Shown one piece after another: positions 1-64,000 of a stretch of DNA of 64,000 bases. Numbering within the stretch: the first letter of the stretch is position 1; each line of letters opens with the position of its first letter. The notes under the pieces were generated by a model, which was not told where the DNA came from, did no database searches, and saw only the letters and a list, made by a program, of their open reading frames with translations. Made by a program: the position numbers and the translations under genes. The DNA comes from an uncultured Lachnospiraceae bacterium (GTDB taxonomy: Bacteria; Bacillota; Clostridia; Lachnospirales; Lachnospiraceae): assembly GCA_905233905.1 (NCBI GenBank), contig CAJOFN010000001.1, positions 266 to 64,265 of the forward strand, read 5' to 3'.

Positions 1-1007
1 AACTCCCTGAATTCCAGCCCTATATCATCCTTAAATTCAAGCGCCCCTAAAACCACCTTGTCATTTACCATAAAACGCACTCTTCCGTTTGGAATAATGA
101 CCTCATTTTCACGGATAACGGCGGATATGATAAGCTCCGGCGGCAGGGAAATATCACGTATGCTTTTGCCGCTCCAGGGGTGGTCGTCCTCCAGGGTAAG
201 CATCACAAAGGTCATATCGCTTCCGCCGGACATCTGGGAAAAATTACGCATATTGGTGAACTGCTCCACAAAGCCCGCGGAAATGATACCCGTAGGTATG
301 GCCACAAGCCCCACTCCCAAAAATGATATGATTATCGCCATTATCTGTCCCATGGTGGTAATGGGATATATGTCTCCGTAGCCCACAGTCAGAAGCGCCG
401 ATACCGACCACCATATCCCGGAGAATGCGTTCCTGAAAACCTCCGGCTGGGCTTCATGCTCCAATGAATACATGCATATGGAGGATGCCGTCATCATGAT
501 CAGAATCATACAGATGGATGAAAAAAGCTGCCTGCTCCTGCTGCGCAGGACATCCACCACCACATTGAAGGCATCATACTGGGTATTGATCCGAAACAGC
601 CGAAATACCCTGAAAACCCGAAATGTCCGAAATGCCACAAAGCCTGCCGGTAAAAATACCGGGATAACATATGGAAGTATGGTAAAAAGGTCAATTATCC
701 CGTTAAAGGAAAAAATAAACTTAAAACCCGCCTTTACCTTGCCGCAGCCCGGATAAAGATATTCAGCCGTCCATACCCTTAAGATATATTCAACTATAAA
801 GAAAAGGACTATTATCCTCTCGATATCCTTAAGAAACGGCGTATACGGGGCAGCTGCGTCAAAGGTCTCTATTATGAGGATCAGAAGATTTATGATGATA
901 GCCGATACCAGCACATAGTCGAACAGTCGGCTCGGGATATCATATTTGGTTCCAAGGGAAATTATATCAAATACCCTGCGCTTTTTTGTGCTGATATTAT
1001 CCGTCAT
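1..1007 (-). CDS. voltage-gated K+ channel with C-terminal RCK/TrkA-C-like domain (3' end runs off the window)
   Basis: Absent from the ORF track because it has no stop in the window. My minus-strand translation from ATG at 1007 gives MTDNISTKKRRVFDIISLG... It contains an S4-like arginine ladder FRTFRVFRVFRLFR, the TVGYGD selectivity filter and a TrkA-C-like tail (LTLEDDHPWSGKSIRDISLPPELII). The frame stays open to position 1. Confidence 0.85.
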   Translation of the reverse strand, partial: MTDNISTKKRRVFDIISLGTKYDIPSRLFDYVLVSAIIINLLILIIETFDAAAPYTPFLKDIERIIVLFFIVEYILRVWTAEYLYPGCGKVKAGFKFIFSFNGIIDLFTILPYVIPVFLPAGFVAFRTFRVFRVFRLFRINTQYDAFNVVVDVLRSRSRQLFSSICMILIMMTASSICMYSLEHEAQPEVFRNAFSGIWWSVSALLTVGYGDIYPITTMGQIMAIIISFLGVGLVAIPTGIISAGFVEQFTNMRNFSQMSGGSDMTFVMLTLEDDHPWSGKSIRDISLPPELIISAVIRENEVIIPNGRVRFMVNDKVVLGALEFKDDIGLEFRE

Positions 1008-1015
1008 ATGCCCTG

Positions 1016-2218
1016 TTATTCTTCTGTTTCATCCTCTGATGCTTCGCCGGAGGTTTCTTCCTGCTTTTGCGCGCTTATGGTCTCGCCGCCATCCACATAT
1101 CCGTTGTATATGTCAACATGGTCGTAGATACATCTCCAGGCGCTTCTTGACCAGCCCGTCACACAGATATAATGATGGCCGTCATTTCCCACAAGATAGC
1201 TTGCTGCGCAGTTGCCGGACTCCTTTACGAAGCCTGTCTTGGCGCCGGATATTTCCCCGGGAAGAGGCTTGTCCTCGATCCTCCGCATAAACCAGTTGGA
1301 GATCAATATCCCATCTGGATGCTGCTTGGTGGAGCTGGTGGTATAGGTCCTGGCGTAAAGCACCTTGCGACATTCCTCATACTGTAAGGCTGCCTTCATT
1401 ATGGCCGCCATATCCTCACAGGTACAGTGATGGTTCTCATCATAAAGACCCGTGGCGTTGGTAAAATGAGCCGTGTCCGATATTCCCAGCTCTTCTACCC
1501 TCTCATTCATCAGCTCAACGAAGGCCTCCTGTCCGCCGGCAACATAATCACAAAGCCCAAGGACAGCGTCCGCTCCGGAGGGGAGTATTGTGCCATATAA
1601 CAGATCCTCCACCGTGACCTTTTCCTTTGGATCAAAGCCCACCACTGAACAGTCATGGTCGTAGGTGTACTGGGTTATTTCATCGGTTATCTTATATGTG
1701 TCGCTGTAGTCATCAATATTTTCCACCGCCACCAGCAGGGTCAGTATCTTGGTCATGGAGGCGGGATTAATGACCTCGGAGCCGCTCCGCTCCGCTATCA
1801 CCTCATTGGTATCCACATCCACTAAGAGCGCGTACTGCGAAACAACGCTGCTTCCGCTTCCGTCCTCTAAAAATTCAGGAAGGGTTTGGGTGGAGTCATT
1901 TCTGATGAAAGCATAGCCGGGGGCAAAGCTTGCCACCTCGGGATCGACCGGAGGAAGCTCTTCTATTTCTTCTTCCTCTGCCTCCACGATCTCCTCTATG
2001 GCAGCTTCCTCCAGCTCCTTATCCTTTGTTAATTTGCTGTGTACTGCCCTGATGGCTATAGTGGCAGTCACACCGAAAATTATGATTATTAACAACGCAA
2101 AAAGCGACACCATAAATCTGCCGCTTTTAACAAACCGCCAAAACCGGCGTCTAAAAGAGCGTTTCCTGCGCCGCCTTTTTATTGTACGATTTCTGTTATT
2201 ATATCTGTTATCACTCAT
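1016..2218 (-). CDS. serine-type D-Ala-D-Ala carboxypeptidase (peptidase S11 / PBP5-like), membrane-anchored
   Basis: SxxK motif (ASMTK) and KTG motif (GAKTGF). Basic N-terminus followed by one TM helix. The start is uncertain: the ORF opens at 2272, and the ATG at 2218 would overlap the lysC stop by 8 nt. Confidence 0.8.
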   Translation of the reverse strand: MSDNRYNNRNRTIKRRRRKRSFRRRFWRFVKSGRFMVSLFALLIIIIFGVTATIAIRAVHSKLTKDKELEEAAIEEIVEAEEEEIEELPPVDPEVASFAPGYAFIRNDSTQTLPEFLEDGSGSSVVSQYALLVDVDTNEVIAERSGSEVINPASMTKILTLLVAVENIDDYSDTYKITDEITQYTYDHDCSVVGFDPKEKVTVEDLLYGTILPSGADAVLGLCDYVAGGQEAFVELMNERVEELGISDTAHFTNATGLYDENHHCTCEDMAAIMKAALQYEECRKVLYARTYTTSSTKQHPDGILISNWFMRRIEDKPLPGEISGAKTGFVKESGNCAASYLVGNDGHHYICVTGWSRSAWRCIYDHVDIYNGYVDGGETISAQKQEETSGEASEDETEE

Positions 2219-3416
2219 GGAAGAACTTGTCATGTACAGCCCTGGTGGCAATATCCACATCCTCAAGATCAATAAGAACGGTGATCCTGATCTCGGATGT
2301 AGCGATCATACGGATATTGACTCCCACATCGAAAAGCGCCTCAAACATCTTGGCCGCAACTCCCGCATTGGTCTGCATGCCTGCGCCTACGATGGAAAGC
2401 TTAGCAACATTCTTTTCCTCCTTGACCTCGGCAATGGTAAGGCGCTGCTGGTTCTCCTTTAATACCTTAACAGCCTCCTTTGCCTGCTCCTGATCCACGG
2501 TAAATGAGATATCCTTTGTCTCATCACGTCCTATGGACTGCAGGATAACGTCAACATTGATGCCATGCTTGGCAAGTTCATCAAATATCCTAAACGCCAC
2601 GCCCGGCTCGTTCTTTACACCCAGCACCGCTATCCGGGCAGCATTCTTGTCTACGGCAACACCGCTTACCAGCATTCCTTCCACGTCGCATACCTCCTTT
2701 ACGACAGTCCCTTCTGCCCTGTTCATGCTGGATCTTACTACCAGCGTAACTCTGTATTTCTTGGCAAGACCCACGGAACGGTTGTGCAGAACCTTGGCTC
2801 CGAGAGTCGCCAGCTCCAGCATCTCGTCGTAGGTTATCTCCTTTAGCTTTCTTGCGCCGGGCACTACCCTCGGATCAGCCGTGTACACGCCCTCAACATC
2901 CGTATATATCTCACAGGCATCAGCCCTTAAGGCTGCCGCGAGAGCCACTGCCGTGGTATCAGAGCCGCCGCGTCCGAGTGTCGTAACATCATCCCTGCGG
3001 TTGATCCCCTGAAAGCCTGTAACTATGACTATCCTGCCGGAATCCAGCTCATTGGTGATGCGCTCTGTATCGATCCGCTTAAATCTTGCATCACCGTATC
3101 TGGAGGTGGTGTGCATTGCCACCTGAAAGGCATTTAAGCTGATGGCAGGAACTCCCTTTGCCGCCATTGCCATTGCCATAAGGGCAACGGAAGTCTGCTC
3201 ACCCGTAGCAAGCAGCATGTCCACCTCGCGCTTGGGGGCGTTGGGATTGATCGCCTGGGCTCTGGTGAGAAGGGCGTCTGTAGTCTTGCCCATTGCTGAT
3301 AAGACTACAACTATCTGATGTCCCTTCCTGTAATCCTCTATGCAGCGGTCCGCCACGGCGTCAATGCGCTCGGCGTCGGCTACGGAGGTACCTCCGAATT
3401 TCTTGACTATTAGCAT
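2211..3416 (-). CDS. lysC: aspartate kinase
   Basis: N-terminal MLIVKKFGGTSV kinase signature, 401 aa, C-terminal ACT-like repeats, adjacent to hom. Confidence 0.9.
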   Translation of the reverse strand: MLIVKKFGGTSVADAERIDAVADRCIEDYRKGHQIVVVLSAMGKTTDALLTRAQAINPNAPKREVDMLLATGEQTSVALMAMAMAAKGVPAISLNAFQVAMHTTSRYGDARFKRIDTERITNELDSGRIVIVTGFQGINRRDDVTTLGRGGSDTTAVALAAALRADACEIYTDVEGVYTADPRVVPGARKLKEITYDEMLELATLGAKVLHNRSVGLAKKYRVTLVVRSSMNRAEGTVVKEVCDVEGMLVSGVAVDKNAARIAVLGVKNEPGVAFRIFDELAKHGINVDVILQSIGRDETKDISFTVDQEQAKEAVKVLKENQQRLTIAEVKEEKNVAKLSIVGAGMQTNAGVAAKMFEALFDVGVNIRMIATSEIRITVLIDLEDVDIATRAVHDKFFHE

Positions 3417-3485
3417 TAATTTTACCTATCTAATGAATGTCATCAGGGCTCCTCCCACTTCGTGGGTCCCTCCTCATGACGAAAT

Positions 3486-4688
3486 TTAACCTATTCTTAT
3501 CCTACTTATTATATCACCGTCAGAAAGTCTGCCGCAGGCCTCCTTATAAGCCTTTTCGGTCATGGAAGCCGTAACAACTCCGATCTCACCCGCTATGCCT
3601 AAATCCAATACTGACTCAATCTCAAAACACTCCCTTATCCCGGACTCTGAAAGGGATGTACGGATGAAATTGCGGTAGGACTGCTCATCCGGGTCTGCAA
3701 GGCGGATGGTATCATGGCTCCAGCGAATATCGGAGGCTTTGTCATGCTCCTTTGCCATGCTGACAAGATCCCCGACTACCGCAGATGCCGTAGGAAGACT
3801 GCCTGCCCCGCTCCCGTAGTACATGCTGTCGCCTAACATATTGCCAACAACATATACCGCGTTCATCACACCATGCACCGCGTAAAGAGGATGCTCCTCA
3901 TCTAACAGAAAGGGGGCAACCCTTATTGCGAAAGTGTCCGCCTGCCTCTTGCAGACAGCAAGGAGCTTTACGGCATGGGAAAGCTTTTTGGCGTAGATGA
4001 AATCCTCCGCCGTTATGCCTGTGATACCCTCCACAGGTATGTCCTGATAGTTTACCGTGGCTTCGGCTATAAGGGAAGTAAGTATCGCTATCTTGCGTGT
4101 GGCGTCATGCCCTTCTATGTCTGCGGAAGGATCTGCCTCCGCGTAGCCGTTGGCCTGGGCCTCTTTTAATACCTCATCAAAGCCGCAGCCTTCATTTGCC
4201 ATGTTGGTGAGCATGTAGTTGGTCGTGCCATTGATGATGCCGGTGATCTCGTCTATGCGATCCCCGGTAAGCGCCGTAAGCAGGGTGCGTATTATAGGAA
4301 TACCGCCGCCCACGGAGGCTTCAAACAAGAACTGAACCCCGTTTGCCCTGGCGATCTCCAAAAGCTCGGCTCCCTTGTCTGCCACAAGTGCTTTGTTGGA
4401 GGTGGTAACGTGTTTGCCGTGCTCCAACATCGCCTTTACAAAGGTAAATGCTGGCTCAACGCCTCCCATTGTCTCAACCACCAGATCAACCGAGTCATCC
4501 TCCGCTATCTGATTGTAATCATGTACCACCAGAGGGGCGATGGGATCACCATCAAAATCACGAAGATCAAGAACCTTTGTCAGAGTAAGTCTGCACCCTG
4601 CCCTCTTTTCAATGAGGGCGCTATTGTCAGACAGTATCTTTGCTACTCCTGAGCCTATGGTTCCATACCCCATTATTGCTACGTTCAT
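3486..4688 (-). CDS. hom: homoserine dehydrogenase
   Basis: NAD-binding N-terminus MNVAIMGYGTIGSGV, 400 aa, C-terminal ACT-like region, neighbour of aspartate kinase. Confidence 0.9.
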   Translation of the reverse strand: MNVAIMGYGTIGSGVAKILSDNSALIEKRAGCRLTLTKVLDLRDFDGDPIAPLVVHDYNQIAEDDSVDLVVETMGGVEPAFTFVKAMLEHGKHVTTSNKALVADKGAELLEIARANGVQFLFEASVGGGIPIIRTLLTALTGDRIDEITGIINGTTNYMLTNMANEGCGFDEVLKEAQANGYAEADPSADIEGHDATRKIAILTSLIAEATVNYQDIPVEGITGITAEDFIYAKKLSHAVKLLAVCKRQADTFAIRVAPFLLDEEHPLYAVHGVMNAVYVVGNMLGDSMYYGSGAGSLPTASAVVGDLVSMAKEHDKASDIRWSHDTIRLADPDEQSYRNFIRTSLSESGIRECFEIESVLDLGIAGEIGVVTASMTEKAYKEACGRLSDGDIISRIRIG

Positions 4689-4695
4689 AGTCGGT

Positions 4696-5848
4696 CTATT
4701 CCTCTCTGTCGCTGTCCGAAGTATTGCGTTTTGGACAGCCTAATGACAGCCATTTTAAATAGCTGCCCATGAAATCATCCAATGCTCCGTCCATTACCGC
4801 GTCAACATTACCGGTCTCCTCGCCTGTGCGCAGATCCTTGACCATCTTGTAAGGCTGCATGACATAGGAACGTATCTGATTGCCCCAGCCTATATCAGTG
4901 ACCTCTCCCCTGATGCCGGCTGCCTTGGCCTGCTGCTCCTCCTGCTTTAAGATGAAGAGCTTGGCTTTTAGCATCTGCATGGCCTTGTCCTTGTTCATGT
5001 GCTGTGAACGCTCATTCTGGCACTGAACAACTATCCCGGTGGGGAAATGTGTAATACGAATGGCTGAAGAGGTCTTGTTGATGTGCTGACCGCCGGCACC
5101 GCTGGAACGATAGGTATCAATACGGATATCCTCGTCCCTGACCTCCACGTCAAGATCCTCCTCGATCTCCGGCATGACATCGCATGACGCAAAGGACGTC
5201 TGCCTCTTGCCATTGGCATTAAAGGGGGAAATACGCACAAGCCTGTGGACTCCCATTTCTGACTTGAGATAACCGTAAGCGTTGGTTCCGTTGACCTGAA
5301 CCGTGACTGACTTGATGCCTGCCTCTTCACCCTCTAAATAATCAAGAACCTCGAGAGAGTATTCGTGGCTCTCCGCCCAGCGGGTGTACATGCGGTAAAG
5401 CATGGAAACCCAGTCGCAAGCCTCAGTACCCCCTGCCCCTGAATGAAGGGTGATTATGGCGTTGTTGGCGTCATATTCGCCTGAGAGCAGGGTCTTGATG
5501 CGGATTGCTTCAAAGGTCTTTTCAAACTCTTCAAAGGCTGCCATGGCCTCAGCCACAAGGTCTTCGTCATCCGCCTCAGCCTCATTCCCAAGCTCAATAT
5601 ATGCCTCTACATCCTCATACTGCGTCTCTAAGGAGGCGTAAACAGCCATATCGTCCTTAAGGTCTTTTAATTCTTTGGTCTTTTTGCTGGAAATATCCGG
5701 ATCGTTCCAGAAATCCGGAGCCTCCATCTCTCTTTCTAATTCCTCTATCCTGTTGCTCTTTGCAGCGAGGTTAAAGTGAATCCCTCACTTCCGCAAGCGG
5801 AGCCTGGTATGCGGTAAGATTCTGCCGCAGTTGATCCAATGCTACCAC
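4696..5848 (-). CDS. prfB: peptide chain release factor 2, requires programmed +1 frameshift
   Basis: The ORF-track piece 4696..5727 carries SPF and GGQ (SSGAGGQHINK). A short ORF0 starts at GTG 5848 (or TTG 5839): VVALDQLRQNLTAYQAPLAEVRDSL-stop. Shifting +1 at CTT TAA C joins it to ...NLAAKSNRIEELEREMEAPDFWND. Confidence 0.9.
5770..5790 (-). other. prfB +1 ribosomal frameshift site (SD-like GAGGGA, spacer, CUU UAA C)
   Basis: The minus-strand RNA reads aagugaGGGAuucaCUUUAAC. CTT is at 5776-5774, the in-frame TAA at 5773-5771 and C at 5770. Confidence 0.8.
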
Positions 5849-5895
5849 CTTAATCACTTCCTTTCCATAAAAACAGGTTGACAGGAAATGCCAAC

Positions 5896-5924
5896 ATTAT
5901 CCCACAAATCCTGTGAAAAAGCAA
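5896..5924 (-). promoter_or_regulatory. candidate sigma-A promoter for prfB (TTGCTT-N17-GATAAT with TG extension)
   Basis: -35 at 5919-5924 and -10 at 5896-5901 on the minus strand, about 45 nt upstream of the prfB ORF0 start. Confidence 0.35.
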
Positions 5925-6425
5925 TCAAATCTTGGATATAAGCTCATCACAGATCTCATCAACACTCTTGCCGTCCGTTGTCAGGGTTATATCCGCGGCA
6001 TTTCTATACCTGTCGCTTCTCTGCTCCATAAGCTCTGTGATATGCTCTATGCTCATGTCGCTGTTAAGCAGAGGCCTTGAATCGTCATCCTTTACCCTTT
6101 CATAAATGGTGGAGGGCTCGGCGGACAACAGTACGATCCGCCCTCTTTCCTTCATCAGCCTGACATTTTCGGGTCTGATCACCAGCCCGCCGCCGCAAGA
6201 TACCACCTGATCGTCATTCAGGGAAAGCTCGATAAGGCAGTTGCTCTCTAAATTACGGAAATAAAATTCCCCGTATTTTTCAAAAATATCAGGGATGGAC
6301 ATGCCTCGCCCGTCAGCTATGAGACTGTCCATTTCAACAACCCTGCTTTTCAGCCTCTCTCCAAGAGCCTCTGCCACAGTGGACTTACCCACTCCCATAA
6401 ATCCGATGAGAAAAATATTTTTCAT
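5925..6425 (-). CDS. aroK: shikimate kinase
   Basis: Walker A GFMGVGKST, 166 aa, within the aro gene cluster. Confidence 0.9.
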   Translation of the reverse strand: MKNIFLIGFMGVGKSTVAEALGERLKSRVVEMDSLIADGRGMSIPDIFEKYGEFYFRNLESNCLIELSLNDDQVVSCGGGLVIRPENVRLMKERGRIVLLSAEPSTIYERVKDDDSRPLLNSDMSIEHITELMEQRSDRYRNAADITLTTDGKSVDEICDELISKI

Positions 6426-7207
6426 AAGAACTCCCTGCAGTCGTCTATACTTTCAAGAACATTCCGAAGCTTTATGGCATCTATCTGTCCCGGCGCCGAT
6501 GCCTTCTTTGCCGTGGCAAAGGTGGCAGCTGAGCCGAAGAGCTCACCGCACATACGGCTGATAAGCCCAAGCTTTGACATGGATATGGCTATCACCGGAC
6601 GGTCCCTGTATCTCTCCAGATATTCATTAGCCGCCTCAATGAGAGCAAATACATCCGACATACGCCGGGGCATCACCGCAAGCTTGCAGATATCAACGCC
6701 CATATCACGCATGGCGCAGAGCCTTGATACCATTTCAACCTTGTCCGGGGTAGAGGAAAAATCGTGACTTGATCCTATGATCTTTACATCACAGCGCTGG
6801 ATCTTTCTGATTATCGCCTCACGATCCGGCACTGCTTCAGCCGTAAACAGCTCTATGTCCACAATATCAATCTTGCCTGATGCCGCAAGCTTTAAGTTCA
6901 GATCCATATAGAGGTCACTTTTTACGGTAAGCTCTCCGCCCTCCTTGGAGGTCCTTAAGGTAAAAAGGATTGGCATATTGCCGACAATATCTCCGATTTC
7001 TCCCGCAAGGGCGACCATGCCGTCAGCATTGGTGGCGTCATAAAACCAGTCCGCCCGCCATTCTATGATGTCCGGGGAATAATCTTCCACCGCAAGCCTT
7101 GCTTCGGATAATATCTGATCACGTGTGGTGCCTGTAATGGGTATTATGATCTTTGGGGCACCCTCTCCTATTCTTACGCCGCGTACCTCTACAACCTGGT
7201 TACTCAT
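6422..7207 (-). CDS. aroD: 3-dehydroquinate dehydratase, type I
   Basis: About 260 aa with type I DHQase-like sequence (IIEWRADWF...). Overlaps aroK by 4 nt and aroE by 8 nt. Confidence 0.85.
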   Translation of the reverse strand: MSNQVVEVRGVRIGEGAPKIIIPITGTTRDQILSEARLAVEDYSPDIIEWRADWFYDATNADGMVALAGEIGDIVGNMPILFTLRTSKEGGELTVKSDLYMDLNLKLAASGKIDIVDIELFTAEAVPDREAIIRKIQRCDVKIIGSSHDFSSTPDKVEMVSRLCAMRDMGVDICKLAVMPRRMSDVFALIEAANEYLERYRDRPVIAISMSKLGLISRMCGELFGSAATFATAKKASAPGQIDAIKLRNVLESIDDCREFL

Positions 7208-8075
7208 TGCTTATACCTAAAACTTCTTTCATGTGCTCAATGGGCATGTCGCAGCCTGTCCACTGCTTAAAGCCTGCCGCGCCCTGGAATAATATCATAC
7301 CCATGCCGTTCATGGTCTTACAGCCCACACTCTTAGCCATTTCAAGAAATCTTGTCTGGGGCGGGGAATAAATGGTATCAGCTACGATCAGCTCCGGCCG
7401 CAGATACGACTCATCAGGAAGCCAGGTCAGCCCTTCAAGAGGCTTCATCCCCATGCCTGTGGCATTAACAAGGATATAGCTTTCTTCGATCTCCCTTCGC
7501 AGTACATCCCTGTCATCGAAGTCATAAATATTTGCCTTGCAGTCAGTCTTCTCATTTATCTTCCTGACTGTCTCCTCGCCGGATTCAAAGAATTTGTCCC
7601 TTATATTGAATATGGATATCTCCTTAACCCCGTCAAGGGCGGCCTGTATCGCTATTGCTGTGGCTGCGCCGCCGCAGCCGCCTATGGTCATCTTTTTGCC
7701 GATAACATCAAAGCCGTTATCCTTTAAGGACATCATAAAGCCTGTACCGTCCGTGATGTCACCGGTCAAGACTCCGTTGTCATTGGTTATGGTATTTACC
7801 GCCCCCACAAGCTCGGCTCTTGGTGTTAATTTGTCAAGATACTTCACAACCGCGTTCTTATTGGGCATGGAAATATTGGCACCCTTAAAGCCCATTGCGC
7901 GCATACCCTTTATGGCATCCTCCAGGGCGTCGCTGTCAACGTCAAATGCCAGGTAGGCGTAGTCAAGCCCAAGATGTGCAAAGGCTTCATTGTGCATTGC
8001 CGGCGAGCTGGAATGTCTTATTGGATAAGCGAACAGCCCGATCAGTTCTGTATGTCCTGTTATTCTTTCTGCCAT
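7200..8075 (-). CDS. aroE: shikimate dehydrogenase
   Basis: N-terminal LIGLFAYPIRHSSSPAMHNEAF and a GGCGGAATAIA Rossmann motif. Confidence 0.9.
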   Translation of the reverse strand: MAERITGHTELIGLFAYPIRHSSSPAMHNEAFAHLGLDYAYLAFDVDSDALEDAIKGMRAMGFKGANISMPNKNAVVKYLDKLTPRAELVGAVNTITNDNGVLTGDITDGTGFMMSLKDNGFDVIGKKMTIGGCGGAATAIAIQAALDGVKEISIFNIRDKFFESGEETVRKINEKTDCKANIYDFDDRDVLRREIEESYILVNATGMGMKPLEGLTWLPDESYLRPELIVADTIYSPPQTRFLEMAKSVGCKTMNGMGMILFQGAAGFKQWTGCDMPIEHMKEVLGISNE

Positions 8076-8095
8076 TTTCCCTCCTGTAATAGCTG

Positions 8096-8109
8096 TTCAG
8101 TCGACTGAA
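8096..8109. promoter_or_regulatory. perfect 14-bp palindrome TTCAGTCGACTGAA in the aroE leader (candidate operator)
   Basis: Read directly from the sequence. It lies 21-34 nt upstream of the aroE ATG, between a weak -10 candidate and the RBS. Confidence 0.3.
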
Positions 8110-8195
8110 TAGTTACCTGTTACTGTGCTTGAATTTTAATGAGACATATGCTTTACTTGTAACGGTAGCAAACAAACACATCCAAAGGAGTAACC

Positions 8196-8459
8196 ATGCC
8201 CGAGCAAACCATAGAATACAGATACGACACCCAGCTTCTCATAGAAGGCACAGACCTTGACGAAGATGAGATCAATGATTATATAACCGATAATTTCGTC
8301 GGTGATTCCCTGCTGGCGGTGGGAGATGAAGAGCTGATAAAGATCCACTTTCACACCAACGAGCCCTGGAAGGTTCTCGAATACTGCCGCAGCCTCGGTG
8401 AGATATACGACATAGTGATAGAGGATATGGACCGCCAGGCAAGAGGTCTGCAGGGGTAG
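8196..8459 (+). CDS. 87-aa stand-alone protein resembling an internal segment of DAK2-fusion protein YloV
   Basis: Good RBS (AAAGGAG-N5-ATG). The sequence GDSLLAVGDEELIKIHFHTNEPWKVLEYCRSLGEIYDIVIEDM matches, from memory, the GDSLLVV.D..L.KVHVHT..PG.VL...G.L..IKIENM block of YloV-type proteins. No DhaL domain or C-terminal domain is present. Confidence 0.5.
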   Translation: MPEQTIEYRYDTQLLIEGTDLDEDEINDYITDNFVGDSLLAVGDEELIKIHFHTNEPWKVLEYCRSLGEIYDIVIEDMDRQARGLQG

Positions 8460-8468
8460 GCTCTGTCC

Positions 8469-9506
8469 TTAGGGCGCGAGCCTGTCTGCTATATCGTACA
8501 AAAGCCTTTCGGATTCTTCCCAGCCCAGGCAGGCATCTGTTATGGACTTGCCGTAAACCTGATGGTCTGTAATGCCCTGATTGCCCTCTATCAGATAGCT
8601 TTCTATCATTACACCCTTTACAAGGGAATGTATCTCCTTTGAATACTTCCTGTTGTGGAGAATCTCCCTTACGATACGGGGCTGCTGGGTATGATCCTTG
8701 CCGGAATTGGAATGATTGGTATCTATGATGCATGCAGGATTAATAAGCTCCATCTGATCATACATTCTGTGGAGCCTGATAAGATCCTCGTAGTGGTAGT
8801 TCTGGGTGGCGTTGCCGTGCTTGGAAACCGCGCCCCGGAGGATGGTATGCGCCAGAGGATTGCCCGTAGTCTTTACCTCATGACCCGCAAAGGTGAAATG
8901 ATGCGGATGCTGCGCCGCATAGACCGAATTAAGCATTACGTTAAAATCACCGCTGGTGGGATTTTTCATTCCGCTGGCAACATCAAAGCCTGATACGGTA
9001 AGCCTGTGGTGCTGATCCTCAACGCTTCTGGCACCTATGGCAACATAGGACAGGAGATCCTCCACATAACCCCAGTTCTCCGGGTAGAGCATCTCATCGG
9101 CAGCAGTCATATGGCTCTCTTCTATAGCCCTGATGTGCATGCTGCGCATTGCCACAAGACCTTCCACCATATCCGGCGCCTGGGTGGGATCGGGCTGTGA
9201 AGCTATTCCCTTGTAGCCCTCTCCTGTAGTACGGGGCTTGTTGGTGTAGATCCTCGGAACTACAAATATCTTTTCCTTTACCTTTTCTGCAACCTTGCAG
9301 AGCCTGGTCACATATTCGCAGACTGCATCCTCATTGTCCGCGGAGCAGGGTCCTATTATTACCAAAAACCTGTCATCCTTGCCGGTTAAGATATCAGCGA
9401 TCTTCTGATCTCTCTTTGCCTTTAATTCGGCAAGGTCTTTTCTTAAGGGGTACTGTTCCTTGATCTCCTCCGGTGTGGGCATTGCCTTTAAGTATTTGAA
9501 GCTCAA
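8469..9506 (-). CDS. aroF: 3-deoxy-7-phosphoheptulonate (DAHP) synthase, class I
   Basis: 345 aa with IIGPCS and KPRT motifs typical of AroF/G/H-type DAHP synthases. Isozyme specificity cannot be determined. Confidence 0.85.
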   Translation of the reverse strand: MSFKYLKAMPTPEEIKEQYPLRKDLAELKAKRDQKIADILTGKDDRFLVIIGPCSADNEDAVCEYVTRLCKVAEKVKEKIFVVPRIYTNKPRTTGEGYKGIASQPDPTQAPDMVEGLVAMRSMHIRAIEESHMTAADEMLYPENWGYVEDLLSYVAIGARSVEDQHHRLTVSGFDVASGMKNPTSGDFNVMLNSVYAAQHPHHFTFAGHEVKTTGNPLAHTILRGAVSKHGNATQNYHYEDLIRLHRMYDQMELINPACIIDTNHSNSGKDHTQQPRIVREILHNRKYSKEIHSLVKGVMIESYLIEGNQGITDHQVYGKSITDACLGWEESERLLYDIADRLAP

Positions 9507-9509
9507 AAC

Positions 9510-10328
9510 TCATTCCTTTCTGTGATTCCTGTAGTACGCAAACATATACTGCTGGTACACTCCGTTATAGGGACTGTATTTTTCAAATGGATACTCCCCA
9601 TTGTATTCATTTTGAACTATTCTCTTTATCCACACATCCTGCGGAAACGCGTCAAGCTGATGGAGTCCGAAAAGAACCATGCAGCTTGCCACCTTTATAC
9701 CCACACCTTTTAATTTGGTAAGCTCCCCTATAGCTTCCTCAAAATCAAGCGTTTTAAGACTGTTTAAATTGATGCTTCCATCAAGAACCGCTCCCGCGGC
9801 CAGATGGATATATTCACAGCGATAGCCCAGAGAACAGGCTCTAAGCTCCGTCTCCTTAAGGGAATAAACGGCCTCCGGGGAGGGAAACGCGAAATACTCC
9901 TCTCCCCGGATATCCGTATGCCTTTCGCCTGTCGTCCTGCACAGCGCCTCTATGGAACGCTGTATCGCGGGAATATTTTTGTTCTGGGAAATTATAAAGC
10001 TTATGAGCATCTCCCATGGCTCCTGACGGAGTATGCGGATGCCCTTTTCCCGACGGCTTGCCTCCCACAGAAAAGGGTCGAAATCCTTATCTATCCTGTG
10101 CCTTATATCACGGTAGCACTCATCAAGGTCAAGGTAGTTATGCCAGTAAGCTTCGTCTTCCTTACAGCCTTCAAGCTGGAAGACCGCCTCTTCTGTCCGG
10201 GTAATATAAGCTGCCTTGTCCCCGCTTATGATACGGTATGTGCCGTCACCGGCTTCCTGCCATCTGAAGCACTGCCCGCTGTCAGCTATAAGCTTTAAAT
10301 CCAGGTCGTCATTTGTATGTATTTCCAA
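9510..10328 (-). CDS. ogg: 8-oxoguanine DNA glycosylase / HhH-GPD family N-glycosylase-lyase
   Basis: HhH-GPD motif LKGVGIKVASCMVLFGLHQLDAFPQDVW, with the Lys and Asp in the expected positions. Confidence 0.75.
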   Translation of the reverse strand: MEIHTNDDLDLKLIADSGQCFRWQEAGDGTYRIISGDKAAYITRTEEAVFQLEGCKEDEAYWHNYLDLDECYRDIRHRIDKDFDPFLWEASRREKGIRILRQEPWEMLISFIISQNKNIPAIQRSIEALCRTTGERHTDIRGEEYFAFPSPEAVYSLKETELRACSLGYRCEYIHLAAGAVLDGSINLNSLKTLDFEEAIGELTKLKGVGIKVASCMVLFGLHQLDAFPQDVWIKRIVQNEYNGEYPFEKYSPYNGVYQQYMFAYYRNHRKE

Positions 10329-10346
10329 AAAATGCTCCCCGGTGCT

Positions 10347-10967
10347 TTAAGCAACAGCGTCAGCGTAACGCTTAGCCACTACATCCCAGTTTATCAGCTT
10401 CCATATCTCATCTACATATTTGGCGCGGAGATTCTTGTAGTCAAGATAATATGCATGCTCCCACACGTCTATTGTAAGCAGGATCTTGCGTCCCGTGCCC
10501 TGGGTTATGGGATTTTCCTGATTGGCTGACTGGGAAAGTGCCAGTGTACCGTCACCGTCACAGGAAAGCCATGCCCAGCCGCTTCCGAACTGTCCAACGG
10601 CAAGAGCGGACATCTTTGTCTTAAACTCGTCAAAGCTTCCAAAGGTCTCGTTGATCTTGTCCAAAAGCTCTCCATCAGGCGCGTTGTCTTCCTTTGGAGC
10701 CCTTAACTGCTCAAAGTAAATATTGTGGTTGTAGAAGCCTCCGCCGTTGTTGGTAATTGCGGTTCGGACTGCATTATCGGGAATCGAAGCAATGTCCGCA
10801 AGCAGCTCTTCTATAGGCTTATCAGAAAGCCCCGCACCCTCTGCCGCGTTGTTGAGATTGGTTGTGTAGGTTGCATGATGCTTGGCGTAGTGAGTCTCTA
10901 CGGTCTCGCGCCCGATAACAGGCTCTAAAGCATCATATCCGTAAGGTAATTTGATCTGTTCGTACAT
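10347..10967 (-). CDS. sodA: Fe/Mn superoxide dismutase
   Basis: LPYGYDALEP N-terminus and the DVWEHAYYLDYKN metal-ligand motif. Confidence 0.9.
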   Translation of the reverse strand: MYEQIKLPYGYDALEPVIGRETVETHYAKHHATYTTNLNNAAEGAGLSDKPIEELLADIASIPDNAVRTAITNNGGGFYNHNIYFEQLRAPKEDNAPDGELLDKINETFGSFDEFKTKMSALAVGQFGSGWAWLSCDGDGTLALSQSANQENPITQGTGRKILLTIDVWEHAYYLDYKNLRAKYVDEIWKLINWDVVAKRYADAVA

Positions 10968-10968
10968 G

Positions 10969-12054
10969 TTATCCCTCCTTGCTTTTTCTGAATGAAATAA
11001 AAAGACTTTTTAACATACCGTTAAATTCCTTGCGTTTATCTTTGGGAAGAGAACGCGCGGTCTTTAACGCGTCACCTATTCCCGATAAGATCCCCTCGCT
11101 CTTAAGATCATCTAAGGTCGTGGCACCATTGGACATCAGAAGCTCAAATAATACATCCGTAAAGAAGCATCTGTCCTCATCAGAAAGTCCGCAGAGCCAG
11201 TTGGATACAGCTTCATCCATCTGGATACTCTTTTCCGTCCTTCCCGGTGCTTCCACCAGCCTGTCCCTTAAGACCATCCAGGTGGTAGGATCGTGCTGTG
11301 ACAATCCTTCGGCTGTGCTTTTGACTATTTTGTGATCGTATCTGCCTCCGAAAAGAGCCCCCACAAGGGTACTTTCGGGGATTATGCTCTTTACCTTTTT
11401 AAGTACCGCCGCGTATTCCCTGCCTGAAGTGATCTCCTCCCGAAAGCCAGGTCCGTCGTTGGAATAAACGGATATAATATGCTCCCTGATATCAGGCTCG
11501 GCATAGGCCGATGAAAAAACGGCAAAATTACCGCCCTTGGAGTGTCCGCCCACAAGTATCCTGCCCTTGTAGCCCAGAAAATGTCTGTTGAGATATTCCA
11601 GAGCCAGCTCCTGTCCCTCGGTGACCGGCATGTAGCTAAGGTTGAAATCTTCCTTCCAGCCTATTAAGGTATTGTCCGTACCCCTGTATGCCACATACAC
11701 AAAATCCGGGAACAGGAATGACACAGCGGACATCTGGGCGATGCCCTCTGTATCAATGGAGTTGGTGTAATACGCTACCCTCATATTCCCGAAGCGCACA
11801 GACTGTCCAAGCTTCTCCAAAATGAAGGGTGCCATTTTGTGACGCAGACGGTCTTCATATACCTCCTCCCTTTTGAATTGCTTGAAAAACGCTTCGGAAG
11901 CCTCCCGGGGCGTTGTTATTCCGTTCTCATCGAGTATGCCGTCCAAAAGAGTATAGGCGCTCTGTGATAATATCAGATTGTCAACATCGTTAAATGGACT
12001 TAAGGAAAAGGGCACATCCCCTCTCCAGTCCAGGTAATCCAATATATTTGCCAT
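10969..12054 (-). CDS. DUF2974 (Mbeg1-like) alpha/beta-hydrolase
   Basis: GGHSKGGN nucleophile-elbow motif within a roughly 360-aa protein. Family assignment is from memory. Confidence 0.55.
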   Translation of the reverse strand: MANILDYLDWRGDVPFSLSPFNDVDNLILSQSAYTLLDGILDENGITTPREASEAFFKQFKREEVYEDRLRHKMAPFILEKLGQSVRFGNMRVAYYTNSIDTEGIAQMSAVSFLFPDFVYVAYRGTDNTLIGWKEDFNLSYMPVTEGQELALEYLNRHFLGYKGRILVGGHSKGGNFAVFSSAYAEPDIREHIISVYSNDGPGFREEITSGREYAAVLKKVKSIIPESTLVGALFGGRYDHKIVKSTAEGLSQHDPTTWMVLRDRLVEAPGRTEKSIQMDEAVSNWLCGLSDEDRCFFTDVLFELLMSNGATTLDDLKSEGILSGIGDALKTARSLPKDKRKEFNGMLKSLFISFRKSKEG

Positions 12055-12059
12055 GGTTA

Positions 12060-12842
12060 TTATCTGTTCATTGCATCCTCAAGGGCATCCACTATGGTAT
12101 CTACTACCACGTCAGCCTTTTTCTGAAGCTCTTCGGGGGCGTAGTGGAAGGTATAGGCTACATCTGCAGCCTCAATAAGAGGCATGTCGTTCATGGAATC
12201 TCCTATTCCAAAAAGGATGCAGTCACCCATGTGTGCCCGCAGCGCCTCTACTCCCTTGCCCTTGGAGCAGCCCCGGGGCGCCGTATCCACCTCTATAACG
12301 TTGCGGAAGGCCTCAACATGCTCTCCAAAGCGCTCATTTATAAGATCAACTATGGCCTGGGCATCCTCCACGCTCTCGGTGTGGCAGCTTACCTGATGGA
12401 TGAAGCCATCGGGACATTCGCTCACTTCATTGATGAGATAATACTTGCCGGGATAGTCGATCTCCCTGAAAACACAGATCTCCCCGCCCACGTCGAGTGT
12501 TACGCGGTAAAAATAGTCCTTTCCGCCTCTCTGTCTTAGCATATCGACTATTTCGGCAGTCACCTTGCGGTCAACACCTCTTTCGAGTATGGTATTGCCC
12601 TTGCCGTCTATGATATAGGAACCGCTCGAGGTGATATAAAAGTCAGGCTCTATGTAGCCACCTATAAACGGAGTAAGTCCTGCCATCTGCCTGCCGGTAC
12701 AAAGACCGAAAAGGTGTCCTGCCTCCTGAAATTCTTTTATTTTCCTAACTGATGCAGGGGGAAGCTGTTCTTCCTGGGTCTTTCCCTTGTAGAAATACAG
12801 AGTCCCGTCAAAATCACTTGCAAATACTTTTTTCATACACAT
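12060..12842 (-). CDS. HAD-IIB (Cof-type) phosphatase
   Basis: DxD motif FASDFDGTLY and motif IV GDSMNDMPL. Confidence 0.8.
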   Translation of the reverse strand: MCMKKVFASDFDGTLYFYKGKTQEEQLPPASVRKIKEFQEAGHLFGLCTGRQMAGLTPFIGGYIEPDFYITSSGSYIIDGKGNTILERGVDRKVTAEIVDMLRQRGGKDYFYRVTLDVGGEICVFREIDYPGKYYLINEVSECPDGFIHQVSCHTESVEDAQAIVDLINERFGEHVEAFRNVIEVDTAPRGCSKGKGVEALRAHMGDCILFGIGDSMNDMPLIEAADVAYTFHYAPEELQKKADVVVDTIVDALEDAMNR

Positions 12843-12860
12843 CCTCCGGACAGATTGCCC

Positions 12861-14318
12861 TTATACGACAAAATCATCATTTACTGAAGCCTTGTAGTTC
12901 CAAAGTTTGAGCGAGTTGTAGTTGTCTATGGTGTAGCCATGCTCTTCTACTGTGGGATAGACATGGGAGGTAAAGGTCGCCTCTCCGTTGTTGATGAATA
13001 TTTCAACTGAACTTCTGTCTATAAAGATCTGAAGCTTCCTAAGACCGTCAGGTATCGGCACACTTAAGACCTCACCCACGCTCTCGTTATATCTCTTTGA
13101 CATGCCTCTCTTGTCTATGACAGCTTCTTTTTTGGCGCTGTCATAGTTTATTACAAAACCGCCGCTACCGTCTGCCCCTGTAAAGAGGGCAAGCCTCGTA
13201 TCGCCTCCGGTAAAGGTAGCCTCTAACTCGCCGTATTCAGGAAGCTTGTTCTCGGCGGGTATCTCACTTTCCCTGAGATCAGTGACCCCCTCCACGGGAG
13301 TCTGTATCAGTCTGCCGTCAACAACCCGAAGCTCTCTGGGGATAGTCATGCTGCCTTCCCATTCCTCGGGTTCCGTGGGGTAGTGATTGTCCGGAAGGCC
13401 GATCCAGGCGATAAGGATGGCTTTGTTGGGGTCTCCCACATTGGCAGCACCCTGAGCCGCGTAAAAGTCAAAACCGAAATCCAAAAACTGATAATCATTC
13501 TCAGGAGTGAAGGTAAGGGTATCGTAATCCATATGCCCTATGAGATAGACATTGTGATTGGTACTCTCGCTCCTGCCGGGAAGGGTCGTATACTGCGGTG
13601 AAAAGATCAGTACGTCCTTGCCTGAAATATTGACTATATAAGGGCACTCCCACATGCCGCCAAAGCTCTCATAGCCAGGTACATTAAGCTGTCCTTCAAA
13701 GCTCCATCCTTCAAGCAGATCCTTTGAACTGTATATAAGAACAGTTCCCCTTTCATCAAGGGTCTGCGCACCGATCAGAATGTAATATCTGTCCTTGGCC
13801 TCATTATAGACAACCTTCGGGTCCCTCTGATGCTCGCTGTAATCGTCCCTCGGTCCGAAAAGCGGCTCGGGAAGCTTGGTAAGCTTGCCGGTCTCATCAA
13901 GCTTTGCGGCGCAGGTGTAAGGAGTCCTCACCCAGTTCTCATCCCGGTGATTGCCCGTGTAAAAGAAATAAAGCTGGCCATCAACCGATATAGCGGAGCC
14001 GGAGTGATTGCCCTTGTTGTCATAGAACGAGTCGGGACGAAGACCTATTCCTGCGTTCTTCCAGTGAACCAGATCCTCAGATGTAACATGATACCAATAC
14101 TTTAAGCCATGAACCGCACCCCAGGGCGTCCACTGATAAAACAGATGCCATTTGCCGTCATGATACACAAAACCGTTAGGATCACTGGAAAGCCCCGTAA
14201 CAGGCTGGATGTGGTATTTCTGCCTGTAGACGGATTTTTTGATCCTCTCGAAAAGCTCTGATATCTCCGACGGGTCGTTGAGTACGCGATAACGTTCCTC
14301 CAAAGTCCATTCTTTCAT
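12861..14318 (-). CDS. scrB: glycoside hydrolase family 32 (sucrose-6-phosphate hydrolase / beta-fructofuranosidase)
   Basis: SSDPNGFVYHDGKWHLFYQW nucleophile block plus the RDPKV and ECP motifs. Confidence 0.85.
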   Translation of the reverse strand: MKEWTLEERYRVLNDPSEISELFERIKKSVYRQKYHIQPVTGLSSDPNGFVYHDGKWHLFYQWTPWGAVHGLKYWYHVTSEDLVHWKNAGIGLRPDSFYDNKGNHSGSAISVDGQLYFFYTGNHRDENWVRTPYTCAAKLDETGKLTKLPEPLFGPRDDYSEHQRDPKVVYNEAKDRYYILIGAQTLDERGTVLIYSSKDLLEGWSFEGQLNVPGYESFGGMWECPYIVNISGKDVLIFSPQYTTLPGRSESTNHNVYLIGHMDYDTLTFTPENDYQFLDFGFDFYAAQGAANVGDPNKAILIAWIGLPDNHYPTEPEEWEGSMTIPRELRVVDGRLIQTPVEGVTDLRESEIPAENKLPEYGELEATFTGGDTRLALFTGADGSGGFVINYDSAKKEAVIDKRGMSKRYNESVGEVLSVPIPDGLRKLQIFIDRSSVEIFINNGEATFTSHVYPTVEEHGYTIDNYNSLKLWNYKASVNDDFVV

Positions 14319-14442
14319 ATGTAGTCTCCCCCTTTTTTGTTTTACTCGCTAAAGTAAACTTAATTCTAACATAAGTACATATATAAGTTCAACGACAATT
14401 CTTGATTATCATATCTGCCCTTTTTTATCAAGCTGTATCTGC

Positions 14443-14471
14443 TTGACTTTTGTCTTAAGGTGTTATAGAAT
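14443..14471 (+). promoter_or_regulatory. sigma-A promoter TTGACT-N17-TAGAAT driving tRNA-Gly
   Basis: -35 at 14443-14448 and -10 at 14466-14471. The tRNA 5' end is 10 nt downstream of the -10. Confidence 0.6.
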
Positions 14472-14480
14472 TTTTCGGGT

Positions 14481-14551
14481 GCAGGGCTAGTACATCGGTA
14501 GTATATCAGCTTCCCAAGCTGAGGAGGCGGGTTCGACTCCCGTGCCCTGCT
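14481..14551 (+). tRNA. tRNA-Gly (anticodon CCC), CCA not encoded
   Basis: Hand-folded cloverleaf. Acceptor GCAGGGC/GCCCTGC, D stem GTAC/GTAT, anticodon stem TCAGC/GCTGA with loop TTCCCAA, T arm GCGGG-TTCGACT-CCCGT. Discriminator T is followed by a T-run. Confidence 0.85.
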
Positions 14552-14597
14552 TTTTTGCTGAAGATTTTAAACGCTGCCGGAGCACTTATAAGCTGCC

Positions 14598-15302
14598 ATG
14601 AATTTTAAAATACTAAAAGAGGGAATGCACGACGGCATCCCCATTGGATTGGGATATTTTGCGGTAAGCTTTGCCTTTGGCATGATGGCGTGTTCAAAGG
14701 GCATGGGCATAGTGCCTGCTGTGGTCATATCAGCGTCTAACCTGACCTCCGCCGGGCAGTTCGCGGGGCTTGACGTGATATTTACCGATGCGGGATTTGT
14801 GCAGATGGCCCTGACACAGTTCATAATCAATCTTCGATACAGTCTTATGTCATTTTCCATATCCCAGAAGCTTGATGACGGTGGGAATATACTTCACCGC
14901 TTCATAGTAGCCTTTGGCGTGACAGACGAGATCTTCGGCATCAGCGCCTCTCGTCCGGGCGCATTATCTCCATATTATAATTACGGAGCAATGTGTGTGG
15001 CAATCCCGGGATGGGTCTTTGGAACCCTGTGCGGTGCAATTTCCGGCAATCTGCTTCCCCATATGCTCATAAGCGCTCTGTCGGTGGCGATATACGGCAT
15101 GTTTCTTGCTATAATCATTCCGCCTGCAAGGGACAGCGCCCCCATAAGATGGGTGGTAATAGCTTCAATGGCACTTGCGGCAGCCTTTAAGCTGATTCCC
15201 GTGCTTTCCAGTATTTCCTCCGGCGCCATGATAATAATCGTAACGGTACTGGTTGCAGGAGTGGCCGCATGGCTGATGCCGGTAAAGGAAGAAGAGCTAT
15301 GA
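14598..15302 (+). CDS. azlC: AzlC-family branched-chain amino acid exporter subunit
   Basis: Polytopic membrane protein. N-terminal GIPIGLGYFAVSFAFGMMA resembles AzlC, and azlD follows it. Confidence 0.8.
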   Translation: MNFKILKEGMHDGIPIGLGYFAVSFAFGMMACSKGMGIVPAVVISASNLTSAGQFAGLDVIFTDAGFVQMALTQFIINLRYSLMSFSISQKLDDGGNILHRFIVAFGVTDEIFGISASRPGALSPYYNYGAMCVAIPGWVFGTLCGAISGNLLPHMLISALSVAIYGMFLAIIIPPARDSAPIRWVVIASMALAAAFKLIPVLSSISSGAMIIIVTVLVAGVAAWLMPVKEEEL

Positions 15303-15604
15303 CACATAATATTTATATGTACATTTTAGTAATGGCAGGTGTAACATACCTTATCCGGATGCTGCCATTAGTTCTTTTTAAGAAGCCAATAAAGTCACGT
15401 TTCGTACATTCCTTCCTGTACTATGTGCCCTTTGCCTGCCTTGCGGCAATGACTTTTCCGGCGATAATCTATGAGCCTGATATGCTCCTTGCAGGAGTGG
15501 CGGCTTTTATCACCGCACTTATCTTCGCTTACCGCAGATACAGCCTTATAGTGGTGGCTCTTGCTGCCTGCGCGGCGGTTTTTATAGTGGAAAGATTGCT
15601 GTAG
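15299..15604 (+). CDS. azlD: AzlD-family small membrane subunit
   Basis: About 100-aa hydrophobic protein. The ATG at 15299 overlaps the azlC stop (ATGA); the longer ORF-track start at 15269 is less likely. Confidence 0.75.
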   Translation: MTHNIYMYILVMAGVTYLIRMLPLVLFKKPIKSRFVHSFLYYVPFACLAAMTFPAIIYEPDMLLAGVAAFITALIFAYRRYSLIVVALAACAAVFIVERLL

Positions 15605-15605
15605 A

Positions 15606-16289
15606 TCACAGACTGTATTTCTTACAGAGATAATATTTGGAAAAAGCGGTTCTGAAAAGCCCCTGCATCTGAATAGCCTGCTGGATAAATGAGGGGAGAT
15701 ATTCGTCGTATTTTACCTCGAGAAGATGGGTGCCGGCAGCCGTGACGGGACGCATCGCAAGCCTTTCTGCAAAGAAGCTGTCAAAGTCTACAGAGGAAGA
15801 AATATTCTTATCAAAGGTTATCCTGACATTCCCAAGATCATATATATAAGGAGTTCTGTCATAAACGGTTATGACAGAGGGAGTAAAGAGCTTCGTACCT
15901 CTTAACGCTTCAAATTCACGCAGCAGCTCTTTGCCGGTTTCCCTGATACCGGTTCCGTGTATAAGGGCATCTGCTTCATCCCGGGTAAGTATGCAGCGGT
16001 CTTTATGTGTCATCCCGTGAAGCTTGCTCTTTTTTTCAAGGAAGATCGCGGCATCAGAATGATCATATATCCGTATCCGCCACTTGACCCTGCGGTCGAA
16101 ACCGCCTTCATTGTCATGGTAGCACGAAAGCATGGCGTCATCAAAATAAAGGCTTAAAATTCGATATTGACGGCCCTCGCCGCTTTCGGCATGCATATCC
16201 CTTGGAATAATTGCATCCAGTCTGGCTTCAAGTATAGATAGCATCCCTGCTGTTACAATGAATTTGTTTTCGTGACGGTAGTATGCCAT
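15606..16289 (-). CDS. VTC-domain protein (triphosphate-tunnel / polyphosphate-polymerase-like)
   Basis: The sequence shows a periodic pattern of charged beta-strand residues typical of the Vtc4 tunnel fold: HENKF, RILSLYFD, VKWRIRIY, FLEKKSK, LLEVKYD. Confidence 0.65.
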   Translation of the reverse strand: MAYYRHENKFIVTAGMLSILEARLDAIIPRDMHAESGEGRQYRILSLYFDDAMLSCYHDNEGGFDRRVKWRIRIYDHSDAAIFLEKKSKLHGMTHKDRCILTRDEADALIHGTGIRETGKELLREFEALRGTKLFTPSVITVYDRTPYIYDLGNVRITFDKNISSSVDFDSFFAERLAMRPVTAAGTHLLEVKYDEYLPSFIQQAIQMQGLFRTAFSKYYLCKKYSL

Positions 16290-16292
16290 AGC

Positions 16293-16973
16293 CTAAAATA
16301 CCGCCTCTCCGTCATGCTCTAAAAGGGATGCGGTTTCTACTGCCTTTAGCTTTATTATCTCGTGAACAAGCGCCTTGCCCTCTGAGGTGCGCATCTCAAT
16401 GGTCATGTTAATGCCGGTTTTGGTAAGGTTGCGCGCCTTTACGGAAAAGCTTTCAGCATGTTTGTTGACAGCGTGAAGCACCTTGTCCTCCACCTCCTCG
16501 TCCTCTAAGGAAGCATTTACAACAAGAAGCTGTGGCGCCTTTGAATCAGGTATCTGTTCAAGGGCGAAAATTCCCAAGGTAAGCACCACTGAAAGGATAA
16601 TGGCATATTCAGCGTGTCCGGCTCCGCAAATTATACCGATACTGATGGACCAGAATAAAAACATCAGATCCATAGGGTCCTTTATCGCGGTTCTGAACCT
16701 TACGATTGAGAGGGCACCGACCATTCCCAGGGATACCATGATGCTTGAGTGGATGGTTATGATGATGGCTGCCGTTATAACGCAGACTCCGGCAAGAGAT
16801 ATATTAAAACTCCTTGAATAAAAGGTGGATCTTGTCATCCATCTGTAAACAAAAAATATGTATACTGCCAGAACAGCCGATACAGATATGGTTACTGCTA
16901 CGTCAGCGACTGATATGGTGGTATTGGCCCACCCCTCAAGGAATGAATGTTTGAAAATATCCTGAAATGTCAT
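16293..16973 (-). CDS. DUF4956-family membrane protein
   Basis: Four or five TM helices and the GALSIVRFRTAIKDPMD motif I associate with DUF4956, plus a soluble C-terminal domain of about 75 aa. Confidence 0.6.
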   Translation of the reverse strand: MTFQDIFKHSFLEGWANTTISVADVAVTISVSAVLAVYIFFVYRWMTRSTFYSRSFNISLAGVCVITAAIIITIHSSIMVSLGMVGALSIVRFRTAIKDPMDLMFLFWSISIGIICGAGHAEYAIILSVVLTLGIFALEQIPDSKAPQLLVVNASLEDEEVEDKVLHAVNKHAESFSVKARNLTKTGINMTIEMRTSEGKALVHEIIKLKAVETASLLEHDGEAVF

Positions 16974-18703
16974 TGCGCCTCCTTTGGCTGTTTTTTCAGA
17001 TACAGATATATATCACCACGAGGAACGAAGGGCTGATCGTATTCTTCGCCGGTTTCGTTATCATACCATACCGGCTCGGCAATATCATAATAGCCTGCAT
17101 CCGGGAATTTGTCGAACATATTTCCGTCCTTAACCTCGTATTCCCTGATCTTGCCCCGTTCTTCGGGCTCTATTCCCACAATGTGATAGGTTGATCCATT
17201 GATCCACTTGTCATCCATGACATGAATACGGGCATTTATGTATCTTTTTACCGCGGCTATGGCACTTTTTAAATCCTTGTGGGTATATCCCACAGGAGGT
17301 ATAAAGGGCTGGCATCTGTAAAAATTATTGACGTTGGCGGAATATAGCCTGTCTGACAGCTCGTCATAGCCATCCTTTACAAGAGCTTCTAACAGAGGGC
17401 GAAGCTCTTTTTTGTAAACCTTTGCGACATGCTTTCTAAATGCAGGCTTTTCAAACAGAGCCTTGTAGTACGGAGTTACCACATTCCTCCGTCTGTACGT
17501 GGCAGCAGCCGCAAAAAGATAAGGCTCATCAACAGAGTCCTCCTGCATGAAAGCCTTGTCATAGTCCCACACCGGACCGCCGTATATCTTAAGCCTGCCG
17601 CTATCCTCCATGGCGTACATATAGCTGGAAAGCTTGTCGGCATCAAAATTGCCTGAAAATTCATCTATGAGATATTTTTTTGCCCAGGAATCCATGTCAA
17701 TAATGGTTTTCCATTCGCTGCCGGGATAAAAGAAGGAGTCCTCCATTTGCTGGATCGTATCAGAAATCTCAATCAGGGTATCATCATCGTAGTTTTCCGG
17801 CTCAACTACCTGTATGGCTATATCCTTTGTGGTCATATAGTCCGCTTCGTCATCTCTTTTGGCAGTTTCCTGTTCAACTACGAAATCAGCCTCCTTGGAT
17901 ATGCGGTTGTCGCCCTTTTCGATCTTTTCCGTGATCAGGTAAAGCCCGTTATATCTGCCGTTTAAATATACATCAGCATACTCACCCTTCACAGACCATT
18001 CAGAAAAGAGTTCGTTTGAAAGGTCGTATATTATCTTATTGCGCATATTGGTGGCATCATAGGCGTTGGCGATCAGAAGCCATTTTTTGGCGTCGCCCAT
18101 CCCAAGAATACTGCGGGACTTGTCAAGCTTTATCTGATAGGGCTTTTTATCTGCCAGCCAGGTTGAGTTGCCGTGGCCCTTAATTGTGGCGGAAAGCTCT
18201 CCCGTGCTTTCTTCTCCGTCCTCTGAAATGAAATTAGCGGTAGCTTTTTCCTTGCGGTCTTTGTTTTTGGTAATATAGTAGTCCTCATCTTTGACAGTAA
18301 CAAAAAGCGCCGCAACGTTTTTGGAGCTGTGAAAGGTAAGGGTATAATCAGCATCCCCTATCCTCAAGGTATAGGGCTCGTCAAATTCCTTGTCAGGGAA
18401 GCTTTTGCCGGTTTTTATCGGTCTTCCGTCAAATATTAGCCACTTGGTGCCGTTTACTCGCAAGATCAGATCTGACAGCCTGCCGTAAGAGGGCAGAAAC
18501 AGATCGTAATCGCCGTCAGGATTCTTCCACGGAATAAGGGTATCTCTTATGCCTGAATGAACAAGCTCGAAATAAAAGGGCTCGTCTTCATTAACGCTCT
18601 TATCGTCATGGACATCAAGATACACTCCGTAGACACCGGCAAAGGCAAACATTACGGTAAATATGATGATGATATAGGAAATCCTGCGTCTGTTCAATGG
18701 CAA
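16970..18703 (-). CDS. CotH-family atypical protein kinase, N-terminally membrane-anchored
   Basis: GHGNSTW...KKPYQIKLD and NGRYNGLYLI blocks are typical of CotH. The N-terminal RRR plus one TM helix predicts that the bulk of the protein is outside the cell. Overlaps murI by 10 nt and DUF4956 by 4 nt. Confidence 0.75.
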   Translation of the reverse strand: MPLNRRRISYIIIIFTVMFAFAGVYGVYLDVHDDKSVNEDEPFYFELVHSGIRDTLIPWKNPDGDYDLFLPSYGRLSDLILRVNGTKWLIFDGRPIKTGKSFPDKEFDEPYTLRIGDADYTLTFHSSKNVAALFVTVKDEDYYITKNKDRKEKATANFISEDGEESTGELSATIKGHGNSTWLADKKPYQIKLDKSRSILGMGDAKKWLLIANAYDATNMRNKIIYDLSNELFSEWSVKGEYADVYLNGRYNGLYLITEKIEKGDNRISKEADFVVEQETAKRDDEADYMTTKDIAIQVVEPENYDDDTLIEISDTIQQMEDSFFYPGSEWKTIIDMDSWAKKYLIDEFSGNFDADKLSSYMYAMEDSGRLKIYGGPVWDYDKAFMQEDSVDEPYLFAAAATYRRRNVVTPYYKALFEKPAFRKHVAKVYKKELRPLLEALVKDGYDELSDRLYSANVNNFYRCQPFIPPVGYTHKDLKSAIAAVKRYINARIHVMDDKWINGSTYHIVGIEPEERGKIREYEVKDGNMFDKFPDAGYYDIAEPVWYDNETGEEYDQPFVPRGDIYLYLKKQPKEAQ

Positions 18704-19479
18704 TGCTCCCGGTGGCTATAAAACAATTCCTCAGAAAGCTTTTGCTTTTCCTCTGACTTATCTGAGTTGCGAAAGCATATGGTTCCCTCACCTGCTCCGG
18801 AAGGTCTTAAAAGCCCGGCGTCAGATATCCGTCGCCTGAGTTCCTTTGCAGTGCCAAGGCTTCCGTCATAAATTTCCACATCACTTCCGATAACACGCTG
18901 TAAGCGCTTCCTGATGAAAGGATAGTGGGTACACCCCAAAACCACGGCATCCAGTCCACCGGACAGATAGGGGCTTAAGAGTTCGCGCAGGAAAGCTTCA
19001 ACCTCATCGGTATCAGCCTTACCACCTTCCACGTATTCCATAAGTCCAGGACATGGAAGGGGGATCACTTCGCAATCCCCCCCATACCGACTTAATAAAT
19101 TTTTGAATTTCTCCTCGCGGATGGTCATGGGCGTAGCCATTACAAGTATCCTGCCGCCTTCATGCTCTGTAACTGCAGGCTTTAATGCCGGCTCAATACC
19201 GACTATGGGAACCTCCGGGTATATCTCGCGCAGATCCTTAACGGCTGCAGAGGTAGCGGTATTGCAGGCAATAGCTATCGCCTTTGCCCCCTCATCCAAA
19301 AAATCCGCCACAAGCTCTAACACACGGCTTCTTACCATGTCGGTGCTTTTGGTACCGTAAGGAGCATTTGCCGAATCACCGTAAAAAAGAAAATTCTCAT
19401 CCGGCATTAGCCTGTGCATTGGAATAAGGACGCTGATACCCCCTACTCCCGAATCCATGACCGCAATAAAATCCTTCAT
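18694..19479 (-). CDS. murI: glutamate racemase
   Basis: VMDSGVGGISV, CNTATS and GCTHYP motifs. The start is placed at MKDFIAVMDSG (19479); the longer ORF would overlap pgm. Confidence 0.9.
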   Translation of the reverse strand: MKDFIAVMDSGVGGISVLIPMHRLMPDENFLFYGDSANAPYGTKSTDMVRSRVLELVADFLDEGAKAIAIACNTATSAAVKDLREIYPEVPIVGIEPALKPAVTEHEGGRILVMATPMTIREEKFKNLLSRYGGDCEVIPLPCPGLMEYVEGGKADTDEVEAFLRELLSPYLSGGLDAVVLGCTHYPFIRKRLQRVIGSDVEIYDGSLGTAKELRRRISDAGLLRPSGAGEGTICFRNSDKSEEKQKLSEELFYSHREHCH

Positions 19480-19486
19480 ATCATTA

Positions 19487-21169
19487 TCAGGAGAGGATGG
19501 GTTTACATGCCTCTGCCAGCTTATCCTTCTTAGCCTCTGCCTCTGCAAGATCCTTGCCCTTGGTGGTAAAGTATGTCTTGATCTTGGGCTCCGTACCGGA
19601 AGGACGTACTATTGTGGTGGAACCGTCCTCAAGTCCGTAGATAAGTACATTTGCCTTGGGAAGTCCTGTCTCTTCGGGCTTGTTGAAGTCCTTTACGGAT
19701 GTAACGGCAATGCCTGCGAAATCCTTGGGAGGATTCTCCCTTAAGGACTTCATGATGTCTGCCATCTTGTCCATGCCGGAAAGCCCGGGGAATTCAAAGG
19801 AATCAACCTTATTAAGATATCTGCCGTACTCTGAATATATCTCCTCAAGACGCTGCTTGATGGATGAGCCTATGCTGCGGTAATATGCAGCCATCTCGCA
19901 GATGAGCATTGAGCCGATAACGGCGTCCTTGTCACGGACATAGGGGCCGGCAAGGTATCCGTAGCTCTCCTCGAAACCGAAGATAAAGCGGTCAACCTCT
20001 CCTGCCTCTTCAAGCTGTGCGATCTGGTCTCCTATCCACTTAAAGCCTGTAAGGACGTGGCGCAGCTCAACTCCGTAATGCTCGGCAACAGCGTCTGCAA
20101 GAGGAGTGGAAACTATGGACATAACTGCAACAGGGCGCTCGGGCATTGTGCCTTTTTCGATGCGGCCTGCGCAGATATAATCTAAAAGAAGTACGCCCAT
20201 TTCGTTGCCGGATACCAGCTCATAGCTGCCGTCAGGACATTTCATCGCAATTCCTACACGGTCAGCGTCAGGGTCTGTTGCAAGCATGAGGTCAGCGCCT
20301 GTTTCCTTTGCAAGCTCCAGACCATACTTTAATGCCTCAAATATCTCAGGGTTGGGGTAAGGACAGGTGGTAAAGTAACCGTTGGGATATTCCTGTTCGG
20401 GAACTATGGTTATGTCTGTGATCCCCATATCGGATAAAACCTTGGTAACGGGTATAAGACCGGTACCGTTAAGCGGTGAATAAACCAGCTTAAGGCCTGA
20501 GCTTGCGGCAAGACCGGGACGAACCTGTCTGGATTCGATGGCTTCATAGAAAGCAGCCTTGCAGTCATCGCCAACAAAGCGGATAAGCCCCTTTTCCACG
20601 CCCTCTGCAAAGGAAATACGCTTTGCGCCTGTTAATATGTCGGTCTTCTGTATCTCGTCATAGACAATGGCGGCAGCGTCGTCAGTCATCTGGCAGCCGT
20701 CTGGACCATAAGCCTTGTAGCCGTTGTATTTGGCGGGGTTGTGGGAAGCTGTTACCATAATACCAGCGTTGCACTTGTAGTATCTTGTAGCAAAAGAAAG
20801 CGCCGGAACGGGCATTAACGCATCATAAATCCTTACGTTGATACCGTTGGCAGCAAGCACGCCTGCAGCTTCCTTGGAGAAGATATCGCTCTTGAGACGG
20901 CTGTCATAGGCAATGGCAACTGTCTGATTGCCGCCCTGGGTAAGTACCCAGTTGGCAAGACCCTGGGTTGCCTGTCTGACTACCCAGATGTTCATTCTGT
21001 TGGTGCCGGCTCCAAGAGTGCCGCGAAGTCCTGCGGTACCGAACTGCAGTGAAACAGCAAAGCGATCCTTGATCTCATCGTCATTGTCACGCACCTTGTT
21101 CAGCTCCGGCAAAAGATCCGGATCTTCAAGGTCAAATCCCAGCCAGCGTTCGTATTCCTCTTTATACAT
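19487..21169 (-). CDS. pgcA: phosphoglucomutase / phosphomannomutase family protein
   Basis: Active-site TASHNPAKYNGYK. The start at MYKEEYERW (21169) is preceded by GGAGGG. Confidence 0.85.
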   Translation of the reverse strand: MYKEEYERWLGFDLEDPDLLPELNKVRDNDDEIKDRFAVSLQFGTAGLRGTLGAGTNRMNIWVVRQATQGLANWVLTQGGNQTVAIAYDSRLKSDIFSKEAAGVLAANGINVRIYDALMPVPALSFATRYYKCNAGIMVTASHNPAKYNGYKAYGPDGCQMTDDAAAIVYDEIQKTDILTGAKRISFAEGVEKGLIRFVGDDCKAAFYEAIESRQVRPGLAASSGLKLVYSPLNGTGLIPVTKVLSDMGITDITIVPEQEYPNGYFTTCPYPNPEIFEALKYGLELAKETGADLMLATDPDADRVGIAMKCPDGSYELVSGNEMGVLLLDYICAGRIEKGTMPERPVAVMSIVSTPLADAVAEHYGVELRHVLTGFKWIGDQIAQLEEAGEVDRFIFGFEESYGYLAGPYVRDKDAVIGSMLICEMAAYYRSIGSSIKQRLEEIYSEYGRYLNKVDSFEFPGLSGMDKMADIMKSLRENPPKDFAGIAVTSVKDFNKPEETGLPKANVLIYGLEDGSTTIVRPSGTEPKIKTYFTTKGKDLAEAEAKKDKLAEACKPILS

Positions 21170-21261
21170 GTTCCCTCCTTCTATGCATGTGTTACTGGAT
21201 AAACAATACATTAAGTAGAATTTTAGCACAACGAGGCGTGGGTAACAAGTAGAAAAAGATG

Positions 21262-23934
21262 CTACATCATCCGACTTGCGTGGCAGGTGAAATATATGAT
21301 CTGGCGCTCACTGCCAAGGCTTTCCATGAGCTTTAGAGCCATGGCAAGCTTTGCTTCATCAAGATTGGCAAAAGGGTCGTCTAATATGAGAAAGGGCTTT
21401 TCATCGCGATAGAGGATATCCACAAGGGCAAGCCTGGCGCATACCGACAACAGATCCTGGTATCCGCTGCTGAGATACTCCAGCTCCTTGCGGCTGCCGT
21501 TGTAATCAAGCCTTATCCCCAGATCCATATCCAGGGTAAGATCGGATGCCCCGATACCTGCATCTCCCCCATCGCCGCATACTCGCTCGATGTAGTGATG
21601 CATTTTCTTTCTTAAGGGACCCATGTATCTTGCCAAAAAGCTCTCCTTTGCCTTGATAAGATAGGCGATAGCTTTCTCTATCCGCTCGGTTCTTTTCCTG
21701 TAGCCCGCCTCAAGCTCCTCCAGCCCTTCCAGCCTGTCAGCGTTTTCCTGAAGGCGCTCCAGCTCATCTGAAAGCTCATTCTGGGCATTCGTGCCCTTTA
21801 CAAGCTGCTCGTTTAAGTCAACCATAGCAGCGTCTATCTCTGCCTCGTCAGCCTGCAGCTCTGTCACTGACCGTGTATCCTCATTGATATTAAATCTGCT
21901 TTCAAAATCAACAATGTCCTTTTTCAGTCCCTCAAGTCTTTTTCTTAAGGCTACAATGTGATCATAATTTCTTCTGACCTCCAAAAGCTGCTCCTTGTAG
22001 CTTGCATCCGAAACATCAAAGGGCTCCAGAAACTTATCTAAGATCAGAGACGCTTCCTTTATTGAATCCAAAAGCTGTAATTTTTCTTCCTGTGCCTGCC
22101 GGTAATCTGAATATTCCTTCAGATCCTCCCTTAACAGGGCCAATACCTCTCCATCCCTGTGTTCATCATACAGGTCAAGACCGTATATTCCGGCATAGCC
22201 TGAAAGCTCGGTATAAAGCTCAAGCTGCATGGCGGAAAGCTCCTCCAATACCTCGGAATGATCCTCCATAAGCTGCTTTTCGCGGGCAGCAAGCCTGTCG
22301 AACTGTTCCTTTTTGCGCTGGATCTCTCCTATCATCTGGGTATATGAATCTGCCGGGCTTACTAAAAAGCCGTCTAAAAAGCTTCTGCATACCTCTCTTT
22401 GTCTGTCTCTTTCCGCTATACTTGCTTCTCTTTGCTCTTCTATGGAAAGAAGCGCCTCCTGCGCAAGCCTGATCCGCTCATTTCTCTCCTTCCGCCCTCT
22501 GATCAGAGAGTATATTACGGTAATGATCACAAATACTGCCGCTATCATGGTCACAGCCGCAAAAAGCCTGCCGGATGTTCCGGAAAACAGCACAAAGAAT
22601 GCCAGAGAGCCTGCCGCAAGTACCATGGCAACCAAAAGACCGTAAAGAAATCCCCTCGGTCCCCTGGTGTCGTTATCATTTTCACGCCTAAGCTCTATTC
22701 TGATCGATGCGTTACGGTACTGTTCATTTAATGCCTCAACCTGACCCTCAAGCTGTGCCAGCTTTGCGGCATCCTGCAGGGCATTTTCAAATTCCTCAAT
22801 CCCCGGATTTTTAACGGCAAAATAACTGCGGAGTTCTTTAAGTATTGAATTTTCTTCCTCCGTCATGCTTGTATTTTCACCCTTAAGTCTGAGCGAAAAA
22901 ATCCGCTGGCTCTTTGCGTCCCAACTGTCCAGTCTGTCATAATCTATTAAGTCATCTTTGAACAATTCCTCCAGGCGGCTTATACGTTCTTCTGACGGTA
23001 TACGGGCTGAAAGTGTCTCAACATGTTCTTTGTCTATTTCAAGGCGTCTTTCAACCTCATCCATGGAATCAAGCCTGTCTCTGCTGCAATCACCAGAGCC
23101 AAAGAATTTCTCTAACTCTACAAAGTCTTTATATGAATTATTATATGTCTTTTTCTTTTCTGTATATACTCCCAGCTCCTGTTCCCGTATGCTTTGTTTT
23201 TTTATCTGTTCTTTTAATATTTCCTTTTGAGCGCGTTTCTCACGTAATAGTTCACGTTTTTCTTCTAAAACAAGCCTCTGCTTGTCCAATGCCTCTCCTA
23301 CAGCCGGAATCCTTTCAGCCGCCTCCCTACATTCACGTATATCCTGTCTTACGGCTATCAGCCTGCCGGGATCAAGTCTGGAATTTTTGGTGTATATTCG
23401 CTTAGCGTCCTCAAGCCTGCGTATTGCCATATCAAAGTTGTTGATGTCGTCAGCCGCGGAAGCCATATCACCCATTTTAGCGTTTAATGAATCTGTCATA
23501 CCGGTTGAGAGACTGTTCTGGGGGATAAAGATGCTCTTCTCAAAGGAAGCCCTGTCAACTAAAAACAACTCCTGTCCTATGTCGGATGAATAATCCTCAC
23601 TTAACAGTCCTGTCTTGGCGTCAAACAGCCGAAATTCATCCTCGGTATCCTTTTTGCCGAAAAATCTCTCTATCCTATATGTTCCCCGGTCAGATTCAAA
23701 GGTCACACTGCCCCCGTAAGGGTTGGCCGCTTCCCAAGGCCTGTAGTGGTCTCTTTCGGAAAGGGTCTTTTTGCGGCTGTATTCCATTCCATAAAACATG
23801 GATTTAAGAAAAACACTGAAGGTAGTCTTGCCCCATCCGTTTTCTTCCATCCACGAATTGATGCCATCTTTAAAATCTATATTTAATTTGCTAATTCTGC
23901 CAAAGCCGGCTATCTCACAAGAAATCAGTCGCAT
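21262..23934 (-). CDS. SMC/Rad50-like AAA ATPase with central TM hairpin (B. subtilis YhaN/SbcE-like)
   Basis: Walker A ENGWGKTT, long coiled-coil arms, signature LSSGYQDLL and Walker B FLILDDPF. Two hydrophobic helices (GFLYGLLVAMVLAAGSLAFFVLF...LFAAVTMIAAVFVIITVIYSLI) sit mid-protein where a Rad50 zinc hook would be. Confidence 0.7.
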   Translation of the reverse strand: MRLISCEIAGFGRISKLNIDFKDGINSWMEENGWGKTTFSVFLKSMFYGMEYSRKKTLSERDHYRPWEAANPYGGSVTFESDRGTYRIERFFGKKDTEDEFRLFDAKTGLLSEDYSSDIGQELFLVDRASFEKSIFIPQNSLSTGMTDSLNAKMGDMASAADDINNFDMAIRRLEDAKRIYTKNSRLDPGRLIAVRQDIRECREAAERIPAVGEALDKQRLVLEEKRELLREKRAQKEILKEQIKKQSIREQELGVYTEKKKTYNNSYKDFVELEKFFGSGDCSRDRLDSMDEVERRLEIDKEHVETLSARIPSEERISRLEELFKDDLIDYDRLDSWDAKSQRIFSLRLKGENTSMTEEENSILKELRSYFAVKNPGIEEFENALQDAAKLAQLEGQVEALNEQYRNASIRIELRRENDNDTRGPRGFLYGLLVAMVLAAGSLAFFVLFSGTSGRLFAAVTMIAAVFVIITVIYSLIRGRKERNERIRLAQEALLSIEEQREASIAERDRQREVCRSFLDGFLVSPADSYTQMIGEIQRKKEQFDRLAAREKQLMEDHSEVLEELSAMQLELYTELSGYAGIYGLDLYDEHRDGEVLALLREDLKEYSDYRQAQEEKLQLLDSIKEASLILDKFLEPFDVSDASYKEQLLEVRRNYDHIVALRKRLEGLKKDIVDFESRFNINEDTRSVTELQADEAEIDAAMVDLNEQLVKGTNAQNELSDELERLQENADRLEGLEELEAGYRKRTERIEKAIAYLIKAKESFLARYMGPLRKKMHHYIERVCGDGGDAGIGASDLTLDMDLGIRLDYNGSRKELEYLSSGYQDLLSVCARLALVDILYRDEKPFLILDDPFANLDEAKLAMALKLMESLGSERQIIYFTCHASRMM

Positions 23935-23935
23935 A

Positions 23936-25048
23936 CTATTCCTCGATCTCGTCTCCTAATATAGCCCTTATTCCAAGCTCTATTATCTCAGAACGCTCTT
24001 CCTCCGCCATGTCCTCCCCGGACAGAAGCCTTACAAATTCGCCCTTAAGGGAACGGTCTCCCGCAAAATCATCATAGTTTATCCGCGTGCTTGTCTCATC
24101 AACAACCTTTACGAAATAAAATTTATCTTTAAAAACATTAGCTATTCTGTCACAATCTATATCAAAGTCAATATCCGTCACTCCGTTAAGCACTATCTTG
24201 ACCAGCGGGAGGCTTTCCTTTGGCACTTTTGCAAAGGCCTTCGCAGACTCTGTGATGGCATCTATGATATCCGGCATATTCATAGTCTCATTTACGGAAA
24301 CTGTAATCTCATGCAACTCCCTTAAGGCAAAGGGTATGAAGCTGTGTGTAAGAGAAAGTGTTTCGTCATCTATATCGATCAGCACAAAGCCTTTACTTCC
24401 GCACTCATCAAAGCCCCTGCCCTCCAGACAGCCGCTATAGCAATACTCTCCCCTGTCATCAAGCCTCTGGCATTTGTAAGAATGAATATGTCCCAAAGCC
24501 AGATAATCAATGTTTTTGTTCCTGAAGGATGGTATTGAAACAATATGGGTACGATCCCTGCCAACATAGTCGGATTCCTGCCCATGAAGGGTGACTATGT
24601 TGCATTTGGAGCCGTCAAGGATAAGATTTACAGAAATGGATTTGTAATTATCGTCGGATAATTCTCTTCCGGAAATAACAACATCGCCATAGGTATAGGC
24701 GATCCATGAGTCTTTTTTAAACCTTTTTAAATTTGCGGGGATGTCATTTTCTTCGAGATCGCTCAAAAAATCCGTCCTGTCATGATTCCCTAAGAGATAA
24801 AGAAAATCAATGTCAGGATGAGTTATGATCTCCTCTAAAACACGCTTCTTGGCGGATTTGCGGACATGCAGCTTGTCAAACAGATCTCCTGCGATAATGA
24901 TGACAGATACCTCATTGTCCGCGGCAAAAGCCACCATCCTTGAGAACGTATCTAAAAGCTCTCCCCTGCGTTCCTTTGCCATAAGAGGATCAAGATTGCT
25001 CTCCATCCTGGAATCCAGATGAAGATCCGCGGTATGGATGATCCTCAT
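23936..25048 (-). CDS. Mre11/SbcD-like metallophosphoesterase (YhaO/SbcF-like)
   Basis: Phosphoesterase motifs ADLHLD, AGDLFD and GNHD. Immediately upstream of the ATPase, 1 nt apart. Confidence 0.75.
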   Translation of the reverse strand: MRIIHTADLHLDSRMESNLDPLMAKERRGELLDTFSRMVAFAADNEVSVIIIAGDLFDKLHVRKSAKKRVLEEIITHPDIDFLYLLGNHDRTDFLSDLEENDIPANLKRFKKDSWIAYTYGDVVISGRELSDDNYKSISVNLILDGSKCNIVTLHGQESDYVGRDRTHIVSIPSFRNKNIDYLALGHIHSYKCQRLDDRGEYCYSGCLEGRGFDECGSKGFVLIDIDDETLSLTHSFIPFALRELHEITVSVNETMNMPDIIDAITESAKAFAKVPKESLPLVKIVLNGVTDIDFDIDCDRIANVFKDKFYFVKVVDETSTRINYDDFAGDRSLKGEFVRLLSGEDMAEEERSEIIELGIRAILGDEIEE

Positions 25049-27096
25049 TGCAGCGCCTCTGGTGCGGAGTGCTTTAAAACTACCGCGGTAAACGCGGGAA
25101 GCTCTAACGGCAGTCTTCCGCCCTCTACCTCGCGGTGTACATGCATTATGGAATAGCCCTTTTCATATGCCACAAAGATCTGATCCATGACACAGTTATT
25201 GGGTACTCCGGCCTCCCATACGGGCAGAACTGCCCTCATATCGGAGCCGCCACTGTTTATGGCGATGACCACCTGCTCCTTGTCGGTAAATCTGGCGTAG
25301 CTTACAAAATAACGCCCGGTTTCCAGGAACAGGAAAGAACCCTTGCGCAAAGCTTCGCTGCTGCGGTGCATGAAGATAACATCCCTGTGGAAATCAAGCA
25401 GATCATGATCCTCTTTGCCCCAGGGGTAGGTCCTGCGGTTATCCGGATCGGTAAATCCGACCTGCCCAGCCTCGTCAGCATAGTATACCGTGGGAGCGCC
25501 CGGCCAGGTAAACTGCATCAGTACAGCTTCTTTGAATATCTGCTTGTTGATATCCTCGCCTGCAGCTTCGGAACCAAGCTGCCCTACCCGTCCCACCTTG
25601 TGATTGGTCCTGGTAAGGAATCGTGAATGATCGTGATTTGAAAGCTCATTCATGGCGCAATGAAGAGACGGCGTCATGAAGGCTGTCATACAGTGCCTCA
25701 TGGTCATCTCAAAACGCTTTCCGTCGCCGATAGCCTCCTCCTCTATGCGGTCAGAATGTTTTTCCATTCCGGTGAAGAAAAAGGATACAGGCTCCATAAA
25801 TGCGTCGTAATTCATTATGGTATCCCACTCGCCGCCGGAAAGCCAGCTTCTGGCATCACCATAATGCTCCGCCAGAATGACTGCGTCGGGATTGGCACGC
25901 TTGACAGCGCTCCTGAAATCACGCCAGAAGCTGTGATTAAACTCCTCTGACAGTCCCAGATCAGCAGCCACATCAAGCCTCCAGCCGTCACAGTTATAGG
26001 GCGCAGAAACCCACTTAGCCGCTACACGCAGAATATACTCGCGGAGCATGCGGCTTTCCTCGTAGTTGAGCTTGGGCAGGGTATCATGTCCCCACCAGCC
26101 GTCATATGCGGTGTTGTAAGGCCAGGAGCCGTCATCATAGAATCTGAAGAAATCGTGATAGGGGCTTCTCTCGTCTACAAACGCTCCAGGCGGATAGCCG
26201 GGAACATTCTCGTATATTCTCTCCCGGTCCATCCACTTGTTGAAGGAACCGCAGTGATTAAACACGCCGTCGAGAATTACCTTAATACCCTTATTATGAG
26301 CCTCTTCAACAAATTCAGCGAAAAATTTGTTGGAAGCGGCAAGATTTTCCTTGTCGGTAACACGCCTTATAAAGCGGGTGGCGTGCATGTTGTTGTTGTC
26401 ATCGGCGGCAAGCAGCTCTCCGTCGTCCTTTACTATCCTGCCGTAATGAGGATCTATATAATCATAGTCCTGGGTGTCGTATTTGTGGTTGGAGGGGGAT
26501 ACAAATATCGGGTTGAAATATATTACCTGAATCCCCAGTCCCTTAAGGTAGCCCAGCTTGCGGCGGACACCCTCGATATCCCCGCCGTAAAACTCGGTAA
26601 CGTCAAATTCCCGAGGATACCTGTCCCACTGGTCTACGTGATGGACATGCCCGGAGATATAGTTGTATTCGTCGTTAAGTACGTCGTTGGTCTCGTCGCC
26701 CCTGGCAAATCTGTCAACCAATATCTGGTACATTACGGCTCCCTTTGCCCATTCCGGCGTAGCATATCCCGCCACGATACAGAACTTGTACTGGGGCCTT
26801 ATGTCATCCGTAACGCCAAAACGGTCAAGATACACGATCTCTGTACCGCTTTTCATCTCAAAATAGTAGCTGAAGGGCTCGTTACCCATTATGATCTCAG
26901 TCTCATAAAAATCGAAACGCTCATCGGAGACCACCTTGCGCATCACTACCCTGTCATCGCCGTTTGCCCGCAGACATGCGTATTCCACATCATCCTTTGC
27001 GGTGCGCACGCGAATCCTGACACCCTCACCTACATCCGGTTCGCAAGGTATACGATAACTGCCTGTGCCATCAGAAAAAATTGCTTCTCGATTCAT
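25045..27096 (-). CDS. GH13 alpha-amylase-family enzyme (neopullulanase / cyclomaltodextrinase-like)
   Basis: GH13 regions I-IV are present: DGVFNHCG, GWRLDVAADL, ILAEHYG, LSNHDHSRF. Confidence 0.85.
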   Translation of the reverse strand: MNREAIFSDGTGSYRIPCEPDVGEGVRIRVRTAKDDVEYACLRANGDDRVVMRKVVSDERFDFYETEIIMGNEPFSYYFEMKSGTEIVYLDRFGVTDDIRPQYKFCIVAGYATPEWAKGAVMYQILVDRFARGDETNDVLNDEYNYISGHVHHVDQWDRYPREFDVTEFYGGDIEGVRRKLGYLKGLGIQVIYFNPIFVSPSNHKYDTQDYDYIDPHYGRIVKDDGELLAADDNNNMHATRFIRRVTDKENLAASNKFFAEFVEEAHNKGIKVILDGVFNHCGSFNKWMDRERIYENVPGYPPGAFVDERSPYHDFFRFYDDGSWPYNTAYDGWWGHDTLPKLNYEESRMLREYILRVAAKWVSAPYNCDGWRLDVAADLGLSEEFNHSFWRDFRSAVKRANPDAVILAEHYGDARSWLSGGEWDTIMNYDAFMEPVSFFFTGMEKHSDRIEEEAIGDGKRFEMTMRHCMTAFMTPSLHCAMNELSNHDHSRFLTRTNHKVGRVGQLGSEAAGEDINKQIFKEAVLMQFTWPGAPTVYYADEAGQVGFTDPDNRRTYPWGKEDHDLLDFHRDVIFMHRSSEALRKGSFLFLETGRYFVSYARFTDKEQVVIAINSGGSDMRAVLPVWEAGVPNNCVMDQIFVAYEKGYSIMHVHREVEGGRLPLELPAFTAVVLKHSAPEALQ

Positions 27097-27109
27097 ACAA
27101 CATCCTATA

Positions 27110-29002
27110 CTACATGTCTTCTACCCTGACACCCTCTGAGGCAAGAACCTGTTCGTCCTTCTCAAAGACCTGATCCCCAAAGAGCGCCTCAAATTCTTCC
27201 CTGCCTATCTTTTCCTTTTCAAGGAGAAGCGCGGCAGAGCTATGCAGAACATCCATATGCTCTGTGATGAGCTCTCTTGCCCTGGTATAACATTCGTCTA
27301 TTATGCGTTTGACTTCAATATCAATCTTGGCGGCTACTTCCTCGCCATAGCCCCGGATATGTCCGTAATCCCTGCCGAGGAAAACCTCATCCTCATCCTC
27401 TGCATAGGAAACCGGACCTATCTCACCAGAAAAACCATACTTGGTCACCATCTCCCTTGCTGCCTTGGTCGCCTTCTTGAGATCGCTGGAATCACCCGTG
27501 GTGATGTCATCCAGTACAAGCTCCTCCGCAACCCTGCCTCCGAGAGAGACTATGATGTTCTGCATCATTTTGCTTCTGGTATTGAACATATCATCGTTCT
27601 CGGGAAGGGGCATGGTATACCCTGCCGCGCCGATACCGGTGGGAATGATAGATACCGAATAAACAGGCCCCACATCCGGAAGCACATGGAAAAGTATGGC
27701 ATGACCTGATTCGTGATATGCCGTGATACGCTTTTCCTTGTCGGAAATGACCTTGCTACGCTTTTCGGTTCCTATGCCTACCTTGACAAATGACTGTCTT
27801 ATGTCTGCCTGTTCGATGTAGGAACGGTTCTCCCTGGCAACCTTTATCGCGGCTTCGTTGAGCAGGTTCTCTAAATCCGCTCCCGTAAAGCCGGCCGTGG
27901 TCTGGGCGATCTGCCTGAGATCCACATCCTCGGAAAGCCGCTTGTTCTTGGCATGGACATTTAATATCTCTTCCCTGCCGGATACATCAGGCCTGCCCAC
28001 AAATACCTTGCGGTCAAAGCGTCCGGGGCGCATTATCGCCGGATCTAATATATCAACCCTGTTGGTTGCTGCCATGACAATGATGCCTTCATTGTCGGAA
28101 AAGCCGTCCATCTCAACCAGCATCTGGTTTAAGGTCTGTTCGCGCTCGTCGTGGCCTCCGCCCATTCCTGATCCACGGCGTCTGGCAACGGCATCTATCT
28201 CGTCTATGAACACTATGCAGGGCTCGCTCTTTTTGGCTTCCGCGAAAAGGTCTCTTACCCTTGAGGCTCCGACACCCACAAACATCTCTACAAAATCCGA
28301 ACCGGAAATGGAAAAGAAGGGTACTCCTGCCTCACCTGCCACTGCCTTGGCAAGCAGGGTCTTGCCCGTGCCGGGAGGTCCCACTAAAAGCAGTCCCTTG
28401 GGTATCCTGGCTCCAATGTCTGTATATTTGAACGGGTCCTTGAGGAAATCCACCACCTCAAGAAGCTCTTCCTTTTCTTCTATGAGACCGGCAACATCTG
28501 AAAAGCGGATATTGACCTCGTCTCTGCCTGTTACACGGGCACGGCTCCTGCCAAAATCCATCATGCGCCTGTCACGGGCTCCGACTGCCATGCCTCCCGC
28601 TCCTGCCTGACTGTTCATCAGTATCATGAACAAAATGAACAGGGCAGCAACCACTATCATGGTAGGAAGCATCTGCTCCACCCATTGATTCTGTGGGATG
28701 TTGTTCATGGTATAGGCTATCCCCGCCGCCGAAAGCTGATCCTGAAGCTTGTTGACATCGGAGACATATAATATATGCTCGCCCTTGTCCTTGATCGTGA
28801 CCCTTGCAGAACCGGTGGGTACCTGTTCGTTCTGGTCTATCACCACGGATATTACCTGACCGTTGGCAATAGCCGAATCCAGCTCAGACTGGGAATATGT
28901 AGGAGCCGGATCTGCCGCGAAATACAGCCAGAAGAAGATCACCAGGATCATCAGCAATATGTAAAAGCCAAAACCGCTTGAGCGCCTCATTGAACCACCC
29001 AT
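27110..29002 (-). CDS. ftsH: ATP-dependent zinc metalloprotease FtsH
   Basis: AAA Walker [22 protein letters not shown] region and the HESGHA zinc motif. Confidence 0.95.
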
Positions 29003-29523
29003 CAGAAATCTAATATCCCGATATAGGGAAGATTGCGGTATTTCTGGTCATAATCAAGGCCATAGCCCACCATGAAGGCGTCAGGAACGGAAAAACCTAT
29101 GTAATCCATCTGAACATCCACCTCCCTGCGATCCGCCTTGTCTAACATCGCGCACTTTCTGATGCTCTTGGCATTCCTGTCCTTGAAGAGATTCTCCAGG
29201 AAGTGGAAGGTATGTCCGCTGTCGATTATGTCCTCAACTATTATTACATTACGCCCCGCCACGGGAAGATCCAGATCCTTCTTGATCTTAACCTCGCCTG
29301 TGGATACGGTTCCTGAGCCATAGCTTGAGGTAGCCATAAAATCAATGGTCACAGGTACTGTTATCCTCTTTGCCAATTCACACGCAAAAAAGCTGGCTCC
29401 CTTGAGGATGCATACCAAAAAGATGCTCTCTCCCTCGTAGTCCTTGCTGATCTGCTCTCCCAGCTCCCTTATGCGGTGGTCAATCTCCTCCTCAGGAAGC
29501 ATTACCCTGACTTTCTCACTCAT
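29002..29523 (-). CDS. hpt: hypoxanthine phosphoribosyltransferase
   Basis: PRPP-binding VIIVEDIIDSGHT. The start at MSEKVRV overlaps the tilS stop (TAATG). Conserved tilS-hpt-ftsH order. Confidence 0.9.
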   Translation of the reverse strand: MSEKVRVMLPEEEIDHRIRELGEQISKDYEGESIFLVCILKGASFFACELAKRITVPVTIDFMATSSYGSGTVSTGEVKIKKDLDLPVAGRNVIIVEDIIDSGHTFHFLENLFKDRNAKSIRKCAMLDKADRREVDVQMDYIGFSVPDAFMVGYGLDYDQKYRNLPYIGILDF

Positions 29524-30959
29524 TACGTGAACCTCCGTGCCTGGCACAATAACACAACCTCATCCGATTCTCTTACAAAAAAAGCCGGACAATCCCGCAC
29601 TCCTACTGCCCAGAAAATATCCCTGCCGCTAAGCACTAAGGGTACATCCTTACGCTGCCTTACCGGAATACCTGCGTCAATGAAGATACGGGAAAGCTTT
29701 TTATGCTCGCCCCTGCCGGATATGACCATACGATCCCCCGGCAGAGGGAATCTTAAACATATATCTGCTATTCTATCATAACTGGTCAGAATATAAAAGA
29801 AATTTTCATCTGCCGGAGCCTCCGGCAGCATATTTTGACGCGTTCTTACTGAAAAAGTAAACTCATAGCCTGCAAATATCAGTTTTTTCTCCTCACCGTG
29901 CAGTGGTTTTTTGCAGCAAATTACCCCCGGGTCGGGCTGTTTATGGTCTTTAGCTTCATCGGCAGCTCTTATAACATCAATATATCCCCCACACTTTTCA
30001 ACAATATATCCGTCAGGAAGCTGGGCATAATGTCCGTGGGGACTTAAAATAAGCTTTTTTACAGCTTCTATACGCTCACTGCTGATGAATGTATCCCTTT
30101 TGACCCTGTCTGCAAGCCACCTGCGCATTATTTCACCAAAAAGCGCAGGATGAACGTTTATCAAGCCGCTGATCTTTAGTCTGTTATTATTATCTGATAA
30201 TTCTGATATTGCCTTATCCGCCTGACGCTCAATGTAATCACTTGTTATCGAGGCAATGGCGGCTAAATTGGCGATATGCTCAACTGCCCCTGGATTTTCC
30301 GCCTTAAGAGCCGGAATTATATTATGCCTTATGCGGTTTCTGGTGTAGGCATCCTCTTCATTGGTATGATCATTGCGCCAGGTCTCCCCCTGCCGACTCA
30401 GCCAGTCTTCAATTTCCGCCCTGCCAACACATAAAAGAGGATGAATAACGTCAATAGTGCCGTTTTCGACAGCTATACGAGCCTTTGGACTTATGCCGCC
30501 CATACCTTTGATCCCGGTGCCCCGTATCATGGAAAGAAGCACTGTTTCGGCAAGGTCATCTCTGTGATGCGCCAGCGCAACCTTGCCCTTGCCGTCAAAC
30601 AGCTTGCGCAGGCACCCGGCATAAGCCCTCTGGCGGACTATTCTGCCGGTTTCTTCGCTCCCTGTCTTCCATTTTGCGGCCAGGGCAGGCACATCCTCAC
30701 TTACTCCGTAATACATAACACCGAAGCGGTCACAGAGCCCACGGACAAAAGCCTCATCCTCATCGGCGAGACTTCCCCTTATACAGTGATTGACATGGAC
30801 TACGGCAAGTCTTAAGTCAAGTTCGGTCTTTAGCCTCATAAGCAACAAAAAAAGGCAGAGTGAATCTGCCCCGCCTGAAACTCCCGCTACTACAGCATCG
30901 CCCTTTTCTAACAATGCCTCTGACGTGATGTATGCTCTGATGGTATCTGTAAAATTCAT
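29523..30959 (-). CDS. tilS: tRNA(Ile)-lysidine synthetase
   Basis: PP-loop AGVSGGADS, 478 aa, synteny with hpt/ftsH. Confidence 0.9.
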   Translation of the reverse strand: MNFTDTIRAYITSEALLEKGDAVVAGVSGGADSLCLFLLLMRLKTELDLRLAVVHVNHCIRGSLADEDEAFVRGLCDRFGVMYYGVSEDVPALAAKWKTGSEETGRIVRQRAYAGCLRKLFDGKGKVALAHHRDDLAETVLLSMIRGTGIKGMGGISPKARIAVENGTIDVIHPLLCVGRAEIEDWLSRQGETWRNDHTNEEDAYTRNRIRHNIIPALKAENPGAVEHIANLAAIASITSDYIERQADKAISELSDNNNRLKISGLINVHPALFGEIMRRWLADRVKRDTFISSERIEAVKKLILSPHGHYAQLPDGYIVEKCGGYIDVIRAADEAKDHKQPDPGVICCKKPLHGEEKKLIFAGYEFTFSVRTRQNMLPEAPADENFFYILTSYDRIADICLRFPLPGDRMVISGRGEHKKLSRIFIDAGIPVRQRKDVPLVLSGRDIFWAVGVRDCPAFFVRESDEVVLLCQARRFT

Positions 30960-31252
30960 CGCTCCCGGAATATTATCTCATTGGGAGAAACCAGCCCCAG
31001 CTTGCTCTTGGCTGTATTCCTGGTGTATTCCTCGGACTTGGTGTACTGCTCGTAGTCAATAAGCTCCTGCTGGCGTTCCTTTTGATCGCGCAGCTCTTCC
31101 TCAAGAGCCTTCTCCCTTGCCATGTACTGCTCACTCTTGTGATGAAGGGATACGAGCTGCATCGCCATAACTACTGACAGAAAACCCACCATCAGCACAA
31201 TATAAAAGCGTCCGCTTCTCCTCTTGTCCTTACTACCGGAAATTTTCTTCAT
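30956..31252 (-). CDS. divIC: septum formation initiator (FtsB/DivIC family)
   Basis: 98 aa with one TM helix followed by a coiled coil (EELRDQKERQQELIDYEQ). Conserved position upstream of tilS. Confidence 0.7.
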   Translation of the reverse strand: MKKISGSKDKRRSGRFYIVLMVGFLSVVMAMQLVSLHHKSEQYMAREKALEEELRDQKERQQELIDYEQYTKSEEYTRNTAKSKLGLVSPNEIIFRER

Positions 31253-31330
31253 AAAATAAAGAGTTCCTCACACACACCACACAATAATCAAAGACATTTT
31301 ACACAAAATACAGTAAAATTGCAAGAATAA

Positions 31331-31570
31331 TCACAATATTTTGTACAATTCTGCGGCTTCGTCCTTCTTTGTCGTCTCTTTTATAGCCGTAACCATCACC
31401 TTTACCACCCTGTCGCCGAAGGTTATCTCGATAACATCTCCCTCTTTGACCTTGGCTGACGGTTTGACTACACTGCCATTCAGCTTAACTCTCTTTGCAT
31501 CACAGGCCTCTGCCGCTATGGTTCTTCGCTTAATAAGCCTTGAAACCTTTAAAAATTTGTCTATTCTCAT
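31331..31570 (-). CDS. S4-domain RNA-binding protein (YabO/Hsp15-like)
   Basis: MRIDKFLKVSRLIKRRTIA S4 motif, 79 aa. Confidence 0.8.
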   Translation of the reverse strand: MRIDKFLKVSRLIKRRTIAAEACDAKRVKLNGSVVKPSAKVKEGDVIEITFGDRVVKVMVTAIKETTKKDEAAELYKIL

Positions 31571-31620
31571 AATATATCGTCACTTTCCTGCATATCCTTT
31601 ATGGGGAAGGTATTTTCACA

Positions 31621-31661
31621 TGAACAAAAAGACTGTAACCTTATATCAGCTACAGTCTTTT
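31621..31661 (-). terminator. intrinsic terminator after hup
   Basis: Minus-strand RNA AAAGACUGUA-13 nt loop-UACAGUCUUU followed by UUGUU, 36 nt after the hup stop. Confidence 0.6.
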
Positions 31662-31696
31662 AAGTCCTTAAACAGTCTTTGCTATCTAAACAAAAA

Positions 31697-31972
31697 TCAG
31701 CCGTTTACAGCATCCTTTAAAGCCTTGCCAGCCTTGAACTTAGGAGCCTTGGAAGCAGGGATCTGCATCTCAGCGCCGGTCTGGGGATTGCGACCTGTAC
31801 GTGCTGCGCGCTCAGAAACCTCAAATGTACCAAAGCCTACGAGCTGGATCTTGTTGCCCTTTGTCAATTCCTGAGTAACTACTTCGATGAATGACTTAAG
31901 CGCACTCTCAGAGTCCTTTCTTGAAAGACCGGACAGATCCGCCATTGCTGCTACTAATTCTGATTTGTTCAT
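31697..31972 (-). CDS. hup: DNA-binding protein HU
   Basis: MNKSELV...GFGTFEVSERAARTGRNPQTG...IPASKAPKFKAGKALKDAV is a canonical HU sequence, 91 aa. Confidence 0.95.
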   Translation of the reverse strand: MNKSELVAAMADLSGLSRKDSESALKSFIEVVTQELTKGNKIQLVGFGTFEVSERAARTGRNPQTGAEMQIPASKAPKFKAGKALKDAVNG

Positions 31973-32080
31973 AATCCTTATCTCCTCCTCTGGAATGATT
32001 TATTATAATGTGTTGTTTAACAACCATAGGTAGTTATAAAGGTTTTTGGCTTATATGTCAAGCAAATATCCGCATTTTAG

Positions 32081-32108
32081 GCGTTTTCGGGGCGAAAAAC
32101 GCTTTTTT
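32081..32108 (+). terminator. GC-rich hairpin plus T6, terminator-like on the plus strand (orientation puzzle)
   Basis: GCGTTTTCG-GGG-CG(A)AAAACGC followed by TTTTTT when read on the plus strand. On the minus strand, where both flanking genes lie, the stem is followed by CUAAAAU only. Confidence 0.4.
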
Positions 32109-32143
32109 AGTGATGAAACTTGATAATTTTTACCATATCAGCC

Positions 32144-33691
32144 TCAATCCCCATCTGTAAGCTGGGTTATCATATTGGACAGCGTATCCAGATAATCCAA
32201 CTCCTGCTGCCTTGCATCCTCTGTGGAAGAGTTTACGGAATCTGTGGTACCGTTGCTCGTTCCGGAACGGATGTTGTCGCTGTCATCATCCTCGTCATCC
32301 TCATCATCGCTTCTGCCGTAATCATTGCCGCTGTAGCTGCTGCTGCGCTGCGTGGCGCTGTTGATAGAGGAATCATCACCGCTGCTGTTACTGCCGGAGG
32401 ACGTCCTGTTTCCCGAAGAAGAGCTGCCGCCTGAGGAACCCAGGTTGCTGCCTGAGGATGAGCTGCTGTTGCCCGACGACGACCTGCTGCCCGATGAACC
32501 GGTATTGCTGTTACTGCTGTTATTAGTATTATTGCTATTATTGGTATTGGTGCTGCTGTTTGAGCTGTTCTTGCTGCTCTGATTGCCTGTATTGTTTGAG
32601 TTTAAGCTGTCCGCAGACTTTGACTCATCCTTGTTGTAATCCTTCGGATCAAGTGATATTGATGACTTGGGAGAATTTACAAGGAGCGTTTTCTGCCATG
32701 TCTCGTAATCCGGAACTGAAACCTTAAGCTTATGCTGTCCGTAATCAATCTCTATGCGCTTGTTGCAGGGAACCTTTTTACCGTCCAGCCTGACCTTGAC
32801 ACCGTCTATGGATGTCTTGAATATGATCCTGCACTTTTTGGGACCTTCACCCTTTAAGGAGTTTAAGTCTATCGTAACAGTATCATTCTTTTTCACCTTT
32901 ACCTTGGTTGAACCGCCGTAGCCGTTCTTTGCCACGGTAATCTTGTAGCTGCCCGCTGAAACAGGGATCACAGTATCCTTGGTGATCAGAGTGTATATAT
33001 CCTTTCCGATGGATATCATGCTGTTTTTAAAGAAACCCGTATTGATAAGGGCAATATAGCCGTGACCTGTGGTTACGGAAACGGAAAGCACCTCCTTGCC
33101 TATGCCTGATACGCGGATATGGTCTTCCTCCGTGACATCATTCATGGTGACGGTAAGATCACCCGAAAAAACATTGACACTTGGCCTCATCCTGTATTTT
33201 GTGTTGCCTATCACAAAAATCTCCCTGTCCCTGTCATAGGAGAAATTGGTCAGATCCTCCACAACCCATGCGTCTTTGTCCAGGGAAATGGTAGAAAGCA
33301 CATTGTTGACTGCCTTGCCGATCTCCACTATACTTCCGGGAACAAAATCCGTCTGGGAAGTGCGGTTGCCCCATTTATCCAAAAACTGTGTGGACAGGCC
33401 GTAGGCAAAACGGTAGCGCCTGCCGGTGGAAAGGCTCTTTAGGATGATCCTTTCCTCCCTTGTGCTTATCTCTTCCACCAGATAGGTATCACTTATAAGC
33501 TCCTCTTCCTCCCTGGTAAGGAGCTGCTCGTCTGTAACTTCTTCGTCCTCAGGCTCAACCGCGGTCTTATCCTCCGTATTACTGCTGCTTTTTGAAGAAT
33601 TGTTTGACACACTGCCGCCTGAAGAACAGCCCGTAACAACCATGACAAAGATCAGGATATATGCTAAAAACGAAAATCTCTTACACTTCAT
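32144..33691 (-). CDS. lipoprotein with PEGA-like beta-domains and a long Ser/Asn/Gly-rich tail
   Basis: Lipobox VVTGC at the N-terminus. PEGA-like strands (GSYKITVAKNGY, HKLKVSVPDYETW). About 110 aa of S/N/G low complexity, followed by an acidic run. Confidence 0.65.
   Translation of the reverse strand: MKCKRFSFLAYILIFVMVVTGCSSGGSVSNNSSKSSSNTEDKTAVEPEDEEVTDEQLLTREEEELISDTYLVEEISTREERIILKSLSTGRRYRFAYGLSTQFLDKWGNRTSQTDFVPGSIVEIGKAVNNVLSTISLDKDAWVVEDLTNFSYDRDREIFVIGNTKYRMRPSVNVFSGDLTVTMNDVTEEDHIRVSGIGKEVLSVSVTTGHGYIALINTGFFKNSMISIGKDIYTLITKDTVIPVSAGSYKITVAKNGYGGSTKVKVKKNDTVTIDLNSLKGEGPKKCRIIFKTSIDGVKVRLDGKKVPCNKRIEIDYGQHKLKVSVPDYETWQKTLLVNSPKSSISLDPKDYNKDESKSADSLNSNNTGNQSSKNSSNSSTNTNNSNNTNNSSNSNTGSSGSRSSSGNSSSSSGSNLGSSGGSSSSGNRTSSGSNSSGDDSSINSATQRSSSYSGNDYGRSDDEDDEDDDSDNIRSGTSNGTTDSVNSSTEDARQQELDYLDTLSNMITQLTDGD
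32276..32608 (-). repeat. imperfect trinucleotide low-complexity tract encoding the S/N/G-rich and D/E-rich tail
   Basis: Runs of GCT/GTT/ATT/GCC triplets on the plus strand. These produce the artefactual poly-Leu ORF 32352..32582 on the opposite strand. Confidence 0.7.
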
Positions 33692-35019
33692 GCAATAAGC
33701 TCTCCTACGCGCTGCAGCAGGCGTTCTCTGGTATTCATATCAGGATCGTCCACCGTCTCCATCAACAGCAGCCCCAACAGCCTTCCTATCTCGGGGCCTC
33801 TATCTATCCCAAGCTCAATAATATCCCGTCCCGTAATGGCAAGCTGTGAGATTTCAAGGCAATCCCCGCAGTTTTTACTCTCCTTGTAGAATTCTTCAAG
33901 CTGATCAACGGCTTTTAGCTTATCCTCTCTCATATAGTCACTCTGAGCCGCTATATCAGCGCGCTTTAACTCAAAAAGCCCTTCCATGTCACCGGCGAAT
34001 CTTGCCGCAAGCCTTCTGGCGTTGACAGAAGATGGTATAAGCCTCTCGTCGTGGAAACGTACCAGTCTTGAAACCTTCGCTATGGTAGCGTTATCTAATT
34101 TAAGGCGCTTCATGATATCTATGGACAAATTCTCACCGGCAACAGGATGTCCCGTAAAATGATCCCTGCCCTTGTGGTCGGTCTTTCTCGAAAGGGGCTT
34201 TGCTATATCGTGCAAAAGCCCCGCCAGACGAAGAATGTCATCCGCTGGGAGCGCCTCAAGCACTGCTAAGGTATGATGCCCCACATCGGTATAGTGATGG
34301 GGGGTATTCTGCTCGGTGGCAAACATTCTGTCAAGCTCGGGAAAAAACACAGAAGACAGACCGCTTTCATATACTAAAAGCAGTCTGTCCGGATGGTCTG
34401 AGGTGATAAGCTTTAACAGCTCATCCCTTATTCTCTCTGCGGAAACCTTGCTGATGGTGCCGCAAAGCTTCTTTATCGCGGCATAGGTATCGGGGGCTAT
34501 ATCAAAACCCAGCCTTGCCGAAAAACGGATAGCCCTTAACATCCTTAAGGCATCCTCGCCAAAACGGCTCTCAGGCTCTCCGACGCAGCGTATTATGCCT
34601 TTTTTCAGGTCATCCATGCCGCCAAAGAGATCCACAAGCCCTCTATTACCGTGGAAGGCCATTGCATTGATCGTAAAATCCCTGCGTTTTAAGTCCTCGG
34701 CAAGCTCCGCGGTATAGGTAACGCTGTCAGGATGCCTGCCGTCAGAATAATCCCCGTCAATACGGTATGTGGTCACCTCGTAGGAGCCTCCGTACATACG
34801 GACTGTGACCGTACCGTGGGCTATGCCCGTATCTATCGTCCTGTTGAATATCCTTTTAACGTCAGCAGGAGAGGCGCTTGTGGTAATATCCCAGTCCAGG
34901 GGAGTCTCTCCCAAAAGGCAGTCCCTTACGCACCCTCCTACTGCATAGGCTTCAAAGCCCTTTTCCTCCAGCAGTTCTATTATACGGGTCACCGCGCGTG
35001 GTAATACCAGCTCGGGCAT
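33688..35019 (-). CDS. cca: CCA-adding tRNA nucleotidyltransferase with HD domain
   Basis: GGCVRDCLLG nucleotidyltransferase motif and a C-terminal HD region (LLHDIAKP). The start at MPELVLP is 1 nt after the proS stop. Confidence 0.85.
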   Translation of the reverse strand: MPELVLPRAVTRIIELLEEKGFEAYAVGGCVRDCLLGETPLDWDITTSASPADVKRIFNRTIDTGIAHGTVTVRMYGGSYEVTTYRIDGDYSDGRHPDSVTYTAELAEDLKRRDFTINAMAFHGNRGLVDLFGGMDDLKKGIIRCVGEPESRFGEDALRMLRAIRFSARLGFDIAPDTYAAIKKLCGTISKVSAERIRDELLKLITSDHPDRLLLVYESGLSSVFFPELDRMFATEQNTPHHYTDVGHHTLAVLEALPADDILRLAGLLHDIAKPLSRKTDHKGRDHFTGHPVAGENLSIDIMKRLKLDNATIAKVSRLVRFHDERLIPSSVNARRLAARFAGDMEGLFELKRADIAAQSDYMREDKLKAVDQLEEFYKESKNCGDCLEISQLAITGRDIIELGIDRGPEIGRLLGLLLMETVDDPDMNTRERLLQRVGELIA

Positions 35020-35020
35020 A

Positions 35021-36457
35021 TCAGTATGCCTTGCCCCATAACACAAGCTTTTTGGCGGGCTTGCCACAGCATATGCAGCTTTCTGCTATACGCTCCTGCT
35101 CAAAGGGCATGCATCGGCTTGTGGCAGTGGTATCTTCTTTTATGGTGTTCTCACATTCCTCATTTCCGCACCACATTGCCCTTACAAAGCCGGGCTTGTT
35201 CTCTATTGTGGCTTTGAACTCTTCATAATCATATGCGTCATAGATGTGCGTATTAAGGAATTCTCTTGCCCTCTCAAGCATATCATGCTGGATCTGAACT
35301 AAAAGCTCCTTTGCCTTGTCTGCTGCCCCATCTATTGAAACCGGAATCTTTTCCCTGGTGTCACGGCGTACAAGCACACACTGTCCTGCCGCCAGATCCT
35401 TGGGACCAAGCTCAGCCCTTAATGGTATGCCCCGTATCTCGGATTCCGCAAACTTCCATCCCGGGCTCTTGTCAGAGTCCTCAAGGACACTCTTCACCCC
35501 GGCATCACAGAAGGAGTCATAGAGCTTCTGACAGCCCTCCATAACGCCTTCCTTGCGCTGTCCTATGGGAACCACCATAAGCTGCACCGGAGCTATGCGC
35601 GGAGGAAGCACTAATCCTGAATCATCCCCGTGAACCATTATAAGAGCGCCGATAAGTCTCGTGGACATGCCCCATGAGGTCTGGTAAACATAGCAGAGCT
35701 CATTATTCTTGTCGGAATAAGTAATATCAAAGGCTCTGGCGAAGCCGTCACCGAAATTGTGCGACGTGCCGGACTGAAGCGCCTTTCCGTCGTGCATCAT
35801 GGCTTCTATAGTATATGTCGATTCCGCGCCTGCGAATTTTTCTTTGTCTGTCTTTTTCCCCTTTATCATAGGGATCGCAAGCTCCTGTTCGCAGAAATCC
35901 GCGTACAGATTAAGCATCATGATCGTGCGCTCCTCGGCATCCTCCGCCGTAGCATGGGCTGTATGCCCCTCCTGCCACAGAAATTCGGATGAGCGCAGGA
36001 AAGGACGGGTAGTCTTTTCCCAGCGGACCACGGAGCACCATTGATTGTACAGCTTGGGCAGATCCCTGTAGGAATGGATAATGTTTGAATAAAGATCACA
36101 GAACAGGGTCTCTGAGGTAGGTCTTACCGCAAGTCTTTCCACAAGCTCATCATTGCCCCCGTATGTGACCCACGCTGCTTCCGGCGCAAAGCCTTCAACA
36201 TGATCCTTTTCTTTTTGAAGGAGGCTTTCGGGAATAAACATGGGCAGATATACATTCTCCACCCCTGTCTCTTTAAATCTCGCATCAAGGGACTTTTGGA
36301 TATTTTCCCATATGGCATAACCGCGGGGCTTGAAAATCATACAGCCTTTTATGGATGAATAGTCCATAAGCTGGGCCTTTTTAACCACATCCGTATACCA
36401 CTGAGCAAAATCCACCTCTCTTGACGTGATCTCCTCAACCAGCTTCTTGTCCACCAT
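35021..36457 (-). CDS. proS: proline--tRNA ligase (archaeal/eukaryote-like short form)
   Basis: About 478 aa beginning [21 protein letters not shown], with class II motifs and a C-terminal zinc-binding CxxC...CxxC. Confidence 0.9.
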
Positions 36458-36488
36458 TGTTCCACCAATCCTTTCTTCTGAACAGCTT

Positions 36489-37181
36489 CTAAACCTTAAA
36501 TCTGTAGCCGACACCCCATACCGTTTCTATGAACTGGGGTTTGCCGGGATTTGCCTCGATCTTTTCTCTTATCTTTTTGATATGGACTGCCACGGTAGCT
36601 ATATCTCCAACGCCGCTGTCCCATACCTTGCCAAATAATTCCTCTTTGGAAAAAACCTGGTTGGGATGCTCCATCAGAAACAGCAGCAGCTCGTATTCCT
36701 TGGTAGTAAGCATCTTTTCCGTGTCATCCACCCATACACGGTGCATTGCCAGATTGACCCTTAAATTCCTGACTAAAAGCTCATCCGCTCCTTCATCCTG
36801 TGGGATGGTGCTTACAAGCCTCTGGTATCTGGCAAAATGCGCCTTGACCCTTGCCACCAGCTCACCCGGTGAAAAGGGCTTGGTGATGTAGTCATCGGCT
36901 CCGATGCCCAATGCCCGTATCTTGTCTATGTCCTCCTTGCGCGCTGATACCATAAGGATGGGGGCATTGCTTATCTTGCGAAGCTCTCCGCAAAGCTCAA
37001 TACCGTCCATTCCCGGAACCATGATGTCAAGGATGTACATATCAAAATCATGGAGCTTTCCAAGCTCAAGGGCGTCTTTGCCGTTTTTCACTGTGGTAAC
37101 TTCAAAATCAGACAGCTCCAGATAGTCCCTTTCCAACTCTGCGATTGCTTCTTCGTCTTCTACGATCAGTATCCTGCTCAC
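36489..37181 (-). CDS. OmpR-family response regulator
   Basis: REC domain (ILIVEDEE...[14 protein letters not shown]) plus a winged-helix C-terminus ([11 protein letters not shown]). GTG start preceded by AGGAGG. Confidence 0.9.
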
Positions 37182-38280
37182 TCTTTTCCTCCTGCGGCAC
37201 CAGCTTTTTCATGGTAAATGAAACCGTAGTGCCTTCTCCCGGGGGCGAAAGCACCTTGACCGTGCCGTCATGATCTTCTATTATCTTCTTTACTATTGAA
37301 AGTCCTATCCCGCTGCCCCCCGCGGATGTCCTTGAGGCATCTCCCCTGTAGAGGCGCTCAAAAACATGAGGCAGATCCTTCGGATCTATGCCAATTCCGT
37401 TGTCCTTGATCTCAATATGTATGATGCCGCCCTCTGACCAGACTCCAAGTGCAATGGCAAGGTCATCCTTGCCCGCGTATTTGATGGAATTATCCACACA
37501 GTTACGGAACACCCTTCCTATCCGGATCTTGTCCGCAACAAAGAAAGCGTCCTCCTCCACATAGTTGTAGTAGACAAATCTGGCATTCTGATTGTCAAGA
37601 TCAAGCTTAAGCTCCCTGGCAAGCTCTGAGAAATACTCACGAACGTTGAGCCTGCTGAAGCTGTAAGGGATGCGGTTGGTCTCAAGGTTGGAATATGCTG
37701 TAAGCTCATCTAAAAGCGCATCCATCTCATTTGCCTTGTTCAGTATGGTCGTCACATAGGAAAGCTGCTTCTCGGGAGTCTTTGCCACTCCGTCAATGAT
37801 CCCCTCAGAATAGCCCCTTATGGCTGTAAGGGGGGTCTTTAAGTCATGGGCAATATTGGATACAAGCTGCCTCTGGTTGCGCTCCGCTTCAAGCCTGGCT
37901 ACAGCGTCCTCCTTAAGCCGGATACGCATCTGCTCGAAGGAATAACCAAGCTCTGAGATCTCATCATTGCCCTTTATCTCCATTGAAAAATCAAGCTCTC
38001 CCTCACGGATCTTCTCCGCTCCGGCAACAAGCATTGAAACCTTGCGGACTATCCCATGATAGGTCCACATGATAAGAAGGGCCGCCAGCGCCATCATTAT
38101 CATTATACCCGACACAAAAATATCCGTGATGCGTTCCCTTACTATTGCCGGAGAAGCACCTTCCGGTATATTGACACCACCGCCCAGCGGGATAATGTCG
38201 AATAAAAGACCGCCATACAGCAGCAGCGGCACAATGATTATGATCATAAAGGATATGACCATTCTGTAACGAAGCTTCAT
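37108..38280 (-). CDS. sensor histidine kinase (2 TM, short external loop, HAMP-HisKA-HATPase)
   Basis: H-box SNIAHDLKTPLT and the N/G boxes DNSIKY, DNGIGI, GSGIGL. The 3' end overlaps the response-regulator gene by 74 nt. Confidence 0.85.
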   Translation of the reverse strand: MKLRYRMVISFMIIIIVPLLLYGGLLFDIIPLGGGVNIPEGASPAIVRERITDIFVSGIMIMMALAALLIMWTYHGIVRKVSMLVAGAEKIREGELDFSMEIKGNDEISELGYSFEQMRIRLKEDAVARLEAERNQRQLVSNIAHDLKTPLTAIRGYSEGIIDGVAKTPEKQLSYVTTILNKANEMDALLDELTAYSNLETNRIPYSFSRLNVREYFSELARELKLDLDNQNARFVYYNYVEEDAFFVADKIRIGRVFRNCVDNSIKYAGKDDLAIALGVWSEGGIIHIEIKDNGIGIDPKDLPHVFERLYRGDASRTSAGGSGIGLSIVKKIIEDHDGTVKVLSPPGEGTTVSFTMKKLVPQEEKSEQDTDRRRRRSNRRVGKGLSGAV

Positions 38281-38318
38281 TCGCGCTCCTTGTGGCTGCA
38301 GTTACACAACATCGTACT

Positions 38319-38347
38319 ATTATACTTTAAATCAGAAAACTATTCAA
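38319..38347 (-). promoter_or_regulatory. sigma-A promoter TTGAAT-N17-TATAAT for the two-component system
   Basis: -35 at 38342-38347 and -10 at 38319-38324 on the minus strand, about 40 nt upstream of the kinase ATG. Confidence 0.5.
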
Positions 38348-38349
38348 TG

Positions 38350-38433
38350 TTAATAAGCAAGGATGGTAAGGACCGCTGTAACAGTCCCTAAAAACAAGGC
38401 TATACAGCCCATTACAAATGATAAATGCTGCAT
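38350..38433 (-). CDS. 27-aa hydrophobic peptide (MQHLSFVMGCIALFLGTVTAVLTILAY)
   Basis: Below the ORF-track cutoff. Strong RBS GAAGGAG-N5-ATG. A single TM-like helix. Last ORF of the Tad-like operon. Confidence 0.4.
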   Translation of the reverse strand: MQHLSFVMGCIALFLGTVTAVLTILAY

Positions 38434-38444
38434 ATGCGCTCCTT

Positions 38445-38594
38445 CTATCCGATAATCTGTGACATAGCCTCTGATAAGGCCTCGGAAAACAATGACGAGC
38501 TGCCAAGGAACAGACAGGCAAAAATCCCTGCAACTGAAATAGCGGAGGCTGCTGCCAGAAACGCCCCTCCGTACTCACGCAAAATATCCTTCAT
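38445..38594 (-). CDS. 49-aa leaderless Flp-like peptide (MKDILREYGGAFLAAASAISVAGIFACLFLG...)
   Basis: Below the ORF-track cutoff. RBS GGGAG-N7-ATG, and the ATG overlaps the upstream stop (ATGA). The N-terminus is paralogous to the 65-aa ORF at 41582..41779. Confidence 0.55.
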   Translation of the reverse strand: MKDILREYGGAFLAAASAISVAGIFACLFLGSSSLFSEALSEAMSQIIG

Positions 38595-38683
38595 ACCAGA
38601 GCTCCCGTCATTATCGCTGCCATGGACAAGGCAAAAGCAAGCTGAATGACCGCAATCCCCAGATCCTCACATATCTCCTTCAT
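38591..38683 (-). CDS. 30-aa leaderless Flp-like peptide (MKEICEDLGIAVIQLAFALSMAAIMTGALV)
   Basis: Below the ORF-track cutoff. Same M-[KQ]-[DE]-I-x-x-[ED]-[YL]-G register as the other two peptides. Overlaps the end of the 114-aa ORF by 17 nt. Confidence 0.4.
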   Translation of the reverse strand: MKEICEDLGIAVIQLAFALSMAAIMTGALV

Positions 38684-39011
38684 TATCCTTCTCGTCCTCC
38701 TGTTCTAAATGAATTTTATCTGTAAAGCGTCCGCTGTTTTCAAAGCCAAACAGTGGCATGCTGTATTTATATGTCAAAACAGCCTCACCCTCAGGATCGA
38801 CAGAAAGCTCAAAGCCTTCCTCTATCGCCCTGTCGCTGTATTCCTCTATCATGTCACCGCTTCCCTCGTTTGCTTCTATCTCATAAAGGGCATCCTCAAA
38901 GAAGCGATCAGCCTGCCTGACCCTGCAGGACGCAGCTATTATCCCCACACCGGCAAAGCTTATGATCGCAAGAAAATACATGCCGATATAGCCCTTGATC
39001 ACAGTATCCAT
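38667..39011 (-). CDS. 114-aa N-terminally anchored protein (possible minor pilin / accessory subunit)
   Basis: One N-terminal TM helix (GMYFLAIISFAGVGIIAA) followed by an acidic soluble domain. Sits inside the Tad-like operon. I recognise no family. Confidence 0.45.
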   Translation of the reverse strand: MDTVIKGYIGMYFLAIISFAGVGIIAASCRVRQADRFFEDALYEIEANEGSGDMIEEYSDRAIEEGFELSVDPEGEAVLTYKYSMPLFGFENSGRFTDKIHLEQEDEKDNEGDM

Positions 39012-39018
39012 ATAATCC

Positions 39019-40356
39019 CTACATCATACCGCTGTTCATATACAGCACAAGAATCAGAGCCATATCCACCAGCATCTTGACCCCTCCGGTAAGCTGCGGC
39101 GCCAGAAACATCGCATACATCCCCGCAAGGGAGTCCTCATTCAAAAGCTTCTGCGATCTGTCATATAATACGCGGTTGCGCCTGATTATATCCGCGATCT
39201 GCATCCCTGCGTCTCCCCCTGATCCCTGGGAGATAGAATAAAGCATCTTCATGGAGGATGATATTTCAGGGATCTGAAACTCCGACAGGAAATTAAGATA
39301 TGGCTCTATCGCCTCAGGATGCTGCCTGATGTCCATGACAAAATCGGCTATTGCCGGCTTTAGTATTTCAGGCGCCATCGGCAATGATCTTTCCATTGCC
39401 ACTGCCACATTTTCCGTCTGAAGCAGCAGCGACAGCTCCATGAGCCATACGGGATACTGTTTTTCTATCTCTCTAACAAGCTTCTTTTTCCAGAAGGCCC
39501 TGCCTGCCATGCAAAAAACATCCTGTCTGTCCCCCGTAAAATACTTTTTGTATAACCCGGCGTAGTGAGAGTCCATGTCATGGTTGCTTTCTATCAGTCC
39601 GACAGTAAGCTTCTTGTCTGTGCGGTAAAGAATGACAAGATCGGCAATAAGCACCCCTACCGTAACCGCCCGGACATATATATTGCCGGAAATGTCTACT
39701 CCCATGCGAAGCGAAAGCTTAAATATCACGCCGCAGAGAAGCAGGGAAGCTATTATGGAAAATATCACGTCCCTGCGCTTTTTCCTCTGCTCCTGCTGCA
39801 GCACATACACTCTGTCAGCAAACATGCGCCTGTACTCTAAAAGCAGCCGAATGGATTCTCTGCAATCACCGCCCACCTGTTCGGTCGTAATTGCAAAATT
39901 ATGTATGGTCTCAACCCCGTCAAAGGGATAGGCCTTTGATATAATATCAAGTGCCCTGCCGCATACATTATCCTCCCTGTAGGTGTGCCAGATGTGATAC
40001 AGTGCCTCTGAAATGACGCTTTTCATCTGCCCCTCTTCAAATATGCTCCCAAGATCCTCTAATGTATCTAAAATCTTTCCCGTCCGTGCAAAGGAATACA
40101 AAAACTGCTCCATATAGACATTGAGATCGGAAAATCTCTTCTGATGATAGCGGTTTTCCGCCGTATTCCTGAGAAAAAGCGGCATAAAGGCTATACCTGT
40201 CACGCAAAGCACCGCCTGGGAAACAGCATCCAGCATGAACAGCTTTCCAAGGAGGATCAGGGACCAAAACATGCAAAGGCAAAGCATGGCACTCTTTTTC
40301 ATTGAAAAAACATATCCATATTTTTTGAGTTCAACCGATAGTGTTTCTGATCTCAT
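39019..40356 (-). CDS. polytopic platform protein, TadB/TadC (T2SS-F)-like, two repeats fused
   Basis: 445 aa. Two cytoplasmic helical segments are each followed by TM helices, the pattern of GspF/TadBC. It lies 21 nt downstream of the ATPase gene. Confidence 0.55.
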   Translation of the reverse strand: MRSETLSVELKKYGYVFSMKKSAMLCLCMFWSLILLGKLFMLDAVSQAVLCVTGIAFMPLFLRNTAENRYHQKRFSDLNVYMEQFLYSFARTGKILDTLEDLGSIFEEGQMKSVISEALYHIWHTYREDNVCGRALDIISKAYPFDGVETIHNFAITTEQVGGDCRESIRLLLEYRRMFADRVYVLQQEQRKKRRDVIFSIIASLLLCGVIFKLSLRMGVDISGNIYVRAVTVGVLIADLVILYRTDKKLTVGLIESNHDMDSHYAGLYKKYFTGDRQDVFCMAGRAFWKKKLVREIEKQYPVWLMELSLLLQTENVAVAMERSLPMAPEILKPAIADFVMDIRQHPEAIEPYLNFLSEFQIPEISSSMKMLYSISQGSGGDAGMQIADIIRRNRVLYDRSQKLLNEDSLAGMYAMFLAPQLTGGVKMLVDMALILVLYMNSGMM

Positions 40357-40377
40357 AACCTCACCTGCTTCCTGTAC

Positions 40378-41547
40378 TCACATGATGCCCCGGAATGTGC
40401 CGATATTGTTACTTTTAAAGGGGATCATTTCAAAATCCTTTGGCTTCTGCTCAGCGCTTCTGACATATAAGGGCCTTTGCGCTGCCTCCCCCATGAATCT
40501 TGAAGCCATAAGCGGATCATTAACCTCCGCCCTTGAAAGCTTTTCTGAAAGGCTTTGGGGCAGGTCTCCTTTTAGCAGCTTTCCTTGATCCAGTATCATG
40601 TGGCATATATTTTTTCCGTCAGTTCTTTCAAAATATGCTATCTGGTCAATAAAACGTATTATGGATCGTCTTCCGTCTTCTCTTAGCATTTCCCGTCTTG
40701 TAATAAGTACCGCTATATCTATAAAGCTATAGATATCATTCTCCATACGGCTCTCATCCCGTTCCTGTCCCGCCATGTTGATCATCCTGTCAGGCAGCTT
40801 TCTCACATCGTCAGTATGAAGGGTGGTGATCCCCTTGACTCCTGTGGAAAAGCCTTCTATGAGCTTGATAACCTCCGTGGAACGGGTTTCTGAAAGCATC
40901 ATCCATTTGGGATTAAGCCGCAGGCAGGTCTTTATGGCCTCTGTATAATCCATCTGAGGGCTGACCTTAAGCTCCACGCAGTCCTTGTCGGGGCCTGTGC
41001 TCCTGTAATGCCATTCCGGAGTATCCTCAATGGTGATGACTCTCTGATCCGCCGGGATGAACCCTGAGAAAAACCTTGCACACTCTGTCTTGCCTGCGCC
41101 CGGTTCGCCGCAGAATACGATATTTGACCCGGATGCCACACAGCCCTTTAACAGCTCTAATACCTCCGGGCTGCAATAGCCGCTCTCTACCATGTTCTCC
41201 TCTGTCATACGGATATAGGGAAGGGATTTGCGGATGCAGATACTCCTTCCTGAGATCGCAACTGACTCATGAACTATGGTTATGCGCAGCCTGTCAGTTT
41301 CGGCTTCAAGCACCGGCTTTTGCTTGTTAAACGGCTTGCTCACGGTGTTTGCCACACGCATGGAAAACTGTTCTACAAAATCGGGGGACAATGAAAGAGA
41401 AGACGGATATCTGAGATTGGAGGTATCCGTAAGCCATATCCGGCTCCCGTTAAAATCGACATCAGTAATATCATCATTCATAACATATTCATACAAGGGG
41501 CCAAAATATGCCTCACTCTCCATAATCTCATTTCTTTTCTGATCCAT
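40378..41547 (-). CDS. type II/IV secretion-family ATPase (CpaF/TadA/VirB11-like)
   Basis: ITDVDFNG...RITIVHESVAISGRSICIRK N-domain, Walker A GEPGAGKTE, RVITIEDTPE Asp box, MLSETR Walker B-like motif and a His-box region TLHTD. Confidence 0.8.
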   Translation of the reverse strand: MDQKRNEIMESEAYFGPLYEYVMNDDITDVDFNGSRIWLTDTSNLRYPSSLSLSPDFVEQFSMRVANTVSKPFNKQKPVLEAETDRLRITIVHESVAISGRSICIRKSLPYIRMTEENMVESGYCSPEVLELLKGCVASGSNIVFCGEPGAGKTECARFFSGFIPADQRVITIEDTPEWHYRSTGPDKDCVELKVSPQMDYTEAIKTCLRLNPKWMMLSETRSTEVIKLIEGFSTGVKGITTLHTDDVRKLPDRMINMAGQERDESRMENDIYSFIDIAVLITRREMLREDGRRSIIRFIDQIAYFERTDGKNICHMILDQGKLLKGDLPQSLSEKLSRAEVNDPLMASRFMGEAAQRPLYVRSAEQKPKDFEMIPFKSNNIGTFRGIM

Positions 41548-41581
41548 AAGCTTATGCTCCTTATACTCGCAGCTATAATAT

Positions 41582-41779
41582 TTAAGGATTAGTCCCTATT
41601 GCTACAAGCCCTGCATTGGTCTGTACTTCGTCAATAAAACCGTCAAGGAGTGCCCTCATGCTCTCCCCAACGTAGCCGCCATCATTGCCCTTGAACAAGA
41701 GTCCTATGATGGTAGCAAGCGACAGTATGGCGATCACTGTAATGAGCGCCGGACCATATTCTTTTATAATATCCTGCAT
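41582..41779 (-). CDS. 65-aa leaderless Flp-like peptide (MQDIIKEYGPALITVIAILSLATIIGLLF...)
   Basis: Strong RBS GAAAGGAG. The EYG motif followed by a hydrophobic helix resembles mature Flp pilins. An in-frame TAA lies 18 nt upstream of the ATG, so no leader is possible. Confidence 0.6.
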   Translation of the reverse strand: MQDIIKEYGPALITVIAILSLATIIGLLFKGNDGGYVGESMRALLDGFIDEVQTNAGLVAIGTNP

Positions 41780-41855
41780 ACATGCTCCTTTCTTTTATGA
41801 AAAAACGATCATCTGTTAACAGTGTGGAAGCTTTGGGCGAAATGCCCGTGAACCC

Positions 41856-41891
41856 CGCCAGCCGCCCGTAAGAGCCCGGGCGAAGCTGGCG
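41856..41891 (-). promoter_or_regulatory. nested GC-rich hairpin in the 5' leader of the Tad-like operon
   Basis: Minus-strand RNA CGCCAGC-uu-CGCCCG-ggcucuua-CGGGCG-GCUGGCG. The downstream CGCCC could pair alternatively with CGGGCG. No U-tract follows. Confidence 0.4.
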
Positions 41892-41923
41892 AATGTGAAC
41901 TATTATCTGATGTCGATGGAAAG

Positions 41924-41952
41924 AGTCTAACAAAACCACCGGCCAAAAGCAA
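41924..41952 (-). promoter_or_regulatory. candidate promoter TTGCTT-N17-TAGACT for the Tad-like operon
   Basis: -35 at 41947-41952 and -10 at 41924-41929, about 145 nt upstream of the first small ORF. Confidence 0.35.
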
Positions 41953-41963
41953 TAAAGAAATGA

Positions 41964-44900
41964 TTAACAATTATTAAGCAAATTTAAAATCTCGTCTCTT
42001 TTCAGCCTTGAGATGTTATCCGAAAGCGTCTCCAATAAGCCCTTATCCTCTTTCAAAAGCCTGTATCCCTTTAACATTCCGACTATATCGAAAGCGCCGT
42101 CAAAATCAAATACCTCAATAAGCTCCTTTATATTCCCTAATGCCGATAAGAACTGATCCTTTGGAAGCAGGTCACCGGCATCCTGCCCGTTGGCCTCTTC
42201 GTCCTCAGCCGGTCCGTCTAATGCTGCCTTCAGGGCATCCGCAAGGGTTCTGTAATCAGATAGGAGCTTTGGATTATGCTCTTTTATTTCAGGTATATTA
42301 CCCTCATCTCCCCATTTTTCAAGCTGCTTTGCCTGCTCGGAAAGCTCATCCGCCCCTATTATCCTTGAGGAGCTTTTTAAGGCATGAACCTTGATGGTGT
42401 AATTTGAAATATCGCCATCCTCTAAAAAGCCCAGAAGCTCCCCCGGTCCGGTTTTGGCGCTGACCACAAAATCATTGACCGTAGATCTTAGGATTTCCTC
42501 GTTCATACAGTTTGCCAGTCCTTCCTTTACGGAGATGCCGTCTATTTCAGATAGGCTCTTAAGGAAATCGGAATCGTATACAACGGCTTCGCCAGACGGT
42601 GTTGCTTCTTCAGTCTCCGGCTTGTGGCGCTTTGATTCGGGAAGCCTCTCATAAATGGCTGCTTCAAGCTTCCTGCCATTGATGGGCTTTGTAAGATAGT
42701 CATCAAAGCCCTCCTCCAAAAACATCTCCCTGGCGCCTGCAACAGCATTTGCCGTAAGCATTATCACCGGAGTGTCATGGTTCTTGTTCTCATAGTCATG
42801 CTTCATCCGGCGCAGGGTTTCTATTCCGTCCATCTCCGGCATTCTCTGATCTAAAAAGATCATATCGTAGACATTCTTGCGTACCAGAACCAAAGCTTCC
42901 TTTCCGCTTTCCGCCGTGTCTATCTTTATCTGGGTAGCCTTTAAAAGCCCTCTTATTACCGTGAGATTGACCCTGGTATCATCAACCACAAGTATCCTTG
43001 CGTCGGGAGCGCGGAAGCTCTCATGATAGTTCTGCCTCTCATTCATGGACTTTTTGTACATCTCGGTGAAATCACCCAGGGGCTCCCAGTCTTCAACCTT
43101 CTGGGATATTACAAAGGAGAAGGTTGAGCCCTTGCCATATTCACTTTCAACCTCAAGCTTTGAGTCCATAAGGGACAGCAGGGAGGTTACTATATTGATG
43201 CCAAGTCCTGTGCCCTCTATGCCGCGGTTCCGTTCTTCCTCTATGCGGTCGTATGCCACAAACAACCTGCTTATGTCCTCTTTTTTGATGCCTATGCCGG
43301 TATCAGTGACGGCAAAGCTTAAGTTTATGGTATCGGAAGAGGTCTTCTCTGCGGAAAGCTTCAAGGTGACCGAACCGGTATTAGTGTATTTTACGGCGTT
43401 GGTAAGGATATTTAAAGCACACTGCCTTATCCTTGCATCATCACCTTTCAGTGAATGTGGAATATTTGGATCTACCTCAAGCTTGAGGGTCAGCCCCTTT
43501 TCCTCCGCCCGCACTGCCGTCATGTTTACAAGATCGTTTAATACCGAAGACAGCTCGTATTCAACGGGAATGATCTCTATCTTGCCTGACGCAATGCGCG
43601 AAGAGTCTAAAAGATCATTGATAAGGGACAAAAGCGTACGGCCGGAATTCTGGATATCAAAGGCATAACGTCTGATCTCCGGCTCGGATGCCTCGCGAAG
43701 TATCATCTCATCCAGCCCTAAAACCGCATTGATGGGGGTACGTATCTCATGAGAGACGCTGGAAAGAAACTGGGTTTTTGCTTCGTTGGCGGCATTTGCC
43801 TCCTCTACAGCATCCGCAAGATCCCTTGTCACCGCCTCCATGAAATGGGTCATCCTGTGTACGATGGGGATAACCTCGCTGTGATAATCACATTTTCCAA
43901 AATCCACTGTCTGGATCTTCGGCGTATCCTCCGGCACAGGTCCCTCCCTTAATGCCACGGAAACCAAGGAAGATGCAAGCTCACCTCCGCCATCCTTATC
44001 AAAAAGGATCTCCGAGCTGCCGTGGATGATAGCCATTTCCGGAGCAGCCGGGGCATAGAAGCCATATTCAACCTTAACACCCTTGTTTAAGACTATGGAT
44101 CTGTTCATACATGAGATCAGCTTAAGGGCCTGAGGGGCAAAACGCCTTACCTCCATGGCATCGGCATAGCTGTCGGCAAAGATAATGTCGGGATTGCCAT
44201 AAGAAAGCTGGAGCACATCTCCCTCAAACATTGGCGCTGAAAAGATCATGGAATTGGGATCATCCTCTGCCCTGAAGGCTATCCTTGCCAAAATCCTCTC
44301 CCCCCTCTTTACACAGAGCGGAAACTCACAGACATTCTCCGACACTATCTGCTCGGGATTAAGCCCTAAATATTTCTTGTACACATGGCTTGCCCGCTGG
44401 TTGTCGATCTCCCTGACACAGAGCTCATTTTCCATCTTTGTTATGGTCATTTTCTTGCCGATGGGCGTCCAGCCAAAGCAATAGCCTGCGCGTATCTCAA
44501 GCTCTTCTCCCGTGAATACAAGAACAACAATGCCTTTGCTTAGGATGACATCATCATAAAACGCAAAGCATTTGCCTTCTCCGGTTATTGTACGAAAAAC
44601 CGCGGCCTTGGCTCCGAAAAACGGGATATCATCATGAATGGCAGCAGCCATGGCAAGGAAATCCTCAACCTGGACATGGTCATCAGCCACAAAAAGCTCA
44701 ACGCCCTTGACATTTTCCATTTCGTTTAGAGCCTGACCTGTAAACCCGCCTGCCTTGTACTCGCTGAAGGAGGCCATATCAAATACAAGAGCCTGCATAT
44801 AGGAGGATTCCATACATAAAAGCTCTATGGATACACTGTACAATATGTGCTCATCCCTGTCTCTCATTTCCCCCATCCGGAATACATCCCTGTTGACATT

Positions 44901-45101
44901 GGTCATGCCGGCTATATGGGCGGCAGGAAGCTTTGTTGAGGCTTTGTATATGAGTTCTCTTATTATATCCTCATTCCAACATTCCACATGAAGCTGGACC
45001 AGCACAGAAGAGGCCTTTTTGTATTCCTCAAGCTCCGCTATTTTGTCCAGGTTGTACTCAAATTCAGCTATTGTTTTGGCATCGTATTTCTTCTGGATCA
45101 T
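41964..45101 (-). CDS. soluble hybrid sensor histidine kinase (FIST-like N-terminal sensor, HisKA, HATPase, REC, Hpt)
   Basis: H-box FLSSVSHEIRTPINAVLG, N/G boxes, REC (ILVVDD...FLDQRMPEMDG...KP) and Hpt (KVHALKSSSRIIGA). No TM helix is present. The FIST assignment of residues 1-420 is tentative. Confidence 0.8.
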   Translation of the reverse strand: MIQKKYDAKTIAEFEYNLDKIAELEEYKKASSVLVQLHVECWNEDIIRELIYKASTKLPAAHIAGMTNVNRDVFRMGEMRDRDEHILYSVSIELLCMESSYMQALVFDMASFSEYKAGGFTGQALNEMENVKGVELFVADDHVQVEDFLAMAAAIHDDIPFFGAKAAVFRTITGEGKCFAFYDDVILSKGIVVLVFTGEELEIRAGYCFGWTPIGKKMTITKMENELCVREIDNQRASHVYKKYLGLNPEQIVSENVCEFPLCVKRGERILARIAFRAEDDPNSMIFSAPMFEGDVLQLSYGNPDIIFADSYADAMEVRRFAPQALKLISCMNRSIVLNKGVKVEYGFYAPAAPEMAIIHGSSEILFDKDGGGELASSLVSVALREGPVPEDTPKIQTVDFGKCDYHSEVIPIVHRMTHFMEAVTRDLADAVEEANAANEAKTQFLSSVSHEIRTPINAVLGLDEMILREASEPEIRRYAFDIQNSGRTLLSLINDLLDSSRIASGKIEIIPVEYELSSVLNDLVNMTAVRAEEKGLTLKLEVDPNIPHSLKGDDARIRQCALNILTNAVKYTNTGSVTLKLSAEKTSSDTINLSFAVTDTGIGIKKEDISRLFVAYDRIEEERNRGIEGTGLGINIVTSLLSLMDSKLEVESEYGKGSTFSFVISQKVEDWEPLGDFTEMYKKSMNERQNYHESFRAPDARILVVDDTRVNLTVIRGLLKATQIKIDTAESGKEALVLVRKNVYDMIFLDQRMPEMDGIETLRRMKHDYENKNHDTPVIMLTANAVAGAREMFLEEGFDDYLTKPINGRKLEAAIYERLPESKRHKPETEEATPSGEAVVYDSDFLKSLSEIDGISVKEGLANCMNEEILRSTVNDFVVSAKTGPGELLGFLEDGDISNYTIKVHALKSSSRIIGADELSEQAKQLEKWGDEGNIPEIKEHNPKLLSDYRTLADALKAALDGPAEDEEANGQDAGDLLPKDQFLSALGNIKELIEVFDFDGAFDIVGMLKGYRLLKEDKGLLETLSDNISRLKRDEILNLLNNC

Positions 45102-46366
45102 ATCAGTCCCCCTGCCATGTTGCTTTGTATGTAAGCCTTAATCCAGTTTAAGCTTTCAGAATAAGTGCTTCCGGTTCTTTTAGATAATTCAACCACGCTG
45201 TCATATTCCGGCTCATAGCGTCTGCTTCCGTCAGGAAGGGTTATTATTTTAACGTCAACCTTTCCCCTTGGAGTCTCCCATGTCTCCCCGGTTCTTTTGA
45301 GCTTTGAACGCTTAAGCTTCATCCTGCGGATGCCTATGGTGGTGGTCTCTGTGAATATGAGCTCTTCAAGCTTTTCTCTGTGGCCGTCATCACAGATTAC
45401 CACAAGCTCAACTCCGGGCCGGTTCTTTTTCATGAAGGTAGGAGTATAATGTACCTCCAGGGCGCCGTTCTCATAGAGGCAGCTCATTACATAGCCTAAT
45501 CTTTCCCCTGTGGAATCATCTATGTCTGTCTCCAGCCTCCAGATCTCATCCCCCTGTGTATCAGCAGCTTCTATCTCATAGAGCCTTACGATGCTTGCCC
45601 TCTCATACTCACGCTTGCCGGCGCCTGTGCCTGACCTTATTACGCGGTATGTATCCGGAAGCTTTTCTTCTTTCCTGAAGGCTGCCACCGCAGCAGCTCC
45701 CGTGGGAGTAACAAACTCCCCATCCACGCCTATTCTCTTAAGAGCTATGCCGTAGGCTTTGATAATATTTGCTACAGCCGGAACCGGAATGGGCATTATG
45801 CCGTGGGCGCAGCGTATTGTCCCCTGTCCCTCGCAAAGATACGGCACTATAAGGCTTTCTATTCCAAGATCATCCGCGCATACAGCTATGGCTACGATAT
45901 CCACAATGGAATCCACGGCACCGACCTCATGGAAGTGTACCTCGTCTATAGTTGTGCCATGAGCTAAAGCTTCTGCCTCTCCTAAAACCCTGAATATCCT
46001 TTTGGCAAGTATCCTCGCCTCATCAGACATTGTGCCCGCATCTATGATGTCAAATATCTCTCCTAAATGTCTGTGACCATGATGATGGTGGTGGTGATGA
46101 CCAATTTCATCGCCGTGACTGCCATGAAGGTATTCCATGTCATGGTCATGGTTGTCATGCTCTTCATCAAGGACTACATCAAAGTCACAGGCATCTATGC
46201 CGGCCTTCTTTACCCGGTTTATGGTAACGAAATAGCCTTCCAGAGGAAGGCTTTTAAGCACAGAAATAAGCTTATTCTCGTCAGCACCCAGATCCAGCAT
46301 TGCTCCCACGAGCATGTCTCCGGCTACTCCTGCTTCACATTCAAGAAAAAAACGACCTGTCGTCAT
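45098..46366 (-). CDS. larC: LarC-family nickel insertion protein (DUF111)
   Basis: N-terminal ECEAGVAGDMLVGAMLDLGAD, a His-rich stretch GHHHHHHHGH, 422 aa, downstream of larB. Confidence 0.8.
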   Translation of the reverse strand: MTTGRFFLECEAGVAGDMLVGAMLDLGADENKLISVLKSLPLEGYFVTINRVKKAGIDACDFDVVLDEEHDNHDHDMEYLHGSHGDEIGHHHHHHHGHRHLGEIFDIIDAGTMSDEARILAKRIFRVLGEAEALAHGTTIDEVHFHEVGAVDSIVDIVAIAVCADDLGIESLIVPYLCEGQGTIRCAHGIMPIPVPAVANIIKAYGIALKRIGVDGEFVTPTGAAAVAAFRKEEKLPDTYRVIRSGTGAGKREYERASIVRLYEIEAADTQGDEIWRLETDIDDSTGERLGYVMSCLYENGALEVHYTPTFMKKNRPGVELVVICDDGHREKLEELIFTETTTIGIRRMKLKRSKLKRTGETWETPRGKVDVKIITLPDGSRRYEPEYDSVVELSKRTGSTYSESLNWIKAYIQSNMAGGLI

Positions 46367-47067
46367 AGGCTCTGCTCCCCCTCTACAACTGTTCCGTTAA
46401 CAGCCAGCCTGTTTATTTGAGTAGCAATGTATCCGGCTCCGTAACCATTGTCAATATTTACGACCGACACTCCGTTGGCACAGGAATTGAGCATGGTAAG
46501 GAGCGCGGAAACGCCGTTAAAGCTGGCTCCGTAGCCAACGGACGTGGGAACGGCAACCACAGGAACCGGAACAAGACCGCCAATAACACTGGCAAGAGCT
46601 CCTTCCATCCCTGCTACGGCTATGACGCAGTTGGATGAGCTTATCTCCTCCTGCTGATCAAGAAGCCTGTGAAGACCGCTTACTCCCACATCATAATATC
46701 TCTTAACATTAGTTCCAAAAAATTCCGCTGTCTGGGCGGCTTCCTCTGCCACACCTATATCTGCGGTTCCTGCCGTACATACCGCCACAGAACCGATCCT
46801 TGCCTTGTCCGGTCTTTCGTATTTCAGGATACGCGAAACCGGATCATAATCTATATCAGGTATTATGGCCTTTGCCAGCTCGTATTGCTCCGGCGTCGCC
46901 CTTGTTCCAAGGACTTCTCCGTATTCCGCGTAAAGTCTTTTAAATATCTGTGTCAGGTGTTCGTCCGCCTTACCCTGACAGAATACTACCTCAGCAAAAC
47001 CTGTACGGCTCTTACGACCTGTGTCCAGCTTGGCAAAGCCCATGTCGGCATATTGTTTATTTTTCAT
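46363..47067 (-). CDS. larB: LarB-family (PurE-like) nickel-pincer cofactor biosynthesis protein
   Basis: AVAGMEGALASVIGGLVPVPVVAVPTSVGYG block typical of the PurE/LarB fold, 234 aa. Confidence 0.75.
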   Translation of the reverse strand: MKNKQYADMGFAKLDTGRKSRTGFAEVVFCQGKADEHLTQIFKRLYAEYGEVLGTRATPEQYELAKAIIPDIDYDPVSRILKYERPDKARIGSVAVCTAGTADIGVAEEAAQTAEFFGTNVKRYYDVGVSGLHRLLDQQEEISSSNCVIAVAGMEGALASVIGGLVPVPVVAVPTSVGYGASFNGVSALLTMLNSCANGVSVVNIDNGYGAGYIATQINRLAVNGTVVEGEQSL

Positions 47068-48319
47068 TTAATATCTTCATCGCTCTTCTGATCTGATTGT
47101 CAGCGTTGTAATCATATTCCTTGGCATCCTTGTCGCCGGTATACTTATATTTTAATTTGATATCCGGCTTTATGCCCTTTTCGTGGATGCTTTCACCCTT
47201 TGGCGTATAATAGCTTGCCATTGTAAGCTTTACCGCGCTGCCATCGGGAAGGGGATATGTCATCTGTACGACTCCCTTGCCGTAGGTCTTTTCTCCAATG
47301 AGGACGCCATAGTTGTAATCCCTTATGGCGCCGGCAAAAATCTCCGCGGAGCTTGCCGTATTGCCTGAAATAAGAACTGCCATGGGATAATCTATCTTGT
47401 TCTCCTCGTCTGAAGTGTAGGTGGTCTTCTCGCCCTTGTTGTCAACCATATATACGGTAATGCCTTCGGGAAGGATACTGTCCAATATTTCGGTAACGGA
47501 GCTGACCATTCCTCCGGGATTGGTGCGCAGGTCAAATATCACTGCCTTCATGCCCCCGGCGGCGAGCTCATCCATCGCCTTGTTATATTCTTCAGCGGTA
47601 TTTGAAGAAAACTCGTATATTTCAATAAGACCAATATTATCATCAAGCATACGCCAGGATACGGATGGTATGGTGACCTCAGCCCTGGTAACATTGATGG
47701 TCTTTTCCTCACCGTCTCTTGAATAAACAAGCTCAAAGCTTGTACCCTCTTCTCCCCTTATCCTCTGGACAAAATCATCCAGCTTCTCATCGACCGCCTG
47801 AATACCGTCAACAGATACAATTATGTCGTCAGCCCGAAGCCCGGCCTCCTCAGCCGGTGAGCCCTCATACACCCTTGTGATGGTGACGATCATTGTATCC
47901 TTGTCCTGGGAAAGCTGGGCTCCGAGACCTGCGTAATTGCCAGTGGTATTGATCTGAAAATCCTCGTATTCCTTGGCTGTGTAGTATTCTGAGTAGGGAT
48001 CATCCAGACCCTCAACTATACCCTTGTACAAGCCCTCTGTTAAGTCGTCATCATTGACCTCTTTGTAGTAGTTGTCATGGATGATCTGGCTCAGATATGA
48101 AAGCTTTGCCCGGGCAGTGGCATCAACCACGTCATTGCCAAGAAACCCCTTGACAAAGGAAAGTCCCAGGGCGCACAGGACGGCAAATACTGCCAATGTT
48201 CCGACAATTCCTGCAACAAGACCTTTTCCGAAGCCTCCCTTTTTAGGCTCAGGCTCATATACCGGCGGCATGCCGTTCCCTGTTGAAGGAATGATCTCCT
48301 CGTTGTTAAAATCCATCAT
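47057..48319 (-). CDS. ctpA: S41 carboxy-terminal processing peptidase with PDZ domain
   Basis: PDZ (GSPAEEAGLRADDIIVSVDG), DLRTNPGG, GNTASSAEIFAG with the catalytic Ser, and the GKG..Q motif. Confidence 0.85.
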   Translation of the reverse strand: MMDFNNEEIIPSTGNGMPPVYEPEPKKGGFGKGLVAGIVGTLAVFAVLCALGLSFVKGFLGNDVVDATARAKLSYLSQIIHDNYYKEVNDDDLTEGLYKGIVEGLDDPYSEYYTAKEYEDFQINTTGNYAGLGAQLSQDKDTMIVTITRVYEGSPAEEAGLRADDIIVSVDGIQAVDEKLDDFVQRIRGEEGTSFELVYSRDGEEKTINVTRAEVTIPSVSWRMLDDNIGLIEIYEFSSNTAEEYNKAMDELAAGGMKAVIFDLRTNPGGMVSSVTEILDSILPEGITVYMVDNKGEKTTYTSDEENKIDYPMAVLISGNTASSAEIFAGAIRDYNYGVLIGEKTYGKGVVQMTYPLPDGSAVKLTMASYYTPKGESIHEKGIKPDIKLKYKYTGDKDAKEYDYNADNQIRRAMKILNEK

Positions 48320-48328
48320 TGCTCCTTT

Positions 48329-49231
48329 TTAAACCTTAAGATGTCTCTTTAATGTTACACGGCTGCCTATATAACCGATACCAACCCCCAGCAGGATTGA
48401 AGACGGTATAAGAAATCGGAATATCTGATCCGCCGGAATGAATGAAACCATGCTGTTAAGCGCCGTGAATTTGTCGTATACATAGGTCAGGATGGCGTTG
48501 TACAGAAAATACAAAAGAGCCAGCGGCAAAACAGAACCCACAAGACCTATTACCACTCCCTCCACTACAAAGGGCGCCCTTACGAACCTGTCCGTGGCCC
48601 CGATAAACTTCATGATGGCTATTTCCTCACGACGGACCGCAATACCCACCATTACGGTATTGCTGATCAGAAAGATCGCTACCGCAACAAGGATTATGAT
48701 CACGCCTATGGATATGTATGTAAGCAGTGAATTGAAATCCGTCAGCGTCCTTGCTGCCACCTCGGACTGATGTACCTCACGGACTCCGTCAAGCCCTTCG
48801 ATATATTTTACCAGGTCCTCCTGCTCGGCAACGTCTGCAAGATATATCTCATAATTGGCATCCTCTGCTAAGGGATTGTCCTCTTTGAAATTTGCCGCTG
48901 CCTTTTCGTTGCCCTCGAAATAAATTTCCTTGTAGTCCTCCCATGCTTCATCTGCCGAGATGAAATCGTAGTGTGCCACTTCGTCACGTTTGCTTATGGC
49001 CTTGCCAACGGCTTTGATCTGGTCATCCGTGGCATTCTCGTTGAAGAAAACTGTTATTGCAACGCCTTCTTCGGCTTCGCGTACCATCTGGTTGAAATTG
49101 CTGCCTATAGAGTAAAAGACTCCCAACAGGAAAATACAGGCTCCCATTGTGGCTATTGAAGCCAATGAGAACATTTTATTGCGCCAGATATTGACGAAGC
49201 CCTGACGGACATTATATAGAAACGTACTGAT
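48329..49231 (-). CDS. ftsX: cell-division ABC permease-like protein FtsX (start upstream of the first canonical start codon)
   Basis: The ORF track starts at ATG 49174. The same frame is open to 49231 and encodes [19 protein letters not shown], which matches the conserved FtsX N-terminus (compare B. subtilis LREGVKNLSRNGWMTFAS). The only plausible initiator is ATC at 49231, 5 nt after GGAAGAGGTGG. Confidence 0.75.
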   Translation of the reverse strand: MSTFLYNVRQGFVNIWRNKMFSLASIATMGACIFLLGVFYSIGSNFNQMVREAEEGVAITVFFNENATDDQIKAVGKAISKRDEVAHYDFISADEAWEDYKEIYFEGNEKAAANFKEDNPLAEDANYEIYLADVAEQEDLVKYIEGLDGVREVHQSEVAARTLTDFNSLLTYISIGVIIILVAVAIFLISNTVMVGIAVRREEIAIMKFIGATDRFVRAPFVVEGVVIGLVGSVLPLALLYFLYNAILTYVYDKFTALNSMVSFIPADQIFRFLIPSSILLGVGIGYIGSRVTLKRHLKV

Positions 49232-49907
49232 TTAAACCACCTCTTCCTTTTCTGTCCTCTACCACTACGCCCTTCTGGATCGTGATCACACGCTTGTTCA
49301 TGGCGTGTACAATATCCATGTTGTGGGTAACTACTACTACCGTTGTACCCTTCTGATTGATCTCCTCAAGCAGCCTCATGATCTCCCATGCGTTCTGGCT
49401 GTCAAGGTTACCTGTGGGCTCGTCAGCTAAAAGGATCTTGGGCTCATTGATAAGGGCCCTGGCAATCGCCACACGCTGCTGCTCTCCACCGGAAAGCTGC
49501 TTGGGAAGGGAACGGTATTTGGCAGCAAGCCCCACCAGGGAAAGCATTATGGGAACCCGCTTTCTTATGCGGCTCCTGGGGGCCTCAACCACACGAAGGG
49601 CAAAGGCCACATTCTCGTAAACATTGCGATCCTTCAGCAGACGGAAATTCTGGAACACAACGCCGACGTTGCGCCTGAACTTGGGTATCTGCTTGTGGGA
49701 GATAAGCCCTATATCCTTGCCGTTGACAAAAACCCTGCCGCTTGTAGGCTCAAGCTCCTTGAGAAGAAGCTTGATTATGGTGGATTTGCCGGAGCCGGAA
49801 TCTCCTACTATAAAGACAAACTCTCCCGGCTCTATATGCAATGATATGTCATTTACCGCGTGAATACCTTCCTCGTATTTCTTTGTAACATGCCGAAGCT
49901 CTATCAA
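49212..49907 (-). CDS. ftsE: cell-division ABC ATPase FtsE
   Basis: Walker [10 protein letters not shown], signature LSGGEQQRV, Walker [13 protein letters not shown]. Confidence 0.9.
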
Positions 49908-49994
49908 GCCTTGACCTCCTCATAATATGTATCGCCCCCTCCCTATGGTCGGGGTCCAGTCGTCAGAGCGCATTTGAAGTTATGATACAGAGCA

Positions 49995-51089
49995 TCATAA
50001 GCGCTCCTCCTCATCCATGTATTTCATGTATTCCACTACCATTAAAGCGATCTTGAAGGTAATAGCATCCTCAAAGACCCGAAGATCAAGCCCCGTACCC
50101 TTTTGGAGCTTGTCAAGACGGTAAACAAGGGTATTCCTGTGAATATATAGCTGTCTTGAGGTCTCCGAAACATTGAGGCTGTTCTCGAAGAATTTGTTGA
50201 TGGTCATCAGAGTCTCCTCATCAAACTCATCAGGATTACGGCTCTCAAATATCTCCTGAATAAACATCCTGCACAGAGGAATGGGAAGCTGATAGATCAG
50301 CCTTCCTATGCCAAGATTGGAATAGGGTATGATCTGAAGCTCCTTAAAGAATATCTTGCCTACGTCAAGCGCCATAGCGGCTTCCTTGTAGGATCTGGAT
50401 ACATCCTTAAGCTCTCCTACGATGGTACCGTAGGATACACGGACATTCGCCGCGTCTTCGTTGTCAAAGGAGTCCATGATGACCCTTGCGGTCTTGTCCA
50501 GCTCCTCATAAGCGTCATCCTCGGAGTTGATATGCTTGACTATTATGATATTGCGCTCATCAACCGCGGTAACGAAGTCCCTGCTCCTGCCGCCGAATAC
50601 GTTGCGCACGCGGTCTATCTCGTCCCCGTCGGTGACGGAACCACATTCCACCAGCATAACCACGCGCTTTGCTTCTATGTCAACATGAAGCTTCTTGGCG
50701 CGATTGTAGATGTCCACAAGGAGAAGATTATCCATGAGAAGGTTCTTGACGAAGTTGTCCTTGTCAAGCCGCTCCCTGTAAGCTGCAACTAACTCCTCAA
50801 TGGAGAAAGCGGCGCTCTTGCCGAGCATCGCGGCCAATTCATCCTCCCCCTTGACGAATACCACGAACTCAAGCTGCTTCTCGTCATACACCTTAAAAAA
50901 TGAACACCCTGCCTTCTGAAGGCTCTCTTCATCAGATTCGGCAAACGCCGCAACCTCTTCCGCGAAGTCCCCCACTTCGGCAAAGGTTGATGCCAATGAT
51001 ACACCGTCTGTGTCAGTCACCGCGTAATCCCTTGAAGTGATCGACGCCAGACCGTCTACTGTCTTTTGCAGTATCTGGTTCGATATCAT
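49995..51089 (-). CDS. PucR/CdaR-family transcriptional regulator
   Basis: C-terminal HTH SETSRQLYIHRNTLVYRLDKL. The start is placed at MISNQIL (51089), preceded by GGGGGG. Confidence 0.7.
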   Translation of the reverse strand: MISNQILQKTVDGLASITSRDYAVTDTDGVSLASTFAEVGDFAEEVAAFAESDEESLQKAGCSFFKVYDEKQLEFVVFVKGEDELAAMLGKSAAFSIEELVAAYRERLDKDNFVKNLLMDNLLLVDIYNRAKKLHVDIEAKRVVMLVECGSVTDGDEIDRVRNVFGGRSRDFVTAVDERNIIIVKHINSEDDAYEELDKTARVIMDSFDNEDAANVRVSYGTIVGELKDVSRSYKEAAMALDVGKIFFKELQIIPYSNLGIGRLIYQLPIPLCRMFIQEIFESRNPDEFDEETLMTINKFFENSLNVSETSRQLYIHRNTLVYRLDKLQKGTGLDLRVFEDAITFKIALMVVEYMKYMDEEERL

Positions 51090-51204
51090 GTTTTTCCCCC
51101 CATATATATATAAATGTTTTACAGGCTGTGCAGTATTCCACACAGATAACAATAATTTTAATATAATATTAAAGAAAATGAAAGCTTTTTAGTAAAAAGG
51201 TTAC

Positions 51205-51233
51205 AAAAAAACCGACAGAACAAAGTCTGCCGG
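51205..51233 (-). terminator. intrinsic terminator after the NlpC/P60 gene
   Basis: Minus-strand RNA CCGGCAG-acuuuguu-CUGUCGG followed by U7. Confidence 0.6.
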
Positions 51234-51267
51234 TGCTTTGATCGTATGATAAACTATCGGTAAGCTT

Positions 51268-52512
51268 TTAGAAAATCCTCCTTACCGCAAGGATCTGGCG
51301 ATAATTAGCATTGGTGTACTTGATACCGTCACGGGCGTTGGAAGCATTAACGATCATTCCGCCGCCGGCATAAATTCCAACATGTCCGGAGTAGCAAACA
51401 ATATCGCCGGGCTTCATGTCTGAAGCGCTTACAGCATAGCCTACGCCACGATCCGCGCTTGAAGAATGAGGAAGGCTTACACCGAAGTGTGAGTATACAC
51501 TCATAACAAAGCCTGAGCAGTCAGCGCCGTTGGTAAGTGATGTACCGCCATAAACATAGGGATTGCCAATGAACTGTGAAGCATAGCTTGCAACAGCGGC
51601 ACCGCCGGAACCGGAAGGAGCAGCATATGTCCTCTCGGGAGCTGCCTGTGAAGGAGCACTGGCGGATGCGGAACGGGTTGTAGCGGAATTGCTGTTGGAA
51701 CGGGTAGCGGGAGCAACAGTATCGGTGGTATCGCCGCCATACTGACGGATAAGCTCACGAAGCTGAGCCTCTTCTCTAATACGCTCTTCCTCTACTGTCT
51801 CACCATAAGAGAACTGATCTTCTATCTTTACATAATCGGCAGCGACATAACCCTCACCGCCATCAACGGATACCTTGATCCATCCGTCCTTTTTATTTGA
51901 GTCATCAATAACAGTAAGGTCATCTCCGTTGGGAACCATGGCAATGACATCGGAGTCCTTGGACATTTCGTTCCTGACATAGAGAGAATCAGCGTTGACC
52001 TTGGCTACTGTACGGCTTGCGGACTTGATAGCCTTCTTATCGCCTACCTTTAAGTAGTCACCGTTTACATAGCCTGTAACATTACCGGAGGTTATCTTGT
52101 ACCAGTCGCCCTTAACCTTTTCAACCTTGGCAAAGTTGTCAGCGTAGAGCTTGCCTACAGCCTCTGAATTCTGATCGGCCTTGGCACGTACATTAACATA
52201 ATCATTAACATTCGCAATCGCAACATCTTCGATCTTCTTAAGCTCGGCAGCAAGCCTTGCTACCATTGCCGCTTCCTTGGCAGCCTCTTCCTCCTCGACC
52301 TTCTTGTCGGCTGTGGCTACGAGCTGAGCCATGATCTGGTTGGCTCCGGCTACGGTTGAGTAAGAATATTCCTCGACTGTGTCAGCGTCTGTAGATGCCA
52401 TCGCTGTAGCGCCGGCTACCGGTGCAGCATTGACAGTCATACCGCTTGCAAGAGCCATCGCTCCCGCTGCTAATCCATAGGTGACTGCTGCTGCCTTCTG
52501 ATTGCGATTCAT
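51268..52512 (-). CDS. secreted peptidoglycan endopeptidase, 2x SH3b plus C-terminal NlpC/P60
   Basis: Signal peptide, two SH3b-like repeats (YVNVRAKADQNSEAVGKLY..., LYVRNEMSKDSDVIAMV...) and an NlpC/P60 catalytic GADCSGFV ... H. Confidence 0.85.
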   Translation of the reverse strand: MNRNQKAAAVTYGLAAGAMALASGMTVNAAPVAGATAMASTDADTVEEYSYSTVAGANQIMAQLVATADKKVEEEEAAKEAAMVARLAAELKKIEDVAIANVNDYVNVRAKADQNSEAVGKLYADNFAKVEKVKGDWYKITSGNVTGYVNGDYLKVGDKKAIKSASRTVAKVNADSLYVRNEMSKDSDVIAMVPNGDDLTVIDDSNKKDGWIKVSVDGGEGYVAADYVKIEDQFSYGETVEEERIREEAQLRELIRQYGGDTTDTVAPATRSNSNSATTRSASASAPSQAAPERTYAAPSGSGGAAVASYASQFIGNPYVYGGTSLTNGADCSGFVMSVYSHFGVSLPHSSSADRGVGYAVSASDMKPGDIVCYSGHVGIYAGGGMIVNASNARDGIKYTNANYRQILAVRRIF

Positions 52513-52552
52513 TGCGAAATAACCTCCAACTGTTATGAACCCGTTTGTGTTT

Positions 52553-52579
52553 TGTTACAATTTTGTTAAGATTTGTTAC
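52553..52579 (+). promoter_or_regulatory. WalR-type direct repeats TGTTAC-N5-TGTTAA-N4-TGTTAC
   Basis: Hexamers at 52553, 52564 and 52574 fit TGTWAH. Further copies lie nearby on either strand (TGTTAT, TGTAAC, TGTTAC around 52531, 52633 and 52671). They sit between the -10 and the RBS of the NlpC/P60 gene. Confidence 0.4.
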
Positions 52580-52585
52580 TTCGCT

Positions 52586-52613
52586 ATTATAACATGTATA
52601 TTTTCAATGTCAA
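52586..52613 (-). promoter_or_regulatory. near-consensus sigma-A promoter TTGACA-N16-(TGt)TATAAT for the NlpC/P60 gene
   Basis: -35 at 52608-52613 and -10 at 52586-52591 on the minus strand. Confidence 0.6.
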
Positions 52614-52677
52614 CTATGTTTTTTACATTTTTGTAACATTTTCTGTTGCAGCCACGTACTGATCGCTAACCTGTTAC

Positions 52678-53583
52678 CTACAGTATGCCCTCGATGGATG
52701 TGATCGCATTAGCGCCGTCTGCAACGGCTGTTACTACCTGTCTCAGAGGCTTGGTGCGGACATCTCCCGCAGCGTAGATTCCGGGAATGGAGGTCTTGCA
52801 GGTCTCGTCTGCTATTATGTAGCCTGCCTCATCCCTCTCCGGGAGACCGTCAATGCCATCAAGGCCCGCATGTATGCCTACGGCTATGAATACCCCGTTT
52901 ACCGGAACCTCCTGCTCTTCGTTTGTTTTAACATTTTGGGCTATAATGCCTTCAACCGCGTCCTTTCCCCTGATCTCAGTAACAATGGTGTCATACATTA
53001 TCTCAATATTCTCCGCCTCAAAAACCTTATCCTGAAGCCGGCGTGCTCCCCGGAACTCATCTCTTCTGTGGATGAGTATCACCTTTGAGGCAAATCTGGA
53101 CAAAAACAGGGCGTCTCCTAATGCAACGTCACCACCTCCCACAACCGCAACGATCCTGTTTCTGAAAAAGGCTCCGTCGCAGGTTGCGCAGTATGATACT
53201 CCCATCCCCTTAAGCTCTTTTTCACCCGGCACCTTAAGCTCGTTATGCTCTGCGCCTGCGGCTATTATCACGGCCCTAACAGCTATTGTAGTATCGTTAT
53301 CCAGAACAAGGCTCTTATGGCTGCCCTCATCCCTTATGGCGGTAACTCTTCCAAGAACAAATTCGGGCTCAAAGCTTTTGGCATGCTCTAAAAATTTATC
53401 CCCAAGCTCCATGCCGCCTATGCCCATAAGCCCTGGATAATTGTCAACCTCATAGGTGGTGGCTATCTGTCCGCCTCCGCCTGGGGAATCAGACACCACA
53501 ACCACGCTCCTTCCAGCGCGCCTTCCATATATTGCAGCCGAAAGGCCTGCTGGTCCGTTGCCGATTATAGCTATATCTTTCAT
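52678..53583 (-). CDS. trxB: thioredoxin-disulfide reductase
   Basis: FAD motif IIGNGPAGLSAAIY, redox CATCDG and the NADPH motif VVGGGDVA. Confidence 0.9.
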   Translation of the reverse strand: MKDIAIIGNGPAGLSAAIYGRRAGRSVVVVSDSPGGGGQIATTYEVDNYPGLMGIGGMELGDKFLEHAKSFEPEFVLGRVTAIRDEGSHKSLVLDNDTTIAVRAVIIAAGAEHNELKVPGEKELKGMGVSYCATCDGAFFRNRIVAVVGGGDVALGDALFLSRFASKVILIHRRDEFRGARRLQDKVFEAENIEIMYDTIVTEIRGKDAVEGIIAQNVKTNEEQEVPVNGVFIAVGIHAGLDGIDGLPERDEAGYIIADETCKTSIPGIYAAGDVRTKPLRQVVTAVADGANAITSIEGIL

Positions 53584-53667
53584 TTTGCACCTCTTATATT
53601 TGACTTTAGTTAATTATCATGTAATAATCGAAAATGTAACGATCGTTTCGCAGGAAGGGAGGCAGAC

Positions 53668-53853
53668 ATGGATGTCTCAAGCATCGCTTCCATGTCCATG
53701 TATATGTCACAGGCTAATCTGATGCAGGATCTCGGAACCGCGGTTCTTGGAATGGCATTAGACACCATGGATATGCAGGGACAAAGCGCAGCCTCTATAC
53801 TTGAATCGTCGGTAAACCCCGATATCGGGAGCAATATTGACATCCAAGTATAA
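53668..53853 (+). CDS. YjfB-like putative motility protein
   Basis: 61 aa, MDVSSIASMSMYMSQANLMQDLGTAVLGMALDTMDMQG. The pattern matches the YjfB family as I remember it. RBS GGAAGGGAGG. Confidence 0.6.
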   Translation: MDVSSIASMSMYMSQANLMQDLGTAVLGMALDTMDMQGQSAASILESSVNPDIGSNIDIQV

Positions 53854-53872
53854 AGGACATCGGAAATGAAGG

Positions 53873-53901
53873 TACCCCGTTCGCAAGAACCGGGGTATTT
53901 T
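53873..53901. terminator. hairpin terminator between the convergent yjfB-like and cvfB genes
   Basis: TACCCCG-11 nt loop-CGGGGTA followed by TTTT on the plus strand. Confidence 0.55.
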
Positions 53902-53906
53902 CATGG

Positions 53907-54755
53907 TCATGCCCTTCTTATAACTCCATCATCTACAATTATCTTTCTTTCCTTGTACAATCTTCCCACCGCACGCTTGAAGGCATTCTTGGACAGCCCG
54001 GTCTCCCGGAATATAACCTCCGCCCCGGCGCGTTCCGTAAAAGGGAGCACTCCGGCGTAGGAATCCAGTATCTCCAGCACCACATCGGCGTCTGAGCTGA
54101 TCTGTTCTTTTATTTTTTTCTTTGTGGTAATATCAAGCTTGCCGTCCTTTTTGACACCAAAGACCCTTGCGTGGATCACATCGCCGATCTTATGCTCCCT
54201 CATATCCTCGTGCTTTGGGAGCATGGCGGAGTATCTGTCATCTACTGCCACGAATGTGCCAAAATCATGGCCGAACTCGTATATCCTGCCCTCTACCTCA
54301 TCCCCGATGGTATATGGGGAGTCAGTGGATAAATAGTGATAAAGCTTTTTCATGCTTGCAGCCAGCCTGTTGCTCTTGTCAATATAAAGACGGACAAGCA
54401 CCTGCTCTTTTTCCTGCAGATGCCTTGTCATTTCCTTAAAGGGCATGAACAGATCCTTTGGCAGGCCCCAGTCTAAAAATGCCCCTATCTTTGACACCTG
54501 TTTTACTGTAAGCAGCGACACCTCATCAAGGGTAATAAGGGGCTCATCGGTTGAAGCAACCAGCCTGTCGTCCGAATCCAGGTACAAAAACACCCTTACA
54601 GACTCTCCCCTGGACATAGCATCTGTGACATAGCGGTTTGGAAGCAGCACCTTTTCCCCCGGCCGTCCTTCCCCTTCTTTGGGATCAACAAGGTACAGTC
54701 CATGCTCCGTCCTGCCTTTTATCTTTAGTTCCATGAAAGTTCCCGGTTTTAACAC
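53907..54755 (-). CDS. cvfB: S1-domain RNA-binding protein (CvfB/YitL family)
   Basis: Three S1-like repeats followed by a winged-helix-like C-terminus, 282 aa. Confidence 0.65.
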   Translation of the reverse strand: MLKPGTFMELKIKGRTEHGLYLVDPKEGEGRPGEKVLLPNRYVTDAMSRGESVRVFLYLDSDDRLVASTDEPLITLDEVSLLTVKQVSKIGAFLDWGLPKDLFMPFKEMTRHLQEKEQVLVRLYIDKSNRLAASMKKLYHYLSTDSPYTIGDEVEGRIYEFGHDFGTFVAVDDRYSAMLPKHEDMREHKIGDVIHARVFGVKKDGKLDITTKKKIKEQISSDADVVLEILDSYAGVLPFTERAGAEVIFRETGLSKNAFKRAVGRLYKERKIIVDDGVIRRA

Positions 54756-54762
54756 TTCCTTA

Positions 54763-57201
54763 TCAAACCTCCAATCCCTCTTTTTCGCTGACCTTAACCG
54801 GAACAGATATGTGAACCGGCTTTAAACCGTCAGCAAAGAGACTGACCATTGCCTCTCCTGCTCTGTTTAATGACTTTATATAAAAGGCGCACCTGCCGCC
54901 TCTGAAAACGGTATCGCCTCCTATCAGAGCAGCAGGCCCCTTTATCTCACATCGCAGGTAACCGTCATAGTCCTCGAGTACATTGTCATTCTGATCGAAT
55001 ACCCCGACCCTTACGGCAATAACATCGTAGGTAAGCTCCTCAACAAGCTCGTCCTTGCTGAGCCTGACACCGAGCCTCATGCTGTTGGAGGGTTCTTTTA
55101 TAACGGCAGAAACAACCCTGTCATCCTGTATGGCTTCAAATTTGAAGCTTCTTGTATCACCTGCGTCAAAATACCGGCTGTATATATTATCTAACTTTTC
55201 ATCCGATAGCTTATATATCCTTTTTAAAATGGTGCCTGTTATTCCCATAACCGCTGAATTGGCTCCGGCACCCTTCACCCTTTCATTGAGATACCTGGAA
55301 AGCAGCTTATCCTCCCTGCGATCCATGTCAAGGCGTCCGTCCTCTTCTATTGTATAGTTGTCTATCTCAATAGGACCATGCCTCATTGAAGAGAAAACCG
55401 CTTCAGAGGAAGCATAATCCTTTATGCGGATGCCGTCACAGTACATTGCCACTCTGTCAGCATTGGTGACAATGTATACATTGCCGTAAACTCTGCCCGG
55501 ATTCTGGCGCCTGTTCATATGGGATGAGACAAACAGCACATTGCCCCTGCCGGAGGCTGCGGCATACACCCACGCCGCGTATTTGGGATTGCGGAAGGCA
55601 TCCATAACCCCGTAAGAACGTATCCCATCGTCAGATGCCGTTATCCTCCTTGCGTTATGGTCGCACATATCAGCCCCAAAGCCTCCTGAGATACTATCCT
55701 CAGACGCGATGGAATTAAGTATGGATGCGTGGCACAGCATCTGCGCGGTCATGACCGGTGGGGAAGAGCCCGGCTTTGCAGGTGACTGATAGCCACCGTA
55801 AGAGCTTATGATGTAAGCCTTTTTGCGGTCGGAGGTAACAGCGGCTTTGGGCTGTACAAAGGCTTCCTCCTGGGTGCCTGAATAGTCCTCATAGGCATAC
55901 ACCTCCTCCAAAATCTCCTCCATGCGAAGGGAGGTGGTTGCCGCCGTGTATCTGGAGGGGTCTAAGGTTTTTACTGCCTGATGAAGCTCTTTCTTCCAGT
56001 CTGCGTCCGATACTCCCTGGTATCCAATACCCCACAGCATAACGCTTGGGTGGCTGCGATGAGCCCGCACCATACCGATGGCAGCTTCCATCGCCGCGCC
56101 GCGCCAGTCATCCTCATTATCAAAGGCTCTGCCATAGACATCGCAGAACACCAGCAGACCGTATTTATCACAGGCATCAATAAAATGGGAGGAAGGGGAG
56201 CCGTCACAGCACCTTACGGCATTGCAGCCCAGCTCCTGTTTTAATATCCTTGCATCCTCCGCCTGGATGCTTTTTGGCATAGCAAGACCAACATAGGGCC
56301 AGGTCTGTCTGCGGTTAAGGCCACGGAGGACAAGCCGCCTGCCGTTTAAATAAAACCCTGACGGCTTCCAGGAGAGCATCCTAAAGCCTATAGTCGAAAT
56401 ATCGGTATCTACCGTCTCTCCGTCAAGCCTAAGCTCTGTCTTAAGTTCATAAAGCCGGGGCGATGCCGTATCCCAGATATGCACCTTTCCGGCAAGGGTG
56501 GTCGTGCTTCCATTTGGAGCCAGGGGCTGGTTGGATATCTGTTTCCCGTTCAAAAACTGGCAGATAAAAAGCCTGTGTTCTTCGGCTCTTGCCCTGCCCC
56601 TGTCTGAAAGAGATACAACGGTGGTGATACGGCCGGCAACAGTAACCTCCTGAAGCCTTTTCAAGCTCATTCCCCTGGTCTTGGGAATCTCCTGCAGGGT
56701 AGGGTTTAAAAATATATCGCTCATATACACAGGGTCTCTTGCTTCTATGTAGACATCCCCGTGCAGGCCGCCGAAGGTAACAGCCTCAAGTCCCTTATAA
56801 AAGGGCGGCTGTGGCAGATCAAGCCTTGTATCAAGCTTTACAGTGATGCTGTTGGCTGCGCCGATATTGACAAGCTCCGTAATATCCATGGTAAAGGAAT
56901 TGTATCCGCATGAACTCTCCCCAGCAAAAGAAGAATTGATAAAAACCTCACAGCGGTGGGCTGCCCCCTCAAAGGTGAGCAGCAGCCTCTTCCTTTTCCA
57001 TTCCACTGGAGCCCTGAAGGTCCTTCTGTAACCGCATACCTTATAGACTTCTTTCTCGTCATAATAATGAAACGGCAGCATACATACACTGTGGGGAAGC
57101 CTGACCTCTGTTCCGTCTAAAGCTATCCCCTCTGTTATGCCATCCTGCCATTTATCATAGTACAGCCATTTGTCATTGATGTAACAACGGTTATTAAACA
57201 T
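54763..57201 (-). CDS. glycoside hydrolase family 2-like protein with substituted catalytic glutamates
   Basis: GH2 blocks NAVRC...HPSVMLWGIGYQG and KAYIISSYGG align with HPSV(I/V)xWSxxNE and IIxTEYG of LacZ/GusA. The acid/base position is Gln395 and the nucleophile position is Ser467. Confidence 0.7.
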   Translation of the reverse strand: MFNNRCYINDKWLYYDKWQDGITEGIALDGTEVRLPHSVCMLPFHYYDEKEVYKVCGYRRTFRAPVEWKRKRLLLTFEGAAHRCEVFINSSFAGESSCGYNSFTMDITELVNIGAANSITVKLDTRLDLPQPPFYKGLEAVTFGGLHGDVYIEARDPVYMSDIFLNPTLQEIPKTRGMSLKRLQEVTVAGRITTVVSLSDRGRARAEEHRLFICQFLNGKQISNQPLAPNGSTTTLAGKVHIWDTASPRLYELKTELRLDGETVDTDISTIGFRMLSWKPSGFYLNGRRLVLRGLNRRQTWPYVGLAMPKSIQAEDARILKQELGCNAVRCCDGSPSSHFIDACDKYGLLVFCDVYGRAFDNEDDWRGAAMEAAIGMVRAHRSHPSVMLWGIGYQGVSDADWKKELHQAVKTLDPSRYTAATTSLRMEEILEEVYAYEDYSGTQEEAFVQPKAAVTSDRKKAYIISSYGGYQSPAKPGSSPPVMTAQMLCHASILNSIASEDSISGGFGADMCDHNARRITASDDGIRSYGVMDAFRNPKYAAWVYAAASGRGNVLFVSSHMNRRQNPGRVYGNVYIVTNADRVAMYCDGIRIKDYASSEAVFSSMRHGPIEIDNYTIEEDGRLDMDRREDKLLSRYLNERVKGAGANSAVMGITGTILKRIYKLSDEKLDNIYSRYFDAGDTRSFKFEAIQDDRVVSAVIKEPSNSMRLGVRLSKDELVEELTYDVIAVRVGVFDQNDNVLEDYDGYLRCEIKGPAALIGGDTVFRGGRCAFYIKSLNRAGEAMVSLFADGLKPVHISVPVKVSEKEGLEV

Positions 57202-57206
57202 GAGTA

Positions 57207-58577
57207 TTATCTGTTATACAGAGGTTTTACCTCTTTGTTGAGTACATATCTTACAAAGCAAAGACACATTGTAAGAGAAACAAGCTCTGCCACCGGGAAT
57301 GACCACCATACCAGCTCAACCCTGCCAAACCTCGAAAGGAAATATGCCACGGGAAGCAGCACAAGGAGCTGACGGCTTATGGATACGATCAGTCCGAACT
57401 GGGCATGCTTCATTGACTGGCAGATGGAGATGCTTACTATTGATATCCCGGCAAACAAAAAGCTTATGCTTATTATCCGAAGAGCAGGAACGCCTATGGA
57501 AAGCATGTTCTCGGATGCCGAAAACAGCAGCAGAAGCTTTGCCGGGAATAACTGAAATATCCCAAAGCATGTCCACAGAAGCGCAACTGCCGTGATGGTT
57601 GCTATGCGTATCGTCTGCATAATGCGCTTGGGATTAGCTGCTCCGTAGTTGTAGGAGACTATGGGCATCATCCCGTTGTTGAGGCCAAACACAGGCATGA
57701 AAGCAAAGCTCTGGAGCTTGAAATACACTCCGAATACCGCTACCGCGGTAGAAGAAAATGACACCAGTATCTTGTTCAGACCGAAGGTCATTATTGAGCC
57801 GACCGCGGACATGAATATGGAAGGTATGCCTATACCATAGATGCTTGAAACAATTTCAGGTGAAAATTTGCTTTCCCTGAAGGAGATAGTGATCTCCCTG
57901 TTGTGGAAGACATTTAAGTATACCGCTATTGAAGAACCCAATATCTGTCCGAAAATGGTGGCAAGGGCCGCTCCCGCAACTCCCATTTTGGGGAAAGGGC
58001 CGATCCCGAAGATCAGAAGAGGGTCCATTATTATGTTTGTTATCGCTCCCGCAAGCTGCGTTATCATGGCAAAGAAGGTCTTGCCCGTGGATGTGAGGAT
58101 CTTCTCCAGCATGGTCTGAGCGAACATTCCCACGCCGCATATACCTACTATGGTGGTGTAGGTGACTCCGTATGACACTATCGTGGGATCATCTGTCTGT
58201 ACAGAAAAGAAGGGCTTTGCGATAAGCACGATCAGTACCGCAAATATCACATAGTGAATAGCCGCAAGCCTCAGGCCATGAACCGCAACAGAATTGGCTC
58301 TGTCGAATTTCTTCTCTCCGAGATGACGGGATACCAGGGAATTAACGCCTACTCCCGTACCCACACCGAAGGATATCATAAGATTCTGGATGGGGAATGC
58401 CAGAGAAACTGCCGTCAAGGCATCCTCTGAAAGCATGGCAACGAAAACAGAATCCACGATATTATACATGGCCTGTACCAGCATGGATACCATCATAGGG
58501 GTCGACATTGTAAGCAGAAGCTTTCCTATGGGCTCGACCCCCATTTTATTTTCTTTGACTGTTTCTGTTGTTTCCAT
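57207..58577 (-). CDS. MATE-family efflux transporter
   Basis: 456 aa, 12 TM helices. N-terminal GKLLLTMSTPMMVSMLVQAMYNIVDSVFV is typical of MATE/NorM. Confidence 0.85.
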   Translation of the reverse strand: METTETVKENKMGVEPIGKLLLTMSTPMMVSMLVQAMYNIVDSVFVAMLSEDALTAVSLAFPIQNLMISFGVGTGVGVNSLVSRHLGEKKFDRANSVAVHGLRLAAIHYVIFAVLIVLIAKPFFSVQTDDPTIVSYGVTYTTIVGICGVGMFAQTMLEKILTSTGKTFFAMITQLAGAITNIIMDPLLIFGIGPFPKMGVAGAALATIFGQILGSSIAVYLNVFHNREITISFRESKFSPEIVSSIYGIGIPSIFMSAVGSIMTFGLNKILVSFSSTAVAVFGVYFKLQSFAFMPVFGLNNGMMPIVSYNYGAANPKRIMQTIRIATITAVALLWTCFGIFQLFPAKLLLLFSASENMLSIGVPALRIISISFLFAGISIVSISICQSMKHAQFGLIVSISRQLLVLLPVAYFLSRFGRVELVWWSFPVAELVSLTMCLCFVRYVLNKEVKPLYNR

Positions 58578-61231
58578 CAGCCTACCATTTCTTTTATTAC
58601 ATTCTCAGCCTCGGCAAGGGCATCATCTATGCCTGCCAGATTCTTGCCTCCTGCCTGTGCCATGCCGGGGCGTCCGCCTCCGCCTCCGCCTACAAGGGAA
58701 GCTATGCGTTTTATGAGGTTGCCTGCATGGGCTCCCTTTGCCTGGGCTTCGTCGGTTGCCATGGCAAGAAGATTAACCTTGCCTCCGTCGGCTGAAGCCA
58801 ATACGATTATGCCTTCTCCAATGCGGTTCTTGATGTCGTCCCCGAGACCCCGAAGATCCTTGCCGCCTACGCCATCAAGCTTCCTTAGTACGACAGACAC
58901 GCCGCCTATTTCCTTTGTTCCTTCTGATACATCACCAAGCGCGTCAAGGGCTTTGGCAGCCTTTAGGCTTTCGAGTTCACGGGAAAGAGCTTTTATCTCA
59001 CCTGTAAGCGCCTCTATCCGCTCGGCAAGTCCGGCAGGAGTGGTCTTAAGAAGCGCCGCTGCCCGGATGGCAGCCTTTTCTATGCCTCTGTAATGCTCAA
59101 GGACAGCGCTTCCGGTAATAGCCTCTATACGCCTTGTGCCGCTGGCTATGCCTGATTCTGAAATTATCTTAAACGCGGTAATGTCCGAGGTATTTGCAAC
59201 ATGGGTACCGCCGCAAAGCTCTGTAGAGTAATCTCCCATGGAAACCACCCGCACTTCATCACCGTATTTCTCACCGAAAAGCGCCATAGCGCCGCTCTTC
59301 TTTGCCTCATCCAGGGTCATGATACGGGTTACCACGTCTACGCCCTTTGCTATGCGCTCGTTTACAAGCTTTTCGACCCTTTCAAGCTCCTCTTCGGACA
59401 TTGCCGAAAAATGAGTGAAGTCGAATCTCAGCCTCTCATCCGTAACAAGGCTTCCTGCCTGCTGTACATGCTCTCCCAACACCTCACGGAGAGCTCTCTG
59501 GAGAAGATGGGTGGCGCTGTGGTTCCTGGCGATGGAAGCACGTCTGGCTGAGTCAACCTCTAAACTGACATCATCGCCCAGGCTAAAGCAGCCCTTTGTC
59601 ACCTTTCCTACATGCCCTACCTTGCCGCCGGCAAGACCTATGGTGTCAGCCACCTCAAAAACAGCATCCCCTGCGTTGATAAGGCCTGTATCGCCCGTCT
59701 GTCCGCCCATTGTGGCATAGAAAGGCGTATCCTCTGTGATGATCGTGCCTGTTTCCCCGATATTAAGGACCGCTACGACCTCCTCTTCGCCTGTCAGGGC
59801 TGTTATACGTGATCTGCCTGTAAGATGGTCGTAACCGATAAAGCATGAGGTGATGGCAGGATCAAGCTCATCATAAACAGAGGCGTCCTTGCCCATGTAG
59901 TTGGTCTCCTTGCGAGCGGCACGAGCTGTGGCTCTCTGCCTGTCCATTGCCTCATCAAAACCCTTAAGATCTACCTCAAAACCGCTCTCGGATAATATCT
60001 CCCTTGTAAGATCAAGGGGGAAACCATAGGTATCGTACAGCCTGAAGGCATCCTCTCCATCTAAGGTATCCTTGCCCCCAGCTTTAAGCTTTGAAGTCAG
60101 GTCATCTAAAATAGCAAGTCCCTGATCTATGGTGTGATTGAATTTGTCCTCTTCCTCTGATAAAACCTTGAAGATGAACTGCTGCTTGTCTGAAAGCTCC
60201 GGATAGCCGTCCTTGCTCTCACTTATGACCGTAGCTGAAAGCTCTGCCAAAAACAGGCCGTCTATCCCCAATATCCTGCCATGACGGGCAGCCCTTCTGA
60301 TGAGGCGACGCAGTACATAGCCCCTTCCTTCGTTGGAAGGTAATATTCCGTCACAGACCATGAAGGTCGCGGAACGGATATGGTCGGTGATAAGACGGAT
60401 GGAAACATCGTCATCCTCGTTGGTCTGATAGGTCTTTGAGGAAAGCTCGCAGATCTTGTCACGGATAGCCTTCATGGTATCTATGTCAAAGACGGAATCA
60501 ACGTCCTGCATCACAACCGCAAGTCTCTCCAAACCCATACCGGTATCTATGTTCTTCTGGGTAAGCTCTGTGTAGTTGCCCTTGCCGTCACCGTCGAACT
60601 GGGTGAATACGTTGTTCCAGACCTCCATGTAACGGTCACAATCACAGCCTACGCCGCAGGTGGGCTTGCCGCAGCCGTAGCGTTCTCCCCTGTCGTAATA
60701 TACCTCTGAACAGGGACCGCAAGGTCCTGCGCCATGCTCCCAGAAATTGTCGCACTCCCCGGTCTCTGGGTCGCGGTAAAAGCGCTTTATCCTGTCAGCT
60801 TCTATGCCTATATCTTCGTGCCAGATCGCAAAAGCTTCCTCATCCTCCCCGTAAATGGATGGATACAGGCGGTCAGGCGAAAGCCCTAAGACCTCTGTAA
60901 GATATTCCCAGGTCCAATGGATGGCTTCCTTCTTGAAGTAATCGCCAAATGAAAAATTACCAAGCATCTCAAAGAAGGTAAGATGTCTGGCAGTCCTGCC
61001 TACATTGTCAATATCCCCGGTACGGATGCATTTCTGGCAGGTACATACCCGCTTCCTGGGCGGAATCTCCCTGCCTGTGAAATAAGGCTTTAAGGGAGCC
61101 ATTCCGGCATTGATCAGAAGAAGACTCTTGTCATTGTCCGGGATCAGAGAAAAGCTTGGCATGGCAAGGTGATCCTTGCTCTCAAAAAATTCCAGAAAGC
61201 TGCGCCTTAATTCATTAACTCCACTGATCAT
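58577..61231 (-). CDS. alaS: alanine--tRNA ligase
   Basis: 884 aa with class II motifs, an editing-domain HxxxH (HSATHLL) and a C-terminal DHHA1 region. Confidence 0.95.
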   Translation of the reverse strand: MISGVNELRRSFLEFFESKDHLAMPSFSLIPDNDKSLLLINAGMAPLKPYFTGREIPPRKRVCTCQKCIRTGDIDNVGRTARHLTFFEMLGNFSFGDYFKKEAIHWTWEYLTEVLGLSPDRLYPSIYGEDEEAFAIWHEDIGIEADRIKRFYRDPETGECDNFWEHGAGPCGPCSEVYYDRGERYGCGKPTCGVGCDCDRYMEVWNNVFTQFDGDGKGNYTELTQKNIDTGMGLERLAVVMQDVDSVFDIDTMKAIRDKICELSSKTYQTNEDDDVSIRLITDHIRSATFMVCDGILPSNEGRGYVLRRLIRRAARHGRILGIDGLFLAELSATVISESKDGYPELSDKQQFIFKVLSEEEDKFNHTIDQGLAILDDLTSKLKAGGKDTLDGEDAFRLYDTYGFPLDLTREILSESGFEVDLKGFDEAMDRQRATARAARKETNYMGKDASVYDELDPAITSCFIGYDHLTGRSRITALTGEEEVVAVLNIGETGTIITEDTPFYATMGGQTGDTGLINAGDAVFEVADTIGLAGGKVGHVGKVTKGCFSLGDDVSLEVDSARRASIARNHSATHLLQRALREVLGEHVQQAGSLVTDERLRFDFTHFSAMSEEELERVEKLVNERIAKGVDVVTRIMTLDEAKKSGAMALFGEKYGDEVRVVSMGDYSTELCGGTHVANTSDITAFKIISESGIASGTRRIEAITGSAVLEHYRGIEKAAIRAAALLKTTPAGLAERIEALTGEIKALSRELESLKAAKALDALGDVSEGTKEIGGVSVVLRKLDGVGGKDLRGLGDDIKNRIGEGIIVLASADGGKVNLLAMATDEAQAKGAHAGNLIKRIASLVGGGGGGRPGMAQAGGKNLAGIDDALAEAENVIKEMVG

Positions 61232-61232
61232 C

Positions 61233-61367
61233 TCACTTACCCTCTGCCTGCTCTGAATGTTTACGCTTGCTGAGGCGGTAACCTACATAGCCTCCGCAAA
61301 GTCCCAATGCCACAAGGCAAACCATTTCTATCACATAGCTGATAAAGCTGCTTATAAATGCACTCAT
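61233..61367 (-). CDS. 44-aa small membrane protein translationally coupled to alaS
   Basis: Below the ORF-track cutoff. AAGGAG-N7-ATG. The product is [44 protein letters not shown]. Its TGA stop is 1 nt before the alaS ATG. Confidence 0.4.
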
Positions 61368-61416
61368 CTGATAACTCCTTTGTTCTTAAGATTTGTTCAG
61401 ATAAAACTCAAAGTGT

Positions 61417-61425
61417 ATTATATCA
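61417..61425 (-). promoter_or_regulatory. extended -10 (TGaTATAAT) upstream of the small ORF and alaS
   Basis: Minus strand reads cctgTGaTATAATac. The leader to the small ORF is only about 45 nt. Confidence 0.4.
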
Positions 61426-61440
61426 CAGGCATAGGGGTTT

Positions 61441-61469
61441 TTGTATTTTTTTTTACTATATGTTATGAT
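61441..61469 (+). promoter_or_regulatory. candidate promoter TTGTAT-N17-(TGt)TATGAT for but
   Basis: -35 at 61441-61446 and -10 at 61464-61469, 45 nt upstream of the but ATG. Confidence 0.4.
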
Positions 61470-61514
61470 GGTAGCCGGGTTCAAAATTATAAATATATTT
61501 ATGGAGGAAAGATT

Positions 61515-62855
61515 ATGAACTATGAAAAAGAATATCAGCAGAAGCTGGTATCCGCAGACGAAGCTGTAAAATGTGTCAAATCCGGCGACTGGGTTGACTA
61601 CGGCTGGTGCGCAGGCACCCCTGAGGCTTTGGATAAGGCTCTCGCGGGCCGTACAGACGAGCTTCAGGATGTAAAGATCCGCGGTGGAATCCTTTTCCAC
61701 ACCCCCGCCATTTTTGACAGGGAGGACGCAGGCGAGCATTTCTGCTGGAACTCCTGGCATATGAGCGGAGTAGAGCGCAAGCTTATAAACCGCGGTCTGT
61801 CATATTACGCGCCCTTGAAATATTCCGAGCTTCCCAAATATTACCGCAAATACATTGAGCATCCCAATGTTGCAATGTTCCAGGTTGCTCCTATGGATGC
61901 CCACGGATATTTCAACTTCGGTCCCAGCGCTTCCCATATGATGGCTGTCTGTGAAACCGCCGACAAGATCATCGTAGAGGTGAACAAGAACATGCCCCGA
62001 TGCCTCGGAGGTTTTGAAGCCGATATCCATATCAGTCAGGTTGACATGATAGTTGAGGGCGACAACCCTGCCATCGGCGAGCTTCCCGCGGGGGGCGCTC
62101 CCACAGAGGTAGATAAGAAGGTAGCAGAGTTAGTTGTTTCAGAGATCCCCAACGGCGCATGCCTGCAGCTTGGCATAGGCTCCATGCCCAACACCATCGG
62201 CCAGATGATAGCCGAATCCGATCTCAAGGATCTTGGCGTTCATACCGAGATGTACGTGGACGCCTTTGTTGACATCGCCAACGCAGGCAAGATCACCGGC
62301 GCCAAAAAGAGCATAGATCGTTTCAGACAGGCCTTCGCCTTCGGTGCCGGCACAAAGAAGCTTTACGACTATGTCAATGACAATCCTGCCATAATGAGCG
62401 CGCCTGTTGATTATACCAACGACGCAAGGGTTATCGGACAGATAGACAATTTCGTCTCCATCAACAACGCGGTGGATGTGGATCTTTACGGACAGATCTC
62501 CGCAGAGTCCTCAGGAATACGCCAGATCTCCGGAGCCGGCGGACAGATGGACTTTGTGCTTGGCGCATATCTGTCAGATGGCGGCAAAAGCTTTATCTGT
62601 CTCTCTTCCACCTTTACCGACAAGCAGGGGGTTGCGCACAGCCGGATAAGACCTACTCTTGTCGAAGGCTCTGCCGTTACCGATACCAGACCCCAGACAA
62701 TGTACCTGGTTACGGAGTACGGTATGATCAATCTCAAGGGTATGTCCGCATGGGAGAGGGCAGAAGCCATTATCTCAATAGCGCATCCCGATTTCAGGGA
62801 CGACCTGATAAAGGAAGCCGAAAAGATGAACATCTGGAGAAGATCGAACAGATAA
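61515..62855 (+). CDS. but: butyryl-CoA:acetate CoA-transferase (acetyl-CoA hydrolase/transferase family)
   Basis: Start at [31 protein letters not shown], preceded by GGAGGAAAG. The sequence closely resembles the Roseburia/E. rectale But enzymes as I recall them, including the C-terminal [27 protein letters not shown]. Confidence 0.85.
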
Positions 62856-62860
62856 ACAGG

Positions 62861-62900
62861 AAAAAAGCCTGCCGCGAAGCCAAACGCGGCAGGCTTTTTT
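62861..62900. terminator. bidirectional intrinsic terminator between the convergent but and MCP genes
   Basis: A6-GCCTGCCGCG-aagccaaa-CGCGGCAGGC-T6. This is a perfect 10-bp stem flanked by A and T runs. Confidence 0.85.
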
Positions 62901-62922
62901 ATTATCGTATGAATGATCATAC

Positions 62923-64000
62923 TTATTCATCTGAAAGATTGAACTGGCTTACTATGCTGGAAAGATCGTCAGATACGCTCTTCTGTTCCACTGCCATATC
63001 TGATACGTCATCCACCATTCCCGACACCTCATTGACAGTCTCCGTAACCTCTGAGGATGAGCTTGCTGTCTCTGTGGCGGATTCTGCTATGCTGGCAACA
63101 GCAGCATTGACCTGTTCCATGGATTCCTTGATGTAGTCCACCATCTCAGCAACCTGCTCTGACATCTGACCAAAGGACTGGGCATCCTCTCCGTACTGGC
63201 GTCCTATCTCAATGAAGTTGTCGTAGTCAGGAGTAACCGTCTCCTGTACAAAGGACAGAAGCTGACCGGAGCTCTCATCAAGCGAGGTGAAGGCCTCCTG
63301 TATGGCGCTGATGGTCTCCTGAATCCTGTCAACTGCCTCCTTTGTCTCCATTGCGAGGTTGTTGATCTCACTTGCTACTACTGCAAAGCCCTTGCCGTGC
63401 TCACCTGCTCTGGCTGCCTCTATGGATGCGTTCAGGGAGAGGAGGTTGATCTGGCTGGCAATATCCGCGATGGAATCCGCCAAAGTCCCTATCTCTTCAA
63501 CAACCTTTGCCTTTTCGGAGGCTTCCTTAAGCTCCCTTCCGCGCTGTTCGGCAATGGCAATGGCGTTGGCGCTTGACTGCTTGCTGTTCTTGACTATCTC
63601 CCTGGCTCTTGCCTGAATCTTTTCAACCTCTTCGGCGGTCTTCTCTGTCTCCTCTGCAAGACGCATGACAGATGCATTTACCTCATTGGCTGAAGCCGAC
63701 ACCTGCTCCGTCGCCGCGCCGGTATTGGTCATGGCATCATTAACACGGATCATTGAATCCTGAATGTTGGAGAAGCGGCTGCTTAGGCTGACAGCCACCT
63801 GATCAAGCTGATTCGAGGATGTATTTACCTTGCCAGAACCAATAGAGATATTGCGTATAACATCGCTGTTGTTCTCATACATCTCGTTTAGAGAGTCACT
63901 CATCTGACCAATCTCATCCCTGCGGGATATGGATATCTTGTCTACGGTAAAGTCTCCTCCCGCGAGGTCCTTGGCAAATTTGCGAACCTGCCTCATGGCG
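62923..64000 (-). CDS. methyl-accepting chemotaxis protein (5' end beyond the window)
   Basis: HAMP segment followed by a signalling domain with the highly conserved hairpin [36 protein letters not shown]. The frame is open to position 64000. Confidence 0.9.

Follow-up and report, generated by a model that had tools for sequence, protein, structure and literature searches.

A CotH-DUF4956-VTC gene trio downstream of pgm and murI: a known module with a possible trans-envelope role

Introduction

What do a VTC-domain protein, a DUF4956 membrane protein and a CotH kinase do together when their genes lie side by side, downstream of pgm and murI, in a Lachnospiraceae bacterium? In bacteria, PPK1 and PPK2 are credited with polyphosphate (polyP) synthesis. 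VTC is still called the 'eukaryote-type' enzyme in a 2025 review (PMC12526157). The trio has already been described (PMC7112168; bioRxiv 10.1101/2024.04.20.589940; PMC2879425) and hence is not new; in the literature searched, no biochemical or genetic data were found on any bacterial member. The copy considered here lies in a 64,000-nucleotide stretch of DNA, which we call the window, and it is a member of the known module that differs from the Pel-operon set in its gene order, its pgm-murI setting and its absence of pel genes. Our preferred reading, to which we assign a probability of roughly 0.4, is that the trio forms a trans-envelope module, each compartment having one of its parts, in which VTC makes and DUF4956 passes a phosphoanhydride product that CotH may use.

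Results

Gene layout and transcription

The genes pgm, murI, cotH, DUF4956 and VTC run in this order along the minus strand from 21169 to 15606, with junctions of +7, −4, −4 and +3 nt. The pgm gene (19487-21169, within an ORF at 19487-21229) encodes a member of the phosphoglucomutase/phosphomannomutase family with Pfam PGM_PMM domains I-IV, and its start is likely the ATG at 21169, with which the 560-aa orthologues of relatives agree. The glutamate racemase gene murI (18694-19479, within an ORF at 18694-19548; TIGR00067, E=3.6e-59, above the cut-off; Pfam Asp_Glu_race) likely starts at the ATG at 19479, 7 nt past the pgm stop. The pgm and murI enzymes both produce envelope precursors. Downstream are the minus-strand ORFs for CotH (16970-18703, 577 aa from a TTG), DUF4956 (16293-16973, 226 aa) and VTC (15606-16289, 227 aa). 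A second cotH TTG at 18697, 8 nt after GGGAG, is the more likely start, and its 575-aa product is identical to a protein-database entry (P0121). An earlier sequence-only reading of this DNA had described a 4-nt cotH/DUF4956 overlap and a 3-nt DUF4956/VTC gap, both of which are present (16970-16973 and 16290-16292), and a 10-nt overlap (junction −10) between cotH and murI, which holds only with the TTG at 18703; from 18697 the overlap is 4 nt (TTGA).

The trio lies downstream of pgm in a housekeeping region, and its translation is coupled to that of murI. Co-transcription with pgm-murI, as had been proposed, is plausible because the junctions are tight, no convincing minus-strand terminator was found from pgm to the end of VTC, and the 92-nt gap ahead of pgm contains a promoter-like site (TTGTTA-17-TAAAAT, TG-extended; 21220-21248, minus strand; low confidence). 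The whole promoter scan returned 14 sites against 9.8 expected from shuffles, which is not an enrichment. The transcription unit probably begins with pgm. The further suggestion that the trio is 'welded' onto pgm-murI needs qualifying, since in the closest relatives a gene for an MCP and a gene for a Na+/H+ exchanger sit between pgm, murI and cotH. Because of these intervening genes and the lower GC content of the trio (45%, versus ~50% for pgm and murI), the join is lineage-specific, and the reading in which pgm-murI belongs to the module itself was rejected. Elsewhere, pgm adjoins the VTC-DUF4956 pair in 9/80 unrelated loci, within glycopolymer clusters.

Linkage of the three families across genomes

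A Pfam profile check bore out the three family assignments of the sequence-only reading (VTC, PF09359; DUF4956, PF16316; CotH, PF08757), all far above chance, and no NCBIfam model matched the VTC, DUF4956 or CotH protein. Each of the families of the Vtc4-like gene has more than 8,000 search candidates, and linkage was sampled in 80 genomic loci and 13 further loci. VTC and DUF4956 are adjacent in 80/80 genomic loci, and the adjacency holds despite the reversed gene order in the window's lineage. CotH is adjacent to the pair or at most 10 kb from it in 64 of the 72 loci with sufficient flank, and the other eight have the pair with no CotH nearby. A plasmid sample anchored on DUF4956 (Clostridia, Bacilli, Actinomycetota) has VTC adjacent in 5/6 records. 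The cross-genome linkage is strong, as had been anticipated. The families are common in gut Clostridia and the trio is widespread among gut bacteria.

Clostridia, Bacilli and Actinomycetota all have copies of the trio, mostly beside cell-wall or exopolysaccharide genes, with GT2, WbaP-like transferase, LCP, GtrA, YfhO, chitin-synthase-like GT and pgm genes as recurrent neighbours. On a Planococcus plasmid, six genes stand in the order VTC, membrane protein, CotH, large hypothetical, HEAT and chitin-synthase-like GT2.

These data bear on an explanation in which the three genes are co-regulated and mechanistically separate, with VTC making a cytoplasmic polyP store or stress polymer, DUF4956 acting as an MgtC-like regulator (of phosphate/ATP homeostasis, with a ligand sensed by ACT) and CotH being an independent secreted, ATP-dependent kinase that targets surface or host proteins. 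CotH is indeed separable from the pair, and 4/8 sampled CotH relatives lack VTC-DUF4956. A preprint on Streptococcus intermedius reads the genes in the same way, proposing that polyP remains cytoplasmic (bioRxiv 10.1101/2024.04.20.589940). This explanation, however, accounts neither for the 80/80 adjacency of VTC and DUF4956 in either order, nor for the usual third gene, an outward kinase without an obvious ATP supply, nor for the finding that genes for envelope polymers, and not those of the phosphate regulon, lie nearby. We consider it somewhat unlikely.

The VTC-domain protein

The VTC protein matches PF09359 over residues 5-220 (E=5.9e-34; 118 bits against a cut-off of 23), and its family profile matches yeast Vtc4 (3g3q) at E=1.1e-9. 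PDB searches with the single VTC or CotH sequence gave no match, and family profiles were needed. All five motifs that had been pointed out are there: HENKF at residues 6-10, SLYFD at 46-50, KWRIRIY at 69-75, LEKKSK at 84-89 and LEVKYD at 190-195. Nine Vtc4 residues are required for polyP synthesis (bioRxiv 10.1101/2023.01.27.525886), and the proposal that the protein keeps a Vtc4-type catalytic tunnel stood for six of them: K200, R264, R266, K281, Y359 and R361 align (hmmalign) to K9, R71, R73, K87, Y143 and R145, each invariant or at least 90% conserved among 31 homologues. The remaining three, E426, S457 and K458, could not be aligned, and a profile of the C-terminal 100 residues gave no alignment to Vtc4. 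By position, the invariant E191 and S217-K218 are candidates for E426 and S457-K458. Active Vtc4 carries S457-K458, and in the inactive Vtc2 and Vtc3 an Ile or Leu stands in place of K458 (bioRxiv 10.1101/2023.01.27.525886).

No hydrophobic segment was found in the VTC protein by hydropathy, and it has a single Pfam domain in its 227 aa. On this sequence evidence it is a soluble, stand-alone, Vtc4-like triphosphate-tunnel domain, predicted to be cytoplasmic, and it may make polyP. Its NCBI family name is 'polyphosphate polymerase domain-containing protein'.

Alternatively, VTC could be another triphosphate-tunnel enzyme (a tripolyphosphatase, a nucleotide triphosphatase or cyclase-like) that works with DUF4956 in signalling or non-polyP transport. 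The triphosphate-tunnel (TTM) superfamily is diverse, with substrates that, according to PMC9582702, include RNA, thiamine triphosphate and inorganic polyP. E426, S457 and K458 have no aligned equivalents, and OmpR-type two-component systems adjoin the pair in Enterococcus and Paenibacillus. Against this, the sequence falls in Pfam VTC and not in the CYTH families, and its invariant Ser-Lys lies close to the C-terminal end, as S457-K458 does in active Vtc4. A different triphosphate-tunnel activity seems to us distinctly improbable.

The DUF4956 membrane protein

The DUF4956 protein matches PF16316 (E=2.2e-14; 54 bits against a cut-off of 30.6) and is very highly conserved, with 60-85% identity among 32 homologues. 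It had been described as a polytopic membrane protein with the motif GALSIVRFRTAIKDP, and this motif is found at residues 86-100, with the invariant basic motif VRFRTAIKD at residues 91-99. Hydropathy, charge and the AF2 model predict ~5 TM helices (four or five) at residues 22-139 (16557-16910, minus strand). A predicted cytoplasmic, ACT-like domain (beta-alpha-beta-beta-alpha-beta) follows at the C-terminus (residues 148-219; 16317-16532, minus strand). The pLDDT of the model is moderate at 67 overall and ~80 in the C-terminal domain, for which Foldseek returned ACT, NikR C-terminal and MgtC C-terminal folds (7qa5, 2lqj; E ~1e-3).

This MgtC-like architecture and the C-terminal match are in keeping with the regulator that a mechanistically separate set of genes would contain, as is a weak Pfam MgtC score. 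That score (PF02308; 13.4 bits against a cut-off of 31.4, E=0.1) is below threshold and the hhalign comparison with E. coli YhiD was not significant (E=0.069, probability 0.8%), so DUF4956 is MgtC-like by architecture only. MgtC proteins, its closest kin in architecture, are regulators, not known channels. Passage of a product through DUF4956, as in the trans-envelope module, would be by analogy with the yeast VTC complex, to whose membrane domain DUF4956 has no homology.

The CotH kinase and the sporulation question

CotH matches PF08757 (E=4.1e-32, 112 bits), and its family profile matches B. cereus CotH (5jd9) at E=3.3e-11. In the AF2 model (pLDDT 88.8, pTM 0.86), Foldseek identified 5jda (E=5e-14, TM 0.71) and named the kinase core alone. 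The kinase domain occupies residues ~175-493 (17225-18181, minus strand) and is flanked in the model by beta domains at residues 43-137 (18293-18577) and 505-570 (16994-17191); Pfam gave no match on residues 30-143 and 492-577. The counterparts of B. cereus D224 (NFD) and D247 (WDYD) in the alignment are D354, which is conserved to at least 90%, and D380, which is invariant. These probably correspond to B. subtilis D228 and D251, given an offset of 4 to B. cereus taken from the numbering. The B. subtilis variants D228Q and D251A are inactive (PMC7821199).

The N-terminal RRR and TM helix that the sequence-only reading had noted are present within residues 5-29. A signal anchor is predicted at residues 9-29 (18617-18679, minus strand), with a +3 N-terminus, a 19-residue hydrophobic helix and then an acidic stretch. 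Because this anchor, predicted N-in, precedes the kinase, CotH should face outward, and an extracytoplasmic kinase domain, as had been claimed, is what the topology prediction gives. An N-terminal hydrophobic segment is present in 62/65 pair-adjacent CotH proteins, and a hydrophobic segment anywhere in only 1/69 VTC proteins. CotH relatives carry extracellular domains (SLH, Listeria-Bacteroides repeat, LTD, Fn3-type).

A spore-coat function, with CotH phosphorylating the coat proteins of the mother cell during sporulation, would fit the Pfam family and fold, both common to Bacillus CotH. The signal anchor and flanking beta domains, however, are missing from the 359-residue B. cereus CotH chain, the trio occurs in the non-spore-formers Streptococcus, Bifidobacterium (PMC7112168) and Enterococcus, and cotH is translationally coupled to the housekeeping gene murI. 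In addition, the canonical yabO-divIC-tilS region of the window lacks yabP, yabQ and spoIIE, as had been observed before: the order is HU, S4 (yabO), DivIC, TilS, Hpt and FtsH, with divIC 78 nt after yabO and overlapping tilS. The earlier doubt about a classical spore-coat role is well placed. We rejected a spore-coat CotH on topology, host range and genomic context, and regard it as extremely improbable.

Discussion

Proposed mechanism and meaning

For the trans-envelope module, the analysis establishes the families of the three proteins, the conservation of catalytic residues, the predicted topology and the linkage of the genes. We infer that the module makes polyP and moves it through DUF4956, and likewise what CotH takes as donor and as substrate, as follows. 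The soluble, Vtc4-type VTC protein would use ATP at the membrane's inner face to form polyP or a similar phosphoanhydride. DUF4956, with its MgtC-like bundle, cytoplasm-facing VRFRTAIKD and cytoplasmic ACT-like sensor domain, would be the obligate membrane partner that anchors the enzyme and passes or presents its product across the membrane. On the cell surface, the anchored, outward CotH would act on glycopolymers of the wall or on surface proteins, and the VTC product could be its phosphoryl donor. Characterised CotH enzymes use ATP, and we know of no polyP-dependent CotH. We consider it quite unlikely that the pair is a bacterial VTC-type synthase-translocase (Vtc4-like plus MgtC-like) that feeds surface polyP to a CotH ectokinase using polyP and not ATP.

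If the pair makes and exports polyP, it would be a second bacterial polyP route and might supply energy or phosphoryl groups beyond the membrane. The module would also give a role to the CotH of non-sporulating bacteria, including the Pel-adjacent and C. perfringens NELoc-2 copies, and a polyP-fed CotH would solve the problem of phosphorylation outside the cell, where ATP is absent. If not, the trio is still a clean, testable three-gene system.

Comparison with known systems

Among the accessory genes of Pel operons in Gram-positive bacteria are cotH, a 'poly-phosphate polymerase' gene and DUF4956 (Whitfield et al. 2020, PMC7112168), and their S. intermedius counterparts are SIR_1592-1594 (bioRxiv 10.1101/2024.04.20.589940). 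As in the window, the three families are contiguous on one strand and the predicted sites agree (secreted CotH, cytoplasmic VTC-like protein, membrane protein with ACT), but the window order is cotH-DUF4956-VTC rather than cotH-VTC-DUF4956. The preprint reports that the trio is not found outside pel operons, which is contradicted by the window and by the majority of the 80 loci; no pel (pelDEADAFG) or other exopolysaccharide genes were found in the 64-kb window. For this reason, dependence on a Pel operon was rejected.

C. perfringens NELoc-2 (CP4_0460-0465; Lepp et al. 2010, PMC2879425) has a VTC-domain gene, a gene for a 222-226-aa membrane protein and CotH in sequence, and then large hypothetical, HEAT-repeat and chitin-synthase-like GT2 genes, an order matched by the six genes on the Planococcus plasmid. 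The last three genes are missing from the window. The membrane protein, annotated 'tubulin/FtsZ GTPase' (PMC2879425), is presumably DUF4956, judging by its size and position.

Bacillus CotH (PDB 5JD9/5JDA) shares the kinase fold and both catalytic aspartates. In contrast, the window CotH is predicted to be membrane-anchored and extracytoplasmic, has extra N- and C-terminal beta domains and is encoded in a vegetative envelope operon where CotB/CotG-type substrates are not evident.

In yeast VTC, a TTM polymerase is coupled to a membrane channel via a positively charged path (PMC9911596). The eukaryotic complex (Vtc4/Vtc3 or Vtc2/Vtc1) and the trio share the Pfam VTC catalytic domain with six triphosphate-binding residues, and in both a cytoplasmic polymerase or polymerase-like part is tied genetically to a membrane protein whose cytoplasmic face is basic and conserved. 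The window VTC, however, lacks an SPX domain and a fused C-terminal 3-TM domain, and DUF4956 (~5 TM plus ACT-like) shares no homology with the Vtc1-type domain. The trio also adds a kinase that is predicted to face outward, and its product would be bound for the cell exterior rather than the vacuole.

The MgtC family (Salmonella MgtC, E. coli YhiD) resembles DUF4956 in having, as modelled, an N-terminal bundle of ~5 TM helices and a C-terminal ACT-like domain, but DUF4956 lies below MgtC sequence thresholds and MgtC has no linkage to a VTC gene. Fam20-type secretory-pathway kinases are signal-anchored, have an atypical fold and act outside the cytosol on secreted proteins or glycans, drawing on lumenal ATP. 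We know of no ATP supply for a bacterial ectokinase, which makes a polyP donor for CotH an unproven but attractive idea.

Organization of the pgm-murI-cotH-DUF4956-VTC region

Five successive minus-strand genes run from 21169 to 15606: pgm (ORF 19487-21229, likely ATG at 21169; Pfam PGM_PMM domains I-IV), murI (ORF 18694-19548, likely ATG at 19479; Pfam Asp_Glu_race, with TIGR00067 above cut-off), a CotH-family gene (16970-18703; Pfam CotH, E=4.1e-32), a DUF4956 gene (16293-16973; E=2.2e-14) and a VTC-domain gene (15606-16289; E=5.9e-34). Pfam thus clearly assigned the three families proposed by the sequence-only reading, each of which occurs once within the window. Downstream, azlD is convergent on the VTC stop. 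The successive junctions measure +7, −4 (or −10), −4 and +3 nt. The overlaps described earlier were right, except that the 10-nt overlap of cotH with the murI stop is more likely 4 nt, because an alternative TTG start at 18697, preceded by GGGAG at a distance of 8 nt, gives the 575-aa product of the protein-database entry. No convincing terminator was found between the five genes, and the only plausibly placed promoter-like site lies upstream of pgm, in a scan that was not enriched over shuffles. A single five-gene transcription unit is a plausible prediction. The region's best match to a promoter (17087-17115, minus strand; TCGACA-17-TATTAT, 10/12) falls inside cotH at its 3′ end, shortly before DUF4956, and could, as a consensus match only, be an internal promoter for DUF4956-VTC.

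The trio of cotH, DUF4956 and VTC had been described as welded onto pgm-murI. The tight junctions and the lack of a convincing terminator agree with that description; the window's relatives and base composition do not. In the closest relatives (L081-L084), pgm and murI are separated by a methyl-accepting chemotaxis gene, and murI and cotH by a Na+/H+ exchanger gene that shares a 4-nt overlap with cotH; the window has neither. GC content is 45% in the trio (15606-18703) vs ~50% in pgm and murI (18694-21169), with a window mean of 48.4%, so that the murI/cotH junction marks a modest compositional step. We therefore rejected pgm-murI as part of the module and read the join as a placement specific to this lineage, next to genes for envelope precursors. 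The flanks of the trio are housekeeping genes syntenic with the relatives.

VTC and DUF4956 form an invariant pair

To examine linkage across genomes, a VTC profile scan was run with one genome per species, and the best 80 of at least 585 loci were compared. These came mainly from Lachnospiraceae, Oscillospiraceae and other Clostridia, along with contigs labelled Solobacterium, Paratractidigestivibacter, Treponema and Bacteroidales MAGs. DUF4956 immediately adjoined VTC on the same strand in all 80 of these best loci, always in the order VTC-DUF4956, with a median spacing of 13 nt and overlap in many. CotH, counted so as to include its LTD-bearing subfamily, was directly adjacent in 59, within 10 kb in 5, absent from 8 and impossible to score in 8 short loci, which places it adjacent or within 10 kb in 64/72 scorable loci and bears out the proposed linkage. 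The window's closest relatives carry the order cotH-DUF4956-VTC, and since the order differs in this lineage, the pair has been kept together through rearrangement.

A second sample, anchored on DUF4956 by tblastn against plasmid records, returned GT2-cotH-VTC-DUF4956-GT4 in Pseudobutyrivibrio, VTC-DUF4956-cotH in Nonomuraea, and VTC-DUF4956-cotH-hypothetical (~685 aa)-HEAT-chitin-synthase-like GT2 on a Planococcus plasmid (L093:5286-12597). Enterococcus faecalis carries VTC-DUF4956-response regulator-histidine kinase-cotH (L097:5893-7912), and Paenibacillus carries VTC-DUF4956 (L095:1960-4070), where CotH was not found within 5 kb. An OmpR-type response regulator and a histidine kinase directly adjoin the pair in both of these distant Bacilli. 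On a Hymenobacter plasmid (L092:5998-8081) a distant DUF4956 without a recognisable VTC stands beside a TolC-family gene, a Bacteroidota case of DUF4956 next to an outer-membrane channel gene. In B. thetaiotaomicron, a DUF4956 gene and a DUF2490 gene (BT3498-99) are reported to change together under iron limitation (PMC10434189). In a CotH-anchored sample, the pair was present with 4 of 8 relatives. From these samples we conclude that VTC-DUF4956 is the core and CotH a frequent but separable third gene. The whole trio occurs twice in tandem at L021:5053-11380, and four other loci (L008, L022, L046, L064) have two tandem CotH paralogues upstream of one pair.

VTC and DUF4956 likely function as a single unit. 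An alternative is that the trio genes are co-regulated and have separate functions; the separability of CotH is in keeping with this, the unbroken pairing of VTC with DUF4956 is less so, and we consider it unlikely.

Predicted properties of the three proteins

The VTC protein is a single domain of 227 aa with no hydrophobic segment. A profile built from 31 homologues matched the catalytic domain of yeast Vtc4 (3g3q, E=1.1e-9), in which K200, R264, R266, K281, R361, K458, S457 and Y359 are required for polyphosphate (polyP) synthesis, as is E426 for Mn2+ (bioRxiv 10.1101/2023.01.27.525886); an R264A/R266A/E426N Vtc4 was used as dead enzyme (PMC9911596). By hmmalign, K200, R264, R266, K281, Y359 and R361 correspond to K9, R71, R73, K87, Y143 and R145 of the window protein, each invariant or at least 90% conserved across the family. 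Sequence alignment of the C-terminal part to Vtc4 was not achieved; there, the invariant E191 (LEVKYD) and S217-K218 (FSKYY) are candidates for E426 and S457-K458 by position only. The earlier claim that the Vtc4 tunnel residues are retained therefore holds by alignment for six of the nine, with positional candidates for the other three. Candidate K218 matters because the inactive Vtc2 and Vtc3 carry Ile or Leu in place of K458 (bioRxiv 10.1101/2023.01.27.525886). We regard a non-polymerase TTM activity for VTC as improbable.

Conservation is highest in DUF4956, at ~60% identity over evolutionary distances where VTC shows ~48% and CotH ~30%, and an almost invariant block covers SLGMVGALSIVRFRTAIKDPMDLMFLFW. 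Its AF2 model, of moderate confidence (pLDDT 67 overall, ~80 in the C-terminal domain), has helices at 22-47, 54-73, 77-96, 100-117 and 121-139 and, C-terminal to these, a beta-alpha-beta-beta-alpha-beta domain, for which Foldseek returned the NikR C-terminal, ACT and MgtC C-terminal (7qa5, 2lqj) domains at E ~1e-3. Sequence searches did not place DUF4956 in the MgtC family, and we therefore term the modelled protein MgtC-like in architecture only, a view reached by the S. intermedius authors via CDD and AF2 (bioRxiv 10.1101/2024.04.20.589940). The positive-inside rule favours five spans with the N-terminus out and the ACT domain in; the basic motif VRFRTAIKD faces the cytoplasm in 4-span and 5-span models alike.

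The CotH AF2 model is confident (pLDDT 88.8, pTM 0.86) and comprises a long helix (residues 5-38, enclosing a hydrophobic stretch at 11-29), a beta domain (43-137), a kinase core and a small C-terminal beta domain (505-570). The core matched the B. cereus CotH kinase 5jda (Foldseek E=5e-14, TM 0.71), and the family profile matched 5jd9 (E=3.3e-11), pairing D354 and D380 with B. cereus D224 (NFD) and D247 (WDYD). From the numbering, at a constant offset of 4, we infer that these equal B. subtilis D228 and D251; D228Q and D251A are inactive mutants (PMC7821199). The hydrophobic stretch has three arginines on its N-terminal side and an acidic segment on its C-terminal side (7 D/E vs 1 K/R), from which we predict an N-in signal anchor that leaves the kinase outside, as had been proposed. 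An N-terminal hydrophobic segment was present in 62/65 CotH genes adjoining a pair; the three exceptions had the lowest scores, and two lie near the start of their own locus. CotH relatives bear SLH, Listeria-Bacteroides repeat, LTD, Fn3-associated and CHB_HEX_C domains.

Genomic context

Near the pair, among the best 80 of at least 585 loci, we found GT2 glycosyltransferases (31/80), a WbaP-type sugar transferase (23/80), a LytR-CpsA-Psr ligase (22/80), GtrA (18/80) and phosphoglucomutase (9/80), with ABC transporter and methyltransferase genes also recurring. The recurrence of pgm is noteworthy despite its lineage-specific join in the window. Other loci place the trio beside YfhO and heptose-pathway genes, or beside a phosphodiester glycosidase (NAGPA) with an SLH anchor; directly upstream of cotH, the two loci L089:3655-5895 and L090:3353-6004 carry SLH-anchored NAGPA in one and a YfhO glycopolymer glycosyltransferase in the other. 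The neighbours in other loci are all cell-wall or exopolysaccharide functions, and the module very likely serves cell-envelope biology.

In L003, L029, L040, L052, L054, L060 and L065 (e.g. L065:6247-7716, L065:11295-12029, L029:1517-1915) the trio is embedded in a glycopolymer cluster that recurs in Lachnospiraceae. Three conserved, Pfam-negative genes of this cluster encode proteins of 489, 132 and 244 aa: the first has a kinase-like HGDLxxxN motif, the second is HAD-like and the third nucleotidyltransferase-like. The set resembles a kinase-and-nucleotidyltransferase route to a phospho-substituent.

No pel or polysaccharide-synthesis genes were found in the scanned window ORFs (64 kb; most ORFs of at least 150 aa). 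At 30956-31972 the order is HU, S4 (yabO), DivIC, TilS; yabP, yabQ and spoIIE were not found there, as would fit an organism that does not sporulate or that carries these genes elsewhere in its genome. Weighing this against the structural match to a Bacillus CotH kinase, we regard a spore-coat role for CotH as very improbable. A Pfam-negative 445-aa ORF (39019-40356) adjoins a T2SSE-type secretion ATPase gene (40378-41547).

Proposed function and comparison with known systems

Of the readings considered, the evidence best supports a vectorial system spanning the envelope, to which, as a whole, we assign a probability of about 0.4. The Vtc4-like enzyme would make polyP at the membrane, DUF4956 would anchor it and pass or present the product, and the outward-facing CotH may act on surface polymers or proteins. 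The sequence-only reading holds as an observation, and in part as an interpretation: family membership, the six aligned residues, predicted topology and linkage are established. Catalysis, transport, and the donor and substrate of the kinase we infer from them.

The trio itself has been reported before. Whitfield et al. (2020) noted cotH, a "poly-phosphate polymerase", DUF4956 and DUF4832 as accessory genes that are contiguous with the pel operons of Gram-positive bacteria (PMC7112168). A 2024 preprint on S. intermedius described SIR_1594 as a secreted CotH with FN3, SIR_1593 as cytoplasmic and VTC-like and SIR_1592 as MgtC-like with ACT, suggested that polyP stays cytoplasmic, and did not find the trio outside pel operons (bioRxiv 10.1101/2024.04.20.589940). 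Lepp et al. (2010) listed the genes of C. perfringens NELoc-2 and did not connect them (PMC2879425); the Planococcus plasmid shares a six-gene order with this pathogenicity locus, in which DUF4956 is putative: the membrane protein of 222-226 aa annotated there as "tubulin/FtsZ GTPase" is probably DUF4956 under a wrong label. A literature search found no experiment on any bacterial member. New here are that the trio is common outside pel operons, that VTC and DUF4956 are invariably paired across phyla, the variant gene order in the window, and a conserved predicted division of the three proteins between cytoplasm, membrane and outer face. We see the locus as another example of a widespread module, noticed before and uncharacterised, here with a variant arrangement and in a new setting.

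The closest known system is the eukaryotic VTC system. Eukaryotic Vtc4 has an SPX domain and a fused membrane domain, whereas the window VTC lacks both. Compared with that system, the trio has a different membrane partner, an added ectokinase and a different predicted target compartment.

Follow-up and report, generated by a model that had tools for sequence, protein, structure and literature searches.

A putative divergent type IV filament locus of gut and rumen Lachnospiraceae, present here as a shortened copy whose small subunits share an N-terminal module

The locus lies in a 64-kb window (the whole stretch of DNA analysed). ORF calling recovered seven ORFs on the minus strand between 41779 and 38350, in the order 65-aa, ATPase, 445-aa, 114-aa, 30-aa, 49-aa and 27-aa, in agreement with the operon content, coordinates and strand of the original prediction. 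Its flanks, a hybrid kinase upstream and a kinase/regulator pair downstream (36489..38280), were likewise borne out by Pfam. The features are:

41964..45101, minus strand: FIST-HisKA-HATPase-REC-Hpt hybrid histidine kinase (Pfam), directly upstream of the operon
41779-41582, minus strand: major pilin-like subunit, 65 aa, MQDIIKEYGPALITVIAIL..., an ORF with a ribosome binding site
41547-40378, minus strand: secretion/pilus ATPase of the CpaF/VirB11/archaeal clade, 389 aa, Walker A GEPGAGKTE, FCGEPGAGKTECARF
40356-39019, minus strand: unsplit two-domain platform protein, 445 aa, as judged from AlphaFold2 (AF2), Foldseek and distant relatives
39011-38667, minus strand: N-terminally anchored minor pilin-like protein, 114 aa, family F2, MDTVIKGYIG..., with a variant N-terminal module
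38683-38591, minus strand: pilin-like peptide, 30 aa, MKEICEDLGIAVIQLAFALSMAAIMTGALV, in the family's ~33-35-aa slot, overlapping the stop of the 114-aa gene
38594-38445, minus strand: pilin-like peptide, 49 aa, MKDILREYGGAFLAAASAI..., in the family's ~41-50-aa slot
38433-38350, minus strand: doubtful ORF, 27 aa, MQHLSFVMGCIALFLG..., without the motif
38280-37108, minus strand: HAMP histidine kinase (Pfam), directly downstream of the operon
37181-36489, minus strand: OmpR-type response regulator (Pfam), after the HAMP kinase

The 114-aa and 30-aa genes overlap by 17 nt and the 30-aa and 49-aa genes by 4 nt, the stop and start of the latter pair meeting within ATGA, which suggests translational coupling in both cases.

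The ATPase matched Pfam T2SSE with 64.4 bits (cut-off 24.9; 1e-17), and its best NCBIfam matches were VirB11 (2e-30), TadA-type (1e-24), TrbB and FlaI, all far under the model cut-offs (105.7 bits against 250 for VirB11). The best PDB matches were CpaF (8rkd, 8.5e-23) and then HP0525 (3.8e-19), the order of nearest solved relatives being CpaF, VirB11, and archaeal GspE and FlaI, in keeping with the predicted CpaF/TadA/VirB11-family assignment. Searches returned 1846 relatives, and those with a source name were from Lachnospiraceae, labelled 'CpaF/VirB11 family' or 'TadA'. The 445-aa protein gave no direct match in Pfam, NCBIfam or PDB sequences, so its identity rests on structure and distant relatives. 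Its predicted layout is TM1-TM2, a cytoplasmic helical domain, TM3-TM4, a second helical domain and TM5. In Foldseek, the AF2 model (pLDDT 83) found 3jc8_Ca of the T4aP machine model, presumably the PilC chain, as top match (probability 0.99), and also the EpsF cytoplasmic domain 2vmb (probability 0.98, TM 0.69, 3.3 A). A profile search collected 959 clusters at 50% identity, and 7 of 34 distant platform relatives matched Pfam T2SSF (best 1.5e-5). Judged by its model and these relatives, the protein is a divergent PilC/GspF-type platform; the fused TadB+TadC-like platform first proposed stands as regards its two domains, and lacks a direct family match.

The 65-aa, 30-aa and 49-aa products begin, at the very start of translation, with a 9-residue module ending in Gly, M-[QK]-[DE]-(I/L/V)-(I/L/M/F/V)-x-E-[YF]-G, followed by a hydrophobic stretch of ~21 (20-25) residues. 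The common register at the initiator Met, already recognised in the original prediction, is real: across 115 related loci (1.53 Mb), a relaxed pattern with a hydrophobicity filter found 347 motif ORFs in the orientation of the operon against 2 in the reverse orientation, which is far above chance. With a stricter pattern, the motif ORFs of the first 29 loci fell into four conserved operon slots. The regular expression of the large survey set position 9 to G/A/S, so the frequency of Gly there is not an independent observation. In 262 of the 347 ORFs, no alternative start lay between the upstream in-frame stop and the motif Met (median stop distance, 9 codons). The three motif starts of the window have in-frame stops 5, 7 and 24 codons upstream (gaps of 15, 21 and 72 nt), with no ATG, GTG or TTG between, so that the earlier figures of 18, 21 and 72 nt were essentially right.

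None of the window subunits matched a Pfam or NCBIfam model directly. In the 65-aa subunit the conserved module leads into a hydrophobic helix of ~21 residues, which a Gly-rich turn separates from a variable, amphipathic helix at the C-terminus; the AF2 model (pLDDT 80) is a helix-turn-helix of residues 2-30 and 36-56. An identical protein is recorded from 13 contigs, and its 23 relatives of 58-70 aa all begin MQDIIKEYGPALITV and vary at the C-terminus, a pattern of ~16 invariant N-terminal residues and a variable C-terminus as in pilins. The 114-aa protein, without a Pfam match, is anchored as predicted, and it carries a variant of the shared module that had been overlooked: its family begins M-[DE]-[ST]-[VI]-[IF]-K-[GSAT]-[FY]-x-G, in the same register with Glu swapped for a small residue, and in 83 of the 115 loci its gene comes after that of the platform. 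Conservation of the small ORFs divides them. Orthologues of the 30-aa peptide (32-36 aa) and the 49-aa peptide (41-50 aa; the L001 example is MKEIVEEYGAAVLAAVGS...) occupy the same positions in most loci, whereas the 27-aa ORF is doubtful because it lacks the motif and, by motif scan and group maps, has no counterpart in other locus groups. It weakly resembles F3 N-termini such as MRYITFGLCCILL and occupies the place of the F4 and F3 genes of the syntenic locus L006; it is possibly the N-terminal remnant of a lost ~210-aa gene (F3), or spurious.

The survey of gene neighbourhoods showed that the combination of ATPase, platform and motif peptides is conserved in related loci, with a gene order maintained over 51 platform groups, plasmid-like contexts among them (group maps). 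Distally, the usual operon goes on to encode a pilin-like protein of ~150-180 aa, an anchored one of ~200-220 aa and usually also a secreted protein of 930-1960 aa. The ~170-aa protein has the same N-terminus as the small subunits and an Ig-like domain, and the one large protein inspected, from L012, starts with a Sec-type signal. L006, bordered on either side by the same genes as the window copy, retains genes of 157 and 213 aa, and its F3 gene is followed by an orthologous HAMP kinase/OmpR regulator pair (68% nucleotide identity). With the ~170-aa, ~210-aa and large secreted genes lost, the window copy is a truncated version, its remaining genes intact and under purifying selection: dN/dS over the tested genes was 0.08-0.27, with 0.08 for the ATPase, 0.14 for the 114-aa protein, 0.18 for the 65-aa subunit (versus L035) and 0.27 for the 30-aa peptide (versus its L001 orthologue). 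The original prediction of a minimal, stripped-down operon is better read as lineage-specific secondary loss, since the norm of the 51 groups is longer and L006 keeps the first two of the missing genes.

Likenesses to several known systems were found. With Tad/Flp (type IVc; Aggregatibacter TadA-G/Flp1, Caulobacter CpaF/PilA), the locus shares a single ATPase with CpaF as closest solved relative, a very small major subunit (58-79 aa), E-Y-G directly before the hydrophobic helix, a predicted helix-turn-helix as in mature Caulobacter PilA (ATAIEYGLIV...), and several subunit paralogues with a common N-terminal motif. It differs in having one 445-aa platform rather than split TadB and TadC, in lacking a Gly leader before x4-E-Y, translation starting 2 residues before the equivalent of +1, and in lacking TadV, TadZ/CpaE, TadE/F (PF07811), RcpC and TadG. 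Pfam/NCBIfam searches of the operon found no Peptidase_A24, TadZ/CpaE, TadE/F or Flp_Fap match, and hhalign of the peptides against mature Caulobacter PilA aligned EYG only (4.5% probability); the resemblance to mature Flp pilins on which the first reading drew is therefore not demonstrable as homology. Archaeal type IV pili (Epd/Aap/Ups) and the assembly cores of archaella (FlaI/FlaJ), systems of the kind from which Denise et al. (PMC6668835) derive Tad, have an unsplit two-domain platform and N-terminal TM helices in common with this locus, as well as an ATPase likeness (FlaI and archaeal GspE) and, if Gly9 is position -1, short N-terminal signals without Glu at +5. Archaeal signals carry Lys/Arg at -2 and are processed by FlaK/PibD/EppA, which belongs to the core as defined (bioRxiv 10.64898/2026.04.22.720090), whereas in this locus Tyr would stand at -2, the segment is acidic and the operon has no linked peptidase. 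The Com pilus of monoderms (ComGA, ComGB, ComGC-GG, ComC) is similarly a minimal monoderm type IV filament with one ATPase, one platform, five pilins per operon and an often unlinked peptidase, but ComGA, PilB and GspE models score the window ATPase far below VirB11, TadA and FlaI, Com pilins have canonical KG/FTLxE signals and globular domains, and no DNA-uptake genes are linked to this operon. Gram-positive tad-like loci without recognisable prepilins have been reported from C. kluyveri, C. bolteae, Clostridium sp. L2-50 and others (Imam et al. 2011, PMC3244431); these are also clostridial and lack the standard prepilin motif, but have tadV, tadZ and rcpC homologues, which are missing here, and the present system has a clear and distinct subunit motif.

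Taken from its genes, the locus is probably a copy, bereft of its distal genes, of a divergent lineage within the type IV filament superfamily, one that is common among rumen and gut Lachnospiraceae. The literature yielded neither a description of such a system nor a matching characterised one, which the original prediction had likewise been unable to name, and the cluster, widespread in these bacteria, appears to have gone undescribed, the window holding a shortened copy. By analogy with the families concerned, a hexameric CpaF/VirB11-like ATPase would drive the unsplit PilC/GspF-type membrane platform, which would pull single-helix subunits out of the bilayer and stack them into a thin filament. 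This would consist mainly of the 58-79-aa major subunit (65 aa in the window), primed by minor subunits of ~110 aa (without Glu), ~34 aa and ~47 aa, and of ~170 aa in complete loci, where the large secreted protein is probably displayed by the filament or acts together with it. The set of one major subunit and four minor ones, of which one has no Glu, parallels the minor-pilin sets of T4P and T2SS, a parallel that rests on their GspK-type subunits.

In T4aP and archaeal pilins it is normal for leaders to span 6-12 residues, and here the module closes with Gly, immediately before ~21 hydrophobic residues. As M-x-[DE]-I-x-x-E-Y-G with this stretch, it formally qualifies as a class III signal peptide (PMC10191384), with a 9-residue leader; the supposed lack of a leader is one interpretation of translation starting at the motif Met, and the segment also fits a short signal of this class. 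It is thus possible, if somewhat unlikely, that the leader is cut after Gly9 in trans by an A24 peptidase (PilD/TadV type) encoded elsewhere, and that the system, for all its divergence, follows the standard type IV filament mechanism. MSH type IV filament loci have no peptidase of their own, and different systems can share one (PMC6668835), so absence of the gene from a locus is no proof of peptidase independence, and our searches covered the window and 115 loci. Within that scope, the predicted lack of a linked prepilin peptidase, TadZ or recognisable TadE/F was upheld: none of the 115 loci, plasmid-like ones included, had an A24 gene, nor did the window, where the multi-TM ORFs were AzlC, AzlD, DUF4956, FtsX and MatE. 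Several features argue against cleavage at Gly9. The would-be leader is acidic or neutral rather than basic (mean net charge of residues 2-8, -0.78; at or below zero in 214 of 227), and at the position following Gly9 the major subunit has Pro, the small subunits have Glu and the ~170-aa class has Arg/Gly/Lys, with no Glu at +5. Conservation among paralogues is confined to residues 1-9, and cleavage would discard all of it, leaving none to the mature N-terminus. In the 114-aa family, position 9 is not small, and G/S/A/T stands at position 7 instead. Our preferred reading, which is also the least certain step and stands at about even chances, is that the module stays on the mature subunit, where Glu7-Tyr8 would act as Glu5-Tyr6 of Flp pilins, making an A24 prepilin peptidase unnecessary; peptidase independence is, on this evidence, plausible.

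As three normally present genes are missing, the window copy may not be functional. That it is an inactive remnant we consider unlikely. The losses are clear by comparison with L006 and most of the 51 groups, and the 27-aa ORF may be debris, but all six remaining genes are intact and nearly unchanged between independently sampled contigs (99.97% nucleotide identity), dN/dS versus the nearest relative is 0.08-0.18, and reduced loci occur elsewhere, L013 and L024 having no ~210-aa gene and a few other groups no ~170-aa gene. More doubtful still is a T2SS-like device in place of a surface filament, a short pseudopilus or exporter embedded in the membrane that would help the large protein encoded downstream in complete loci, or the peptides themselves, across the envelope. 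The very small size of the subunits, the presence of several minor ones (T2SS and Com systems have them too) and the large protein after the operon in many groups would suit it, but the window and many groups lack that protein, and in a monoderm there is no outer membrane to be crossed. A conjugative VirB11/TrbB ATPase of a type IV secretion system on a mobile element is highly improbable, for although VirB11 was the best (sub-threshold) NCBIfam match and plasmid partition genes or serine recombinases adjoin some distant relatives, the neighbouring GspF/PilC-type platform is absent from T4SS, CpaF is the closest solved relative, VirB4, VirD4 and relaxase genes were not found in the flanks inspected, and most loci are flanked by housekeeping genes (butyrate synthesis, Mrp, cyclophilin, ProS). 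This reading was not upheld, VirB4-, VirD4- and relaxase-type genes not being consistently linked to the operon in those flanks.

Absent beside the operon in other groups, the hybrid kinase adjoins it also in L001, L006, L032 and L035, a synteny confined to the closest relatives.

Gene content and sequence point to a widespread and so far undescribed branch of the type IV filament superfamily (T4F/TFF); literature searches found no counterpart, neither a description of leaderless pilins nor one of a Lachnospiraceae type IV filament. In the window, the locus consists of seven closely packed ORFs with Shine-Dalgarno-like sequences at their starts, and two gene pairs overlap (114/30 and 30/49, the latter as ATGA). 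The original prediction of seven ORFs, three of them with motif-bearing starts and in-frame stops upstream, was borne out.

Features of the operon and its flanks in the window
45101-41964, minus strand: FIST-type hybrid histidine kinase, upstream flank of the operon
41779-41582, minus strand: ORF, major peptide, 65 aa
41547-40378, minus strand: ORF, ATPase, 389 aa
40356-39019, minus strand: ORF, platform, 445 aa
39011-38667, minus strand: ORF, member of the ~110-aa family, 114 aa
38683-38591, minus strand: ORF, 30-aa peptide
38594-38445, minus strand: ORF, 49-aa peptide
38433-38350, minus strand: ORF, 27 aa
38280-36489, minus strand: HAMP kinase/OmpR regulator pair, downstream flank of the operon

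An Rfam search found no riboswitch, and promoter and terminator scans gave signals no stronger than those in shuffles.

MQDIIKEYG, MKEICEDLG and MKDILREYG are the N-termini of the three motif-bearing peptides, and in each a hydrophobic stretch comes next. Upstream of the three starts there are in-frame stops at distances of 5, 7 and 24 codons, with no ATG, GTG or TTG between. Related loci, 115 in all (1.53 Mb), were gathered by looking up exact proteins and by scanning genomes and metagenomes, the metagenomes with alignment A3; the broad alignment A4 was too divergent. Across them, a relaxed pattern for this N-terminal module plus hydrophobic segment matched 347 ORFs in the orientation of the operon and 2 in the opposite one. 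The module-bearing ORFs fall into four fixed positions: upstream of the ATPase, a 54-79-aa protein (slot 1), a ~33-35-aa peptide after the ~110-aa gene (slot 2), a ~41-50-aa peptide next after that (slot 3), and a ~150-180-aa protein (slot 4). No alternative start separates the motif from the upstream in-frame stop in 262 of the 347, and the median distance to the stop is 9 codons. Comparison of the window with its nearest relative gave dN/dS values of 0.08 (ATPase), 0.14 (114-aa protein) and 0.18 (major peptide); for the 30-aa peptide, compared with its orthologue in the related locus L001, it was 0.27. The small-subunit ORFs are real, conserved genes.

The first 15-16 residues of the major subunit are invariant and the rest is variable, a pattern typical of pilins, and its AlphaFold2 (AF2) model comprises a helix (2-30), a Gly-rich turn and a second helix (36-56). 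Proteins of the ~110-aa family begin M-[DE]-[ST]-[VI]-[IF]-K-[GSAT]-[FY]-x-G, the same register with a small residue replacing Glu. The peptides returned nothing relevant from Pfam or NCBIfam, and Foldseek gave zero matches to the peptide model. A weak DUF4244 match in one member of the peptide family (E 0.075) was discounted as evidence, and the sole result of the peptide profile against the PDB, a look-alike of a SecG TM helix, was rejected as compositional. Apart from the ATPase, no scanned operon protein had a significant Pfam or NCBIfam family match.

The ATPase carries the Walker A motif GEPGAGKTE and matched Pfam PF00437 (T2SSE) at 64.4 bits, against a cut-off of 24.9. Its closest solved structure is CpaF (8.5e-23 in the PDB; 84 bits), with HP0525 VirB11 close behind (72 bits), then archaeal GspE and FlaI. 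NCBIfam scores were highest for VirB11, followed by conjugation-associated TadA, then TrbB and FlaI, with ComGA, PilT, GspE and PilB far lower, and no curated NCBIfam model came near its cut-off. These scores place the enzyme, in agreement with its original reading as a CpaF/TadA/VirB11-family ATPase, probably on the CpaF/VirB11/archaeal side of the T2SSE family, where assignment to one named group is not clear-cut. In L032 (~3479-3569), a metagenome scaffold with an identical operon, the ATPase gene was called as fragments; a pseudogene was rejected, as only ~86-89 nt differ from the window and the contig is scaffolded, pointing to an assembly gap.

The 445-aa protein, taken originally for a fused TadB+TadC platform, had no direct sequence match in Pfam, NCBIfam or the PDB, and the platform profile against PDB sequences was also blank. 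Its AF2 model (pLDDT 83, built on 32 homologues) had as best Foldseek match 3jc8_Ca (probability 0.99), presumably the PilC chain in a model of the type IVa pilus machine, and also matched the EpsF cytoplasmic domain (probability 0.92-0.98, TM 0.69, 3.3 A). A profile search extended the family to 959 clusters at 50% identity, and Pfam T2SSF (PF00482) was matched by 7 of 34 more distant homologues, at best with 1.5e-5. Its TM helices are predicted to form two pairs and a single last helix, with a helical domain after each pair; there is a faint hint of an internal repeat (E 0.079). The model and the distant homologues point to a GspF/PilC-type protein, which would be an unsplit, two-domain platform. 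A single ~445-aa platform gene clustered in 113 of the 115 loci, and such a protein is closer to archaeal platforms and the inferred TadB/TadC ancestor than to the split bacterial pair. Seven homologues (P0283, P0285, P0286, P0312, P0314, P0363 and P0383) are longer (610-890 aa), extended by 120-320 residues at the N-terminus or by additional sequence at the C-terminus, and have no Pfam T2SSE domain.

Clustering of all called proteins gave 51 platform groups, and across these and the 115 loci the combination of ATPase, platform and motif peptides recurs in a set order. The usual order is peptide, ATPase, platform, ~110 aa, ~34 aa, ~47 aa, ~170 aa, ~210 aa and often a protein of 930-1960 aa. 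The ~170-aa protein has the same N-terminal module and a weak Ig-like signal, and the ~210-aa protein an N-terminal anchor, MK[HQ]-(I/V/L)-(I/V/M)-F-G. The operon had been called minimal, but this is a derived state rather than a system design, because genes lost in the window's lineage are carried by the usual operon and by the syntenic locus L006. The flanks of L006 match those of the window on both sides (FIST kinase upstream; kinase, regulator and ProS downstream; 68% DNA identity in the downstream kinase gene), and it keeps a 157-aa and a 213-aa gene that the window's lineage is missing. That lineage is present in other samples at 99.97% identity, and blastn over the stretch from the 49-aa gene to the kinase gene picked up no remnant of the lost genes; the 27-aa ORF, positioned in the deletion scar, may be debris. 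The very large proteins follow complete operons in L012 (12959-18475), L047, L016, L023 and others (families f14/f15). They have nearly no Pfam matches, only a sub-threshold CBM_4_9 (E 6e-4), and the one inspected, from L012, has a Sec-type signal at its N-terminus. They could be cargo or an adhesin of the system.

The original claim that the operon has no prepilin peptidase gene held, and in TM-filtered Pfam scans none turned up in the 64-kb window or the 115 loci either. Window ORFs with at least 3 predicted TM helices, scanned individually, were AzlC, AzlD, DUF4956, FtsX and MatE, and none was a Peptidase_A24 (A24) gene. Nor was there an A24 among ORFs of 120-330 aa with at least 4 TM helices in the 115 loci, which formed 10 clusters: six were CPBP/Rce1-like, CbiQ, ECF-S (riboflavin type), BPD_transp, BrkB and NMN-transporter, the seventh was an ECF transporter S component, and three were without any Pfam match. 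Missing linkage does not itself show independence, because a peptidase is always absent from MSH loci and systems share peptidases with one another (PMC6668835).

The same precedent would allow cleavage in trans by an A24 enzyme encoded elsewhere in the genome. A class III signal peptide is a hydrophilic leader ending in Gly or Ala, then 20-25 hydrophobic residues, often with Glu5 (PMC10191384), and the module, with eight hydrophilic or neutral residues, Gly and ~21 hydrophobic residues, fits this formally if Gly9 is position -1. However, 214 of the 227 distinct sequences are acidic or neutral over residues 2-8, Gly9 is followed by Pro in the major subunit and by Glu, Arg or Lys in many other subunits, the fifth residue past Gly9 is not a Glu, and the conservation among paralogues is all before the Gly. 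The charge, the post-Gly residue, the missing Glu5 and the conservation pattern argue against cleavage at Gly9, and processing in trans appears unlikely. In an alternative register, residues 3-9 correspond to positions +1 to +7 in mature Flp (xxxxEYG); hhalign of the peptide against mature Caulobacter PilA (sequence from PDB entry 8u1k) aligned only the three EYG columns, with a probability of 4.5%. That the subunits are not cleaved by an A24 enzyme is, in our estimate, an evenly balanced proposition, and what probability these two readings leave falls to some other processing. A gene for a CPBP/Rce1-like intramembrane protease (PF02517, 2.4e-20) is found on the same strand directly upstream of the major peptide gene in L094 (7287-8174) and L115, loci of a human-gut clade with ~35% platform identity. 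As a general processing enzyme it was rejected, being present in only 2 of the 51 platform groups, which probably represent a single human-gut lineage; it may have a processing role confined to that lineage, or its position may be coincidental.

If the subunits are uncleaved, they may be near-mature pilins: translation would begin two residues before the Flp-equivalent +1, and Glu7-Tyr8 would stand in place of Glu5-Tyr6. A new type IV pilus subtype of this kind, common in gut and rumen Lachnospiraceae and assembling filaments without any prepilin peptidase, is put forward tentatively, as a possibility we rather doubt. Of the original interpretation, a T4F-like operon with a non-canonical N-terminus and no linked peptidase stands; the window copy is truncated, and peptidase independence, an interesting possibility on these sequences, is not established by the data.

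The locus differs from known systems in several respects. In Tad/Flp (T4cP) systems the Flp prepilin has the TadV site G/XXXXEY, whereas the window peptides have no residues before Met1 and in-frame stops upstream; the platform is split into TadB and TadC, whereas here it is one ~445-aa gene. The peptides did not match Flp_Fap (PF04964) even at E 10, and Pfam and NCBIfam searches found no TadZ/CpaE, TadE/TadF (PF07811) or TadV among the operon proteins or their relatives. Membership of the Tad family as defined was ruled out by the unsplit platform and the lack of a G/XXXXEY prepilin, TadV, TadZ, TadE and TadF. A MinD-like neighbour in some loci lies outside the operon and was judged by eye to be of Mrp/ApbC type (CPxC motif). 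Clostridial tad-like loci without recognisable prepilins also differ, as they carry tadV, tadZ and rcpC (Imam et al., PMC3244431). Nor is the locus a conjugative T4SS with a VirB11/TrbB ATPase: the partner protein is a GspF-type platform, no VirB4, VirD4/coupling protein, relaxase or channel genes were among the listed matches in the flanks of the related loci L001-L004, L030 and L031 or among the window ORFs, and the flanks are mostly housekeeping (butyrate synthesis, Mrp, cyclophilin, ProS).

Reviews give four universal core parts of T4F, namely pilin, prepilin peptidase, ATPase and platform (PMC10191384), and the same core appears in an archaeal TFF survey (bioRxiv 10.64898/2026.04.22.720090). 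Pilin-like subunits that start at Met-x-Asp-Ile-x-x-Glu-Tyr-Gly with no linked peptidase therefore offer a test of whether leader cleavage is obligatory, and the family would also reveal the leader's purpose; filament assembly without a prepilin peptidase, if true, would be an exception to a supposedly universal component. Profile-based surveys (MacSyFinder/TXSScan) would probably miss the system, because only the ATPase among the scanned operon proteins has a significant family match. It comprises 959 platform clusters at 50% identity and has abundant rumen and human-gut Lachnospiraceae as hosts. Butyrate-producing commensals may use it as a so far unrecognised organelle for adhesion or colonisation, coupled in complete loci to very large secreted proteins. 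Since the window copy is truncated, complete loci (L006, L012, L047) are better experimental entry points.

Named genome records with the locus all come from Lachnospiraceae, for the most part MAGs and isolates from the rumen; Ca. Weimeria bifida and the isolates C10, AC2012 and C7 are among them. Metagenome loci add rumen and human-gut contigs. In three divergent loci, L031 (2335-9008), L087 and L091, the operon adjoins genes for ParA, DUF3854, a reverse transcriptase and a partition protein of the actin-like (ALP) kind. The ATPase gene is immediately preceded by genes encoding GGDEF and HD-domain proteins; on the upstream side of its ATPase gene, L031 yielded no gene for a major-type peptide. 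This suggests plasmid carriage of divergent versions and possible c-di-GMP control, and the plasmid-like contexts of some distant versions imply that the gene cluster is mobile at long range. In Ca. Weimeria-type loci (L003 1-6641 and the upstream flank of L020), phage-type genes for a holin and an amidase/CW_7 endolysin, together with two large serine recombinases, border the operon on its upstream side, in what looks like the boundary of a prophage or integrative element. In the window, the downstream histidine kinase ORF as listed overlaps the response-regulator ORF by 74 nt (37108-37181); the latter starts with GTG, and its real start may lie further downstream. Upstream of the hybrid kinase (45098-47067) are two genes, one of Ni_insertion (LarC-like) type, whose 422-aa product includes a His-rich stretch, and one of AIRC (LarB-like) type; this lactate-racemase-cofactor-related neighbourhood is common to the window, L001 and L006.

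Follow-up and report, generated by a model that had tools for sequence, protein, structure and literature searches.

The 64,000-nucleotide stretch of DNA analysed here in full (the window) carries a compact minus-strand operon in which a gene for a 65-amino-acid (aa) peptide is followed by genes for an ATPase, a 445-aa polytopic protein, and a 114-aa bitopic protein, then by three small open reading frames (ORFs), and after these by a kinase and a response regulator. The genes and features of this region are as follows:

41582–41779, minus strand: 65-aa protein of family A, candidate major subunit, which begins M-Q-D-I-I-K-E-Y-G and continues into a hydrophobic helix
40378–41547, minus strand: 389-aa ATPase of the T2SSE superfamily (TadA/VirB11/FlaI-like), assigned by Pfam PF00437
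39019–40356, minus strand: 445-aa polytopic protein, probable platform of a very divergent GspF/PilC/TadB-C type, assigned from the Pfam signal of its family and a structural model
38667–39011, minus strand: 114-aa bitopic protein of family X, with an N-terminal membrane helix and a small outer domain, defined by its phmmer homologues
38591–38683, minus strand: ORF1, a pilin-like peptide of 30 aa and the shortest of 43 family B members
38445–38594, minus strand: ORF2, a pilin-like peptide of 49 aa, in family C (36 members)
38350–38433, minus strand: ORF3, 27 aa, probable 5' stub left by truncation of a family E gene and keeping its ribosome-binding site, start codon, and membrane anchor
38347–38319, minus strand: promoter-like site TTGAAT-17-TATAAT, sigma-70-like, agreeing with the consensus at 10 of 12 positions
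38327–38578, minus strand: 83-aa ORF of the program-made ORF track
38425–38649, plus strand: 74-aa ORF of the same track

An earlier note on this DNA had described three coupled minus-strand micro-ORFs that were invisible to the ORF track, and all three are present in the sequence at these coordinates with the overlaps and ribosome-binding sites it listed. ORF1 starts 17 nt inside the 3' end of the 114-aa ORF and has GGAGG 12 nt upstream, its stop codon overlaps the ATG of ORF2 as ATGA, and GGGAG lies 7 nt 5' of ORF2. ORF3 starts 11 nt past ORF2, with GAAGGAG 5 nt before its ATG, and each of the three begins at the first start codon past an in-frame stop. The promoter-like site is placed 3' of the ORF3 stop and 5' of the kinase. 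The described invisibility is a matter of falling below a length cut-off only, since ORF1 and ORF2 are predicted by standard gene callers, and their exact proteins occur, without names, on 13 contigs in public predicted-protein collections; the exact ORF3 sequence is absent from these collections. At its C-terminus (38667–38702, minus strand) the 114-aa protein carries an acidic tail, E-Q-E-D-E-K-D-N-E-G-D-M, that is missing in its homologues; this tail runs across the ribosome-binding site and start of ORF1, which accounts for the 17-nt overlap, and the same junction between families X and B in a relative of the same genus (G003) is a 4-nt ATGA overlap.

A query with the platform protein retrieved the operon from four species of the same genus (54–58% identity) and from two other genera, and a profile search with it gave 52 related loci, all in Lachnospiraceae and mostly from rumen and gut metagenome-assembled genomes (MAGs). 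Carriers that are cultured or bear a name include Lachnospira multipara ATCC 19207, L. pectinoschiza M83, Roseburia zhanii BX1005, [Lactobacillus] rogosae, and Lachnospiraceae bacterium C10, as well as Candidatus Weimeria, which is known from MAGs; among the 301 Lachnospiraceae genera sampled, 41 contained the platform family. One relative (P0006) had 81% identity, and a metagenome scan for closer relatives returned a single locus at 42% identity. The operon opens with A, followed by the T2SSE-type ATPase, the probable GspF/PilC-type platform, and then X, B, C, (D), and E, with its small proteins distributed across the loci as follows:

Family A: 54–79 aa, 42 of 53 loci, before the ATPase
Family X: about 110–128 aa, about 35 of 53 loci, after the platform
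Family B: 30–36 aa, 43 of 53 loci, after X
Family C: 41–50 aa, 36 of 53 loci, after B
Family D: 146–215 aa (about 170 aa), 28 of 53 loci, after C
Family E: about 195–235 aa (about 210 aa), 30 of 53 loci, last gene

Past the platform, X-B-C-D-E was the commonest arrangement (16 loci), and X-B-C-E was found in three loci. Median intergenic gaps were 10–15 nt, and the D and E genes usually overlapped by 4 nt. The accessory genes varied even within the genus: the order was X-B-D-E in G003 and X-C-D-B in G001, and the contig of G002 ended past X-C. We had also read one locus, in G004, as having lost its pilin genes, a reading that was dropped when a family A homologue was found on another contig of that genome. 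Directly 3' of the operon, both in the window (36489–38280) and in G003 (locus L016, 7897–9150 onward), lie a histidine kinase and a response regulator, which may regulate the operon or may be merely syntenic with it; the kinase in the window has a promoter-like site of its own. Some relatives have a last operon gene that is fused to, or stands before, a gene for a large secreted or surface protein, of which there is none in the window; examples from loci L033 (7483–10248), L020 (5070–7886), and L057 and L061 (7356–8366) are a 921-aa fusion with E, a 938-aa protein, and a 336-aa protein with a Listeria-Bacteroides (Flg_new) repeat.

Searching the 2065 plus-strand ORFs of these loci by phmmer with ORF1 or ORF2, without a motif filter, returned their positional counterparts as top matches. 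Alignments of families B and C are gap-free at the N-terminus and their lengths are tightly conserved, with Shine–Dalgarno (SD)-like sites before 42 of the 43 genes in family B, 33 of the 36 in family C, and all 42 in family A. The comparison of synonymous with non-synonymous change that the earlier note had put forward came out on the side of coding, as synonymous change dominates in close pairs: dN/dS was 0.061 (dS 0.39) and 0.067 (dS 0.50) in family B, with dN = 0 at dS 0.09, and 0.18 (dS 0.43) and 0.43 (dS 0.11) in family C, with dN = 0 at dS 0.11, all from close pairs only, distant pairs being saturated and uninformative. Families B and C are under purifying selection in close pairs. The two ORFs of the track, dismissed as implausible in the earlier note, do exist in the sequence, and no conserved equivalent of either occurs at the corresponding position in 53 related loci; in the same orthologous loci the frames of ORF1 and ORF2 are conserved and the overlapping track frames are not. 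Among 1.84 billion representative proteins, the family C profile matched 367 clusters at E ≤ 0.001, mostly of 44–50 aa, and of the best 150 of these 367 clusters, 136 align from their own residue 1; a word-indexed homology search with ORF2 recovered only ORF2 itself. Judged by this conservation, ORF1 and ORF2 are genuine conserved genes, two that common ORF-length filters miss here. The proposal that all three ORFs encode real small membrane proteins held for these two, which are conserved and tightly packed, and was not supported for ORF3, which has no short counterpart in relatives. Of the stoichiometric coupling that the earlier note expected, the analysis covers the packing of the genes.

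Families A to D have a common start, M-x-x-(I/V)-(I/L)-x-(E/D)-(Y/F)-G at Met1 followed by one hydrophobic helix, and in families B and C the motif reads M-x-x-I-I-x-E-Y-G from Met1. The claim that ORF1 and ORF2 are paralogues of the 65-aa protein at the head of the operon was borne out: hhalign gave probabilities of 96.1% for B with A, 98.0% for C with A, 97.6% for B with C, and 96.9% for D with A, values inflated by the picking of the B, C, and D sets partly by motif pattern, and phmmer, independently of that pattern, matched ORF2 to the 65-aa protein at E = 9e-5. This paralogy is confined to the first 27–30 residues. Control comparisons of X and of E with A gave about 1%, so the signal among A to D is not simply that of any membrane helix. 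Family X was itself tried as a fifth paralogue and rejected, as hhalign placed it in register but at 1–4% probability. None of the small proteins matched a Pfam or NCBIfam model, those of pilins included, and the Flp models PF04964 and PF16982 had no match at E ≤ 1 to ORF1, ORF2, the 65-aa protein, or 34 family C members. When families A to D were compared by hhalign with 29 canonical Flp1_like pilins from the same bacterial family, the probability stayed below 14%, which gives no support to homology with Flp. In one genome (G051:C2:60182-60286), a weak, sub-threshold Flp1_like match (E = 5e-4, model positions 11–46) lies just upstream of a divergent platform gene at 61485–62768, and it is the only sequence-level hint tying family A to Flp pilins.

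The larger genes of the operon include a T2SSE/PilB/TadA-type assembly ATPase, which matches Pfam PF00437 at E = 1e-17 (64.4 bits, cut-off 24.9) and for which the NCBIfam VirB11 and TadA-family matches fell under their cut-offs. For the 445-aa protein and its homologues, the leading Pfam family is PF00482 (T2SSF), matched by 9 of 48 members (best E = 1.8e-6); the window's own protein has no T2SSF match at E ≤ 1 and no Pfam match, and a sequence search of the PDB with the platform profile gave no match. In its AlphaFold (AF2) model (pLDDT 83.8), residues 73–196 superpose on the cytoplasmic domain of EpsF (2vma_A; Z 9.0, rmsd 3.0, 115 aligned residues) and on the N-domain of PilC (2whn_B; Z 8.7), scores that are middling for helical proteins. 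The Foldseek match of highest probability (0.94; rank 9 by E-value) was the PilC chain of the type IVa pilus machine model 3jc8, with which 228 residues of the platform align. Together, the Pfam signal of the family and these middling fold matches point to a very divergent platform, and the 445-aa protein is probably such a protein of the GspF/PilC/TadB-C type. Homologues of the 114-aa protein, found by phmmer, are 110–128 aa long and lie directly 3' of the platform gene in about 35 loci.

The closest parallel to this operon among known systems is the Tad/Flp (type IVc) machinery, as in Aggregatibacter (Flp1-TadA-TadB/C-TadE/F), and in the monoderms Bifidobacterium breve and Micrococcus luteus. 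The two have in common a TadA/VirB11-like ATPase, E-Y-G at the start of the hydrophobic helix, and a compact monoderm operon without a secretin, and probably also a GspF-family platform, a very short major subunit, and minor subunits that resemble it only in the N-terminal helix. Unlike Tad/Flp, the operon here has no leader before the motif, no prepilin peptidase or TadZ, one fused 445-aa putative platform in place of TadB and TadC, no Flp Pfam match, and subunits down to 30 aa. The genome itself also carries a canonical Tad-type locus on another contig (C26, about 180–8150; L067, L068, L080), with two A24 peptidases (168 and 151 aa), a CpaE-like gene, a CpaF ATPase (404 aa), TadB, TadC, and a 61-aa Flp1_like pilin (PF16982) whose leader ends in Gly, so the operon here is a second, distinct system. 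Canonical Tad loci of this kind were present in 33 of 36 sampled Lachnospiraceae members. The canonical locus resembles the operon in having the same host, an ATPase, platform proteins, and a pilin of about 60 aa, but differs from it in its two A24 peptidases and CpaE-like gene and in a pilin with a leader of 10–50 residues ending in Gly, followed by I-G-V-V-E with Glu5.

A second parallel lies with the minor pilins and pseudopilins (PilX, GspH-K, ComGD-GG, TadE/F), which are likewise low-copy paralogues encoded 3' of the machine genes and sharing the N-helix of the major subunit; a weak similarity to the model of family E is seen with PilX, S. sanguinis PilB, and GspK. Known minor pilins have class III signal peptides and globular domains, whereas a globular part is all but absent from families B and C. 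Public sources and the protein atlas name relatives of family A only as "hypothetical protein", and a literature search for leaderless Flp-like pilins or for this Lachnospiraceae system found no description, the one remark being that of Denise et al. that Clostridia hold many Tad systems (PMC6668835). We infer that the operon represents a so far undescribed variant of the machinery for type IV filaments.

A short major subunit and paralogues sharing its N-helix, encoded beside an ATPase and a platform, form the layout of a type IV filament. We suggest, with a probability of about 0.7, that ORF1 and ORF2 belong with the rest of the operon to a type IV filament-like machine with leaderless subunits, and that ORF3 is a stub of family E; filament formation, the roles of the subunits, independence from a peptidase, and this origin of ORF3 are what we infer here. 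In such a machine, the peptides would insert in the membrane via their single helix, and the ATPase–platform motor would extract them and polymerise them via the common N-terminal module, as happens with type IV pilins. Family A would be the major subunit, and B, C, and D would be low-abundance subunits for priming or capping. With no leader before the motif, no prepilin-peptidase step would be needed.

ORF1 and ORF2 may also be real and yet serve as membrane-resident small accessory subunits of the ATPase–platform complex rather than as parts of a filament. Family B, at 30–36 aa, has little beyond one membrane helix and is shorter than any described pilin that we know of, and the tight packing of the operon fits the subunits of a complex equally well. 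By analogy only, the N-terminal module that B and C have in common with the longer A and D, next to remainders that diverge, is typical of sets of major and minor pilins and speaks for a filament instead. We regard an accessory role as possible, though on the unlikely side.

The leaderless nature of the subunits bears on a different alternative, in which Met1 to Gly9 would be a short leader cut in trans by an A24 peptidase from the canonical Tad locus, and the peptides would be ordinary, if odd, prepilins. The class III signal peptide of pilins consists of a hydrophilic leader of 6–51 residues ending in Gly, then about 21 hydrophobic residues with Glu5 (PMC6916266). The subunits here do not have this structure: the motif stands at Met1, Glu is at position 7 from Met1, no upstream in-frame start codon is available to the ORFs of the window, and an alternative upstream in-frame start is lacking in 26 of 42 homologues of family A, 32 of 43 of B, 27 of 36 of C, and 19 of 28 of D. 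Gly9 is nearly invariant (A 42/42, B 41/43, C 33/36, D 26/28) and in this resembles a peptidase cleavage site. Neither the operon nor any of the 52 related loci, as read, encodes an A24 prepilin peptidase. Such peptidases do occur elsewhere, with two on the genome's own contig C26 and at least one in each of 10 other carriers checked, never adjoining the operon where both share one contig, and the MSH system (PMC6668835) and the Tad system of B. breve (PMC6916266) are known cases of a peptidase encoded at a distance. Against a leader, conservation in these proteins is highest over the nine residues, which are acidic and hydrophobic and neither basic nor hydrophilic; the leader as defined is hydrophilic (PMC6916266). 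A cut past Gly9 would also leave family A with Pro (22 of 42) or Lys (15 of 42) at +1 and no Glu5. In its order, E-Y-G is closer to the motif of mature Flp pilins than to a leader. Processing in trans therefore seems unlikely to us, and leaderless subunits are clearly favoured on these sequence features.

ORF3 had been taken in the earlier note for an independent peptide of a single hydrophobic helix, and here our reading departs from it. Against family HMMs built without the window, ORF3 scored 4.9 bits with family E, its residues 1–24 falling on model positions 1–24, a match of 24 hydrophobic residues that only 1 of 1000 composition-preserving shuffles equalled. An HMM of the family E N-terminus alone gave 6.7 bits, equalled by 36 of 1000 shuffles. 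Families A, B, C, D, and X gave no signal (28–86% of shuffles scored as well), and the candidate reading of ORF3 as a degenerate paralogue of the motif families A to D was rejected on this ground. The position of ORF3 fits the X-B-C-E architecture of three other loci, and in the nearest relative with an E gene (G003, locus L016), E closes the operon and the orthologous kinase and regulator pair follows. Full-length family E proteins (about 200–235 aa) comprise an anchor, a long helix, a beta-sheet, and a B-repeat-like domain; ORF3 corresponds to residues 1–24 only, with a stop at codon 28 and just 69 nt from there to the kinase start. The family E model (pLDDT 91) has a helix at residues 2–52, an antiparallel sheet, and a C-terminal domain like the InlB B-repeat (Z 7.0). 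Its resemblance to minor pilins is weak and not exclusive to them (PilX, Z 6.8; S. sanguinis PilB, Z 6.0; GspK, Z 5.9): VIA-align comparisons with pilins were middling and mixed with unrelated alpha/beta folds, and Foldseek on family E returned no pilin.

These comparisons suggest that ORF3 is most likely a 5' truncation stub of a family E gene, E having presumably lost its outer domains here with the ribosome-binding site, start codon, and membrane anchor remaining; DNA alignment of the region with the nearest relatives, which are too divergent, showed no deletion junction. A functional 27-aa membrane micro-protein would account for the strong SD sequence GAAGGAG 5 nt before the ATG, the unbroken hydrophobic helix, and the start 11 nt after ORF2. 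An SD and start codon are, however, also what a 5' stub would be expected to keep, and since they would be inherited from E, they are not evidence of function. No ORF of similar length was found at this position in the 52 related loci, the public protein sets do not contain it, and the one specific match it has is with residues 1–24 of a family of about 210 aa, all of which makes a micro-protein in its own right quite improbable. As a stub, ORF3 would show that a truncated gene can mimic a neat micro-ORF with a perfect ribosome-binding site.

Short ORFs by themselves prove nothing, since 107 ORFs of at least 20 aa occur in these 7 kb, and ORF1 and ORF2 stand above chance because they are conserved across loci. 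The region has no Rfam family and no unusual RNA fold (fold z-score −1.65). A weak terminator-like hairpin (5-bp stem) and a T-run lie inside ORF3 (38397–38410, minus strand) and are not above shuffle expectation; with this weak hairpin, that z-score, and the lack of an Rfam match, an intrinsic terminator or structured RNA over ORF3 was rejected. That ORF1 and ORF2 are chance ORFs in 3' untranslated or intergenic DNA, as the sheer abundance of short ORFs might suggest, is hardly credible given the conservation of frame, length, position, motif, and SD across 36–43 loci, the low dN/dS of close pairs, the 367 public clusters, and a region without an Rfam family or unusual RNA structure.

To return to the filament-like machine, the fullest form of that reading, a type IV-like filament built from peptidase-independent subunits with family B cut to a bare N-terminal assembly helix, is tentative, and we place it somewhat short of even odds. 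To our knowledge, all described type IV filaments, whether pili, pseudopili of type II secretion systems, competence pili, or archaella, have subunits whose leader is cut by a dedicated peptidase. If the reading is correct, family B, at 30–36 aa, would hold the smallest pilins known and would be an exception to the rule of leader-bearing precursors, as would the system at large, which is widespread in the gut and rumen and whose leaderless subunits would measure 30–65 aa. It would in addition define a minimal assembly module, and may provide abundant commensals with an organelle for adhesion or secretion.
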